The position numbers and the translations under genes were made by a program. Positions 1 through 50,850 of a stretch of 50,850 bases of DNA are shown here, one piece after another. Each line of letters opens with the position of its first letter. The first letter of the stretch is position 1. This DNA comes from a virus (Duplodnaviria > Heunggongvirae > Uroviricota > Caudoviricetes): the IMG/VR virus record IMGVR_UViG_2526164600_000002; one strand, written 5' to 3'. The notes beneath the pieces are model-generated. The model was not told the origin of the DNA and did no database searches. It was given only the letters and a program-made list of their open reading frames with translations.

Positions 1-1284
1 TTACAGACTTCTGGAAGGTTGCGCAGCTCTTACAACACGCGGTTGATCTTCCGCAGCGTCTTCCAGCGCACTTAAATCACGGTCTTTCACCTCTGGCATT
101 TTCAGCGCAGAGATTAAACCAATTACTGAATATGCCATGATCATAATGGCGATCGGATACCAGGATTCCGTCATGGTGCAGAAAATACCCGCCAGGATAG
201 GACCAAAACCGGAAGCGATAAGACCACCAATTTCTTTAGAAATAGCCATCCGGGTAAAGCGGTTTTTACAGCCGAACATTTCTGCCATGGTAATGTTTTC
301 CAGAGCAAATAATCCCAGCACCGCACAGTTATGAATCACAATCAGTGCAACCATAATGGTGCTCGGGGCATAGCTTTTATCTACAATGATAGAAAGCATT
401 GGCCATGCCAGCACAATCGCGGAGGTATTCATAATAATATACGGGATCCGGCGACCAATTTTATCGGATAACCAACCAAGGAACGGAATGGTCATAAAGC
501 CGAGAATCGAACTAATCATCAATGCATCTGTTGGAATTGCTTTGTTAAACAATAACGTCTGCACTAAATAGCCTGCAAGGAAAGTCTGAATTAACCCGGA
601 GTTACCCGCCTGACCAAAACGCAGCCCTGTTGCCAGCCAGAAGGATTTGCTCTGGAACATGCTACCAGCAGGTGCAGGTTTTGCTGTGGGTTGGTTGCTG
701 TCATTAACCTTCTCAAAGACCGGGCTTTCTTTCAGATTCATACGTAACCAGATAGCAAAGACCATCACGACAACGCTCGCCAGGAACGGTATACGCCATC
801 CCCACGCCAGCAGTTCCTCTTTACTGAGAATGAAGAACATAAAGGCCCAGATTGCCGTTGCGCTCAAGGTTCCGCAGTTAGTTCCCATAGCTACAAATGA
901 GGAGATAATTCCGCGCTTACCTTTTGGTGCATATTCCGCCAGCATCGTACCGGCACCGGAAATTTCCGCACCTGCACCCAACCCCTGAATAATACGCAGC
1001 GTCACCAGCAAGATGGGGGCAAAAACACCAATCTGTGCATAGGTCGGTAACACACCAATTAAGGTGGTACAGATCCCCATCATGGTGATGGTAATAAAGA
1101 GCACTTTTTTACGCCCTATTCTGTCGCCCATTTTGCCGAAAATAAATGCTCCGACAATACGCGCCACATAACCTGCACCGTAGGTTCCCATTGCCAAAAT
1201 TAACGCCATTGCCGTTGATGATTCAGGAAAAAATATTTCATGAAACACTAACGCTGCGCCGAGCGAATATAACTGGAAATCCAT
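1..1284 (-). CDS. ydfJ: MFS-family transporter YdfJ (427-aa ORF; window starts at its stop codon); host gene flanking the prophage
   Basis: ORF track 427 aa; hydrophobic multi-helix profile typical of MFS permeases; sequence recognised as E. coli YdfJ, the gene interrupted by Qin in K-12. Confidence 0.8.
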   Translation of the reverse strand: MDFQLYSLGAALVFHEIFFPESSTAMALILAMGTYGAGYVARIVGAFIFGKMGDRIGRKKVLFITITMMGICTTLIGVLPTYAQIGVFAPILLVTLRIIQGLGAGAEISGAGTMLAEYAPKGKRGIISSFVAMGTNCGTLSATAIWAFMFFILSKEELLAWGWRIPFLASVVVMVFAIWLRMNLKESPVFEKVNDSNQPTAKPAPAGSMFQSKSFWLATGLRFGQAGNSGLIQTFLAGYLVQTLLFNKAIPTDALMISSILGFMTIPFLGWLSDKIGRRIPYIIMNTSAIVLAWPMLSIIVDKSYAPSTIMVALIVIHNCAVLGLFALENITMAEMFGCKNRFTRMAISKEIGGLIASGFGPILAGIFCTMTESWYPIAIMIMAYSVIGLISALKMPEVKDRDLSALEDAAEDQPRVVRAAQPSRSL

Positions 1285-2069
1285 AATTCACAGGTGTTTT
1301 TTCCCATCCTGTGGTTTCCTTGGCGTTTTCTAGGTTTTTTCAGATAGTTGCATTTTTTAAAAAGCATCCTAAGTTCGATCTCTGTGTCTATCTGGGGCCT
1401 ATTTCTGTCCCATATATGCCCCAAAAAAACTCCCCAACAGATAAGTAGTTTTTTCATGGATTTATGCGTAAAATCAAGAACGGCTGGAAATCATTCAATA
1501 CTCACACTATCGAAAAATTTACCAGCCAACCGCAGCACCTTCTTGCATAAGGCGTGTCTGCGGTTTTTCAACTATTCAGATACATCACTCCCATCACATT
1601 CATTCCTCCGCATCAAAGGCATATAGGCTATATCACCTTGATATTTTTCTTTTTCAGATAAAAACTGTTATCTATGTATACTTTTAAACCCAATCCGTGT
1701 AGAGTCTCTGCATAAGATAGTTTGCAGTTGCCGCTTCAGCTTGCGCCATAAACCGCCTGATTTTTGCTGCCACCTGTTAGCATTCCTGTATACCTGAAAC
1801 GACAATGTTTATCTACGAACTTTAAGAACACCCAAGATAAAAATTGTCAACTATATCATATATAACACATTACTAATTCGAGGCTATATGAACAGCATAC
1901 TGATAATCACATCTCTCCTTATCATATTCAGCATTTTTAGTCATGCCCTAATAAAATTAGGGATTGGCATATCCAATAACCCAGACAAAACCGATGTATA
2001 AGTCAACATATCCTGAATCAGACATACAATATCGCAATGAAAATCAATAATATTTTAAGGAATATCTTC

Positions 2070-2303
2070 ATGAAATCAAAAGACACCCTAAAGTGGTTCC
2101 CTGCGCAGCTTCCTGAAGTAAGAATTATCCTAGGGGATGCTGTAGTGGAAGTAGCAAAACAGGGAAGACCTATCAATACCAGAACATTGCTTGATTACAT
2201 TGAAGGAAACATAAAGAAAAAATCATGGCTGGATAACAAAGAATTATTACAAACAGCGATATCAGTTCTTAAAGACAACCAAAATTTAAATGGTAAAATG
2301 TAA
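2070..2303 (+). CDS. ydfK: Small cold-shock-inducible prophage protein YdfK/YnaE-like (77 aa from internal ATG of ORF 2037..2303)
   Basis: ORF track; start MKSKDTLKW gives 77 aa; position immediately upstream of pin as in K-12 Qin (ydfK-pinQ). Confidence 0.6.
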   Translation: MKSKDTLKWFPAQLPEVRIILGDAVVEVAKQGRPINTRTLLDYIEGNIKKKSWLDNKELLQTAISVLKDNQNLNGKM

Positions 2304-2619
2304 TATAATAAACTTACTTTTTTATCATTTTTCCACTTTAACAACATTTTGCTCCTCTTTTCCACGACCAAACAACTTGAAATCTGGTTAAAATAACACG
2401 CAACACTATTCTTCTTCCTTGAGTCCGCCCGGAACTCGAAAAACAAACCGAGTTAAAGCCATTTTTCACAAAATCGATTTTGGGTCTCACCAAAATTACG
2501 GGGTTGCATACGCATTCGTTTATTTTCGAACGTGTACATACAAATATGCACAAAAATAATCATAATTATTTTCTGAGATGCATTATGATATGAACACCAA
2601 TTTCGTATAGAGTCTCACT

Positions 2620-3210
2620 ATGTCTCAAATTTTTGCTTACTGTCGGATATCAACGCTGGATCAGACCACCGAAAATCAACGCCGGGAAATCGAAAGTGCA
2701 GGTTTTAAAATCAAACCTCAGCAAATAATCGAAGAACACATTAGCGGCTCAGCAGCAACCAGTGAGCGTCCTGGTTTTAACCGGTTGCTTGCTCGCCTGA
2801 AATGTGGTGATCAATTGATTGTGACAAAACTGGATCGCCTTGGTTGTAATGCAATGGATATCAGGAAAACAGTGGAACAACTGACCGAAACAGGTATCAG
2901 AGTGCATTGCTTAGCATTGGGGGGCATTGACCTGACCAGTCCAACAGGAAAAATGATGATGCAAGTAATTTCAGCAGTCGCTGAATTTGAACGAGACCTT
3001 TTACTTGAACGCACTCATTCCGGGATAGTAAGAGCCCGCGGCGCAGGGAAACGTTTTGGTCGACCACCTGTGTTAAATGAAGAACAGAAACAGGTGGTAT
3101 TCGAACGAATTAAGTCAGGTGTAAGTATAAGTGCCATTGCCCGGGAATTCAAAACCTCGCGGCAAACCATTTTAAGAGCCAAAGCAAAACTTCAGACACC
3201 TGACATATAA
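2620..3210 (+). CDS. pinQ: Serine recombinase, Pin/Gin/Hin-family DNA invertase
   Basis: ORF track 196 aa; N-terminal catalytic motif YCRISTLDQ (active-site Ser), C-terminal HTH; adjacent to tail-fibre genes. Confidence 0.9.
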
Positions 3211-3283
3211 AAAATAATCTCGGTGTGAGATGCTTTACGTCTTCCAAGCCCCCTGATCCTACCCACGTAATATGGACACAGGC

Positions 3284-4148
3284 CTAAGCGAGGTTCTTGT
3301 TTTCAAATTGTTCCGGACTGAGGCCGCCACACCAACTGTGCCGCCGCCACCGATTGTAATCACATTCGATATAATTAAACACCGTTGCCCGCATTATTTC
3401 CCGGCTGATAAAGTGTTCTCCATGGATACATTCCACTTTCAGCGAATGAAAGAAGCTTTCCACGCAGGCATTATCGTAGCAGCAACCTTTTGCGCTCATA
3501 CTTCCACGCAGATTATGCCGCTTCAGTTGCGCCTGATAATCTGCTGAACAGTACTGGCCTCCTCGGTCCGTGTGAACGATAACGTTCCGGGGCCTCTTAC
3601 GCCGCCACAGCGCCATCTGCAGGGCATCGCAGGCCAGTTGCGCCGTCATGCGTGGCGACATTGACCAGCCAATAACGGCACGTGACCACAGGTCAATGAC
3701 CACTGCCAGATACAGCCAGCCTTCATCTGTACGTAAGTACGTGATGTCTCCTGCCCACTTCTGGTTCGGGCCACTGGCGTAAAAATCCTGCTCCAACAGA
3801 TTTTCTGACACAGGCAGGCCGTGTGCGCGGTAGCTGACCGGGCTGAACTTCCGGGAGGCCTTTGCCCTCAGTCCCTGACGGCGCAGGCTTGCCGCCACGG
3901 TTTTACGTTAAGGGGTAACCCTGAGCACGCAGTTCATCCGTCAGGCGTGGGGCACCGTAACGCTGTTTTGACCGGGTAAAAGCCGCGAGGACAACGCTGT
4001 CGCAGTGTTGGCGGAACTGCTGACGCGTGCTTATCCTTGTCCGCCGCTGACACCACGTATACCAGCCGCTGCGGGCCACCCGGAGCACGCGGCACATTGC
4101 TTTGATGCTGAACTCAGCCTGATGTTTTTCAATAAAGACATACTTCAT
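3284..4148 (-). pseudogene. insF: IS3 transposase orfB (InsF), reading frame broken near codon 80 (ORFs 3903..4148 and 3284..3898 in different frames)
   Basis: ORF track shows two adjacent ORFs that together match InsF (DDE motif region DITYL...HTDRGGQY...); break lies in short T and A runs near 3899-3905. Confidence 0.7.
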
Positions 4149-4444
4149 TTCAGGCGCTTCGCGAAGTATGTCGCGGCCTTTTGGAGGATAGCCAGCTCTT
4201 CATCCCGTTCTGCCAGCTGGCGTTTGAGACGTGCAATCTCGGTAGACATCTCCAGTTCACGTTCAGAAGACGTCTGCTGATTTTGCTGTTTACTGCGCCA
4301 GTTGTAGAGCTGTGATTCATACAGGCTGAGTTCACGGGCTGCGGCAGTAACACCGATGCGTTCAGCAAGCTTCAGGGCTTCACTGCGAAATTCAGGCGAA
4401 TGCTGTTTACGGGGTTTTTTACTGGTTGATACTGTTTTTGTCAT
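4145..4444 (-). CDS. insE: IS3 transposase orfA (InsE), HTH protein
   Basis: ORF track 4145..4453; 99-aa protein from ATG at 4444 ([20 protein letters not shown]...). Confidence 0.85.
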
Positions 4445-4566
4445 GTGAGTCACCTCTGACTGAGAGTTTACTCACTTAGCCGCGTGTCCACTATTGCTGG
4501 GTAAGATCACCCTTCCTTGCCGTAAATGGAAAGATACATCTAATTATAGAATTTATATGTTTTACC

Positions 4567-5142
4567 CTACGGCAGTGCTGGCCATTCAATATCCTGTGAA
4601 GTTGACGTATCAACACGGTTCAGCAATACCCGATACTTTTTCCATGCTTCCAGCAACGAGATTTCTTCCTCCGTTGCAATTTCCAGATCTGCAGCATCCT
4701 GAAGCGGCGCAATATGCTCACTGGCTACCTGCATCAGGTTGTTTTTTATTTCTTCCGCCTCCCGGATCCGGAACAGTTTTTCTGCTTCCGTATCCTTCAC
4801 CCAGGCTGTGCCGTTCCACTTCTGAAACTCTCCTTCCGGCGATAACCAGGTAACATTTTCCGGTAACGGACCGAGTTCAGAAATAAATAACGCGTCGCCG
4901 GAAGCCACGTCATAAACCGTTTTACCCCGATGATCTTCAACGAGATGCCACGATGACTCATCACTGTTGAAAACAGCCACGAAGCCTGCCGGAATATCTG
5001 GCGGTGCAATATCGGTACTGTTTGCTGGCAGACCTGTATGAGGCGGAATATATGCATCACCTTCACCAATAAATTCATTAGTTCCGGCCAGCAGATTATA
5101 AATTTTTATGGTCCGTGGTTGTTCACTCATTCTGAATGCCAT
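4567..5142 (-). CDS. tfa: Tail fibre assembly protein (Tfa)
   Basis: ORF track 191 aa; follows stf with overlapping stop/start; lambda-like Tfa family. Confidence 0.85.
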
Positions 5143-8100
5143 TATGCAAGCCTCACAATATAGTTAAATGCGATGTTTTTGACGGTGTTTTCCGCGTTAC
5201 CAGCAGCGTTAACGGTGATGGTGTGTCCATGTGAACCAATCGCAACGGAGTGCGTATGAGCACCAATACCGACAGTATGCGCGTGTGCACCTGCAGATGC
5301 TGCTGTGCCGGACAGTGAGTGGCTATGATTACCATCTGTACTGGTATTAGCTAACCACCCCGTAGACATACCTACTGAGCCTTGTACACCCCAGGTATTT
5401 TGACCTGAGCTTGTATAACCATATTGATAAGTATCTTTAAAAACACTGGGGTTAAATCGACGGCCATCTCTATGGCTGTGATTACCAGCTGCATTCGTGC
5501 TGCCACTTAAACTATGGGTATGCGCACCAGTGTTATTCGTGGATTTAGTGCCGTAATCAAACGACGATGTGGTTTTCGTCCCCAAATCCGTACTGGATGC
5601 GCTGGCGCTGTGGGTATGCGATTTAATGCCGTCCTGTTCCTGAGACAATACGGCCCGACCACTGGCAGGTTTGCCCTTAATCGTCCAGCCACGCATATCA
5701 GGGATCACGCCTGACGGATAAGCCGCTGCAAGTTTCGGGTATGCAGATTTGTCAAAAGCCTGCCCCTGCATCAGGGCATAACCAGACGGAACGGTATCTG
5801 ATGGCCACGGGATTGGTGCGCCGACTGGGTAGCTTTCTGGTGGAAGATTTTTCGAGGTATAAACTTCTGCCCAGTCTTCCTCAAAACCATAGCCATCTCT
5901 TGAGGAACGGTAGAACAGACCTCCATTTCTGTAATGTGCCTTCATCTGCAAGGTCCGGCAACTTCCGACTCCGGTATAGAAGTTAACCAGAATATAGGTG
6001 TCGCCAGAGCGGGTGACATTGTAAGCGCCTGATTCGGCATTCCAGGGAACGCCACCATCCGCATCGGCATATGTATCCGTTGCCCTTCTGGCAAAAGCAG
6101 CCACATGCGCGGCGGTTAAAGTAATATCTTTGGAACCATCAAACTCAACACCAGAAACCCGTCTTGGCGTTTGCAGCTTTGTTGCTGTTAATGCATTACC
6201 GTTCAGACTTGCGGACAGTTTGGTTCCAATAACCAGTTCGCCGGTTGCGTTATCAATAGAAAACGGTCTTAATGTATTCCAGCCACCATAAACATCACCT
6301 TGATTGGTAAGCAGCAGGTGAGTTTTAGCGCCATCATTACGCCATAATGCACCATACTCCCCACCTATCATTCGAATCTGATTACCACCACGCGCTACAA
6401 TTTCGTCTGTGGCAAAAAGTTTTTTGCACGACAAGTTATCGTTAACGATTAACGAATTAGACTCATAAAAACCACGCCCACTCTTAAAATCAAGGATAAC
6501 GTCCGCCGCGATACATTCAGTCGCCGGATTTGTTGCCCCAAACTTATAGGTCGTATCATTAACAACGAGATCAGCACCAGGTGCGGATATTGACAGGCCA
6601 TCTTCGATAAACGCAAAAACAGGGAAAGCTGCGCCATCAACATAGAACACAGAGCGCAAATCATCGCCCTTATTACTCATCATTATTGAGTGGATGGCTC
6701 GTTCATTGTTTTGATATTGCCAGAACATTCCATAAGCATAACGCCCCCTGTCAGTCCAGCCGCCAGGCATAACAAATCCGTTAAACTCGCAGTTATTCAT
6801 CGGATCGCCTGCGGTTCGCGTTGCCGTGGTGATAATGACCCTTGATGCCAGTTCGCTTACTGAGCCAGCAGAACGCATAACAACAACAGGGTAATATTTT
6901 CCAGATGTTGCACCTGCAGGAGCGTTAACCCGCACATAACGCATACCACGCTTATCAGCAAAGTCTGTTTTACTGACCGCGTTAATGTTGTTCAGGAAGC
7001 GTCCCTTATCGGGTATATCAGCGCCGTTCTGGTCTTTCTGCAGACGTTTCTCTGCATTGTCATAGGCTGATTTTACTGCCTTTGGCGTTGCCGCCAGCGT
7101 TTCAGACGTACTGTTGGTCGCACTGCTTAGCTGAACTATCCCTTTCTGTGCTGTCGTTGCATCCTGTGCGGTGTATTTCCCGTTAGCCAGGTCATACGCG
7201 GCCTTAACGGCTTTTGGTGTTGCCGCCAGTGACTCGGAAGTGCTGTTAGTCGCACTACTGAGCTGTACTATCCCCTTTTTCGTCGTGCTCGCATCCTCAA
7301 GCGCCACGGCGGATGCAATATCCTCTGCCCGTTTTGCCGCTGTCTCAGCGCGCGTTGCTGCAGATTCCGCCGTACTTTTGCTCTGAGCTGCTGCCGTCGC
7401 ACTGCCAGCAGCCTCTGTCGCCTTCGTGGATGCCGTCGTGGCGCTGCCCTTCGCTGCTGACGCCTGTCTGGTCGCCTCATCTTTTGAAGCAGACGCCGAT
7501 GATGCCGATGACGCCGCCGAACTGGCGGACGATGCCGCTGCCGTTTTTGAGGATTCTGCACGGGTTTCCGACGCTTTTGCGTTCGTTTCGGATGTCTTCG
7601 CTGCGGAAGCAGACCTCGCTGCTGCCGTGGCCTGCTCAGTGGCTTCGCCAGCCTTCGTTGTGGCTGTTGAAGCAGACGATGCGGCACTTTCTGCCGACTT
7701 TCCGGCAGCGGTGGCACTGGCTGAGGCCTGCCCGGCACTTGTTGACGCGGCGCTGGCAGATGATGCAGCCGCTGTTTTTGAGCCTGCCGCAGCCGAGGCG
7801 CTCTGTCCCGCTGCCGTTTCAGAAGACCTGGCGTTCGTCTCGGACGTTTTTGCCGCCTTCGCGGAATTTCCTGCCGCCGTTGCCGAGGAAGCGGCACTAC
7901 TGGCGCTCGATGATGCGTTCGTTTCTGATGATTTTGCCGCCTCTTTTGAAGCCGACGCATCCCGTGCTGAAGTGGCTGCTTCTGACGCTTTCGTGGTCGC
8001 GGTGGATGCAGAAGTGGCTGCTGATTGTTGTGACGCTGCCGCATTCGTTTCTGACGTTTTCGCCGCACCGGCACTGGTAGCCGCCGCGCTTTTTGAGGAC

Positions 8101-8678
8101 TCTGCAGCGGCAGCACTTTTTAATGCTTCAGTGGCCTTTGTTGATGCCGTTCCTGCGCTGGAAGACGCTGACTGAGCCGACGAAGCAGCCTGTCCGGCTG
8201 ACGTGCTGGCTGCGCGTGCTGAGCCTGCAGCATCAGTCGCATGGGTTGCCGCCTCACGGGCTGATGTGCTGGCATCGCTGGCTGACTTCTTCGCGGCCGC
8301 CGTGTTCTGTGCCACCGCGGACGCGTTACGCGCCACCTCTTCCACCATCAGTTCAAAACGGCGCAGTGCCTCAGGACGGGCATCATCCTCCGTCATGGCA
8401 CCGAGAAAATCATTCAGCGTACCGGGTCGGGAATCTTCATACACGGTGATGGTCCCGGCATGTGACGGCGGGAATCCTTCCACCAACAGAATAACGCTGT
8501 ACTGACCGTACTCAACGTCCATGCTGTAACGCCCGGCTTCATCCGGATTTTCTGAGGCCAGCGTGTTCACCACCACAGTGGTACTGTTACGTTTTGCTTT
8601 CAGCTGGATTGTGCAGTTCTGTACCGGTTTTCCTGTGCCGTCTTTCAGTACACCTGAAATCTTTACTGCCATATTCAC
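5142..8678 (-). CDS. stf: Side tail fibre protein (Stf), 1178 aa, with long Ala/Ser/Thr-rich low-complexity region, tandem tail-fibre repeats and C-terminal His-x-His repeats
   Basis: ORF track; N-terminus [17 protein letters not shown] typical of lambda/Rac Stf; repeated [14 protein letters not shown] motif; HTHS/HSHS/HAHT repeats at C-terminus. Confidence 0.85.
7065..7290. repeat. Two imperfect ~100-bp direct repeats inside stf, encoding the duplicated tail-fibre repeat motif; followed (7300-8300) by GC-rich Ala/Ser/Thr codon low-complexity DNA
   Basis: Repeat units read at about 7069-7160 and 7191-7290; ORF track shows open frames on both strands across 7268-8505, typical of repetitive triplet DNA. 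Confidence 0.6.
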
Positions 8679-8683
8679 CCCAC

Positions 8684-8715
8684 AAAAAAGCCCGCCTGAA
8701 CCGGCGGGCTGTCAT
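8684..8715 (-). terminator. Rho-independent terminator downstream of lom (hairpin GCCCGCC/GGCGGGC followed by T-run on minus strand)
   Basis: Inverted repeat and A-run on plus strand at 8684-8709. Confidence 0.5.
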
Positions 8716-8736
8716 AACACTGTGTTACCTGGCTAA

Positions 8737-9336
8737 TCAGAATTTATAACCGACACCCACGATGAAACCGTCAGTGCGCCAGTCGCCACTGCCGGAACCT
8801 TCATAAGCGACATCAACGGCCACGGATTCGGTCGGGTTAAACTGCACGCCAGCCCCCCACGCCAGAGACGTGTTGCTGTGGCGACCGTCATTACTTCCGA
8901 TCAGCACATCGTGCGTTTTCCCCGTATTGTCGGTCACCTGCAGATAATCCCCGGAGAAAGTCGACACACGGCTGTAAGCCACACCCGCCATCGCATACGC
9001 GCTGAACCATTCATTCACGCGCACAGACGGCCCCGCCATCACGCTGAACCAGCGGTTACGCACGGAATCTTCATGCCAGCGGGTATCGCTGTAATGCGTT
9101 TTTTGCTCATCTTCAGCGTTGGCATAACTGAATGACGTAATCAGCCCCAGCGTGTCCGTAAACTCATAACGGTATTTCACGTTAATCCCGTTCAGATTAT
9201 CGCTGCCGGGAGCGTTCGTACGGGCATGAAGATACCCTGCGCTCAGTGTGGCCTGCTGCTCAGACGCCCATGCAGGCGCACCGGATACGGCCAGACAGAT
9301 GGCTGCGGACAAAATGGCTGCACAAACTTTACGCAT
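8737..9336 (-). CDS. lom: Lom-family outer membrane protein (Ail/Lom/PagC beta-barrel) with signal peptide
   Basis: ORF track 199 aa; N-terminal signal [24 protein letters not shown]; C-terminal GYKF; position after J as in lambda. Confidence 0.85.
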
Positions 9337-9357
9337 AATTACCTCTCGCTTTTCTGC

Positions 9358-9386
9358 AATAAAAAAGGCGCCATTTCTGGCGCCCG
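9358..9386 (-). terminator. Rho-independent terminator downstream of J (hairpin GGCGCCA/TGGCGCC followed by T-run on minus strand)
   Basis: Inverted repeat 9367-9385 preceded by A-run on plus strand. Confidence 0.5.
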
Positions 9387-9403
9387 TATATGGGTTATAA
9401 AAT

Positions 9404-12400
9404 TCAGCTGATGCTGATGCCTGCGGTGGCTTTCTTCATCACCACAACCAGCAAATCGCTGATACTTGCTGTGGGATACCAGTCATTTACCAGCCATGCT
9501 GACACCGAAAACTCCAGCGTCATGTGGCCGTGACCAGCTGGCATATCAATAACACCACTGTAAATCAGCGTATTATCCAGCGCGGTACGGTTATAAATTT
9601 CAGCACCATTTTTCTTCACTATCAGGCGGCATGACGAATAAATATCGTTATTCTCCCGCTCATGTTTAGCGCCGCAGAATGCCACCGCCGGAATAACAAT
9701 TTGCCTGTCAAAAGGCTGATCGTCATAAATCCTGACGGTAATGGTCCCTGATGGCCACCGCTCCGGTGCCCGGGAGTCCCGCGGGAAAGCCTTACCCACT
9801 GTTTTGACAATATCGCCTTCAATCTGGTTGGCTGACAGTTTCCCTTTAATCTGACAGTTCTCATTTATCGTAACGTTGTTGAGCGTCCCGGAGTTCGCAT
9901 TCACACTGCCACTGATATCTGCATTTTTAGCGGTCAACTTTCCGTCCGGTGTCAGGGAAAATGCCGGAGGATTACCGCCGCTGGTAATGGTGGGAGCCGT
10001 CAGATATTTCAGGAACACTTCATTCATGAATATCTGATCACCCTGACCAACAAACATCGGTTTTGTGTTGCCATTTGCAGGATTAATCATCGCAATCCTG
10101 TCTGCCGCCAGCAGCACCTGACTCTGCATGCCGTCGGGGGTGTTCTCAATACCGGCACCGATACCCGCGATATAAAGGCGTCCGTCCTGCATCTGCTGCA
10201 GCTTCACAGCCCACATGCTGTTCAGATTATTATTTGTATCAACCTGAACCTTCTGTATCTGCTGGATCGCTGCACTCTGGTCTTCCAGTTTCTTATTGAC
10301 GGTCTGTGTGATTTCATTGCTGACATCCGTAATGGATGTCCTGATTTCAGCCAGGTCAGGCGCAAGCTGACCGTTATCAATCTGCGTCCACAGCTCCTGA
10401 GCCAGATGGGTTTTCCCTATCTCGCCTTTGAAAAAATCCAGATAGCCGGATGCGTCATCACTCGGCTGACCAACAGCCTCCACGAATGCCGATTTGCCAA
10501 CGGTGTTCACACTGCGAACGTAAAAATAATAATTATGGCCCGGCCTGATATTGATACTGGCGGCTATCCAGTACAGCGCCGTGCCAAGATAGCGTGCTGT
10601 GGTTTCAACCTGCCTGATATCCGCAATCCGCTTTTCCGAGAACCAGAACTCAAACTGTACCGTCGGATCATAAACCGCAAGATGCGGCGTGGCGGTTATC
10701 TGAAAATAGCCCGGCGTCAGCTCAATCCGCGACGGCGCTGCCGGTGCGGCAATCCGGAACGATACCGACGCCGGATCGCCCTGCTGCCCCCACGCATTTA
10801 CTGCCCGGACTGTCAGCCTGTAGTTCCCCAGAGCCAGTTGTGTGAAGCGGTAAGTGGTTTCCGTCGTCCGGGCCGTGCTGACCAGCCGCTCACTGCCGTC
10901 ATCCGCTGCCACGGTCAGGCGAAGCATGAAACTCACGCCCTTCACCACCTTCGGCGTGTCCCAGCGGGCCAGTACCTGATACTCCCCGCTGTCTGCGGTG
11001 ACTTCGGCAGTCAGGTGATGCACTGCTGGCGGCGTGACACCATTCACCGTGCCGCTCTGGTCGCCGTCAAAGTGCGCCCCGTTATCCACGATAGCTTCTT
11101 TTTCCGGTACATGCTGCACGGCGGTGATGGCATACGTGCCGTCGTCGTTCTCACGGATACTCACGCAGCGGAACAGGCGCTGGCGCAGCGTCGGCAGCTT
11201 CAGCCCCCATACGCTGTATCCGGCAACGCCGTCAGGAACACGGCTCACTTTTACCTTCACGCCGTCGGTGACGGACTGGACCTCCACGCTGACCGGATTG
11301 CCACTTCCGTCAACCAGGCTTATCAGCGTGGTACCGGAGGATGGCAGCGTGATTTCACGGTCGAGCGTCAGCGTCCGGGTCTGGCTGTTCACCGCCAGCA
11401 CGCGCCCGCCGGTGCTGATCCCCGCATAGTCATCATCGCAGATTTCAATGACATCGCCCGGCACATGGCGAAGCCCTTCCGCACCCACGCTGAAGTCCAC
11501 GGTCTGCGTTTCCAGCAGTTCTGTTTTAATCAGCCACAGCCCGGCGCGGTGCGCCTGCCCCCGGCTGGTACAGCCAAAGGCATCCATCTTCGTGACGTTA
11601 CGACCGTAACGGAGAATGGCCTGCGTATCTTCAACAAGCTCTGTCGCCGTCTCCCAGCCGTTATCCGGGTCAATCCAGTTCACCTCAACGGCATTATGAC
11701 GGTCCTTCAGGGCACTGAAGCTGTAGCGGAACGGCGCGCCATCATCCGGCATCACCACATTACTGCGGTTATAGGTCCACACCTTATCCGACGGTCGGTC
11801 CTGCACGAACGTCAGCGTCTGCCCGTTCCATACCGGCATACAGCGCATCGCCGAGCAGAAATCACTGAGAACATCCCACGCCTTGCGCTGTGTGGTCAGG
11901 TAGGCATTACAGGTGATGCGCGGCTCCGTGCCACCAAAGCCATCCGGCACCGACTGGTCGCAATTCTGGCCGATGACATACAGCGCCCATTTGTCCACAT
12001 CCGCCGCACCGAGACGCTTCCCCATGCCGTAGCGCGGATGGGTCAGCATATCCCACAGACACCAGGCCATGTTGTTGCTGTATGCTGGCTTAAACGTTCC
12101 GTCCCAGATACCGCTGTATTGCCGCGTCTGCGGGTTATAGTTCGACGGCACCTGCAGAATGCGCCCGCGAAGATGATAATTACGGCTCACCTGCTGGCTG
12201 CCGAACTGTTCCGAGTCCACCTGCACGCCGACCAGTGCCGTGTTCGGGTAGCACTGTTTCACATCGATGATTTCGGTGTATGACGACCAGAGCGTTTTGT
12301 TCTGCAGCTGGTCTGTGGTGCTGTCCGGCGTCATTCTGCGCATCCGGATATTAAACGGGCGCGGCGGCAGGTTATCCACCACCACCGAGGCCAGATACTG

Positions 12401-12883
12401 CGAGGTGGTTTTGCCCTTAATGGTGATGTCTTTTTCCGTCACCCAGCCACCATTACGCTGTATCTGAACCAGCAGGCGAACTTCCGACGGATTCCGGTCC
12501 CCCTTTGAGGTGGTTTCCACCAGTGCCTGCACACCGAAGGTAAAGCGCAGTCGGTCGATGTTTGCCGACGTGATGGCGCGGGTGATCGGCGTGTCGTATT
12601 TCACTTCCGTACCCAACACCGTCTCGGAGCCGGAGGATTCAAATCCCTCCGGCGGAGTCTGCTCCTGCTCACCAGCCCGGAACACCACCGTGACACCGGC
12701 GATGTTGGTATTCCCATCACTGTCCAGCACCGACGTACTGTTCAGCAGCACGCTTTTTAATCCATCCACCGGACCTTCAATCGGCCCTTCACTGATGGCA
12801 TCAATCACACTCAGCAACTGCGTGGACTTCAGGTTGTCCTTCGCTTCGCGCGGGGTATGCCCCTTACTGCTTCCTTTACCCAT
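9404..12883 (-). CDS. J: Tail tip host-specificity protein J (central tail fibre)
   Basis: ORF track 1159 aa; N-terminus [24 protein letters not shown] as lambda gpJ; position. Confidence 0.9.
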
Positions 12884-12943
12884 TCCTCACGCTCCATAAA
12901 CGACAAAACCGCCCGCAGGCGGTTTCACATAAAACATTTTGCA

Positions 12944-13615
12944 TCAGCGACCAATCACCACAACCTGACCACCGTCCCCTTCGTCTGCCGTGCTGATCTC
13001 CTGAGAAACCACGCGTGACCCCACGCGCATTTCCCCGTACAGAACAGGCAGAACATTGCCCTGGGCAACCATGTTATCCAGTGAGGAGAAATAGGTGTTC
13101 TGCTTACCGTTATCCGTTGTCTGTGTACGGGGAGTTCTGGCTTTCGGTGCCAGCATCTGCGCCACACCACCGAGCACCATACTGGCACCGAGAGAAAACA
13201 GGATGCCGGTCATACCACCGGCCCCAATGGCTGCCCCCCATGCTGCAAGGGTGGCTCCGGCGGTAAAGAATGATCCGGCAATGGCGGCAGCCCCCAGGAC
13301 AATCTGGAATACGCCACCTGACTTGGCCCCGGCGACTCTGGGAACAATATGAATCACAGCGCCATCAGGCAGAGTCTCATGTAACTGCGCCGTTAACCCG
13401 GACGTGCTGACGTCCCGCCCGGCAATCCGTACCTGATACCAGCCGTCGCTCAGTTTCTGACGAAACGCCGGGAGCTGTGTGGCCAGTGCCCGGATGGCTT
13501 CAGCCCCCGTTTTCACACGAAGGTCGATGCGGCGACCAAATCGTTGTAAATCCCCGTAAAGGCAGATGCGCGCCATGCCCGGTGACGCCAGAGGGAGTGT
13601 GTGCGTCGCTGCCAT
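12944..13615 (-). CDS. I: Tail tip assembly protein I
   Basis: ORF track 223 aa, same length as lambda gpI; overlaps K by 103 bp as in lambda. Confidence 0.9.
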   Translation of the reverse strand: MAATHTLPLASPGMARICLYGDLQRFGRRIDLRVKTGAEAIRALATQLPAFRQKLSDGWYQVRIAGRDVSTSGLTAQLHETLPDGAVIHIVPRVAGAKSGGVFQIVLGAAAIAGSFFTAGATLAAWGAAIGAGGMTGILFSLGASMVLGGVAQMLAPKARTPRTQTTDNGKQNTYFSSLDNMVAQGNVLPVLYGEMRVGSRVVSQEISTADEGDGGQVVVIGR

Positions 13616-14256
13616 TTGTCGGTGTACCTCTCTCGTTTGCTCAGTTGTTCAGGAATATGGTGCAGCAGCTCGCCGTCGCCGCAGTAAATTGCGGCGTGAT
13701 TCGGCACCGATGAACCAAAACAGCACAGCAGCACATCGCCCGGCTGTGCCGCTGACAACGGCACCTGATACAGCCCTGTGGCCTCCAGATTATCCAGATA
13801 GAGATTCTGGCCGTTACGCCACCAGTCATCCTCACGATGAAAGGCCGGCATCTCAATCCCCGCCAGATGATAAGCATCCCGGAACAGTGTGTAACAGTCC
13901 GTCACACCGTGCTCAAAGCGCCGCCCGGTGAGATGCGGCACACAGCGGAACTTATGAATCGTCCCCCGGCAGACCAGCCACCACGGCAAATCACTCTGCA
14001 CCTGCAGCCGCCGGTCGGCCTCACTCAGCCAGGGCAGACCACCGGGGTGGCTGTGGACCAGCGCCACAATCTCACCCTGCATTTCTGCCTGCAGCCAGTC
14101 TTCCGGCGACATACGGAAATACGCCTCCGGCTCACCGGAGATATTCACGCAGGGGAAATATCTTTCCCCCTCCGGCGTGCTTACCACGAAGCCGCACGAC
14201 TCCGCTGGCGCACATCGCCGGGCGTGCGCCAGAATCGCTGATTCTGTCTGTGTCAT
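13513..14256 (-). CDS. K: Tail tip assembly protein K (JAB/MPN HSHP motif plus NlpC/P60-like region); true start may be internal
   Basis: ORF track 247 aa; JAMM-like motif VHSHPGG...SEAD; lambda K is annotated shorter (about 199 aa), so start is uncertain. Confidence 0.8.
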   Translation of the reverse strand: MTQTESAILAHARRCAPAESCGFVVSTPEGERYFPCVNISGEPEAYFRMSPEDWLQAEMQGEIVALVHSHPGGLPWLSEADRRLQVQSDLPWWLVCRGTIHKFRCVPHLTGRRFEHGVTDCYTLFRDAYHLAGIEMPAFHREDDWWRNGQNLYLDNLEATGLYQVPLSAAQPGDVLLCCFGSSVPNHAAIYCGDGELLHHIPEQLSKRERYTDKWQRRTHSLWRHRAWRASAFTGIYNDLVAASTFV

Positions 14257-14261
14257 GGGAT

Positions 14262-14960
14262 TTACTGCGAAAGTTTGTTAATGGAAAGGAAGCCGCCAAA
14301 GTTGCCGACGTTATTGCGGAACTTACAACCGCTCAGGCATTTGCTGCATTTATCCTTCGTGATATCGGACGTTGGCTGGTCATATTCATCCGCGACAGCC
14401 GGACCGCTATAACCGCACTCGTCACCGCGATAGGTCCAGGTGCAGGTGTTGGCCAGCATGATACGTCCCGGAAAAACAGCGCCATCCGTTTCCGTCGGCG
14501 TGGACAGTACAAAGGAGGCACTCACCGCGCTCAGTTCGCTGCACTGCTCAATGCGCCAGCGGCTGATCACCTCCTGCTCCGGATCGGCGCCACTGTTTCC
14601 GTTGACGAAGTTCACCGCATCCAGAAAACGGGCGTAAACCTTACGCCGGACCACCGTTCCACCGACCAGACTCTGCAGATCTTCCGCCATCCCGGTGACC
14701 ATACCGTACAGGTTAGAAACCGTCAGTGTGGGGCGCGTACTGGTGCCTTTGCCATTCAGTTCAAAACCACTCCCCTGAATGGGATACGGCTGATACTGTC
14801 GCCCCTGCCAGGTGACCGGCTCACCTTTTTCGTTCTGCTCATTACAGAAAAAATAACGTTCTCCACCGACCTCTGTCAGGTCGATTTCCCAGAGCACCAC
14901 GCTGGCCGACTGCTCCGCACGGGTGCATTCATTCAGTGTTTCCTGCCGGATATCCTGCAT
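14262..14960 (-). CDS. L: Tail tip assembly protein L
   Basis: ORF track 232 aa (lambda gpL length); position. Confidence 0.9.
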   Translation of the reverse strand: MQDIRQETLNECTRAEQSASVVLWEIDLTEVGGERYFFCNEQNEKGEPVTWQGRQYQPYPIQGSGFELNGKGTSTRPTLTVSNLYGMVTGMAEDLQSLVGGTVVRRKVYARFLDAVNFVNGNSGADPEQEVISRWRIEQCSELSAVSASFVLSTPTETDGAVFPGRIMLANTCTWTYRGDECGYSGPAVADEYDQPTSDITKDKCSKCLSGCKFRNNVGNFGGFLSINKLSQ

Positions 14961-15289
14961 CAGTTCACCACCTGTTCAAACTCTGCGCTGAACTCAACAC
15001 GCAGCATACTGACCCGCGACGACCATTTTGCGCAGGTCACCTTTATCTGCCGCCACTCATAAGGCGGCGTCCACAGAAAGGCTTTCCAGCCCCCGTGCTC
15101 TTCCAGAAACGACTCCAGTACCGTGGCCTCCTCACGGGGGACAGAAAGCGTCACGCTGTACGTTTTCAGGTTGGCATTCAGCCCGGCAGGCGCTCGCTGG
15201 GAATAGCCATCACCAAAGCGCACCTTTCTTACAGAAGGGGCCGAAGCCACATCCATACCGGGTTTCACTTTCCAGCGGAAGGTTTTCAT
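14960..15289 (-). CDS. M: Tail tip assembly protein M
   Basis: ORF track 109 aa (lambda gpM length); position. Confidence 0.9.
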   Translation of the reverse strand: MKTFRWKVKPGMDVASAPSVRKVRFGDGYSQRAPAGLNANLKTYSVTLSVPREEATVLESFLEEHGGWKAFLWTPPYEWRQIKVTCAKWSSRVSMLRVEFSAEFEQVVN

Positions 15290-17865
15290 CGTCCACCTCC
15301 GGAGAACAGACCACCATCGCGCATCTGTGCCTGGATTTCATCACGGGCACCCTTGCGGGCCATGTCATACACCGCCTTCATCATCTGTGGACCTGGCAGA
15401 CCATTCGTACCGTCGTTCTGAATCACCACGTGATTGTTCTGATTAAAATTAATGCCTTCAGCCCGCCGCATCTGCGCCGGACTTCCGGCACCGCCCACAT
15501 AACCACCTTCCGCATAGCCCCGCATCAGGCGGTACAGGTTGCCGACACCAATCCGGCTGGTTGCCTCCTTCGTGAAGACAAATTCACCACGGTGAACAAT
15601 CCCCGCTGGCTCATATTTGCCGCCGGTTCCCGTAAATCCCCCGGTCGCAAAATGGAATTTCGCCGCAGCGGCCTGAATGGCTGTACCGCCTGACGCGGAT
15701 GCGCCGCCACCAACAGCCCCGCCAATGGCGCTGCCGATACTCCCGACAATCCCCACCATTGCCTGCTTAAGCAGAATTTCTGTCATCATGGACAGCACGG
15801 AGCGGGTGAAGCTGCGCCAGTTCTGTTCACTGCCGGTCAGCATCGCCGCCATATTCTGCGCAATACCATCAAAGGTCTGCGTGGCTGCACTTTTAACCTG
15901 CGACATACTGTCCGTGGCACTCTCTTTCCACTCGCTCCAGCCGGACCTGAGGCCTGCCATCCAGTTCCCGCGAAGCAGGTCTTCAGCCGCCCAGGTCTTT
16001 TTCTGCTCTGACATGACGTTATTCAGCGCCAGAGGATTATCGCCATACTGTTCCTTCAGGCGCTGTTCCGTGGCTTCCCGTTCTGCCTGCCGGTCAGTCA
16101 GCCCCCGGCTTTTCGCATCAATAGCGGCCCGTTTTGCCCGTTGCTGCTGTGCGAATTTATCCGCCTGCTGCGCCAGCGCGTTCAGGCGCTCCTGATACGT
16201 AACCTTGTCGCCAAGTGCAGCCAGCTGGCGTTTGTACTCCAGCGTCTCATCTTTATGCGCCAGCAGGGATTTCTCCTGTGCAGACAGCTGGCGACGTTGC
16301 GCCGCCTCCTCCAGTACCGCGAACTGACTCTCCGCCTTCCACAAATCCCGGCGCTGCTGGCTGATTTTCTCATTTGCTCCGGCATGCTTCTCCAGCGTCC
16401 GGAGTTCTGCCTGAAGCGTCAGCAGGGCAGCATGAGCACTGTCTTCCTGACGATCGCCCGCAGACACCTTCACGCCGGACTGTTTCGGCTTTTTCAGCGT
16501 CGCTTCATAGTCCTTTTTCGCCGCCGCCATCAGCGTGTTGTAATCTGCCTGCAGAATTTTCCCGTCCTTCAGTGACTTGTTCAGTTCTTCCTGACGGGCG
16601 GTATATTTCTCCAGCGGCGTCTGCAGGCGTTCGTAAGCCTTCTGCGCCTCTTCGGTATATTTCAGCCGTGATGCCTCAGACTCGGCCCAGTCCTTTGCTG
16701 CCATCTCTCTGGCCTTTTCAAGATCGGCCTGCAACGTGGCGGCTGAAAGCCCAAGTTGCGCATTCGCTCTCTTCTCCCATGCTCCCCGGAGATTGGCAAG
16801 AAATGCTGAGGTTTTACCGCGCCGGTGGCTCCGGCTCTGATACCACTGCCATTTTTTGTCCGCCTCATCAAAAGCCTTTTCTGCTTTCTCCAGCATTCCC
16901 TGGGCAGTGTCCGGGCGACCAATATCCAGCACCGAATCCCACATGGATTTGAATGCCCGTGCTGTCCTGTCTGCCCAGGTCTCCAGCGTGCCCATGTTCT
17001 CTTTCAGGCGGCGGGTCTGGTCATCAAACCCTTTCGTTGCGGCCTCGTTCGCCGCCTGCAATGCCCCGGCTTCATCTCCGGAACGCTGCAACTGAGCAAC
17101 ATACGCAATCTGCTCCGCCGTCACGTTATGGAACTGACGTGCCATCGCTGTCAGTCCCGACGTCGGGTCTGTGGTCAGCTTCCCGAAGGCTTCAGCGACC
17201 TTGTCCACCTCCACGCCGGATGCAGAGGAGAAACGCGCCACACTCTGGCTGATCGCCTCAAACTGCTCACCACCACGCACACCGGCATTCACCAGCGCCG
17301 TCAGTGACTCGCTGGTCTGGTTAAACGTCAGCCCTGCCGCCTGCCCGGCTCTGGACAGGACCAGCATACGATCTGCCGTCAGTCCCGCCTGATTGCCGGA
17401 AAGGACCAGCGTTTTGTTGAAATCGGACAGGGTTGAGTTGCCCTGATACCAGGCATACGCCAGCGCACCGGTCGCCACCGCCAGCGAGGTGGCCCCCACC
17501 ATCGGCAGGGTGATCGCACCGGCAAGCCCCCTGAACATGGGGATCATCCCGCCGAAGGAGTCCTTAACCTGACCACCCTGTTGCAGCAGGATCAGCCACG
17601 GGCTTTGCCCGCCTGCAAGCTGCGTGGCCACGTCGGTGAACTGTGCAGGCAGCATACGCATGGCGGCTTTATACTGCCCGACGGAAATCCCCGCTTTCTG
17701 TGCAGCCAGCGCCTGTCGGCTCAGCGACTGTTCAACGACTGCCGCTGTTTTTTTCGCATCAGTTTCCGTACCGGAAAAATGACGCCTGACTCTGGCCATC
17801 TGCTCGTCAAATCTGGCCGCATCCAGACTTAAATCAACGACCAGATCGCCTACCGGTTCAGCCAT
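15286..17865 (-). CDS. H: Tail tape measure protein H
   Basis: ORF track 859 aa; coiled-coil rich; position between T and M. Confidence 0.9.
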   Translation of the reverse strand: MAEPVGDLVVDLSLDAARFDEQMARVRRHFSGTETDAKKTAAVVEQSLSRQALAAQKAGISVGQYKAAMRMLPAQFTDVATQLAGGQSPWLILLQQGGQVKDSFGGMIPMFRGLAGAITLPMVGATSLAVATGALAYAWYQGNSTLSDFNKTLVLSGNQAGLTADRMLVLSRAGQAAGLTFNQTSESLTALVNAGVRGGEQFEAISQSVARFSSASGVEVDKVAEAFGKLTTDPTSGLTAMARQFHNVTAEQIAYVAQLQRSGDEAGALQAANEAATKGFDDQTRRLKENMGTLETWADRTARAFKSMWDSVLDIGRPDTAQGMLEKAEKAFDEADKKWQWYQSRSHRRGKTSAFLANLRGAWEKRANAQLGLSAATLQADLEKAREMAAKDWAESEASRLKYTEEAQKAYERLQTPLEKYTARQEELNKSLKDGKILQADYNTLMAAAKKDYEATLKKPKQSGVKVSAGDRQEDSAHAALLTLQAELRTLEKHAGANEKISQQRRDLWKAESQFAVLEEAAQRRQLSAQEKSLLAHKDETLEYKRQLAALGDKVTYQERLNALAQQADKFAQQQRAKRAAIDAKSRGLTDRQAEREATEQRLKEQYGDNPLALNNVMSEQKKTWAAEDLLRGNWMAGLRSGWSEWKESATDSMSQVKSAATQTFDGIAQNMAAMLTGSEQNWRSFTRSVLSMMTEILLKQAMVGIVGSIGSAIGGAVGGGASASGGTAIQAAAAKFHFATGGFTGTGGKYEPAGIVHRGEFVFTKEATSRIGVGNLYRLMRGYAEGGYVGGAGSPAQMRRAEGINFNQNNHVVIQNDGTNGLPGPQMMKAVYDMARKGARDEIQAQMRDGGLFSGGGR

Positions 17866-18292
17866 ACCGGACTCCTCCTGCGATCCCTTCTGATACTGTC
17901 ATCAGCATTACGTCATCCTCCGTCATGTCCGCCACATCCGGGGAAGCGGGGATAACTTCATTCCCGTCCGGGCCAAAACGAACGCCTCCGGCAAGCCCTG
18001 CCGCTTTCTGCATCAGCACATCATCTTCAGGCTCTTCGTCAGCCTCGCGCCGGTTCAGCAGACTGAAATCCAGCGGATGCATCTCCGGATCGCTGAAAAA
18101 CAGGCTGAGCACGGTGTACGTCAGCCCGGAAAAGTGCATATCCAGCAGAACATCATGAAAATAATGGGTACTGTAAAAGCGGTGCCAGTCGGCATACTCC
18201 GTGGATGACATCCCGGCAAGCATGGCGCGCCAGTCGGGTCGCCCCATCTCACGCGCCAGTTTCAGGGCAAAACTCAGCTCACCGTCGAACAC
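17858..18292 (-). CDS. T: Tail assembly chaperone T frame (expressed as G-T fusion by -1 programmed frameshift)
   Basis: ORF track 144 aa beginning VFDGELSFALKLA; overlaps 3' end of G in the -1 frame. Confidence 0.8.
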   Translation of the reverse strand: MFDGELSFALKLAREMGRPDWRAMLAGMSSTEYADWHRFYSTHYFHDVLLDMHFSGLTYTVLSLFFSDPEMHPLDFSLLNRREADEEPEDDVLMQKAAGLAGGVRFGPDGNEVIPASPDVADMTEDDVMLMTVSEGIAGGVRYG

Positions 18293-18696
18293 TTTCCCGC
18301 AGAAACAGGCTCTGCAGGCCCGGCGTCCTCTGCCTGTTCAGGAGCATCATTCACCACAAACTCATACATACCGGACAGCCGGTACACCACGTTTTCAGCA
18401 TGAGAAATTGCCTCTGTGGGCCAGGTGGTAAGCACTTCCTGCTCAATCTGTTTAACGGCTTCATTCATGGAAGGCAGCTTTGTCTTCTTCGGATGGTTAT
18501 GCCACAGGGACATCGCCACCAGAAACGCGCCGGTTCTGATGGCGTCTTCCACAGTAAACTTCCGGTTGCTGTCTGACTCCGCCTGTTCTGCCTGCCGTTT
18601 CATCAGGGCGAGATGCTCAATACGCTGCAGGGCTGACAGTTCAGAAAGCGTGACGGTCACACCGTTATGTTCAAATGATTCGGTTTTCAGGAACAT
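18274..18696 (-). CDS. G: Tail assembly chaperone G
   Basis: ORF track 140 aa (lambda gpG length); ends ...AGKCSTVS after slippery site. Confidence 0.85.
   Translation of the reverse strand: MFLKTESFEHNGVTVTLSELSALQRIEHLALMKRQAEQAESDSNRKFTVEDAIRTGAFLVAMSLWHNHPKKTKLPSMNEAVKQIEQEVLTTWPTEAISHAENVVYRLSGMYEFVVNDAPEQAEDAGPAEPVSAGKCSTVS
18283..18289 (-). other. Slippery heptamer G GGA AAG for -1 programmed ribosomal frameshift (G to G-T)
   Basis: Plus-strand CTTTCCC at 18283-18289 is the reverse complement of GGGAAAG; zero frame gives G C-terminus, -1 frame continues into T. Confidence 0.7.
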
Positions 18697-18711
18697 CGCT
18701 GACTCTCCGGA

Positions 18712-19482
18712 TTAACTGGCGGTGACGTTGATTTCTGCAACCGCAGCAAACTCACCATTACCGGATACGACCGGAATGTTGACCTTGCCTGCAGCAACAC
18801 CTTTCACGGTGATGGTCATACCACTGACCGACACGGTGGCTTTTGTTTTATCCGCAGACACCGCACGGAAGCTCTTGTCGGTTGCGCCATCCGGCTGGAA
18901 TGCCACGGTCAGCGTGGTGCTCTGCCCTTTCACTACGGAAGCACTGGCGGGTGTCACCGTCATGCCGGTTGTCGCCGTCACCGTGCTGCGATCTTCTGCC
19001 ATCGACGGACGTCCCACATTGGTGACCTTCACCGTGCGGGTAATCACTTCCTTCGCCGTCACCGCCTTACCGATACTGCTGACCCAGCCACGGAACACAT
19101 CGACCGTGCCGTTCGGGAAGCGGATTTTATAGGCACGGGTATCGCCTTCATTAAACCACGCCAGCAGCGCCTGCTGCCCCTGCTCTCCGGGCATCCACGC
19201 CAGCGTGAAGCTGGTATCTCCGGCAGATTTCTGCCCCTGCCCGGTCGCAGTCCAGTCTGCATCTTCATCATCGAGATAGCTGTCGTCATAAGACTCAGCG
19301 GTCAGTTCGCCGGGCGTCAGGTCTTTAACTTTTGCCAGACGCGACCAGTCAACGTCTGAAAGCGGATTCGCATAAGGGTCACCACTCCCCTTATAAACCC
19401 ACAGGGTGGTCCCGGCCCCTTTCACCGGCATTACAGGATTTGGTACAGGCATAGCGTCCTCACATTTCATAGGTAATGACAT
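18712..19482 (-). CDS. V: Major tail protein V (with C-terminal Ig-like domain)
   Basis: ORF track 256 aa; position. Confidence 0.9.
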
Positions 19483-19855
19483 AAGTCAGATCGGCTGAAC
19501 TCCACAGGCCCGCATCATCGTCGCGCCGATAGTCATAGCCGCTGGTCACCATACTGGTGATCAAATCTGACAGTGCCGGGATATCACTCATCACCGGATA
19601 AATCCGGGACTCCATCCACGCATCCAGCTCTGAATCCGGCACCTGAGCAGGCAGGAAAACTTCAATATGCAGCTCCGCCTGCCAGGTATCGCTGTCCAGC
19701 TCTTCGCCCGTGTATTCAGCGCCGGTGAGATAAACGGCAATTGCCGGAAAATCTTCCTCATCAAAAACAGCGGGGCGACCATCAAAAAGCGTCGCCCCGG
19801 TGTCATGCTTCTCCAGTGCATCCAGTACGGCTGCTCGGAGTTCAGTATGTTTCAT
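19460..19855 (-). CDS. U: Tail terminator protein U
   Basis: ORF track 131 aa (lambda gpU length). Confidence 0.9.
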
Positions 19856-20430
19856 CGCTTTATTACCATCCTCAGTTGATGCTGCAGCGCATAGCCCAGC
19901 TCTTTCGGAAGACGCTCACGCCGTATCCGCTCAATATTCTGTTTAAACGCCGTGGTCAGCGGCACCGCCATCGGGATTTTCACCACATCAATGGGGTAAC
20001 GATTTTTCCCGGCCACACGCTGCATGACATGCCAGCGGCCATTTTTCAGTTGCTGAATAAACGCGCCGGGAATACGACGGTTTCCCACCACAAGCACGCT
20101 GCCGCCACCTTTCAGGGCTGAACGCTGCCCCTTTTTACGACGCCTGCGTCGGGACAGGACAATCCGCGCGTTACCCAGCTTTATTACGGGCAAATCCCCC
20201 CGGTTAACCTTGATTCTGGCCTGCGGATTTTTGACCGTGGCCCTTTTCAGCCTGGCCCTTTCCTTTACCAGTTTCCGGCGTACCTTTGTCTCACGGGCAA
20301 CCTGTGACGCCGACTGCGATATCGCGGATGAAGCAACGCGGTTAATGGCCATTGCGGCGGCACCGGGCACCGCCGTTCTGCTGATACGGCTGAGGTTTTC
20401 AACGGCCTGCTCAAGACCTTTTATGGCCAT
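19852..20430 (-). CDS. Z: Tail completion protein Z
   Basis: ORF track 192 aa (lambda gpZ length). Confidence 0.9.
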   Translation of the reverse strand: MAIKGLEQAVENLSRISRTAVPGAAAMAINRVASSAISQSASQVARETKVRRKLVKERARLKRATVKNPQARIKVNRGDLPVIKLGNARIVLSRRRRRKKGQRSALKGGGSVLVVGNRRIPGAFIQQLKNGRWHVMQRVAGKNRYPIDVVKIPMAVPLTTAFKQNIERIRRERLPKELGYALQHQLRMVIKR

Positions 20431-20441
20431 ACATCCCCCTT

Positions 20442-20795
20442 TCAGCGGCGACGGTTAACGGCAGGCGGTACGCCCCGCCCAAGCCAGAGATGACAGCTTC
20501 CGCCATCATCTGGCGAAATCCGGTCTATCCAGAAGTTTTCCTCACCGATGGTCAGCGTGTCGCCGCGCCGCAGCTGCCGCACATCATCAGTCCGGACAAA
20601 CAGGGACGGGCTGGAGCCTTCAACGCGCACGCCCTGTCCGGCATAGCTGATATTTTCAGGGTCATCAAAAACACCACGTATCACAGCACCGGACTGCTCA
20701 CCGGATGTCATGGTGGCTGACGTTCCCATGTACCCGCGTATCGTTTCATCGGCGCGGGCAATGGCAGCATCGAACAGGTTATCGAAATCAGCCAC
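20442..20795 (-). CDS. FII: Head-tail joining protein FII
   Basis: ORF track 117 aa (lambda gpFII length). Confidence 0.9.
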   Translation of the reverse strand: MADFDNLFDAAIARADETIRGYMGTSATMTSGEQSGAVIRGVFDDPENISYAGQGVRVEGSSPSLFVRTDDVRQLRRGDTLTIGEENFWIDRISPDDGGSCHLWLGRGVPPAVNRRR

Positions 20796-20806
20796 AGCGC
20801 CTCCCG

Positions 20807-21202
20807 TTATTGCATTCTGGCCAGGCCGCGCTCTGTCATTTCAGCTGCCACACCGGCAGAGACACGGAACGCCGTTCCCGGCAGCACAAATGCCACAGGC
20901 TCATCCCGCGTGGCGTGAAGTGCATCAGTATGCAGCGTCACCAGTGCCACGACCGTGACCAGAGCAGCCGTATCAATCACGGTATCCGGCTGCGCTGATA
21001 CCACCTCATTTTCATGTCCGGTCAGCGCATTTTCCGGGCTGACAGATGTGTCCTGACCGGCAGCGTCATCCGTGTCATCAAGCTCCTCTTCCAGCTCTGC
21101 CACACGGAGCACCAGTTCTTCTTTCGTCCCCGTCAGGCTGACATCACGGTTCAGTTGCTCACCCAGCACCTGAAGACGGGCAATCAGTTCATCTTTCGTC
21201 AT
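20807..21202 (-). CDS. FI: DNA packaging protein FI (start at MTKDEL inside ORF 20807..21241)
   Basis: ORF track; 131 aa from internal Met, matching lambda gpFI. Confidence 0.85.
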   Translation of the reverse strand: MTKDELIARLQVLGEQLNRDVSLTGTKEELVLRVAELEEELDDTDDAAGQDTSVSPENALTGHENEVVSAQPDTVIDTAALVTVVALVTLHTDALHATRDEPVAFVLPGTAFRVSAGVAAEMTERGLARMQ

Positions 21203-21243
21203 GGACTCCTCCACAGAGAGAAAATGGCCCCGAAGGGCCATGA

Positions 21244-22269
21244 TTACGCCAGTTGTACGGACACGAACGCATCAGGGTCAGCCAGCAGCATCAGCGGTGC
21301 TGACTGAATCATGGTGAACTCACGCGCCGGATCGCCGGTGGTCACCCAGTTTTTCGGGTAGCGGGCAGAGGCGTTAATACCTTCGCGCTGTGCGTCCGCA
21401 TCCTGAATGCAGCCATAGGTGCGCAGACCGCGTGCCTGAGTGTTCCCCAGCACCATCGTGTTGTCCGGCAGGAAGTTCTTTTTGACGTCGTTTTCCACGT
21501 ACTGTCCGGAATACACGACGATCGCCGTATCGCCATACATCCCCTTATAGGACACCGCTTCGCCCAGGTCTTTTACCGCTGTCTCCAGCTCGGAATTAGA
21601 GCCGCGACGGGTATCCAGCTTCTCCTTGACGGCTTTGAAGGAACGGAACAGCGCCCAGCCTTTCGGATCAAACACGATGATATTCACCACACCGCTGGCG
21701 TTCAGCGCGTAGGCTTCGATATCGTCGGTCGGGTCATACGTGGACTTGTCACGCTTGCTCCACTCCGTACCGCCGGACTGTGTGATGTTGTTCGCCGCAC
21801 TGCGGCCCATATCCACCTCAACCGGATCGAAGGCTTCACCGGTCATGGTGTATTTGCCCTTAAGCACAGCAGAAACTGCCTGCATCTCTTCGACCTGAGC
21901 AATGGCCAGCTCTTCGTCTCGCATGTTCTGCATGATGATGCGACGGCGGCGGTAAGCCGGGTCCGCCAGATTCTGCGGATCTTCATCCGGCAGGCGACGC
22001 AGGGTCATCTGCGGATTCACCTCATGCTTGGGTTTGACATATCCCGGCGTAAATTCAGAGGTGGAGCCGCCACGGGAACGGATAACCTCACCGGAAACAA
22101 TCGGCGAAACGTACAGCGCCATGTTTACCAGTCCCGGAATTTGTGAGAGATAGACTTTCTCCGTGGTGAAGGGATAGCTCTCACGGAAAAAGAGACGCAG
22201 AAACAGCGGATCAAACTTAAATTTCTGCTCATTTGCCGCCAGCAGCTGGGCGGTTGTGTACATCGACAT
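21244..22269 (-). CDS. E: Major capsid protein E
   Basis: ORF track 341 aa (lambda gpE length). Confidence 0.9.
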   Translation of the reverse strand: MSMYTTAQLLAANEQKFKFDPLFLRLFFRESYPFTTEKVYLSQIPGLVNMALYVSPIVSGEVIRSRGGSTSEFTPGYVKPKHEVNPQMTLRRLPDEDPQNLADPAYRRRRIIMQNMRDEELAIAQVEEMQAVSAVLKGKYTMTGEAFDPVEVDMGRSAANNITQSGGTEWSKRDKSTYDPTDDIEAYALNASGVVNIIVFDPKGWALFRSFKAVKEKLDTRRGSNSELETAVKDLGEAVSYKGMYGDTAIVVYSGQYVENDVKKNFLPDNTMVLGNTQARGLRTYGCIQDADAQREGINASARYPKNWVTTGDPAREFTMIQSAPLMLLADPDAFVSVQLA

Positions 22270-22323
22270 AAAAAAATCCCGTAAAAAAGCCGCACAGGCG
22301 GCCTTTAGTGATGAAGGGTAAGG

Positions 22324-22656
22324 TTAAACGATGCTGATTGCCGTTCCGGCAAACGCGGTCCGTTTTTTCGTCTCGTCGCTGGCAGCCTCCGGCCAGAGCA
22401 CATCCTCATAACGGAACGTGCCGGACTTGTAGAACGTCAGCGTGGTGCTGGTCTGGTCAGCATCAACCGCCAGAATGCCAACGGCAGTACCGTCGGTGGT
22501 GCCATCCCACGCAACCAGCTTACGGGTGGAGGTGTCCAGCATCAGCGGGGTCATTGCAGGCGCTTTCGCACTCAATCCGCCGGGCGCGGTTGCCGTATGT
22601 GCCGGGTCACTGTTGCCCAGCGGCTGGTAATGGGTAAAGGTTTCTTTGCTCGTCAT
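22324..22656 (-). CDS. D: Capsid decoration protein D (start at MTSKETF inside ORF 22324..22662)
   Basis: ORF track; 110 aa from third codon. Confidence 0.9.
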
Positions 22657-22665
22657 AAACATCCC

Positions 22666-23965
22666 TTACACTGGTGTGTTCAGCAAATCGTTAACGGCAT
22701 CAGATGCCGGGTTACCTGCAGCCAGTGGTGCCGGTGCCCCCTGCATCAGACGATCCAGCGCAGTGTCACTGCGCGCCTGTGCACTCTGTGGTGCAGCTGC
22801 CAGAATGCGGCGGGCCGTTTCCACGGTCATACCGGGGGTTTCGGCCAGCACACGTGCCTGTTCTTCGCGTCCGTGAGCTTCCTCACAGTTGAGGATCCCC
22901 ATAATGCGGCTGTTTTCTGCCGCAACCGCAGCGGTGATCTGCGCGTTCACGTCCGGCTGCGCCGCGCTGGCGTTTTCGCCCTCCGTCGCTTGCACCACGT
23001 CAGTAACGTCAGCCTGCGAAGCAGTGGCTGAAACAGTTGTTGATTGAGTCTCTTTGGTCATTCGCCCTCCTGAGAGACGGGATTTACGTGCATCCAGTGC
23101 ATCACGCATAACGGTGATCGCATCGGTGCTGTTGACAAGTTCATCAGCCAGTCCGGCATCAATGGCCTCCTGACCGCTGTACATTGCAGCCTCGGTATCC
23201 AGCACAGCCTGCACGGACAGGCCGGTATATGCCGACACCTTCTGCGCAAACATCCGGCGGGTTGCATCCATCCGGGACTGCAGTGTCTCCCGGACATCAC
23301 CCGGTAGATGGCTGTAGGGGTTGCCATCCACCTTATGGCTGCCGCTGTAAATCAGCGTGATTTCCACGCCCTGTTTCTCCAGCGCAGCGCCGTAATTACT
23401 GTGAGCCATCATGACGCCGATGGAGCCTGTCCGGGCGGTCTGCGTGACCAGACGCCGGGAGGCGGCGCTGGCAAGCAGCTGACCTGCACTGCAGTTCATG
23501 TCGTTGGCCAGCGCCCATACCGGCTTTATGTCACGCACACGGGCGATGATGTCAGCACAGTCAAATGCTCCCGCCACCATCCCGCCCGGTGTGTCCATAT
23601 CGAGCAGAATGCCGTCCACCATCGGATCGCTGGCAGCCTGTTGCAGACGAGCGATAATGCCGTTGTAACCGGTCATTCCCGAATACGGCTGCAGCGCCCG
23701 CGTCCGGCTGACCAGCGTACCGGACACCGGCAGCACGGCGATGCCGTTCATGACCTGATAACTGCGGGCCTGTCGTGGTCCGTCATCATCACCGGATAAC
23801 GCCAGCGCCGCGGGTGCCTCTCCGGCAGTCAGGCTATCGCCGGATACTGCATCCGTCAGGCGACTGATCCCAAGCTGGCCTGCAAGCGCACAAAAGAAAA
23901 CCCGCGCATAGGCGGGTTCAAGCATCAGCGGCTCATTAAAAGCCATGCTGGCAATATGCGGGAGA

Positions 23966-23985
<20 letters not shown>
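22666..23985 (-). CDS. C: Capsid assembly protease/scaffold C (GTG start at VTAELRN; scaffold Nu3 is encoded in-frame within its 3' part)
   Basis: ORF track 22666..24120; 439 aa from the VTAELRNLPHIASMAFNEPL start; 20-bp overlap with B as in lambda. Confidence 0.85.
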
Positions 23986-27665
<3,680 letters not shown>

Positions 27666-27691
<26 letters not shown>

Positions 27692-28211
27692 TCAGCAACC
27701 CCGGTATCAGTTCATCCAGCGCGGCTGCTTTGTTCATGGCTTTGATGATATCCCGTTTCAGGAAATCAACATGTCGGTTTTCCAGTTCCGGAAAACGCCG
27801 CTGCACCGACAGGGGGATCCCGTCGAGAATACTGGCAATTTCACCTGCGATCCGCGACAGCACGAAAGTACAGAATGCGGTTTCCACCACTTCAGCGGAG
27901 TCTCTGGCATTTTTCAGCTCCTGTGCGTCGGCCTGCGCACGCGTAAGTCGATGGCGTTCGTACTCAATAGTCCCTGGCTGGAGATCTGTCTCGCTGGCCT
28001 GCCGCAGTTCTTCAACTTCCCGGCGCAGCTTTTCGTTCTCAATTTCAGCATCCCTTTCGGCATACCATCTTATAACGGCGGCAGAGTCATAAAGCACCTC
28101 ATTACCCTTGCCACCGCCTCGCAGAACGGGCATTCCCTGTTCCTGCCAGTTCTGAATGGTACGGATACTCGCACCGAAAATGTCAGCCAGCTGCTTTTTG
28201 TTGACTTCCAT
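27666..28211 (-). CDS. nu1: Terminase small subunit Nu1
   Basis: ORF track 181 aa; N-terminus MEVNKKQLADIFGASIRTIQNWQEQGMP as lambda Nu1. Confidence 0.9.
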
Positions 28212-28388
28212 TGTTCATTCCACGGCCAAAAACAGAGAAAGGAAACGACAGAGGCCCAAAAGCTCGTTTTCAGCACCTGTCGTTTCCTTTCTTTTCAGGG
28301 GGTATTTTAAATAAAAACATTAAGTTACGACGAAGAAGAACGGAAATGCCTTAAACCGGAAAATTTTCATAAATAGCGAAAACCCGCG

Positions 28389-28400
28389 AGGTCGCCGCCC
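28389..28400 (-). other. cosN cohesive-end site (12-nt GGGCGGCGACCT on minus strand); cosB lies between it and Nu1, cosQ on the other side
   Basis: Plus strand AGGTCGCCGCCC at 28389-28400; flanking sequence matches my recollection of lambda left and right ends. Confidence 0.85.
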
Positions 28401-28599
28401 CGTAACCTGTCGGATCGCCGGAAAGGACCCGCAAAATGATAATAATTATCATCTGCATGTCACAACGTGCATCTACGCCATCAAACCACGTCAAATAATC
28501 AATTATGACGCAGATATCGTATTAATTGATCTGCATCAACTTAACGTAAAAACAACTTCAGACAATACAAATCAGCGACACTGAATACGGGACAACCTC

Positions 28600-28833
28600 A
28601 TGTCAACGAAGAACAGAACCCGCAGAACAACAACCCGCAACATCCGCTTTCCTAACCAAATGATTGAACAAATTAACATCGCTCTTGAGCAAAAAGGGTC
28701 CGGGAATTTCTCAGCCTGGGTCATTGAAGCCTGCCGCCGGAGACTGTGCTCAGAAAAAAGAGTTTCTTCTGAAGCAAACAAAGAAAAGAGTGACATTACT
28801 GAATTGCTCAGAAAACAGGTCAGACCAGATTGA
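28600..28833 (+). CDS. Hypothetical small protein, possible ribbon-helix-helix DNA-binding fold
   Basis: ORF track 77 aa; basic N-terminus then NIRFPNQMIEQINIALEQKGSGNFSAWVIEACRRRL resembling RHH (Arc/CopG-like) proteins. Confidence 0.4.
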   Translation: MSTKNRTRRTTTRNIRFPNQMIEQINIALEQKGSGNFSAWVIEACRRRLCSEKRVSSEANKEKSDITELLRKQVRPD

Positions 28834-28875
28834 AGCAATTTAGATAATCGTGCAGACTACGCCCCCTCATATCAC

Positions 28876-29301
28876 ATGGAAGGTTTATCTATGGATCAGG
28901 TAGTCATTTTTAAACAAATATTTGATAAAGTTCGAAACGATTTAAACTATCAATGGTTTTATTCTGAGCTAAAACGTCACAATGTCTCACATTACATTTA
29001 CTATTTAGCCACAGAGAATGTTCATATTGTATTAAAAAATGATAATACAGTGTTATTAAAGGGCCTAAAAAACATTGTGTCTGTCAAATTTTCAAAGGAT
29101 AGGCATCTTATAGAAACGACCTCTAATAAGCTGAAATCCAGAGAGATCACATTTCAGGAATACAGAAGAAACCTTGCTAAAGCAGGAGTTTTTCGGTGGG
29201 TTACAAATATCCACGAACAAAAAAGATATTACTATACCTTTGATAATTCATTACTATTTACTGAAAGCATCCAGAAAACTACACAGATCTTACCACGCTA
29301 A
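28876..29301 (+). CDS. ydfO: YdfO-like protein (DUF1398 family)
   Basis: ORF track 141 aa; position after the packaging genes as in K-12 Qin; family assignment from recollection. Confidence 0.55.
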
Positions 29302-29452
29302 ACCATAACGTCCGGCTTCTCTCACTCCTGAGCCGGACTGCATTGGTTTAATAAAAACCATCAACAATTGTGATTTAGATATTCGGAACCATTCAAATAT
29401 AACAAAACCCCGTAAAAACGAGGTTTATGGATAAATTTTATTATTGAATACA

Positions 29453-29628
29453 TCAGATTAAATTAATCTTGACATCATAGCTTTCAAGACCCGTCATTTT
29501 TTCCCGTGCGGTAAACTGAATACTGGTAACTTCTTTCCCGGTCTTTTTCTTAAGTTCAATAATTTTTTTGTTATATATTCAGAAATATCTGCTTCTGCTT
29601 TTGTTTTTAAGTTTTCAATATTCATCAT
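29453..29628 (-). pseudogene. gnsB: Gns-family small protein (GnsB-like) with apparent 1-bp frameshift in an A7 run
   Basis: Manual translation: N-terminal frame MMNIENLKTKAEADISEYITKK, then second frame IIELKKKTGKEVTSIQFTAREKMTGLESYDVKINLI; junction at T7 run 29563-29569. Confidence 0.55.
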
Positions 29629-29796
29629 TTCCTCTTTTAGTCTGTTATGACTTTCCAGTTACACAGTAAGTCGATTATATGGTGCAAACGTGTAAAAGAT
29701 AAGATGAAACATCGCAATAATCAACATACGATAGTCTAAATTTTACACAAACAGACAAAGAGAATTTTCCTGAATTATCAATGCAATAGCATCAAA

Positions 29797-30069
29797 TCAA
29801 CTCAAGAGCCTTATTGCTGCTTCCAGAATTTCTTCTGAAGTAACATGTCGATCCGCGGCTACATAAATGACTTTATGATCTCCGGTCAGAGATGGAAACC
29901 CTGCGGCCATTACAGTAAGGTGTGTTTTTTCGCCATTTGGATATTCACGCATGATGGTGTTAACTCCAGTCATCGCTGGCACTACCACTGCTGGTTCAGA
30001 GTTAAAAAAAACTATGATTTTTTTCATGATGTTACCGTAGTATGTGAGTATCCATCGAATAGACACCAA
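29797..30069 (-). CDS. Hypothetical protein (position of ynfN in Qin; a 51-aa version would start at MREYPNGEK, about 29797..29952)
   Basis: ORF track 90 aa; no recognisable motif; start uncertain. Confidence 0.35.
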   Translation of the reverse strand: MVSIRWILTYYGNIMKKIIVFFNSEPAVVVPAMTGVNTIMREYPNGEKTHLTVMAAGFPSLTGDHKVIYVAADRHVTSEEILEAAIRLLS

Positions 30070-30298
30070 GCCAAAAAGCTCCCGAAGGAGCCTTCATTTT
30101 CACTTTTTTAAATCCAACGACAGACGGCTGGCATTTAAGTATTGTGAAATATTATCAAATGTAATCATCATTGATTTACAAAAGATACATTTTGCCCCGA
30201 AAGGATTCATGTCAGAAACATCAAAAGATGATGTTCTATACTGGGAACCATGACAACACGGGCATCTAAAGTGAATATGGTTTGTAATATTGTCTACC

Positions 30299-30511
30299 TC
30301 AAAGCGCCACTACATGAACAGCGGCAGGACCTTTAGGTCCGTTCTCAATACCAAATTCAACTTCCTGATTCTCAGTTAATGTTTTGAAATCGTTGCTCTG
30401 AATTGCTGAGAAATGGACAAACACATCTTTGCTGCCATCTTTCGGCGTGATGAAACCAAAACCTTTTTCAGGGTTAAACCATTTCACTAAACCAGTCATT
30501 TTGTTAGACAT
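30299..30511 (-). CDS. cspI: Cold shock protein CspI (CspA family, 70 aa)
   Basis: ORF track; [27 protein letters not shown] cold-shock domain; long AT-rich 5' leader upstream. Confidence 0.9.
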
Positions 30512-30873
30512 AATTATTACCTTTTGAAGAAATTAGCCCTTGGGCAGAATGGTCCGAAAAAAAATATCAGAGAGAAAAACCAACAAGGAAATCTCAAGAG
30601 GTACAAATAATAAAATTATAACAATGACTGCTTCAGATAAATTTGTAACAAACCAGAACACCATTAACGCATGATTAACCACCCATAGCAAGGATTACTT
30701 TTGTAAAGAAAAACACAGCAATGAAAGAATAGCTTTATTTATTAATAAAACGTGTCATTCTGATTAAGACCTTTTATCTTACCCTTAAGATTTCAGGAAT
30801 TTTGGCTCATGGAAGAGTCCTTTTTATTTAAATTTTACATTCCGCGATGTAAATGTTCCGATTTAATATTACC

Positions 30874-31897
<1,024 letters not shown>

Positions 31898-31901
<4 letters not shown>

Positions 31902-32209
31902 AGATATTTATGATGAGGACGCTCGTGCTTATTGGCAGGATTTTCAATCTTAAAGGAGTACTGATGCTGCAGATAAGACTCAACTTTTTCTGACAATTTT
32001 TCTGCTACTTCCAGGAAGACTTGCCGGACGCTCCTTCTGGCTGCTGCCTCATAAAACTCCAGCGCAGCTCCTTCAACACGGTCCATGGCGACATCCAGGT
32101 CAAAAATTTCACCGTCAAAGCGTTCTTTGTCCTGTAAGGCTACAGTTACCGTAACTTTATTCTCAAAATTACGGACTCCTTTCACAACCAGTTCATAGTC
32201 TTGAGTCAT
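31898..32209 (-). CDS. ydfR: YdfR-like protein (DUF1327), between holin and endolysin
   Basis: ORF track 103 aa; position as in Qin. Confidence 0.6.
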
Positions 32210-32213
32210 TGGA

Positions 32214-32429
32214 TTACTCTCCTCTCGCAGCCTTACGCCTGTCTTCTTTAATCTTGAAATAAAGATTTGTCAGATACGTCAGCAGGCCAAAAACCAGGCT
32301 ACCCAGCACACCGATTGCAGCCCACTGTGACGGAGTTACTTTATCGAGTAACTGCAATGCCCAGAAACCAGCATTACCCGCCGATGTGCCATAGGCAACA
32401 CCTGTTGTTAACTTATCCATTGATTTCAT
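32214..32429 (-). CDS. essQ: Holin S (phage 21 S-type pinholin, dual-start MKSM)
   Basis: ORF 32214..32504; from [18 protein letters not shown]... gives 71 aa with two TM segments and charged C-terminus. Confidence 0.8.
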
Positions 32430-32596
32430 ATCCTCACCCCGATGTACACGGATGGTGCAATATGTTTGAAAAGATCGGAGTCTACGGGGTAGTTTTGACA
32501 GCACACGTTGTTCTCAACGGCGCTAAAAAACATACACATTAAAAATGTGGGTAATTATTTTGAAAGAAAATCATATATAAAATAATAATACGAGAA

Positions 32597-32818
32597 ATGT
32601 TTTCATATTTAGTGTACTGTATACGGCCATTTATACAGGAAATGCCTATGTCAGAACGTAAAGACTCAAAATCACGCCGTAATTATCTCGTTAAATGTTC
32701 CTGCCCAAACTGCACCCAAGAGTCAGAACACAGTTTTTCAAGAGTACAAAAAGGTGCCCTTTTGATCTGCCCTCATTGCAACAAAGTATTCCAGACAAAT
32801 CTTAAAGCTGTAGCCTGA
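32597..32818 (+). CDS. Hypothetical small zinc-ribbon protein (CPNC...CPHC)
   Basis: ORF track 73 aa; two CxxC pairs; probable start at an internal Met. Confidence 0.35.
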   Translation: MFSYLVYCIRPFIQEMPMSERKDSKSRRNYLVKCSCPNCTQESEHSFSRVQKGALLICPHCNKVFQTNLKAVA

Positions 32819-33180
32819 TTGATTTTATTAGTAACAAGTATTTTTATATTTTAATAATATATTTAAAGCAGATAATAAAAAACCCGCCTGAGCGGGTTTG
32901 AGATTGTGGTGCTTTTTGTGGGAGTCATCCACTTACGCACTTTGTTTTGCGATGCCAGCAGTTAGCTTCTGCTGTGAAACTATTCATGCAGCAAACCTGC
33001 ACTTCACCACAATGGTTAGCATACTTTTCCTGATTAAGATTTTGCCAAATATGCTGGCCATTGTTTCATGTATTGGACCTCCTTACTTTTTATTAAAGAG
33101 ATCCAATATTCACTACTCTGTCCGTATCTCTACTCAGGCATCAGCCTTCTTCGTTATCGTATACAGACGAGCGATGAATT

Positions 33181-33396
33181 TTAATCAGTAATGATGACAT
33201 TTACTGCTGCAGGACCTTTAGCACCACTCTCTATAGAGAAGGTAACCTTTTGACCTTCAAATAAGGTTCGATAATTATCATTCTGAATCGCAGAAAAATG
33301 CACAAACACATCTTTACTACCATCAACAGGAGAAATAAAGCCGAAACCTTTATCAGCGTTAAACCATTTTACTAAACCAGTCATTTTATTTGACAT
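33181..33396 (-). CDS. cspB: Cold shock protein CspB (71 aa)
   Basis: ORF track; CspA-family cold-shock domain. Confidence 0.9.
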
Positions 33397-33706
33397 TCTA
33401 CATTCCTTAACTTGAGCCTTTCGGCATAAATGGTTTGCATAACAGAAACGACTTCGTACTTAATTGGAGAGACTCAAAGAAGGAATAAGTGAATAACACC
33501 TGAAATGAGAACTGCTTTAGTAAACTACTTCGTATATCGTCTGTTCTTCAAACCGACGCAGTCATTAACTCATAGTTGAACATATGAAGCAATGTTTATT
33601 TTAGACATCCAGCCACCTTCAATCCTATCAAAAAAGTAGTTTTCTCCAGGAACGTGTGTATGGTGCACCAGGTTATCAGTATTAAGGAGTTTTTCTGTCC
33701 CCTAAA

Positions 33707-33907
33707 ATGACAGGAATTGTCAAAAACTTTGACGGCAAAAGCGGCAAGGGTCTTATCACCCCATCCGATGGTCGTATCGATGTCCAGCTTCATGTTTCAG
33801 CGCTCAATCTCCGCGATGCAGAAGAAATTACCACCGGATTACGCGTGGAATTTTACCGGATAAATGGTCTGCGTGGCCCTTCAGCTGCCAATGTTTACCT
33901 TTCATGA
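33707..33907 (+). CDS. cspF: Cold shock protein CspF-like (start may lie 4 codons upstream at a non-ATG codon)
   Basis: ORF track 66 aa; divergent from cspB as in Qin. Confidence 0.8.
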
Positions 33908-34196
33908 GCTATATTAAAGCTTTAATTTCAGGCCCCATCGGATCACACATGGAGAGTTTTTATGAATAACCCCGTCTGTCTTGATGACTGGTTGATTGGC
34001 TTTAAAATCTTATGCTGTACTTTGGCCGTAATAGCTCTGCTAATAATATAATAAGCAGACTCATTGTGTTTAGGGACATTGTACTGGAAGAAAACATTTT
34101 AAACATCAGGCAAATAACCAAGTCACCAGCTAAATAATAAGTTAACAGACATGAGTCCCGGGATGAGATTCAACATTACCATTGCCCCATTTAAAG

Positions 34197-34228
34197 CACA
34201 AAACCCGCTCATCAGCGGGTTTTCTACT
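34197..34228. terminator. Hairpin AAACCCGC-TCATCA-GCGGGTTT flanked by T-runs on both strands; candidate tR' (late) and cspF terminator
   Basis: Inverted repeat at 34201-34222 with T-rich tracts on each side. Confidence 0.5.
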
Positions 34229-34261
34229 TTTTCTTAACGTCGGGTATACAAAGCCCATCGT

Positions 34262-34297
34262 TGAAAAAATTTTATCCATATTTTTTGAAAAATGCAA
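34262..34297 (-). promoter_or_regulatory. Candidate late promoter PR' (minus strand -35 TTGCAT, 17-bp spacer, -10 TAAAAT) just downstream of Q
   Basis: Plus-strand ATGCAA at 34292-34297 and ATTTTA at 34269-34274; followed about 50 nt later by the hairpin terminator. Confidence 0.45.
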
Positions 34298-34328
34298 ACA
34301 TCATGTCGCCATCTTCAGCAAAAATCAT

Positions 34329-35081
34329 TTATCTCGTCACCTTCCTCAATTGCGCTTCCGCGTATGCTTCTTCCTGCCAGCACTTTGTTACCAGTTTACC
34401 AATGACGTCCGCATACCCCTTATACCACTGATAATCGGTCAGGTCTGGTACCAGCTTCTGGACATGACGTCGTGCCAGCGTGGTCGGTAAACGACTAAAC
34501 CGGTTTCCATTACAACGCCCACAAATCTTATATACCGGTACGCCATGAAACCGGGTTCTTTTTTCATCCAGAACAATCCCTTTACCCTTACACCCTCTGC
34601 ACGCTGTGCTGGCTTCGCCCTTACCATGGCAATGCTGACATAGTTCCTTCACCCATTCTTCCTTGATTACAGATTCCCCGCGTCTGTAGTGTTTCACCAC
34701 TTCGCGCAATACATTATAAAATCCCGTACCTGAACAATGCTCACAGCGAGCCTTACTTGCCGCAGACCTGGAGTAATCAGCAAAGGCAAAACTCACGAGG
34801 TAAGGAATAATCTGTAACCGGATTTCTTCACTCAATTTGTTCAATGTCGGGTTATCCAGTGCCATCGCGTAATTTAGCAGGCCTTCAATCGCAAACTGAG
34901 GGTCCTGAACACCAACTTTTGCCAGAAATAAGGCCAACCCAAGTGGTGCTTTCGACTGCACCATCCCCTGCGCTGCCATTACATCCGTAATTGTTAAACA
35001 ACCGGTGCCTGTCGCTGGAGCGTCATCGCTCAATTTTGGAGATTTTGGGGAGTAATATTTTGGTAAGGCTTCAAGGTTCAT
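34329..35081 (-). CDS. quuQ: Late-gene antiterminator Q (zinc-finger CxxC..CxxC)
   Basis: ORF 34329..35111; 250 aa from MNLEALPK; Cys-rich motifs CEHCSGTG...CQHCHGKG...CRGCKGKG...CGRC. Confidence 0.85.
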   Translation of the reverse strand: MNLEALPKYYSPKSPKLSDDAPATGTGCLTITDVMAAQGMVQSKAPLGLALFLAKVGVQDPQFAIEGLLNYAMALDNPTLNKLSEEIRLQIIPYLVSFAFADYSRSAASKARCEHCSGTGFYNVLREVVKHYRRGESVIKEEWVKELCQHCHGKGEASTACRGCKGKGIVLDEKRTRFHGVPVYKICGRCNGNRFSRLPTTLARRHVQKLVPDLTDYQWYKGYADVIGKLVTKCWQEEAYAEAQLRKVTR

Positions 35082-35094
35082 GCTCGTTCTCCAC

Positions 35095-36144
35095 TTACGC
35101 CAGTACGCCAATTGCCAGCGCGCGATCGATAAAACGAAATATCAGCTCCAGTTGGGAGCCATACTTATCTTCAAATGCCACTGTATCCGTATGCAGCTCG
35201 TTGTGATGCTTTCTGCACAAAGGCAACACAAAGAGATCATGTGCTTTTGTTCCCATTCCGCCCTGCCCGTGACCAATCAGATGATGCGGATCGTCGGCTG
35301 GCATACCGCAGCAAGCACACGGCTGTGTCTTAACCCAACGTGTGTATTTCTCCTTAACCCAGCGGCGACGTTTAGGCAGCTTCATGAAAGATTCCGGAGA
35401 CTCTGGATCAACGGTGATGCTTACCACCGTCTTTTCCTGTGGTGATTTTTGTTGCTGGTGGGCGTAAGGCAACGGTGCAAGATTTTTTGTGCGTTGTTTC
35501 AATATGCTGGTGGCGGTCTGCTCTCCCGGTACGATGTCGCTTTCGCGGTACACCGAGCAGATTTTTTCCGCTGGTAATCCCAGCGAACGACGCGATACAG
35601 CCTCAGGTAGTGCATCCACCACCTGATTGCAGACCGTCCACCAGGATAATTCAGCCAAAGATAATTCCCGCTCCTGCGTACCGCTTATTGCGTGACGGAT
35701 GACGTCAATCACCCATGCTGTCAGATTTTGTTGAGCAAGCAGCTCCAGTGATTCCGATGTCTGGTCACGCAGTTGGTTGTCGCAGTGCCAGCACAACACC
35801 ATTGCGCCGGTACCATAACGGTGAATGACTGTTTCAGTGTGATGGTAATCGCCATTAGGCCACTGGCAGGATGTAACATGACGTAATAGCCAGTCGGACA
35901 ATGCGCCAACGCCGCCAGCAGCACGAATCACCCGTTCGTTACTAAAAAACGGCAGCAATGTTTTGTCTTCCGCCAGCGGCTGGCGAACGGCAGGAACGAC
36001 TCCGGATGGCAGATTACGCATGCTTTTTGGTTCCGGTTCCACCAGCACTCGAGGATTATGAAATATCTGTATGGATTCACGGCCCGGCTTAAGGACCACC
36101 AGCCCAAGCTCAGGCACCAGAACAGGTCTAAGTAATACCCGCAC
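35095..36144 (-). CDS. ydfU: YdfU-like protein (DUF968) with C-terminal HNH-like nuclease motif
   Basis: ORF 35095..36183; GTG start at codon 14 gives 349 aa; CCGMPADDPHHLIGHG...CRKHHNELH motif. Confidence 0.7.
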   Translation of the reverse strand: MRVLLRPVLVPELGLVVLKPGRESIQIFHNPRVLVEPEPKSMRNLPSGVVPAVRQPLAEDKTLLPFFSNERVIRAAGGVGALSDWLLRHVTSCQWPNGDYHHTETVIHRYGTGAMVLCWHCDNQLRDQTSESLELLAQQNLTAWVIDVIRHAISGTQERELSLAELSWWTVCNQVVDALPEAVSRRSLGLPAEKICSVYRESDIVPGEQTATSILKQRTKNLAPLPYAHQQQKSPQEKTVVSITVDPESPESFMKLPKRRRWVKEKYTRWVKTQPCACCGMPADDPHHLIGHGQGGMGTKAHDLFVLPLCRKHHNELHTDTVAFEDKYGSQLELIFRFIDRALAIGVLA

Positions 36145-36145
36145 G

Positions 36146-36424
36146 TTACCTCCAGATCCGTTGCTGGAAAGTGCGGGACGCACGTGGTGGGCGTTCGGAA
36201 TAAGGCAGCCTGACAGAGATTATCCAGTGCCGATAGTCGAGACTGAGAGCTTTCTTAACCTCGAACCCGCGCCTGCGGTAAGAATGAATCAGCCATTCGG
36301 CCTGTTCTGCAGTGCATGGAGGGTGCTGGAACCATTCAGACTTGAATGCGTGAGAATACCGCCCGTGCGTGCAGGCAAGAACGGGCGAATTATCAGAATT
36401 GTAATATTTTGCGTTGCGTGCCAT
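36146..36424 (-). CDS. Hypothetical protein, 92 aa, overlapping the 5' end of ydfU
   Basis: ORF track only. Confidence 0.3.
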   Translation of the reverse strand: MARNAKYYNSDNSPVLACTHGRYSHAFKSEWFQHPPCTAEQAEWLIHSYRRRGFEVKKALSLDYRHWIISVRLPYSERPPRASRTFQQRIWR

Positions 36425-36490
36425 CGGTTTTCTCCGGTGGCACGGTGTTACTCAGCGGGAGTTCAGCCCCGCGCAAGATTGTAGATGAGT

Positions 36491-36742
36491 TTATTCTCCT
36501 GAAAAAGCAGAAAAGCCAGCTTTTATTCCGATCTCTTTCAATGCCTGTAATGAAGTGACAAACTCACCTTCGCGCAAGATAAATCCGTCCGTGACCCGAG
36601 CATCCACAAAATTAATTAACGCAGCCCCATTCTTTCGCAAACACATAATGCGGTAATGACTAACAAGATTTCCATTTTCAACGCACACAGCATAGAGGCC
36701 ATCTTCACAAAAAATTTTACGCAGTTCTTCGATGTTCATCAT
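36491..36742 (-). CDS. rem: Rem-like small protein (83 aa)
   Basis: ORF track; length and position match rem of Qin (between ydfU and hokD). Confidence 0.5.
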   Translation of the reverse strand: MMNIEELRKIFCEDGLYAVCVENGNLVSHYRIMCLRKNGAALINFVDARVTDGFILREGEFVTSLQALKEIGIKAGFSAFSGE

Positions 36743-36857
36743 CAGAATCCTTCCGGATAATTAGCTCTCCCCTTTAAGGGACCATCCCTCTTATCCCTGC
36801 GCGCTACTTAAGTATTTTTGATTCTATTCCGGCACCGTCCAGAACTTCAAACGCGTT

Positions 36858-36890
36858 GAAAATAAAAACAAAAACCCGCCGAAGCGGGTT
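36858..36890 (-). terminator. Rho-independent terminator at 3' end of hokD mRNA (hairpin AACCCGC/GCGGGTT plus T-run on minus strand)
   Basis: Inverted repeat 36873-36890 preceded by A-rich run on plus strand. Confidence 0.5.
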
Positions 36891-36958
36891 AAGTGCGGGT
36901 GCGTTGAGGATGCCTGCCACATCAGAGGTGGCGAGGGATTTCTCCCCCGCCGGGTCTC

Positions 36959-37114
36959 TTACTCCTCAGGTTCGTAAGCTGTGAAGACAGCGACCTCCGT
37001 CTGGCCGGTTCGGATTCGTACCTCGCAGAGGTCTTTCCTCGTTACCAGTGCCGTCACTATGACGGTTAAACAGATGACGATCAGGGCGATTAACATCGCC
37101 TTTTGCTGCTTCAT
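36959..37114 (-). CDS. hokD: Hok-family type I toxin HokD (RelF), 51 aa
   Basis: Manual translation MKQQKAMLIALIVICLTVIVTALVTRKDLCEVRIRTGQTEVAVFTAYEPEE; below the 60-aa ORF-track cutoff. Confidence 0.85.
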   Translation of the reverse strand: MKQQKAMLIALIVICLTVIVTALVTRKDLCEVRIRTGQTEVAVFTAYEPEE

Positions 37115-37185
37115 AGCCTGCTTCTCCTGTCAACGCAAAGCAGAAGTGTCACCTTCGGTGCGAAACAGAGATGTCATGCTTTGGT

Positions 37186-37473
37186 TCAGAGAATGCGTTT
37201 GACCGCCTCGCTATATACTTCCGAGCGTTCTCTTTTCCCAACAGAAATCACGAAAACGACAACTTTCTCGTCTATAACCTGGTATACAAGGCGATAGCCT
37301 GAAGACCGGAGCTTAATCTTGTAACAATCAGGCATACCACGGAGCTTGTTTGCTTCAATCCGGGGTGACTCAAGTACTTCAACCAGCTTCTTTTTCAACT
37401 GTTCACGTACCGTCGAGCCCAGCTTTCGCCATTCCTTTAGTGCCCGCTCGTCAAAATCCAGAAAATACGCCAT
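37186..37473 (-). CDS. relE: RelE mRNA interferase toxin
   Basis: ORF track 95 aa. Confidence 0.9.
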   Translation of the reverse strand: MAYFLDFDERALKEWRKLGSTVREQLKKKLVEVLESPRIEANKLRGMPDCYKIKLRSSGYRLVYQVIDEKVVVFVISVGKRERSEVYSEAVKRIL

Positions 37474-37712
37474 CAGAGTTCATCCAGCGTCACACGTACT
37501 GGCTTAGGATTACGAAGCCGTTCTTTCACTATCTCCACAAGTTCAGCATCTTCATCACTCAGGAGTGTCTGTTTGAACGGCAAGCGTTCATTGTCAGCGA
37601 TATACTCGAGCATGAGACGAAGCGCTTCAGAAGGAGTTACACCCATTTTTTCAAGCGCGGCGTAAGAACGCGCTTTAAGTTCATCGTCAATACGCAGGTT
37701 AATGCTACCCAT
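37473..37712 (-). CDS. relB: RelB antitoxin
   Basis: ORF track 79 aa; overlaps relE start. Confidence 0.9.
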   Translation of the reverse strand: MGSINLRIDDELKARSYAALEKMGVTPSEALRLMLEYIADNERLPFKQTLLSDEDAELVEIVKERLRNPKPVRVTLDEL

Positions 37713-37723
37713 GTCTTACACCT

Positions 37724-37749
37724 CTTGTAATTACAAATGTCATTACAAG
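37724..37749 (-). promoter_or_regulatory. relBE operator region with inverted repeats (TTGTAATTACAA and CTTGTAATGACA)
   Basis: Palindromes read directly upstream of the relB RBS. Confidence 0.55.
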
Positions 37750-38042
37750 TATCGCACTACAACATGCTTAGGGCAAGTCACGAAGGAAGTCAGAAAGTAG
37801 TCGTAAGAACGGTGATCACTGTCCGCTTTGTGCCAGGAGCAGCCATTGCTAAGTCCATCCTGTATTGTGCAGGTCAGCTCGTTTTTAAAGAGTCCGGCCA
37901 TCATCTTACTGGTACAGACACCATATACTTTGTGACGGTCAGGCTACATATGCACAACTCAACTTATTCATCTATTTTTTGCTTTAGCATGTCAGTGTTG
38001 CTTTCTCGTCGGCGGGTGAGCGGTGACCTGACCTGTCGATAA
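37737..38042 (+). CDS. Hypothetical protein, 101 aa (position and length of ydfV in Qin)
   Basis: ORF track; no motif; composition not strongly protein-like. Confidence 0.3.
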   Translation: MSLQVSHYNMLRASHEGSQKVVVRTVITVRFVPGAAIAKSILYCAGQLVFKESGHHLTGTDTIYFVTVRLHMHNSTYSSIFCFSMSVLLSRRRVSGDLTCR

Positions 38043-38244
38043 AGGAACGTAACACGTTTTATGCAACACCCGCATGCGGCAGAAAATTATTGCCGAACGT
38101 TTACCCCTGTCAACAAGCTTTACTTTCTGAGGCGCGCCAGCCCGCGAGGAAAACAATCTGAACATCAAACAATTAATGACACAAGAAATACGATTAAAGA
38201 TTTTTTTGTACATGCCGATAGTGCTTTTTTAAAAGGAGAAATCT

Positions 38245-38577
38245 ATGTCTGTCACAATTCAGGGAAATACCTCAACCGTTATTTCAAACAACTCCGCCCC
38301 GGAAGGAACATCAGAAATAGCCAAAATCACAAGACAAATTCAGGTGCTGACTGAAAAGCTTGGGAAAATCTCATCGGAAGAGGGGATGACGACACAGCAG
38401 AAAAAAGAAATGGCTGCATTGGTACAGAAGCAAATTGAAAGCCTCTGGGCTCAACTGGAGCAGTTGTTAAGGCAGCAGGCAGAGAAAAAGAATGAAGACG
38501 CGACAGTTCAGCCTGATAAAAAAGAAGAGAAAAAAGACGATACAAATACCGCTGGCACCATTGATATTTACGTCTAA
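38245..38577 (+). CDS. flxA: FlxA-like protein (110 aa, Gln/Lys/Glu-rich)
   Basis: ORF track; recognised as FlxA of Qin. Confidence 0.8.
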   Translation: MSVTIQGNTSTVISNNSAPEGTSEIAKITRQIQVLTEKLGKISSEEGMTTQQKKEMAALVQKQIESLWAQLEQLLRQQAEKKNEDATVQPDKKEEKKDDTNTAGTIDIYV

Positions 38578-38591
38578 GTGACAGCCGTATT

Positions 38592-38614
38592 GTGGCCCTC
38601 ATCGGGCCACTTTT
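38592..38614 (+). terminator. Rho-independent terminator after flxA (GTGGCCC-TCATC-GGGCCAC then TTTT)
   Basis: Inverted repeat and T-run read directly. Confidence 0.55.
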
Positions 38615-39013
38615 CGCCATCAGCCTTTTCTTTAAAGACATATTATCTTTGTATCATTTCTGATAGTTAACATTACAAGATATAAGTAATGGACGCACTC
38701 CCAATTAGTCTATTTAAATCGCCACGAGTTTAACTGACAACCCATGATCAATTATGAATTGCAACTATTTCTGTAGTCACTTTTGTGGGGACAGTCCACA
38801 AAACTGCCAACTTCCGCTTCTTGCTCTTAGCGGACATTAGCATAGGCTATTTACCATAACGCCTCATTACGCGCACCGCCCAGACTGACTCAGCGCGTTT
38901 CTGGCATATCCCCGGTAAAACAAGTAACAAACCACCCGAAAATGAACACCAGAAACGCGACTTAAGAATCTACCCTATGAATGGATATGCACTCAACCGA
39001 ATCGATCTTGGTT

Positions 39014-40354
39014 TCAATCTTTTTTATCGGGATCAGGCTTCTTTTTAGGTAACTTCGGGGGCTTAACTTGCTGATGACTTTGCGTTCGGCGCGTAAGCCA
39101 GGGATGGTCAGCTTTAGGTTTAACATAGTATTTTGAGCGTAAATCAATACGGGCATTATCCACTCGTTCATGGACACTCTTTTCATCATCCAGTGGTATA
39201 GGCTCCGGGCCATCAACATACTTTTCCCAGCCCAGCGCTTTCCCGTCATACAGAACGTTAATTTCACCGTCAAAGTTCTCGCATACAGTAACAACCGAAT
39301 GCCTAAGTCGATATCCCCGGCTCTCACTGCGTACCTGAAACGCACTGCTTTTGTACTGGAAAGTGAGATTTTTAGACAGAACGCGCTTCGCCTGTAGGCT
39401 GAAGATATAACCCAGTTCCTCTTCAGAATGGTGCACATCAAGATGAGCATTATCAGTAGTACGAGGCGACGTAGCGAACCGGTTGTTATAGGCTTCAATA
39501 AAGGTCGGCAACCATGCATTTGCTGTTTCAATATCACTGATATTCTGAAGCCGCATTTCTTTGACCAGCCTGTCCTGTAGTGTCTGATTGGCGCGCTCTA
39601 CCCGCCCTTTTGCCTGCGGGCTGTTGGCATGGATTGGCTCGATGCCCAGTGTCTTTATCGCACGAGTGAACTGGGTCAGCTCACCTTCCCGCTCTGGGTT
39701 ATTTACCCTGAATATACTGTGTCTATCAGAGTAGAGAGCGAGCGGTACGCCACGATCATTAAGGTAACCCCGGAGGGTTTCCATGTAAGCCCGGGTTGTT
39801 TCAGCAGGCACAAAACGCAACGCCATCAACGCACTGGTGGCATCATCAATGAAAACGATCAGTGTACATCTGGGGCCTCGATTTTCAAACCAGTCATGAG
39901 GTGAGCCATCAATCTGGATCAGTTCACCGTAAGATGGTCGTCGCATGCGGCGTTGATATATACGGGCAATTTTACGACGGCGTTCACGCCATAACCCCTC
40001 TTCTATCATCCACTTTCTGAGAGTTTCAACGGATAAAGATAAACCGTGTATCTCGCGCAATTTTTCGCACGCAAACGTAGGTCCAAAATCAGCGTAACGG
40101 CCTTTGAGGAGTGAAATTACTGTTGCTCTGAATTCAGTAGAAAAGGAATTATTAGGACGCTTTCCACGTCGGTGGGAAACCAGACCAGAAGGCCCTTCAT
40201 TTCTATACCGTTGCACCAGACGTTTAACCTGCCGAATAGAAATGCCAATGCGTGCCGCAGCTTGTTCCTGAGTAATATGTCGATTAATTGACTCCTGAAT
40301 AATCTGAAGTCGGTGGAGTTCCTTATGACTCATCGTAACAGTCTCTTTGATCAT
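39014..40354 (-). CDS. DDE (integrase-core) transposase, IS481-like family (tentative), N-terminal HTH
   Basis: ORF track 446 aa; HTH region ARIGISIRQVKRLVQRYRNEG; DDE-type motifs IQIDGS...YSDRHSIF...PQAKGRVERANQTL. Confidence 0.8.
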   Translation of the reverse strand: MIKETVTMSHKELHRLQIIQESINRHITQEQAAARIGISIRQVKRLVQRYRNEGPSGLVSHRRGKRPNNSFSTEFRATVISLLKGRYADFGPTFACEKLREIHGLSLSVETLRKWMIEEGLWRERRRKIARIYQRRMRRPSYGELIQIDGSPHDWFENRGPRCTLIVFIDDATSALMALRFVPAETTRAYMETLRGYLNDRGVPLALYSDRHSIFRVNNPEREGELTQFTRAIKTLGIEPIHANSPQAKGRVERANQTLQDRLVKEMRLQNISDIETANAWLPTFIEAYNNRFATSPRTTDNAHLDVHHSEEELGYIFSLQAKRVLSKNLTFQYKSSAFQVRSESRGYRLRHSVVTVCENFDGEINVLYDGKALGWEKYVDGPEPIPLDDEKSVHERVDNARIDLRSKYYVKPKADHPWLTRRTQSHQQVKPPKLPKKKPDPDKKD

Positions 40355-40729
40355 GAAAAATCCCCCAGAGAATTGTCTGGGGACATTTTAGAATGGTTCA
40401 AAGGGGACATTACAGCTTGGTGTTAACAATAGCCTGCTTCTCCGTGCCTTTCGGCACGTAAGAGGCTAACCTACATGTGTCTAGCATGAAATTGGCCTCA
40501 GATTAATGTTAAGCGTCTTGCAGGACGCGTAATGTTAACTGGGGCTTTTCTCTATCTGCCGTTGGTGTCCATGCCCGAGGCAGATAGCCTCAAGCACCCG
40601 CAGTCATTCTACTTAACTAAGATTTCCCCGCAAACCGTTTTTGTCCAGCACAGTAAATATCCAACTAAACCAATGGAGTTCGCTGTATTTACCGCCAGTA
40701 TTCAATGCACATGACCGCCATGAACACCC

Positions 40730-40867
40730 CTAAAAAAGGGCATTTATATATCCAAATATTAATATCAAAACATCAACTTTTTCCATATACCTTGCTGTGA
40801 AGATGATGGGCATACATGATGCGAACAACCAGAACGCAACAAACAAAAACTGCAATGCGTTTTTCAT
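40730..40867 (-). CDS. Candidate small hydrophobic protein (about 45 aa) with strong Shine-Dalgarno AGGAGG
   Basis: Manual translation MKNALQFLFVAFWLFASCMPIIFTARYMEKVDVLILIFGYINALF; below ORF-track cutoff. Confidence 0.3.
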   Translation of the reverse strand: MKNALQFLFVAFWLFASCMPIIFTARYMEKVDVLILIFGYINALF

Positions 40868-42018
40868 TATTCCTCCTACAATCAATGTGCAATTACATTT
40901 AAACACACCTCAATTTGGCCGGACATATAAATATCTAAACCAGAAAAAATCACTTACATAGCGTTACAAACTCTTTAGTCTAAAGGTTCATCGTAAAACA
41001 TTCCCCATACTTATCAGTCCGTTCCGCGCCAGGTAGCTCATTGCCTTATCTGGCAACCTGTAATCAGGTTTCCGCTTTTTCAGTTGGCTGGTCGTTTAAC
41101 CGACATAGTTAATCCATTAATCTAGTTGCCGGATGTTGGTGGATTTTCGCGTTTTAGTTGTTCATAAAAGTGCACAGCTTTAACCAGTTCTTCTGATGTA
41201 ACCGGGACTGGTGAGGCAGTGAATAAGGCCTGAATTTGATAGTTCGGCCTGTCGTTACAATCCTCTTTTTTCGGTACATATTTCCAGTCACCAGACCACT
41301 ACTTCCCCTGAAAGTCCGTAACGCTTTTTTCACGTAGCGATATCGCCATGCCACTGGTTTTGCTTGCCCCGCCGTTTCATGCCCTTCCTGATAATTAATC
41401 TCGCTCATTCATCGCCCCACTCATCACAATATGCTTCGACCGGAGTTTTTCCCGCTTCATAGTCATCACGTTAGGATTCGACATCAGCAGCACTTCCACC
41501 GCGTAATTCACCATAGTCCATTAATAGTTCATCCCGCTCTTCAAAACTGATGTTATATTTAGCTGAACAAAAATCAGCCACTTTGTTCTTCCTCATCGTC
41601 TTTTATTTCGTGGTATGAGTAATTGCAGTAGTTAAAGAAAATTTCTTATGCTCCGTCATGAATTTCATCAGGTGTTGCGTCATCGTCCACTTCGAATACA
41701 TCCTCAAAATCTCCACCAGCTATTTCCGTTTCAATAATAATTTTGAACTTTCGCATTTCACTACCGCCCTTTCGGGCGGCCTCCTGATGTTCTGAGGGTG
41801 CAGAAATCCATCCGGTTAAGGATTAAGTTTTATTTACAGAACTGAATTTAATTATTCAGATATACGTATCTGTAACCTTACGAATCTACTCACTGGATGC
41901 CTCTTTCATAAAAATAATCCAGTGGGTTTTATCGTTTTTTCCCTGTTCGTTGACAGATAACAGGCTTTCTATCTGTCAGTGCCAGAATCTGGCTTACCGG
42001 TATTTGCGTTTCATTCCA

Positions 42019-42375
42019 TTAAAAAATCAGAACGCCGTGCGGCCTCAACACCCGAAAAGCTTCTTTAAATCTCTGTCGCAAATCATCACGCCAGGCATCT
42101 TTATTCAGCCGTCCATATTTCTTTCCCATCCAGGCGTTATCACCAACACGCTCAAGATGCGGAGGGTCTAATACAACCATCGAAAAAGATGCGTCTGCAA
42201 ATGATAATGCACGAAAATCTGCGATAATGTCAGGGCTGATAATCAAGCGTCTCCCATTGCGTAATGTGTATCCTTCTTTTCTGATATCGCTGAATATCGC
42301 CCGTTTGTCAGACTTATCGAACCAGAACATGCGGCTGCCACAGCACATATCAAGAATGGTTGCCGGTGCACTCAC
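42019..42375 (-). CDS. Putative SAM-dependent methyltransferase fragment (motif I-like LDMCCGS and motif IV-like DPPH), probably truncated
   Basis: ORF track 118 aa; motifs read from translation; too short for a complete methyltransferase. Confidence 0.45.
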   Translation of the reverse strand: MSAPATILDMCCGSRMFWFDKSDKRAIFSDIRKEGYTLRNGRRLIISPDIIADFRALSFADASFSMVVLDPPHLERVGDNAWMGKKYGRLNKDAWRDDLRQRFKEAFRVLRPHGVLIF

Positions 42376-42794
42376 TGCGCCACGTCCTGAAAATTACCCT
42401 GATAGAAAGCCAGTATGCGCTGCATAACTTCGCTCTTCCGGCACTCGCGACAGATTATGTTTAGGCGACTGTCGTAGCGACGTATTTCTCCGTCAGGTGA
42501 TGACCAGATAAGGTCCGGATCAACCATAGCAGGTTTCTTCACCTTTGCCCTCGAGAGTTTTTTGCGGGCGTTTTGCCAGTCCTTACGCGCCTGTTCAGAG
42601 GGGAATAACCCGTAGCCGGAGTTGTATACATCGCCACTGGCTACCAGCTCTCTGGCAAGAACGCTCATCAGATATCTAGTCGCACCTGTTTTAGCTTCCA
42701 GTTGCCGTAACGTCTCACGGCCGCTCTGGCGCACGAGTTCCACCACCTGCCATTTAATTTTTTCCCGCTCTTCTTGTGTAAAAACTTTTGCCAC
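42372..42794 (-). CDS. Hypothetical protein, 140 aa, downstream of replication gene
   Basis: ORF track; stop overlaps the start of the methyltransferase-like ORF. Confidence 0.45.
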   Translation of the reverse strand: MAKVFTQEEREKIKWQVVELVRQSGRETLRQLEAKTGATRYLMSVLARELVASGDVYNSGYGLFPSEQARKDWQNARKKLSRAKVKKPAMVDPDLIWSSPDGEIRRYDSRLNIICRECRKSEVMQRILAFYQGNFQDVAQ

Positions 42795-42834
42795 AAGTCC
42801 CCCTTAAAATTACCTCATGACCTGAAATCAACAC

Positions 42835-43854
42835 TTATCCTCTGAAACCAGGCGGAATTTCTGTATCCGGTTCAGAAATATGATTAACACAACGCTGTAC
42901 AGGTGAACGTCCCAGGCGGATGACCAGTTCGTCCCATTTTTCGCGGAGCTTTGACGGGCTCATGATGTTTTTTACCCAGAATGGATCTCGCTGAACCCGA
43001 CCAAACATTTCGCAAATTTGTCTGTGGCTTCTGCCATCCAGCATCCGCATTGTGCGCACGTCATTGGCCCAGGCAGTCCAGTTAGGCTCTTTTGGTCGCA
43101 TGATCTCGCCATCATCACTGGCTGCCTGTTCGTAGAGACCCACGATCCGCCCCCAGATCCACTGCGCACACGCCAAATCCTCCCTGCTACCCCACTGGCG
43201 TTTTTTCGCACTAAACACAACCGCGTCGGAGTTCCGGGTTAAAGAATCCTGTTCAGTCGTCTGCGGGTCCGGTTGCGAAGCTTCCGGACGAAAAGTGTTT
43301 TTATTCTCTGTAGTAATCTCTGTTGTATTCTCTGTAAGATCATCAGGCCATTTTGACCCGATGACATTGGGTCGTTTTGAACCAATGGAGCGTTTCATTT
43401 TGACCTCTTCCATCGTGTCATTTTGACCTGATGGAGCGGCGCATTTTGAACCGATGGATTCGCTCAATTTGCCACCATCTAAAAGCTCGCTCCCATAGTT
43501 GATCGTGTAGAAATTGGTCATATCGCGCTTTGATTTATTGAGCTTTTCACAACGCAAAAGCCCCAGCGTTTTCAGACTTGCAAACGCGCGCTTTAACGTT
43601 GACTCTGACCAGAATGGGAACTGTTCCAGCCATTGTTCCGTTGTGTTATAAATCCAGCGAACACCATCACATTCCATGCCGGAGTTGGTATCTCTCAACC
43701 AGTAGTGCAGTTGTTGCAAAACAATGGCTTCGTTTAAGCCAATTTTCATTGCCAGCTGCGTGTTTATAACCAGTGGGCGTTCAGCAAAAAGAAGGCTCAT
43801 AATTCCATCCAGCTTTTTGTTGGTATTGCTGTCGATACGCAAGCTTGAAAGCAA
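42835..43854 (-). CDS. Phage replication initiation protein (lambda O-like replisome organiser) with internal iterons
   Basis: ORF track 339 aa; N-terminal HTH-like region; repeated SIGSK peptide encoded by DNA iterons; position after cro-like gene. Confidence 0.7.
   Translation of the reverse strand: MLSSLRIDSNTNKKLDGIMSLLFAERPLVINTQLAMKIGLNEAIVLQQLHYWLRDTNSGMECDGVRWIYNTTEQWLEQFPFWSESTLKRAFASLKTLGLLRCEKLNKSKRDMTNFYTINYGSELLDGGKLSESIGSKCAAPSGQNDTMEEVKMKRSIGSKRPNVIGSKWPDDLTENTTEITTENKNTFRPEASQPDPQTTEQDSLTRNSDAVVFSAKKRQWGSREDLACAQWIWGRIVGLYEQAASDDGEIMRPKEPNWTAWANDVRTMRMLDGRSHRQICEMFGRVQRDPFWVKNIMSPSKLREKWDELVIRLGRSPVQRCVNHISEPDTEIPPGFRG
43349..43460. repeat. Five directly repeated iterons (consensus CATTTTGA(C/A)C-GATGGAG, about 23-bp period) inside the replication gene; candidate phage origin
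   Basis: Repeats read at about 43349, 43373, 43396, 43419, 43442; AT-rich tract on the 3' side (43290-43340). Confidence 0.7.
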
Positions 43855-44302
43855 TTGCTTTTTCTATAAGTTCGTCAGTTTCACGATCCACTACGGCAGG
43901 ATCAGCAAAAAGCAGTCCGGACTCCACCACATCGCCATATTCTTTGTTTAACCCGGCGATCATGCACGTGATGCTTTTTCCGTCAGTAATTTCACGATAC
44001 AACCTGAAATCACTAATCCGGATAGCCTCCATAATCGCAGGCACTAGCGCCGTGAACTTTTCACGCTTATCCCTGGTGTCGATAGCCTTCCAGCGTTCGA
44101 ATATCTTCACTCGATTAACACCAAGCGCTCGCTGATCAACCGCGCCACCTTCATCTGTGACACGCTGAACATCGATGTTCGGGCGCTCTTTCAAAGCCCA
44201 GAATGCTTCAGTGATTAATATCGTCGCCTGCTCCTGTGTCATTCCTGGTCGACATATCCAGGCATCCAGAGCCTCACGAGCCTGTTCAGGAGTGATTTTC
44301 AT
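43781..44302 (-). CDS. Hypothetical protein, 173 aa, in the cII position (possibly the full-length form of YdfX)
   Basis: ORF track; position between cro-like dicC and the replication gene. Confidence 0.45.
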   Translation of the reverse strand: MKITPEQAREALDAWICRPGMTQEQATILITEAFWALKERPNIDVQRVTDEGGAVDQRALGVNRVKIFERWKAIDTRDKREKFTALVPAIMEAIRISDFRLYREITDGKSITCMIAGLNKEYGDVVESGLLFADPAVVDRETDELIEKAIAFKLAYRQQYQQKAGWNYEPSFC

Positions 44303-44513
44303 TGTTCAACCGCCCCGCCCGCTTCGTCTTACGATATTCATCATAAACTTTGGGATCATACTGAAGCTCCCCGCCAGATGCCTCCTGTAGACGCATCGCG
44401 CGACCTTCAGGAACCAGTATCCCCCAAGCAGCAACACTTGCCAGCCTCACTCCTGCGGCATTGGCAAGCTTTGTTTTGCTGCCAAAAAAAGTAATTGCGT
44501 CAACTTTAAGCAT
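44286..44513 (-). CDS. dicC: Cro-like regulator DicC (start at MLKVD inside ORF 44286..44546)
   Basis: ORF track; recognised sequence; divergent from dicA. Confidence 0.8.
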   Translation of the reverse strand: MLKVDAITFFGSKTKLANAAGVRLASVAAWGILVPEGRAMRLQEASGGELQYDPKVYDEYRKTKRAGRLNNENHS

Positions 44514-44527
44514 CAAAGCCCCCCTCT

Positions 44528-44545
44528 TGTTAGACTTTTCTAACA
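44528..44545. promoter_or_regulatory. Operator-like palindrome TGTTAGA-CTTT-TCTAACA in the dicC/dicA divergent control region
   Basis: Inverted repeat read directly; same half-sites recur downstream of dicA. Confidence 0.55.
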
Positions 44546-44594
44546 TTATTGTGCGCGGGATACCTAAGTCAAGAAAAATTAGAATTACCTAACT

Positions 44595-45002
44595 ATGGAT
44601 ACAAGAACCCTGGGCCAGCGAGTTCTGGCGCGACGAAAAGAATTACGCTTAACACAACGAGAAGCCGCGCGCCTCGCTGGAGTTGCTCACGTCACAATTT
44701 CACAATGGGAAAGAGACGAAACCCAGCCAGTCGGAAAACGATTGTTTGCTTTAGCGGATGCTCTGAAGTGCTCACCTACATGGCTAATGTTTGGTGACGA
44801 AGACAAGGCACCAGTGCCTGCACAAGAACTTCATGTGGAAACAGAGCTAACTCCCAACCACAAAGAATTGATCGAATTATTCGATGCTCTTCCATCTTCC
44901 GAGCAGGAAGCCTTGCTGTCTGAAATGCGCGCAAGAGTAGAAAACTTCAACAAACTCTTCGAAGAAATGCTTAAAGCGCGTAAAAATAAATCAATAAAAT
45001 AA
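44595..45002 (+). CDS. dicA: Repressor DicA (cI/C2-like HTH)
   Basis: ORF track 135 aa; HTH region LRLTQREAARLAGVAHVTISQWE. Confidence 0.9.
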   Translation: MDTRTLGQRVLARRKELRLTQREAARLAGVAHVTISQWERDETQPVGKRLFALADALKCSPTWLMFGDEDKAPVPAQELHVETELTPNHKELIELFDALPSSEQEALLSEMRARVENFNKLFEEMLKARKNKSIK

Positions 45003-45037
45003 CATTCTTTTCAAGTGATTAGTTGCGCCCACCCTTT

Positions 45038-45093
45038 TTGTTAGATCAATCTAACAAAAAACACTTGCCTCTCATGTTAGGTTATTCTAAATT
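45038..45093. promoter_or_regulatory. Two operator-like palindromes (TTGTTAGATCAATCTAACAA at 45038-45057; TGTTAGGTTATTCTAAAT at 45076-45093) upstream of ydfA; candidate DicA-repressed dicB-operon promoter
   Basis: Inverted repeats read directly; half-site TGTTAG shared with the dicC/dicA palindrome. Confidence 0.55.
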
Positions 45094-45170
45094 ATTTTCC
45101 ATCAAGACACCGCACGGTGTTCTCAGCAAACAGTTCCGCTACCCCGGCGTTAAGGGGAAATGAGGTCAGC

Positions 45171-45326
45171 ATGGATACTATCGATCTTGGCAACAGCGAA
45201 TCTCTGGTATGTGGCGTGTTCCCCAACCAGGACGGTACGTTCACCGCGATGACGTATACCAAAAGCAAAACGTTTAAAACCGAAAATGGTGCCCGTCGCT
45301 GGCTGGAAAGAAACCCAGGTGAGTGA
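45171..45326 (+). CDS. ydfA: YdfA (51 aa)
   Basis: ORF 45117..45326; start at MDTIDLG. Confidence 0.75.
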   Translation: MDTIDLGNSESLVCGVFPNQDGTFTAMTYTKSKTFKTENGARRWLERNPGE

Positions 45327-45327
45327 T

Positions 45328-45456
45328 ATGGATTTCGACACAATCATGGAAAAGGCTTACGAAGAATACTTCGAAGGTCTTGCCGACGGCGAAGAAGCTC
45401 TCAGCTTCAACGAATTTAAACAGGCGCTTTCCAGTTCGGCAAAATCTAACGGCTGA
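45328..45456 (+). CDS. ydfB: YdfB (42 aa)
   Basis: Manual translation MDFDTIMEKAYEEYFEGLADGEEALSFNEFKQALSSSAKSNG; below ORF-track cutoff. Confidence 0.7.
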   Translation: MDFDTIMEKAYEEYFEGLADGEEALSFNEFKQALSSSAKSNG

Positions 45457-45485
45457 TAAGCGAAACAGCACCGCGAGGAATCAGT

Positions 45486-45704
45486 ATGCAGAAACGAGAA
45501 CCCGTCATCATCGCGCCAGACTATACCGATGATGAACTTTATGAGTGGATGCGCCAGAAAATTAATGCAGCGCAGGATTTGAAATGGGCCAATGAAACCA
45601 GGGCTAAGCAGGCTGAAAATCTGTCCGCTCTGGAGCAGGATATCACCAATCTGGAAAAAGCAGCGGCATTAAGCATTGCCAGAATGATTACATACCCGCG
45701 TTAG
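45486..45704 (+). CDS. ydfC: YdfC (72 aa)
   Basis: ORF track. Confidence 0.8.
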   Translation: MQKREPVIIAPDYTDDELYEWMRQKINAAQDLKWANETRAKQAENLSALEQDITNLEKAAALSIARMITYPR

Positions 45705-46044
45705 TAGCTAATCAACAAAGCTAAGGTTAGTAATTAAGGAGTTCTCCACGGGTGAGGTGGAGTGCGTGCGCCGGACACGGGTGAGCATCCGGCACTGACA
45801 GTTTACTGAAAGGATATTTCCCTGAAAAGTCAGACCATAACGCGAAAGCGCACGGCGAGGTAGCTGGTTCATAGATAGCCTGTCGTTAAATTTTCGTCGA
45901 CCGTGCGCTTCCGGTTGTGGCAACCCGCGAAATGGCGCGGCGGTAAGTATGGCGGGGTTATTCCTTCCCCGTTGAGGACACCGGGTTGTCAGGTTGACCA
46001 TACGCTTAAGTGACAACCCCGCTGCAACGCCCTCTGTTATCAAT

Positions 46045-46102
46045 TTTCTGGTGACGTTTGGCGGTATCAGTTTTACTCCGTGACTGCTCTGCCGCCCTTT
46101 TT
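46045..46102 (+). ncRNA. dicF: DicF small regulatory RNA (ftsZ-targeting), ending in intrinsic terminator GCCGCCCTTTTT
   Basis: Sequence TTTCTGGTGACGTTTGGCGGTATCAGTTTTACTCCGTGACTGCTCTGCCGCCCTTTTT recognised; lies between ydfC and dicB. Confidence 0.85.
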
Positions 46103-46271
46103 AAAGTGAATTTTGTGATGTGGTGAATGCGGCTGAGCGCACGCGGAACAGTTAAAACCAAAAACAGTGTTATGGGTGGATTCTCTGTATCCGGCGTTAA
46201 TTGTTAACTGGTTAACGTCACCTGGAGGCACCAGGCACTGCATCACAAAATTCATTGTTGAGGACGCGATA

Positions 46272-46460
46272 ATGAAAACGTTATTACCAAACGTTAATAC
46301 GTCTGAAGGTTGTTTTGAAATTGGTGTCACTATCAGTAACCCAGTATTTACTGAAGATGCCATTAACAAGAGAAAACAAGAACGGGAGCTATTAAATAAA
46401 ATATGCATTGTTTCAATGCTGGCTCGTTTACGTCTGATGCCAAAAGGATGTGCACAATGA
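46272..46460 (+). CDS. dicB: Cell division inhibitor DicB (62 aa)
   Basis: ORF 46167..46460; start at MKTLLPNVNTSEG. Confidence 0.9.
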   Translation: MKTLLPNVNTSEGCFEIGVTISNPVFTEDAINKRKQERELLNKICIVSMLARLRLMPKGCAQ

Positions 46461-46648
46461 ATTCAGCATTTGTGCTTGTTCTGACAGTTTTTCTTGTTTC
46501 CGGAGAGCCAGTTGATATTGCAGTCAGTGTGCACAGGACAATGCAGGAGTGTATGACTGCAGCAACCGAACAGAAAATTCCCGGTAACTGTTACCCGGTC
46601 GATAAAGTTATTCACCAGGATAATATCGAAATCCCGGCAGGTCTTTAA
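46457..46648 (+). CDS. ydfD: YdfD (63 aa, N-terminal TM segment)
   Basis: ORF 46403..46648; start MNSAFVLVLTVFLVSG overlapping dicB stop (ATGA). Confidence 0.8.
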   Translation: MNSAFVLVLTVFLVSGEPVDIAVSVHRTMQECMTAATEQKIPGNCYPVDKVIHQDNIEIPAGL

Positions 46649-46704
46649 AACAGTTCCGTAATAAATATCCGGTTTCATTCTTATATGCCAGCAATGGCAG
46701 GGAT

Positions 46705-49212
46705 TTGTTCATCCTTAAATCTGTCATGAGGTTAAAACAAATGAGTAAAGTCTTTATTTGCGCCGCTATTCCTGACGAACTGGCAACAAGGGAAGAAGGC
46801 GCTGTGGCTGTAGCCACAGCCATTGAAGCTGGCGACGAACGCCGTGCTCGAGCAAAATTTCACTGGCAATTCCTGGAACATTATCCGGCTGCTCAGGACT
46901 GCGCTTATAAATTTATTGTCTGCGAGGATAAACCTGGCATACCCCGCCCTGCCCTCGATTCATGGGATGCTGAATATATGCAGGAAAACCGCTGGGATGA
47001 GGAGTCTGCTTCTTTTGTCCCGGTTGAGACTGAATCCGATCCGATGAACGTCACTTTTGACAAGCTGGCCCCTGAAGTACAGAACGCTGTCATGGTTAAG
47101 TTCGACACATGTGAAAACATCACCGTTGATATGGTTATTAGCGCACAGGAATTGTTGCAGGAAGACATGGCAACATTCGACGGACATATCGTTGAAGCGT
47201 TGATGAAAATGCCAGAAGTTAACGCCATGTATCCGGAGCTTAAGTTGCACGCCATTGGGTGGGTTAAGCATAAATGTATTCCTGGTGCTAAATGGCCCGA
47301 AATTCAGGCAGAGATGCGCATCTGGAAAAAACGTCGCGAAGGTGAACGCAAGGAAACCGGAAAATACACGTCTGTTGTTGATCTCGCCCGCGCCAGAGCC
47401 AATCAACAGTACACTGAAAATTCAACAGGAAAAATCAGCCCGGTCATTGCTGCCATTCATCGCGAATACAAGCAGACATGGAAAACACTGGATGACGAAC
47501 TGGCCTACGCTCTCTGGCCTGGTGATGTGGATGCCGGAAACATTGACGGCAGCATCCATCGCTGGGCAAAAAAAGAAGTTATCGACAACGACCGCGAAGA
47601 CTGGAAGCGTATCTCGGCATCAATGCGCAAACAGCCTGATGCCCTTCGCTACGACCGCCAAACTATTTTTGGCCTTGTCCGTGAGCGTCCGATCGACATT
47701 CACAAAGATCCCGTAGCACTGAACAAATATATCTGCGAATACCTGACGACAAAGGGCGTGTTTGAGAATGAAGAAACAGACCTGGGCACTGTTGATGTTC
47801 TCCAGTCATCAGAAACACAAACTGATGCAGTGGAAACTGAGGTATCTGATATCCCAAAAAATGAAACCGCGCCGGAAGCTGAACCATCTGTAGAGCGTGA
47901 GGGGCCGTTCTATTTCCTCTTCGCAGATAAGGACGGAGAAAAATACGGTCGCGCAAACAAACTCTCTGGTCTGGATAAGGCACTGGCTGCTGGCGCCACT
48001 GAAATCACAAAAGAAGAATATTTTGCCCGAAAAAATGGCACATACACGGGCTTACCGCAAAATGTAGATACCGCTGAAGATTCAGAACAACCAGAGCCGA
48101 TAAAAGTTACCGCTGACGAAGTAAACAAAATTATGCAGGCAGCCAATATCAGCCAGCCTGACGCCGATAAGTTGCTTGCTGCATCACGTGGTGAATTTGT
48201 TGAAGGGATTAGTGACCCGAATGATCCGAAATGGGTTAAGGGGCTCCAGACCCGCGATTCTGTGAACCAGAACCAGCATGAATCGGAACGGAACTACCAA
48301 AAAGCGGAACAAAACAGTCCAAATGCGTTACAAAACGAGCCAGAAACGAAACAGCCTGAACCAGTAGCGCAACAGGAAGTGGAAAAAGTCTGCACCGCCT
48401 GCGGTCAGACCGGCGGCGGCAACTGCCCTGATTGTGGCGCGGTGATGGGCGACGCAACATACCAAGAAACATTCGATGAAGAGTATCAGGTTGAAGTTCA
48501 GGAAGATGATCCGGAGGAAATGGAAGGCGCTGAACATCCACACAAGGAGAACACTGGCGGCAATCAGCATCACAATAGCGATAATGAAACTGGCGAGACG
48601 GCAGATCACCCAATTAAGGTGAACGGTCATCACGAAATCACATCCACCAGCAGGACGTGTGACCATCTAATGATCGACCTTGAAACCATGGGAAAAAATC
48701 CTGATGCCCCGATCATCTCAATAGGTGCAATATTTTTCGATCCGCAAACCGGAGATATGGGACCGGAATTTAGTAAGACTATCGATCTGGAAACTGCTGG
48801 CGGAGTCATTGATCGGGACACCATTAAATGGTGGCTTAAGCAATCACGCGAAGCGCAATCTGCCATTATGACCGATGAAATCCCGTTAGATGATGCACTG
48901 TTACAATTGCGAGAATTTATCGACGAAAACTCCGGTGAATTTTTTGTTCAGGTTTGGGGAAATGGAGCCAACTTCGACAACACGATTTTGCGCCGTTCAT
49001 ACGAACGGCAGGGGATCCCCTGCCCGTGGCGTTACTACAACGATCGCGATGTACGCACAATCGTTGAGCTGGGGAAAGCCATAGACTTCGATGCCAGAAC
49101 GGCTATTCCATTCGAAGGTGAGCGCCATAATGCACTTGATGACGCCCGTTACCAGGCAAAATACGTTTCAGTTATCTGGCAAAAACTGATCCCGAGTCAG
49201 GCTGATTCTTAA
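46705..49212 (+). CDS. ydfE: Large YdfE-like protein (835 aa) with central acidic region, CxxC...CxxC zinc ribbon and C-terminal DEDDh-type 3'-5' exonuclease domain
   Basis: ORF track; exonuclease motifs MIDLETMG (Exo I), VWGNGANFD (Exo II), HNALDDARY (Exo III with His); zinc ribbon CTACGQTGGGNCPDCG. Confidence 0.7.
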   Translation: MFILKSVMRLKQMSKVFICAAIPDELATREEGAVAVATAIEAGDERRARAKFHWQFLEHYPAAQDCAYKFIVCEDKPGIPRPALDSWDAEYMQENRWDEESASFVPVETESDPMNVTFDKLAPEVQNAVMVKFDTCENITVDMVISAQELLQEDMATFDGHIVEALMKMPEVNAMYPELKLHAIGWVKHKCIPGAKWPEIQAEMRIWKKRREGERKETGKYTSVVDLARARANQQYTENSTGKISPVIAAIHREYKQTWKTLDDELAYALWPGDVDAGNIDGSIHRWAKKEVIDNDREDWKRISASMRKQPDALRYDRQTIFGLVRERPIDIHKDPVALNKYICEYLTTKGVFENEETDLGTVDVLQSSETQTDAVETEVSDIPKNETAPEAEPSVEREGPFYFLFADKDGEKYGRANKLSGLDKALAAGATEITKEEYFARKNGTYTGLPQNVDTAEDSEQPEPIKVTADEVNKIMQAANISQPDADKLLAASRGEFVEGISDPNDPKWVKGLQTRDSVNQNQHESERNYQKAEQNSPNALQNEPETKQPEPVAQQEVEKVCTACGQTGGGNCPDCGAVMGDATYQETFDEEYQVEVQEDDPEEMEGAEHPHKENTGGNQHHNSDNETGETADHPIKVNGHHEITSTSRTCDHLMIDLETMGKNPDAPIISIGAIFFDPQTGDMGPEFSKTIDLETAGGVIDRDTIKWWLKQSREAQSAIMTDEIPLDDALLQLREFIDENSGEFFVQVWGNGANFDNTILRRSYERQGIPCPWRYYNDRDVRTIVELGKAIDFDARTAIPFEGERHNALDDARYQAKYVSVIWQKLIPSQADS

Positions 49213-49284
49213 TGTTCAACTGTCGCCGGTTGTGACTGGTATTCTGCAACCGGCGCTCGTCTGATGTAAGAGATAAAGAAATCG

Positions 49285-49536
49285 ATGAGCGAAGTAATCA
49301 TGATTGTCTCTCCCGGCAAATGGGTATCCGAAGAGCAGTTAATTGCGCTGAAAGGAATAAAAAAAGGTACGTTAAAAAAGGCCCGGGAAAAATCGTTTAT
49401 GGAAGGAAGGGAATATAAGCATGTCGCTCATGACGGTATGCCATGGGATAACAGTCCATGCTTTTACAACCTGGAAGAAATTGATCGCTGGATTGAGCGC
49501 CAGGCATCAGCGAGACCAAGACGTCATCTTACTTGA
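49285..49536 (+). CDS. Putative excisionase-like small protein (Xis position, immediately upstream of int)
   Basis: ORF track 83 aa; position only. Confidence 0.45.
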   Translation: MSEVIMIVSPGKWVSEEQLIALKGIKKGTLKKAREKSFMEGREYKHVAHDGMPWDNSPCFYNLEEIDRWIERQASARPRRHLT

Positions 49537-49570
49537 CTAAAAGTCACACTAACTAATGAGAGAAGTTGAA

Positions 49571-50850
49571 ATGAAATATCCGACAGGCGTGGAAAACCAT
49601 GGAGGGAAATTACGTATCTGGTTTGTTTATAAAGACGTAAGAGTCAGGGAAAATCTGGGGGTTCCTGACACAGCAAAAACAGGCGCGTTGCAGGTGAACT
49701 ACGCTCCTCTGTTTGTTACGCAATAAAAACTGGTGTTTTCGACTATGCAAAACAGTTTCCCTCCTCACGCAATCTGGAAAAATTTGGTGAGGCCCGACAA
49801 GATTTAACCATAAAAGAACTGGCTGAAAAATTTCTGGCACTGAAAGAAACTGAAGTCGCCAAAACATCACTCAACACATACCGTGCCGTCATCAAAAATA
49901 TCCTGAGCATAATCGGTGAAAAAAATCTTGCCTCATCGATTAATAAAGAAAAATTACTGGAGGTTCGTAAAGAGTTACTGACTGGATACCAGATCCCCAA
50001 AAGTAACTATATTGTTACACAACCAGGGAGATCGGCTGTAACTGTAAATAATTACATGACAAATCTTAACGCCGTGTTCCAGTTTGGTGTTGATAACGGT
50101 TACCTGGCAGATAATCCGTTTAAGGGGATCTCGCCATTAAAGGAATCAAGAACCATTCCGGATCCTCTTTCGCGGGAAGAATTTATCCGTCTTATCGATG
50201 CGTGCAGAAATCAGCAAGCAAAAAATTTATGGTGTGTTTCTGTTTATACTGGAGTTCGCCCTGGTGAGCTGTGTGCACTTGGATGGGAGGACATAGATCT
50301 GAAAAATGGAACAATGATGATCAGGAGAAATTTAGCAAAAGACCGTTTCACGGTACCAAAAACACAGGCGGGAACCAATCGGGTCATTCATCTTATTAAG
50401 CCAGCAATCGACGCTCTCCGGAGTCAGATGACATTAACGAGACTGAGCAAAGAGCATATCATTGATGTTCACCTCAGAGAGTATGGCAGAACAGAAAAAC
50501 AAAAATGCACCTTTGTTTTTCAACCTGAAGTGTCAGCGAGAGTAAAAAATTATGGTGACCATTTTACCGTTGACTCAATAAGGCAGATGTGGGACGCAGC
50601 GATAAAACGTGCCGGACTCCGCCATCGAAAATCATATCAGTCGAGACATACTTATGCCTGCTGGTCGCTGACAGCTGGTGCTAACCCGGCATTTATAGCA
50701 AACCAGATGGGCCATGCAGATGCGCAAATGGTATTTCAGGTATACGGAAAATGGATGTCTGAAAACAATAATGCACAGGTAGCTTTGTTAAATACACAGT
50801 TAAGCGAGTTTGCCCCAACCATGCCCCATAACGAAGCAATGAAAAATTAA
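49571..50850 (+). pseudogene. intQ: Tyrosine integrase (IntQ-like) with apparent 1-bp frameshift after codon 35; remainder open in the shifted frame from about 49672 to the stop at the window end
   Basis: N-terminal frame MKYPTGVENHGGKLRIWF...GVPDTAK then stop at 49724; shifted frame reads NRRVAGELRSSVCYAIKTGVFDYAKQFP... into ORF 50056..50850 with catalytic R...HxxR...Y region; junction at A5 run 49675-49679. Confidence 0.8.

What the first reader, a model, noticed from the sequence alone, without database searches (positions are those of the whole stretch)
43349..43460. Iteron-type origin embedded in the replication initiator gene
Five copies of an approximately 19-bp motif (CATTTTGACC-GATGGAG-like) repeat with a 23-bp period inside the 339-aa replication gene and are mirrored at protein level by SIGSK repeats. 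An AT-rich stretch lies just 3' in the direction of transcription. This is the lambda O/ori lambda arrangement and marks the probable origin. No P/DnaC-like helicase loader follows; instead there is a 140-aa unknown ORF and a methyltransferase-like fragment.
Basis: partly seen in the sequence, partly recalled or inferred. Interest (0 to 1): 0.45.

Follow-up and report, generated by a model that had tools for sequence, protein, structure and literature searches.

The report
Prophage replication origin inside initiator gene
A run of short DNA repeats inside the replication-initiator gene of an E. coli Qin-type prophage is almost certainly the phage's origin of replication, laid out as in phage lambda; this is an expected arrangement, with the twist that the phage has no helicase-loader gene and its initiator ends in a copy of the tail of the host protein DnaT.

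Summary
Five good 23-bp units plus one degenerate unit lie at 43339-43477, each built on the dyad GGTCA-AAA-TGACC. An A/T-rich block of three 12-mers (43301-43336) follows in the direction of transcription. All of this sits in the interdomain linker of a 321-aa initiator gene (42835-43800, minus strand).

The repeats act as DNA, not as peptide. The 23-bp period puts copies in three reading frames. Against relatives, third-codon-position identity is 0.73-0.90 in the iteron region and 0.93-1.0 in the 12-mers, versus 0.41-0.47 in the N-terminal-domain coding region.

Eleven other genes encoding the same N-terminal domain, from enterobacterial, Bacillus, Staphylococcus and Stenotrophomonas phages, show 22-24-bp repeat units at the same position, though the periodicity is significant in only some. 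The dyad arms change with the protein lineage.

The C-terminal domain is homologous to lambda O (34% identity, E 5e-26); the N-terminal domain is not.

No loader gene follows; the next gene is Ren-like (DUF977). The last 20 residues match the flexible C-terminal tail of host DnaT (14/20 identical).

This is a new member of a known kind, of modest interest. Origin activity has not been tested experimentally.

The parts
43339..43454 (-). Five well-formed 23-bp iterons. Units lie at 43432-43454, 43409-43431, 43386-43408, 43363-43385 and 43339-43361. On the coding strand the core is (C)A..GGTCAAAATGA(C)C, that is, the dyad GGTCA-AAA-TGACC.
   Evidence: The information-content profile of 30 units from 5 genomes shows a high-information core and low-information spacers.
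43455..43477 (-). Sixth, degenerate iteron on the upstream side (GGTGGCAAATTGAGC). In the Citrobacter- and Enterobacter-type relatives this position holds a good copy (GAGGTCAAAGTGACC).
43301..43336 (-). A/T-rich block of three tandem 12-mers, TACAGAGA(A/T)TAC. It is the proposed DNA-unwinding and helicase-entry region. It lies immediately after the iterons in the direction of transcription.
   Evidence: (family D3). Third-codon-position identity to relatives is 0.93-1.0. The same CAGAGA-type repeats follow the iterons in the Bacillus and Staphylococcus phage homologues, and in BMBtp2 they are read in two frames.
42835..43800 (-). Replication initiator gene, 321 aa from the ATG at 43800. The longest ORF, 339 aa, starts at the TTG at 43854.
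   Evidence: PHROG 391, E 6e-91; RefSeq 'phage replication protein O'; 99.7% identical gene in phage PhiR42_1.
43486..43800 (-). Codes for the N-terminal domain (aa 1 to ~105). The model gives a winged-helix-like alpha/beta fold, and this is the presumed iteron-binding domain. The family is shared with Staphylococcus and Bacillus phage initiators and has no Pfam model.
   Evidence: 39-46% identity to Staphylococcus and Bacillus phage proteins; pLDDT 65-82; only winged-helix matches, best E 0.13, not significant; no Pfam family.
42910..43194 (-). Codes for the helical C-terminal domain (aa ~203-297), homologous to the C-terminal domain of lambda O.
   Evidence: (E 5e-26).
42838..42900 (-). Codes for the last 21 aa, VQRCVNHISEPDTEIPPGFRG, a near-copy of the flexible C-terminal tail of host DnaT (residues 159-179).
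   Evidence: PDB DnaT chains, E 0.01-0.04; 14/20 identical, pairwise E 2e-8, terminal in both proteins. Related tails occur on unrelated C-terminal domains.
42372..42794 (-). 140-aa DUF977 / Ren-like protein in the position that ren occupies in lambda. It is not a helicase loader.
   Evidence: PF06163, E 5.5e-29; PHROG 142 'Ren-like exclusion protein', E 1.7e-47; C-terminal 20 aa similar to lambda Ren.
42019..42375 (-). 118-aa fragment of a SAM-dependent DNA methyltransferase. RefSeq marks the gene as frameshifted.
43781..44302 (-). YdaT/CII-like gene directly upstream. It overlaps the initiator start by 20 nt.
   Evidence: (PHROG 163, E 2.6e-40).
44545..44572 (-). pR-like sigma-70 promoter (TTGACT-16-AATAAT). 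It would drive transcription through cro-like, cII-like and the initiator gene, and so across the origin.
   Evidence: This is a consensus match only.

Best explanation
The array is the vegetative replication origin of a Qin/Kim-type lambdoid prophage, embedded in its own initiator gene.

Shown here:
- Five to six dyad-symmetric 23-bp sites and an adjacent A/T-rich 12-mer block lie in the part of the gene that encodes a disordered interdomain linker.
- They are conserved as DNA rather than as peptide.
- They recur, with lineage-specific arms, in every gene examined that encodes the same N-terminal domain.
- The C-terminal domain is a lambda O homologue.

Inferred steps:
1. Dimers of the winged-helix-like N-terminal domain bind the GGTCA-AAA-TGACC dyads.
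2. They assemble an O-some-like nucleoprotein complex on the phased A-tract sites.
3. The complex, helped by pR transcription through the region, melts the neighbouring 12-mer block.
4. Host DnaB is loaded there.

The phage encodes no P-, DnaC- or DnaB-type protein, so helicase delivery must use host factors. The most likely route is the initiator's C-terminal region, including its DnaT-like tail, feeding into the host DnaT/DnaC-DnaB hand-off.
For: Repeat statistics:
-. The lag-23 self-identity is 0.68 against a null maximum of 0.54.

DNA-level constraint:
- Copies fall in three reading frames.
- Third-codon-position identity against L091-L093 is 0.73-0.90 in the iteron region and 0.93-1.0 in the 12-mers, versus 0.41-0.47 in the N-terminal-domain coding region.

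Comparative conservation with covariation:
- 22-24-bp repeat units sit at the same gene position in yong2, L091-L097, BMBtp2, 42E and StM171. The periodicity exceeds the codon-shuffle null in seven of these and is weak in 42E, L096, L097 and StM171.
- The arms differ by lineage: GGTCA..TGACC, GGACA..TGTCC, GGGCA..TGCCC, GTGTCAAAATGA, GGGACAAAATGGCCC, TACCCAAAATGGGG.
- yong2 keeps the array although its C-terminal half is unrelated. SfIV keeps the C-terminal domain but has a different N-terminal domain and different 15-bp iterons.

Same geometry as the annotated lambda origin:
- Iterons lie at aa 117-145 of 299 in lambda and aa 116-154 of 321 here.
- The A/T-rich block follows in both. GC is 0.225 in lambda and 0.30 here.

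Protein evidence:
- PHROG 391.
- Lambda O C-terminal-domain homology.
- Model with a folded N-terminal domain, a disordered linker over the origin-encoded stretch, and a helical C-terminal domain.

Precedent:
- For Staphylococcus phage 80alpha ORF20, SPP1 gene 38 and lambda O, the origin lies inside the organizer gene (PMC5499656; rep_origin annotation).
Against: - There is no experimental evidence for origin activity in this phage or in any close relative. PhiR42_1 is deposited as a phage genome, but I found no paper showing that it replicates.
- The N-terminal domain has no detectable homology to lambda O, and its winged-helix assignment rests on a mediocre model (mean pLDDT 51) and non-significant Foldseek matches.
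- The A/T-rich block is less A/T-rich than lambda's.
- The mechanism of helicase loading is not established. There is no DnaA-box cluster.
- The prophage in this window carries an IS element and a frameshifted methyltransferase, so it may be defective. The initiator ORF itself is intact.
Confidence: 0.8

Rival explanations
1. The repeats are a protein-level feature. They would be a repetitive or low-complexity linker (SIGSK repeats, TENT/TEIT repeats) with no cis-acting role.
For: Three of the five units translate to IGSK. The 12-mers are in frame and give T-E-N-T, T-E-I-T and T-E-N-K. The region is predicted to be disordered.
Against: - The 23-bp period places units in all three frames, and two units translate to unrelated peptides.
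- Third codon positions are as conserved as first and second positions across the array, whereas in the N-terminal-domain coding region they are near saturation.
- In BMBtp2 the CAGAGA element recurs at 10-12 bp spacing in two frames.
- Information content follows a DNA dyad, not codons.
Confidence: 0.03
2. The array is a binding site for the initiator or another regulator, but it serves regulation rather than initiation. Examples are autoregulation, transcription roadblock, copy control or incompatibility by handcuffing. The true origin would lie elsewhere.
For: Iterons in plasmids have such secondary roles (general knowledge). The array lies in the path of pR transcription. No loader gene is present, so initiation at this site is mechanistically incomplete.
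Against: - The array is always paired with an adjacent conserved A/T-rich repeat block, as in the annotated origins of lambda and 80alpha.
- TRF found no comparable repeat array elsewhere in the window.
- Position and geometry match the lambda origin.
Confidence: 0.1
3. The high nucleotide conservation of the linker reflects recent recombination at a module junction between exchangeable N- and C-terminal domains, not functional constraint. The repeats would be a by-product.
For: The linker is exactly where C-terminal domains are swapped: lambda-O-type, PF09524-type and others. Mosaic boundaries in lambdoid phages are often conserved (general knowledge).
Against: - Arrays with the same period and a CAAAATG centre persist in Bacillus, Staphylococcus and Stenotrophomonas phages whose flanking DNA is fully diverged.
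- Within the units the core is more conserved than the spacers.
- The arms covary with the N-terminal domain.
Confidence: 0.05

Closest known systems
Bacteriophage lambda O protein and ori-lambda (four 18-bp iterons, then an A/T-rich region, inside gene O)
   Same: - Direct repeats with internal dyad symmetry and an A-tract centre. Lambda has TCCCTCAAAACGAGGGA; here the site is GGTCAAAATGACC.
- Spacing is 20-24 bp in lambda and 23 bp here.
- The position in the gene is the same: aa 117-145 of 299 versus aa 116-154 of 321.
- An A/T-rich block follows in the direction of transcription.
- The gene sits after the cro and cII analogues.
- The C-terminal domain is homologous (34% identity, E 5e-26).
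- A Ren-like gene lies downstream.
   Different: - The N-terminal domain is unrelated by sequence and by profile comparison.
- There are five to six sites rather than four.
- There is no P gene.
- The initiator carries a DnaT-like tail that lambda O lacks.
Replisome-organizer genes of Gram-positive phages with an internal origin (Staphylococcus phage 80alpha ORF20; Bacillus phage SPP1 gene 38/oriL)
   Same: The origin is embedded in the organizer gene, and iterons are followed by an A/T-rich repeat (PMC5499656). The window's N-terminal domain is 39-46% identical to initiators of other Staphylococcus and Bacillus phages (42E, BMBtp2). Those genes carry similar arrays and the same CAGAGA-type 12-mers.
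   Different: 80alpha gp20 itself is not a detectable homologue. Those phages encode a DnaC-like loader, a helicase or both next to the organizer. This phage does not.
Iteron plasmids (mini-F RepE, R6K pi, pSC101 RepA)
   Same: A winged-helix initiator binds a phased iteron array next to an A/T-rich unwinding element. No element-encoded helicase loader is present, so host DnaB-DnaC must be recruited by the initiator. RepE54 appears among the fold matches, at rank 40 and not significant.
   Different: There is no Rep_3-type sequence match and no DnaA-box cluster. The origin lies inside the coding sequence. The C-terminal domain is of the lambda-O type.
E. coli primosomal protein DnaT (C-terminal flexible tail, residues ~160-179)
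   Same: The last 20 residues are 70% identical and terminal in both proteins. In DnaT this segment is a flexible 20-residue tail, and removing it changes DnaT from trimer to dimer (PMC5778457; PMC5314882 summarising Szymanski et al. 2013).
   Different: There is no similarity to the DnaT N-terminal domain or three-helix bundle. The protein is not a DnaT family member; only the short terminal motif is shared.

Membership tests
Lambda-type origin embedded in an O-type initiator gene | Four or more direct repeats of ~18-23 bp, each with internal dyad symmetry, at roughly two-helical-turn spacing | tested here: met
   Five good units and one degenerate unit at 23-bp spacing (one interval is 24 bp), with the dyad GGTCA-AAA-TGACC.
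Lambda-type origin embedded in an O-type initiator gene | Array lies inside the initiator ORF, in the segment between the N- and C-terminal domains | tested here: met
   The array spans gene nt 324-462, aa 108-154 of 321. The model shows this stretch as disordered, between folded domains at 11-105 and 203-297. Lambda's iterons lie at aa 117-145.
Lambda-type origin embedded in an O-type initiator gene | A/T-rich region immediately after the iterons in the direction of transcription | tested here: met
   GC is 0.30 over the next 50 nt, against 0.48 for the gene. Lambda has 0.225 against 0.48.
Lambda-type origin embedded in an O-type initiator gene | C-terminal domain homologous to the lambda O C-terminal domain | tested here: met
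   BLASTP aligns aa 147-294 to O 135-270 with 34% identity, E 5e-26. tblastn hits lambda, 933W and HK140 O genes.
Lambda-type origin embedded in an O-type initiator gene | N-terminal iteron-binding domain homologous to that of lambda O | tested here: not met
   No Pfam hit even at E 10. BLASTP shows no N-terminal alignment. hhalign probability is 0.5%.
Lambda-type origin embedded in an O-type initiator gene | Adjacent partner gene for helicase delivery (P, DnaC-like or DnaB-like) | tested here: not met
   The next genes are DUF977/Ren-like and a methyltransferase fragment. The whole PhiR42_1 genome has no annotated helicase, loader or primase.
Lambda-type origin embedded in an O-type initiator gene | Initiator binds the iterons, and the segment supports initiator-dependent replication | not testable with these tools
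   This needs EMSA or footprinting and an ori-plasmid assay.
PHROG 391 'replication initiation O-like' | Full-length match to the family profile | tested here: met
   E 6.3e-91, residues 35-339 of the 339-aa ORF against profile positions 11-298 of 298.
DnaT (primosomal protein i) | Homology to the DnaT N-terminal domain and three-helix-bundle C-terminal domain | tested here: not met
   Only the last 20 residues align. The NCBIfam score is 16 bits against a cut-off of 201.
Iteron-plasmid Rep initiators (Rep_3/RepE type) with a DnaA-assisted origin | Rep_3-type sequence signature and DnaA boxes in the origin | tested here: not met
   No Pfam match. DnaA-box consensus: 3 hits in the window against 4.85 expected, and none in the array.

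The most novel reading that the evidence does not exclude
The DnaT-like C-terminal tail (...SEPDTEIPPGFRG) is a portable short linear motif. Through it, loader-less enterobacterial phage initiators would plug directly into the host primosome pathway, for example by co-assembling with or substituting for DnaT and so drawing in DnaB-DnaC. This would replace a phage-encoded P/DnaC-type loader. The motif would then define a distinct 'initiator-only, DnaT-mimic' class of lambdoid replication modules. Separately, the CAGAGA-type 12-mer block conserved from Staphylococcus and Bacillus phages to E. coli phages would be a shared unwinding or helicase-entry element of this origin family.
Probability: 0.35. 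Interest if true: 0.6.

Novelty: new member of a known kind. Interest (0 to 1): 0.33.

Why it matters
It locates the probable origin of a very common E. coli prophage type. The Qin/Kim dicA-dicC-dicB family occurs in hundreds of complete genomes, and the K-12 copy has lost this module. It also shows that an initiator N-terminal domain with no Pfam model travels together with its own iteron array across Gram-negative and Gram-positive phages. That gives a simple sequence rule for finding such origins.

The more interesting question it opens is how a lambdoid phage with a lambda-O-like C-terminal domain, but no P, DnaC or DnaB gene, loads the host helicase. The DnaT-tail copy makes that directly testable. 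It could also help clarify what the poorly understood DnaT tail does in replication restart.

Tried and rejected
- **Pfam and NCBIfam.** Pfam gave nothing useful for the initiator, even at E 10 on the separate halves. NCBIfam gave only the weak DnaT-tail match.
- **IMG/VR scan.** The scan with the N-terminal domain returned only loci 98-100% identical, so it was useless for a conservation test. I used protein-search hits at 50-76% identity plus look-up of encoding contigs instead.
- **80alpha ORF20.** I hoped it would be a homologue with genetic origin evidence. It is not a detectable homologue, only an analogue.
- **Remote homology to lambda O.** Profile-profile comparison of the N-terminal-domain family with lambda O found none.
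- **Fold search.** Foldseek against the PDB found only generic winged-helix domains, with none significant. The model is mediocre (mean pLDDT 51).
- **Wider DnaT homology.** I tested whether similarity to DnaT extends beyond the tail. It does not.
- **DnaA boxes.** A cluster would explain loader-less initiation. None was found.
- **Rfam.** No RNA family overlaps the array.
- **Literature.** I found nothing on PhiR42_1, on a phage DnaT-tail mimic, or on a specific partner of the DnaT tail.
- **Extra motif hit.** The hit at 8343-8361 lies inside a 1178-aa ORF that I did not characterise, and it is compatible with chance.
- **L094.** The database gene call was out of frame. I used the 309-aa ORF instead.
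Full report
**Context**

The window is an E. coli lambdoid prophage of the Qin/Kim type. The 3.2 kb around the finding is 100% identical to many E. coli chromosomes, and 519 complete genomes carry at least 80% of it.

In an annotated copy the neighbours are dicC, a dicA-like repressor, ydfA/B/C, dicB, ydfD, relBE, hokD and flxA. Rfam finds DicF at 46046-46097.

The early-right operon runs on the minus strand, in this order:
- cI-like repressor, 44595-45002 (+)
- Cro/DicC-like gene, 44286-44546 (-)
- YdaT/CII-like gene, 43781-44302 (-)
- the initiator, 42835-43800 (-)
- a DUF977 protein, 42372-42794 (-)
- a methyltransferase fragment, 42019-42375 (-)

E. coli K-12 Qin lacks the YdaT-to-methyltransferase segment. 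That statement rests on my own knowledge.

**The observation**

- TRF finds a period-23 array at 43375-43458.
- The repeat finder finds 23-bp-spaced families over 43341-43472.
Only 0.17 hits are expected in the whole window.
- The 11-nt core occurs exactly in four units. The 18-mer search picks up the fifth.
- A lag scan over the gene gives 68% self-identity at lag 23. Codon-shuffled controls have mean 45.5%, sd 2.3% and maximum 53.6%.

On the coding strand the units are:

| Gene nt | Unit |
|---|---|
| 324 | TGGTGGCAAATTGAGCGAATCCA (degenerate) |
| 347 | TCGGTTCAAAATGCGCCGCTCCA |
| 370 | TCAGGTCAAAATGACACGATGGA |
| 393 | AGAGGTCAAAATGAAACGCTCCA |
| 416 | TTGGTTCAAAACGACCCAATGTC |
| 440 | TCGGGTCAAAATGGCCTGATGAT |

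Each unit is built on an imperfect dyad, GGTCA-AAA-TGACC.

Directly after the array come three 12-mers, TACAGAGA(A/T)TAC, at 43301-43336. GC there is 0.30, against 0.48 for the gene.

The gene most likely starts at the ATG at 43800, giving 321 aa. RefSeq annotates this start, and all homologues begin MSLL.... The 339-aa figure comes from an upstream TTG.

**DNA element or peptide repeat?**

The period of 23 is not a multiple of 3. Three units read as IGSK and the other two as GQND and EVKM.

I compared the gene with three enterobacterial relatives whose N-terminal domain is 69-76% identical in protein (L091-L093). Third-codon-position identity was:

| Region | Third-position identity |
|---|---|
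| N-terminal-domain coding region | 0.41-0.47 |
| Iteron region | 0.73-0.90 |
| 12-mer block | 0.93-1.00 |

An information-content profile of 30 units from five genomes is high over A..GGTCAAA.TG and low in the spacers. In Bacillus phage BMBtp2 the CAGAGA element recurs at 10-12 bp spacing and is read in two frames, as P-E-T-T and Q-R-I-P. Together these results show constraint on the DNA itself.

Genes encoding the same N-terminal domain were collected from phage records and from assemblies. The eleven other genes examined show 22-24-bp repeat units at gene nt ~300-460. All except StM171 are followed by CAGAGA-type 12-mers.

The lag-scan periodicity exceeds all 200 codon shuffles in yong2, L091-L095 and BMBtp2. 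It only ties the null maximum in 42E and is not significant in L096, L097 and StM171, where the units were identified by eye.

The A/T centre (CAAAATG-like) is kept, while the arms change with lineage:

| Lineage | Core |
|---|---|
| Window and L091-L094 | GGTCA..TGACC |
| Hafnia phage yong2 | GGACA..TGTCC |
| L095-L097 | CAGGGCA..TGCCCT |
| Bacillus phage BMBtp2 | GTGTCAAAATGA |
| Staphylococcus phage 42E | GGGACAAAATGGCCC |
| Stenotrophomonas phage StM171 | TACCCAAAATGGGG |

yong2 shares only the N-terminal domain (49% identity) and has an unrelated C-terminal half. It still has five units at exactly the same gene coordinates.

SfIV, 716R3 and Kp4876-4 share the C-terminal domain but have a different N-terminal domain. 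They carry a different array there: 15-bp units built on GTCA-AAATC-TGAC.

So the array follows the N-terminal domain and not the C-terminal domain. That is the pattern expected if the N-terminal domain recognises the array.

**The protein**

- PHROGs places it in family 391, 'replication initiation O-like' (E 6e-91).
- Pfam has no model for either half.
- Residues 147-294 align with lambda O 135-270 (34% identity, E 5e-26).
- The N-terminal ~115 residues show no similarity to lambda O by BLASTP or hhalign.
- Those residues are instead 39-46% identical to initiators of Staphylococcus and Bacillus phages.

An AlphaFold2 model (mean pLDDT 51) shows:
- an alpha/beta domain at residues 11-105 (pLDDT 65-82) with a helix-turn-helix plus beta-hairpin pattern;
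- a disordered stretch from about 88/105 to 202, which is exactly the part encoded by the iterons and the 12-mers;
- a helical domain at 203-297;
- a disordered tail.

Foldseek against the PDB returns only winged-helix DNA-binding domains, including the mini-F iteron initiator RepE54 at rank 40. None is significant; the best E is 0.13. This is weak support only.

**Comparison with lambda**

In the annotated lambda record the four iterons lie at gene nt 349-433, aa 117-145 of 299. They are followed by a region of GC 0.225. Here the array lies at gene nt 324-462, aa 108-154 of 321, followed by GC 0.30.

Lambda's iterons (ATCCCTCAAAACGAGGGA) share the 'dyad arms around a TCAAAA centre' design. 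By the lag-scan measure the window's array is more regular than lambda's: 0.68 against 0.49. A pR-like promoter at 44572-44545 would send transcription through the array.

**No loader**

The 140-aa protein is DUF977 (E 5.5e-29) and PHROG 142 'Ren-like exclusion protein' (E 1.7e-47). Its C-terminal 20 residues resemble lambda Ren. The gene order is therefore O - (no P) - ren-like.

PhiR42_1 carries a 99.7% identical initiator and the same downstream genes. Its 48.7-kb record has no annotated helicase, loader or primase anywhere. I found no paper on this phage, so its activity is unverified.

Other relatives without a loader have transcription regulators downstream. Relatives L095-L097 and 42E do have DnaC-like and/or DnaB-like genes next to the initiator. 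There is no DnaA-box cluster.

**The DnaT-like tail**

The last 21 residues, VQRCVNHISEPDTEIPPGFRG, match E. coli DnaT 159-179, [21 protein letters not shown].
- Against DnaT the match is 14/20 identical, pairwise E 2e-8, and it ends on the last residue of both proteins.
- Against all PDB sequences the E-values are 0.01-0.04, for E. coli DnaT and a second, closely related DnaT sequence.
- Nothing else in DnaT aligns.

Similar tails sit on initiators with other C-terminal domains:
- SfIV: ..SQIPAGFRG
- P0069 (PF09524 type): ..SIPEGFRG
- P0084: ..VPAGFRGANS
- yong2: ..VPAGFRNG.., about 35 residues from the end
- 716R3 and Kp4876-4: ..ENSGFRT

Lambda O, L095-L097 and 42E all have loaders, and all lack the tail.

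In DnaT this segment is a highly flexible 20-residue tail (PMC5778457). DnaT truncated at residue 161 forms dimers instead of trimers (Szymanski et al. 2013, as summarised in PMC5314882 and PMC5778457). The 2026 preprimosome structures do not assign it a partner (PMC13377028).

I therefore propose, as inference only, that the tail links the initiator to the host DnaT/DnaC-DnaB pathway.

**Mechanism proposed**

Shown: the anatomy, the DNA-level constraint, the covariation with the N-terminal domain, and the lambda-O-type C-terminal domain.

Inferred:
1. N-terminal-domain dimers bind the dyads.
2. A wrapped nucleoprotein complex forms on the phased A-tract sites.
3. The 12-mer block melts.
4. 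Host DnaB is delivered with the help of the C-terminal region and tail.

**Rivals**

- A peptide-repeat explanation is excluded by the frame and third-position data.
- A purely regulatory binding array cannot be excluded. It is less likely given the invariable pairing with an A/T-rich repeat block and the match to annotated origins.
- Conservation through recent recombination at a domain junction does not explain arrays in fully diverged Gram-positive phage genes.

**Verdict**

This is a new member of a well-known kind of origin. Origins inside organizer genes are established for lambda and SPP1 and inferred genetically for 80alpha (PMC5499656). Initiator-only replication modules are, to my recollection, a recognised class in the Weigel and Seitz 2006 classification, which I could not read here. 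Interest is modest. The DnaT-tail copy and the cross-phylum 12-mer element are the parts worth following up.

Noticed in passing
window 42838-42900 (-): The initiator ends in a near-copy of the flexible C-terminal tail of host DnaT (14/20 identical, terminal in both). Similar GFRG-type tails occur on related initiators with unrelated C-terminal domains. They are absent from the relatives examined that have a loader gene.
   Followed up: partly
window 43301-43336 (-); L089, L088 and L095-L097 just after their iterons: CAGAGA-type 11-12-mers (TACAGAGAWTAC here) follow the iteron array in E. coli, Hafnia, Bacillus and Staphylococcus phage homologues. In BMBtp2 they are read in two frames. This may be a conserved unwinding or helicase-entry element.
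   Followed up: partly
window 43363-43454: The spacers between iteron cores alternate between CGCTCCATC and its reverse complement, CGATGGA(A)G. Alternate units therefore form longer palindromes (for example TCCATCAGGTCAAAATGACACGATGGA). The alternation is conserved in L091-L093. Its meaning is unknown.
   Followed up: no
L004 (SfIV), L007 (716R3) and L006 (Kp4876-4), initiator gene nt ~230-375: Initiators with the same C-terminal domain but a different N-terminal domain carry 5-7 tandem 15-bp units, (G/C)CGTCAAAATCTGAC. These are in frame (SKSDx peptide repeats) and are probably their own iterons.
   Followed up: partly
P0088, P0086; L089 (BMBtp2) initiator C-termini: Some relatives end in tails resembling the SSB C-terminal motif instead (...MENDPF, ...DGTYAF, ...EDIVLPF). 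This suggests that different host-recruitment tails are swapped onto this initiator family.
   Followed up: no
L092 2501-3169 and L093 2501-3438: In two relatives the initiator is split. A 222-aa ORF covers the N-terminal domain and linker, and a separate short ORF encodes the PF09524 domain. This could be a frameshift pseudogene or a genuine split. The iterons are intact in both.
   Followed up: no
window 8343-8361 (-): A single extra match to the iteron motif (CGTTTTGAACTGATGGTG, 3 mismatches) lies inside a 1178-aa ORF that was not characterised. It is compatible with chance.
   Followed up: yes
window 43781-43854: The YdaT/CII-like ORF overlaps the initiator start by 20 nt. An upstream in-frame TTG would give a 339-aa product, but homologues support the ATG at 43800.
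   Followed up: yes
window 39014-40354 (-) and 41886-42375: A 446-aa transposase ORF lies about 1.7 kb beyond the methyltransferase fragment. RefSeq marks the methyltransferase as frameshifted with an internal stop. This copy of the prophage may be partly decayed downstream of the replication module.
   Followed up: no
window 46046-46097 (+), 40428-40599 (-), 30272-30657 (-), 33134-33557 (-), 4601-4799 (-): Rfam gathering-threshold hits: DicF sRNA, sok antitoxin RNA (next to hokD), two cspA thermoregulator leaders, and IS009 RNA.
   Followed up: no
window 46705-49212 (+): An 835-aa ORF with a DEDDh-type 3'-5' exonuclease-like C-terminus. Related records annotate it as '3'-5' exonuclease' or 'exodeoxyribonuclease VIII'. 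It has a long acidic, low-complexity middle region.
   Followed up: no

Follow-up and report, generated by a model that had tools for sequence, protein, structure and literature searches.

A one-base shortfall that splits the integrase gene of a Qin-type prophage in the Escherichia coli DEC14A draft genome is probably a homopolymer under-call

Results

A Qin-type prophage in ydfJ

The window, by which we mean the whole stretch of DNA that was analysed (50,850 nucleotides; IMG/VR record IMGVR_UViG_2526164600_000002), is, as judged from its gene content and its ends, an integrated Qin-type lambdoid prophage in ydfJ and not a packaged phage genome. Its gene set is of the Qin type, with lambda-like head and tail genes, relBE, hokD, flxA, and dicB/dicC, and further Qin-type genes are the csp genes, ydfU, gnsB, and a gene for a RecE-like exonuclease. 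Two stretches of contig AIHK01000014.1 of the E. coli DEC14A draft (GCA_000250415.2) are 100.000% identical to the window, and the exact 51-aa integrase fragment and the exact 655-aa frameshifted terminase described below are both recorded from DEC14A. The features at the two ends of the window are as follows.

1–1284, minus strand: host gene ydfJ (MFS transporter), its N-terminus lost to the prophage insertion; chromosomal edge of the window (PGAP annotation in relatives S51, N1286, and others)
1276–1286, no strand assigned: left 11-bp att core GAAATCCATAA, overlapping the ATG of the truncated ydfJ (DEC14A junctions compared with attP of PhiR42_1)
49285–49536, plus strand: excisionase gene xis (DUF1233), intact and directly upstream of int (PF06806, E=1.6e-31)
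49571–49726, plus strand: int as written, 5' portion with 51 codons and TAA (frame reading, Pfam)
49675–49679, plus strand: A5 run, one A short compared with all close relatives, which have A6 (alignment)
49678–50850, plus strand: rest of int in the -1 frame, with core-binding and catalytic domains and the catalytic motifs present (frame reading, PF00589)

The right att core, also GAAATCCATAA, lies 38–48 nt past the int stop, which is the end of the window (positions 11318–11328 of locus L019); the core matches attP of phage PhiR42_1. Both prophage junctions are intact in DEC14A.

By position and identity, the window int is the orthologue of intQ (b1579) of K-12 MG1655, a pseudogene of the cryptic prophage Qin that occupies the same position, adjoining ynfP-rspB-rspA, and is 99.9% identical to window positions 49691–50850 without gaps. 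K-12 Qin likewise carries dicB/dicC, relBE, hokD, flxA, csp genes, ydfU, and gnsB, and ydfJ is disrupted there too. By contrast, K-12 Qin is a 20-kb remnant whose intQ lacks the 5' end, including the A run, and lies beside an IS2 remnant, whereas the window prophage, at about 49.6 kb, has its full length, and its int is one base away from intact alleles.

The integrase reading frame as deposited

The frame that opens at ATG 49571 runs for 51 codons to TAA at 49724–49726 and encodes MKYPTGVENHGGKLRIWFVYKDVRVRENLGVPDTAKTGALQVNYAPLFVTQ followed by the stop; the version in the list of open reading frames begins at an earlier ATG, at 49556, and has 56 aa. In the -1 frame, reading continues from 49669 as far as the stop at 50848–50850 (393 codons); this frame encodes ...KNRRVAGELRSSVCYAIKTGVFDYAKQFP... 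and runs through the catalytic domain. The initial annotation, in which an N-terminal frame stopped at 49724 and a shifted frame continued uninterrupted to 50848–50850, thus described both frames correctly. Re-reading of the sequence placed the A5 of the CAAAAAC run at 49675–49679 on the plus strand, and the window differs from its relatives by exactly one A at this run, which is where the junction had been put. Insertion of one A into the run yields a single integrase of 426 aa, against the previous estimate of about 425 aa. Within 49678–50850, reading of the -1 frame and its alignment with the integrase of structure 6emy revealed no further stop or frameshift and no second lesion. The frame break is genuinely present in the deposited sequence and does not come from a chance reading of it.

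As written, codons 1–36 of the 5' part are authentic Int and cover half of the Arm DNA-binding domain, and codons 37–51 are out of frame. The next in-frame start past the break is ATG 50056 (codon ≈163), with a product of 264 aa. In this form, the products of int would be a stub of 51 aa and, at most, a catalytic fragment that lacks the DNA-targeting domains.

Domains of the repaired integrase

In the repaired protein, the Arm DNA-binding domain PF12167 matches residues 4–67 (Pfam). In the deposited sequence this domain is cut, with residues 4–36 covering profile positions 1–34 of 65 and split from the catalytic part; the Arm domain and the remainder stand in one polypeptide only after repair. 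The Phage_integrase domain PF00589 matches residues 201–392 (E=3.9e-18; 66.2 bits, cut-off 27.1), all of which belong to the window's -1 frame. The catalytic motifs R (TGVRPGEL), K (PKTQAG), HxxR (SRHTYA), H (MGHADA), and Y (QVYGKW) were identified by alignment with the Int of 6emy. On this domain content int encodes a tyrosine recombinase that carries an arm-binding domain at its N-terminus, and the presence of both the Arm and the Phage_integrase domains in the repaired protein upholds its earlier assignment to the lambdoid type.

The order of arm-binding, core-binding, and catalytic domains is that of tyrosine recombinases of the lambda Int type, of which the "Int protein" of 6emy is a solved relative, and the R, K, HxxR, H, and Y motifs align. 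The likeness to this class extends to the pairing with an excisionase and to the flanking att cores. Compared with solved tyrosine recombinases, the arm domain of the window protein is of the PF12167 (DUF3596) type, and similarity to the solved structures (6emy) is low (E=4e-9) and confined to the catalytic half. The genomic setting, with the adjoining xis (counterparts of which are annotated as excisionase in relatives), the prophage end, and the direct-repeat att cores, fits a phage integrase. An intact Int, together with the adjoining Xis, would recombine the two 11-bp cores at the prophage ends.

The A run in phages and in other E. coli genomes

The alignment with intact integrases that the initial annotation had proposed as a check gave A6 in four phages and in five near-identical prophages. 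The phages are Escherichia phages PhiR42_1, HannyBb, Tritos, and mEp460_ev081, in which xis-int is 99.0–99.9% identical to the window at the nucleotide level. The repaired 426-aa protein is found on at least 1000 public contigs and appears to be the WP_000876958.1 allele (426 aa), which is carried by N1286, JNEC-KY180, and MEI005 and has no int substitutions compared with the window. Unlike the window, the phage integrases and WP_000876958.1 are encoded with A6 in a single uninterrupted frame.

The A5 form is rare. This stretch is present in 2,644 complete E. coli genomes. An exact A5 43-mer occurs in 4 of them, and five of the genomes without it were retrieved and verified as A6. The four A5 genomes (E14, E15, E16, and E32) are from chicken isolates that belong to a single clone and stem from one laboratory, and PGAP labels the gene "frameshifted" in them; in the alignment from exonuclease to int, their allele and the window share only 94.7% identity. 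In IMG/VR, the A5 40-mer is on no contig and the A6 form is on at least 120, and no A5 form was found in JGI metagenome contigs. The closest chromosomal relatives, MEI005, MEI2A-0323, and ISHS7, all have A6. The 8,876-nt chromosomal flank of DEC14A is matched perfectly by MEI005, MEI2A-0323, and YZ3E2001, and those checked at the run are A6. The identity of the MEI005 flank implies that almost no point mutation separates MEI005 and DEC14A.

Changes private to the window

We compared the window with the independently sequenced relatives S51, N1286, JNEC-KY180, MEI005, and TUM1880, which differ from it by 4–15 substitutions each over ≈50 kb. All five oppose the window at nine positions, which comprise eight one-base deletions, one substitution, and no insertion. 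The sole private substitution is at 3563, in IS3. At all eight deletion sites the run is longer in all five relatives, and PhiR42_1 agrees with them at all six of the sites that it covers. The deletions, called against the five relatives, are listed below.

49675, plus strand: int run, A6 to A5
25967–25972, no strand assigned: terminase gene A (25724–27691, minus strand), T7 to T6
29563–29569, no strand assigned: gnsB run, T8 to T7, 43-aa product
22283–22288, no strand assigned: A7 to A6, intergenic, between capsid genes E and D
32841–32845, no strand assigned: T6 to T5, intergenic
40732–40737, no strand assigned: A7 to A6, intergenic
3901–3911, no strand assigned: IS3 orfB, two one-base deletions, T5 to T4 at 3901–3904 and A3 to A2 at 3910–3911

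The deletion in gene A gives a product of 655 aa compared with 641 aa, in which the last ≈68 aa are replaced out of frame. The initial annotation had likened the break in gene A to that in int, and the two are indeed the same kind of change (T6 compared with T7 at 25967–25972). Its caution as to whether either break is real was well placed, given that both are among the eight private one-base deletions.

In our summary count, six of the eight deletions are in A/T runs, and the proportion of A/T runs shortened rose with their length: 1 of 4 8-mers (25%), 3 of 13 7-mers (23%), 2 of 67 6-mers (3%), 1 of 162 5-mers (0.6%), and 0 of 391 4-mers. The private changes of the relatives themselves served as the baseline for the spectrum; the window has 8 indels and 1 substitution, compared with 2 indels and 35 substitutions in the five relatives (Fisher p=1.5e-6). 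All eight window indels are deletions (p=0.008), and they strike essential phage genes (A and int) and intergenic DNA alike.

The IS3 copy (≈3284–4453) is flanked by pinQ and by the gene for tail fibre assembly, and its two orfB deletions, 9 nt apart, lead to a truncated 81-aa product. The same 81-aa OrfB product is on 14 contigs, including the DEC draft contig AIFB01000033.1 and the complete genome CP007391. A 204-aa IS3 OrfB product was considered as a marker for the left flank of DEC14A and rejected, as it is a routine gene call (305 blocks) and not diagnostic; the 81-aa product led to that flank in its place.

At ≈39000–42400, the annotations of all five relatives give a frameshift or an internal stop for three genes, namely those for a truncated ISEsa1 transposase, a methyltransferase, and a hypothetical protein, and these genes carry no window-private change in the comparison of loci L008–L012. 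Read from this comparison, the lesions are real, shared, older decay, unlike the window-private deletions. In TUM1880 (L012), an IS66-family element adjoins a truncated int, and a C run is the site of a frameshift in the tape-measure gene (418–1374 and 33086–35664); these lesions show this prophage damaged in independent ways.

Other public sequences with the same broken products

The 51-aa Int fragment was found on ten listed contigs, seven of which (L020–L022 and L025–L028) are deletion-prone, with 2–14 bases missing and 0–1 extra in their chromosomal flanks, where rspB, rspA, and ynfE are split. In these seven contigs A5 is only one of many under-calls, and noisy assemblies thus repeatedly under-call the int A6 run. 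The independent contigs L023 and L024 look clean and are also A5, and a variant of the Int fragment in PCN061 is annotated as defective Qin integrase.

Contig L024 (ERR3653866) shows 3 substitutions compared with DEC14A in 10.5 kb, 2 of them within the 8.9-kb flank. At two of these three positions, window 49543 and flank +1379, DEC14A has a derived base in common with MEI005 and the other A6 genomes, and L024 has the ancestral base, which is that of every distant relative. The ancestral bases of L024 at these two sites imply that A5 arose in L024 and in DEC14A as independent events. Joint inheritance of A5 by DEC14A and L024 was thus ruled out: MEI005, which has A6, is identical to DEC14A in the flank, and L024 falls outside the DEC14A and MEI005 group.

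The exact 655-aa terminase is on six other contigs, in different phage backgrounds that have A7, and not A6, at 22283; its occurrence there implies that real deletions in these runs do occur. The 43-aa gnsB product (T7) is on at least 1000 public contigs, and by this count the T run of gnsB, a toxin-family gene, seems to vary naturally. The broken terminase and Int products of other contigs were considered as proof that the breaks in the window are real and were rejected as such, since the terminase contigs differ in background and 7 of the 10 Int contigs are deletion-prone. Rare recurrence at homopolymers is expected whether the deletions are artefacts or real.

Discussion

A probable homopolymer under-call in the DEC14A draft

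The comparison with the five relatives leads us to assign a probability of roughly 0.8 to the reading that the A5 stems from an old draft assembly in which a homopolymer was under-called; the A5 would then be absent from the organism and would not be a real biological feature. The A6 run would have been recorded as A5 during sequencing or assembly of the DEC14A draft, as one of eight one-base under-calls in the 50-kb stretch. The membership of both int and gene A in a set of eight private deletions that all go in one direction points to an artefact over biology. To our knowledge, no natural mutation spectrum is of this kind, not even that of mismatch-repair-deficient E. coli in mutation-accumulation work. 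Errors in pyrosequencing and long-read drafts are likewise one-base changes in mononucleotide runs, dependent on run length, in one direction, and blind to gene function.

Pyrosequencing by 454 is known for errors in homopolymer length. We infer both the technical cause and the use of this platform for DEC14A; in a sister project, alike in laboratory, centre, and year, 454 Titanium reads were assembled with Celera (PMC3491183).

Several observations were counted against this reading: the clean A5 contigs L023 and L024, the common short form of gnsB, the frameshifted terminase in other contigs, and the indel-free chromosomal flank. The last of these departs from what pyrosequencing error would predict. 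The 16.3 kb of flanking DEC14A chromosome has no indel, compared with 2.46 predicted from the per-run rates (P(0)=0.085), a comparison of low power, as is that for a single flank (no indels, P(0)=0.28). We rejected the clean flank as a case against error because it carries too little power, whether one flank or both are taken. The deletions may be somewhat concentrated in the prophage, and it is mainly the mild tension with the indel-free 16.3 kb that keeps our confidence in an under-call from rising above 0.8.

A possible recent deletion in the organism

It is possible, and in our estimate unlikely, that int has been inactivated by a real and very recent one-base deletion through replication slippage in the A6 run. 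Loss of int at this exact locus is known, both from the intQ pseudogene beside rspB in K-12 and from TUM1880, where int is cut by an IS; A5 is also present in the E14/E15/E16/E32 clone, whose gene PGAP calls "frameshifted", and in L023 and L024, which are clean contigs, and the variant in PCN061 is annotated as a defective integrase. The absence of indels from 16.3 kb of DEC14A chromosome is likewise in keeping with a real event. However, a real deletion would have to be accompanied by the other private homopolymer deletions, eight in all alongside one substitution, which is the opposite of the spectrum in the relatives. Moreover, the closest chromosomal relatives (MEI005, MEI2A-0323, and ISHS7) have A6, and the derived bases at 49543 and flank +1379 place the A5 of L024 outside any inheritance in common with DEC14A. 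A genuine pseudogene would be recognized by a lesion common to its closest relatives or by further lesions; MEI005 has A6, and int has neither a second lesion nor any secondary decay. The split integrase is ordinary under this reading and under that of an under-call alike.

The scatter of A5 among lineages could also mean that the A6 run is a natural mutational hot spot, which has independently lost one A in the lineages of DEC14A, L023, L024, the E14 clone, and PCN061; we consider this improbable. If it were true, an otherwise intact prophage would be fixed in the chromosome each time, as a simple first step of prophage domestication, and the burst of other A/T-run deletions in DEC14A would need explaining.

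Switching and recoding as improbable readings

The same independent origins of A5 in several backgrounds (DEC14A, L023, L024, and the 94.7% identical allele of the E14 clone) are what a reversible A6/A5 switch, turning excision of Qin-type prophages off and on, would produce. Such a switch is very improbable in view of the rarity of A5, which is confined to 4 of 2,644 complete genomes (one clone) and is found on 0 IMG/VR contigs compared with at least 120 for A6 and in no JGI metagenome contig, and most A5 contigs are error-ridden. The tract, at six bases, is also short for a contingency tract.

We regard recoding as the least credible reading; under it, slippage of tRNA-Lys by -1 on A_AAA, or slippage during transcription, would let the A5 template yield full-length Int. 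Although a -1 shift inside the run recreates the wild-type ...TAKNRR..., the zero frame reads GCA AAA ACA and contains no X_XXY_YYZ slippery heptamer at the run, so that only a single-tRNA slip is available. No stable structure lies downstream: the MFE is -18.8, compared with -24.1 on average for shuffled sequences (z=+1.57), and of 200 shuffles 195 are no less stable. A5 is also too short for efficient slippage by RNA polymerase. The relatives encode Int in one frame with A6, and neither a two-frame arrangement nor a recoding signal is conserved among them. We rejected programmed frameshifting at int for want of a heptamer, a structure, and conservation.

Implications for the DEC14A prophage

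If the deletion were real, the prophage could no longer excise and would be fixed in the chromosome like the cryptic Qin of K-12, and DEC14A would add one more case to a well-known process in which loss of the integrase fixes a Qin-type prophage. If, as we favour, the A5 is an under-call, the DEC14A draft (AIHK01) under-calls A/T runs, and the apparent pseudogenes int, terminase A, gnsB, and IS3 orfB should not be taken as signs that the prophage is decaying. The prophage would then probably be intact and inducible, like its relative PhiR42_1.
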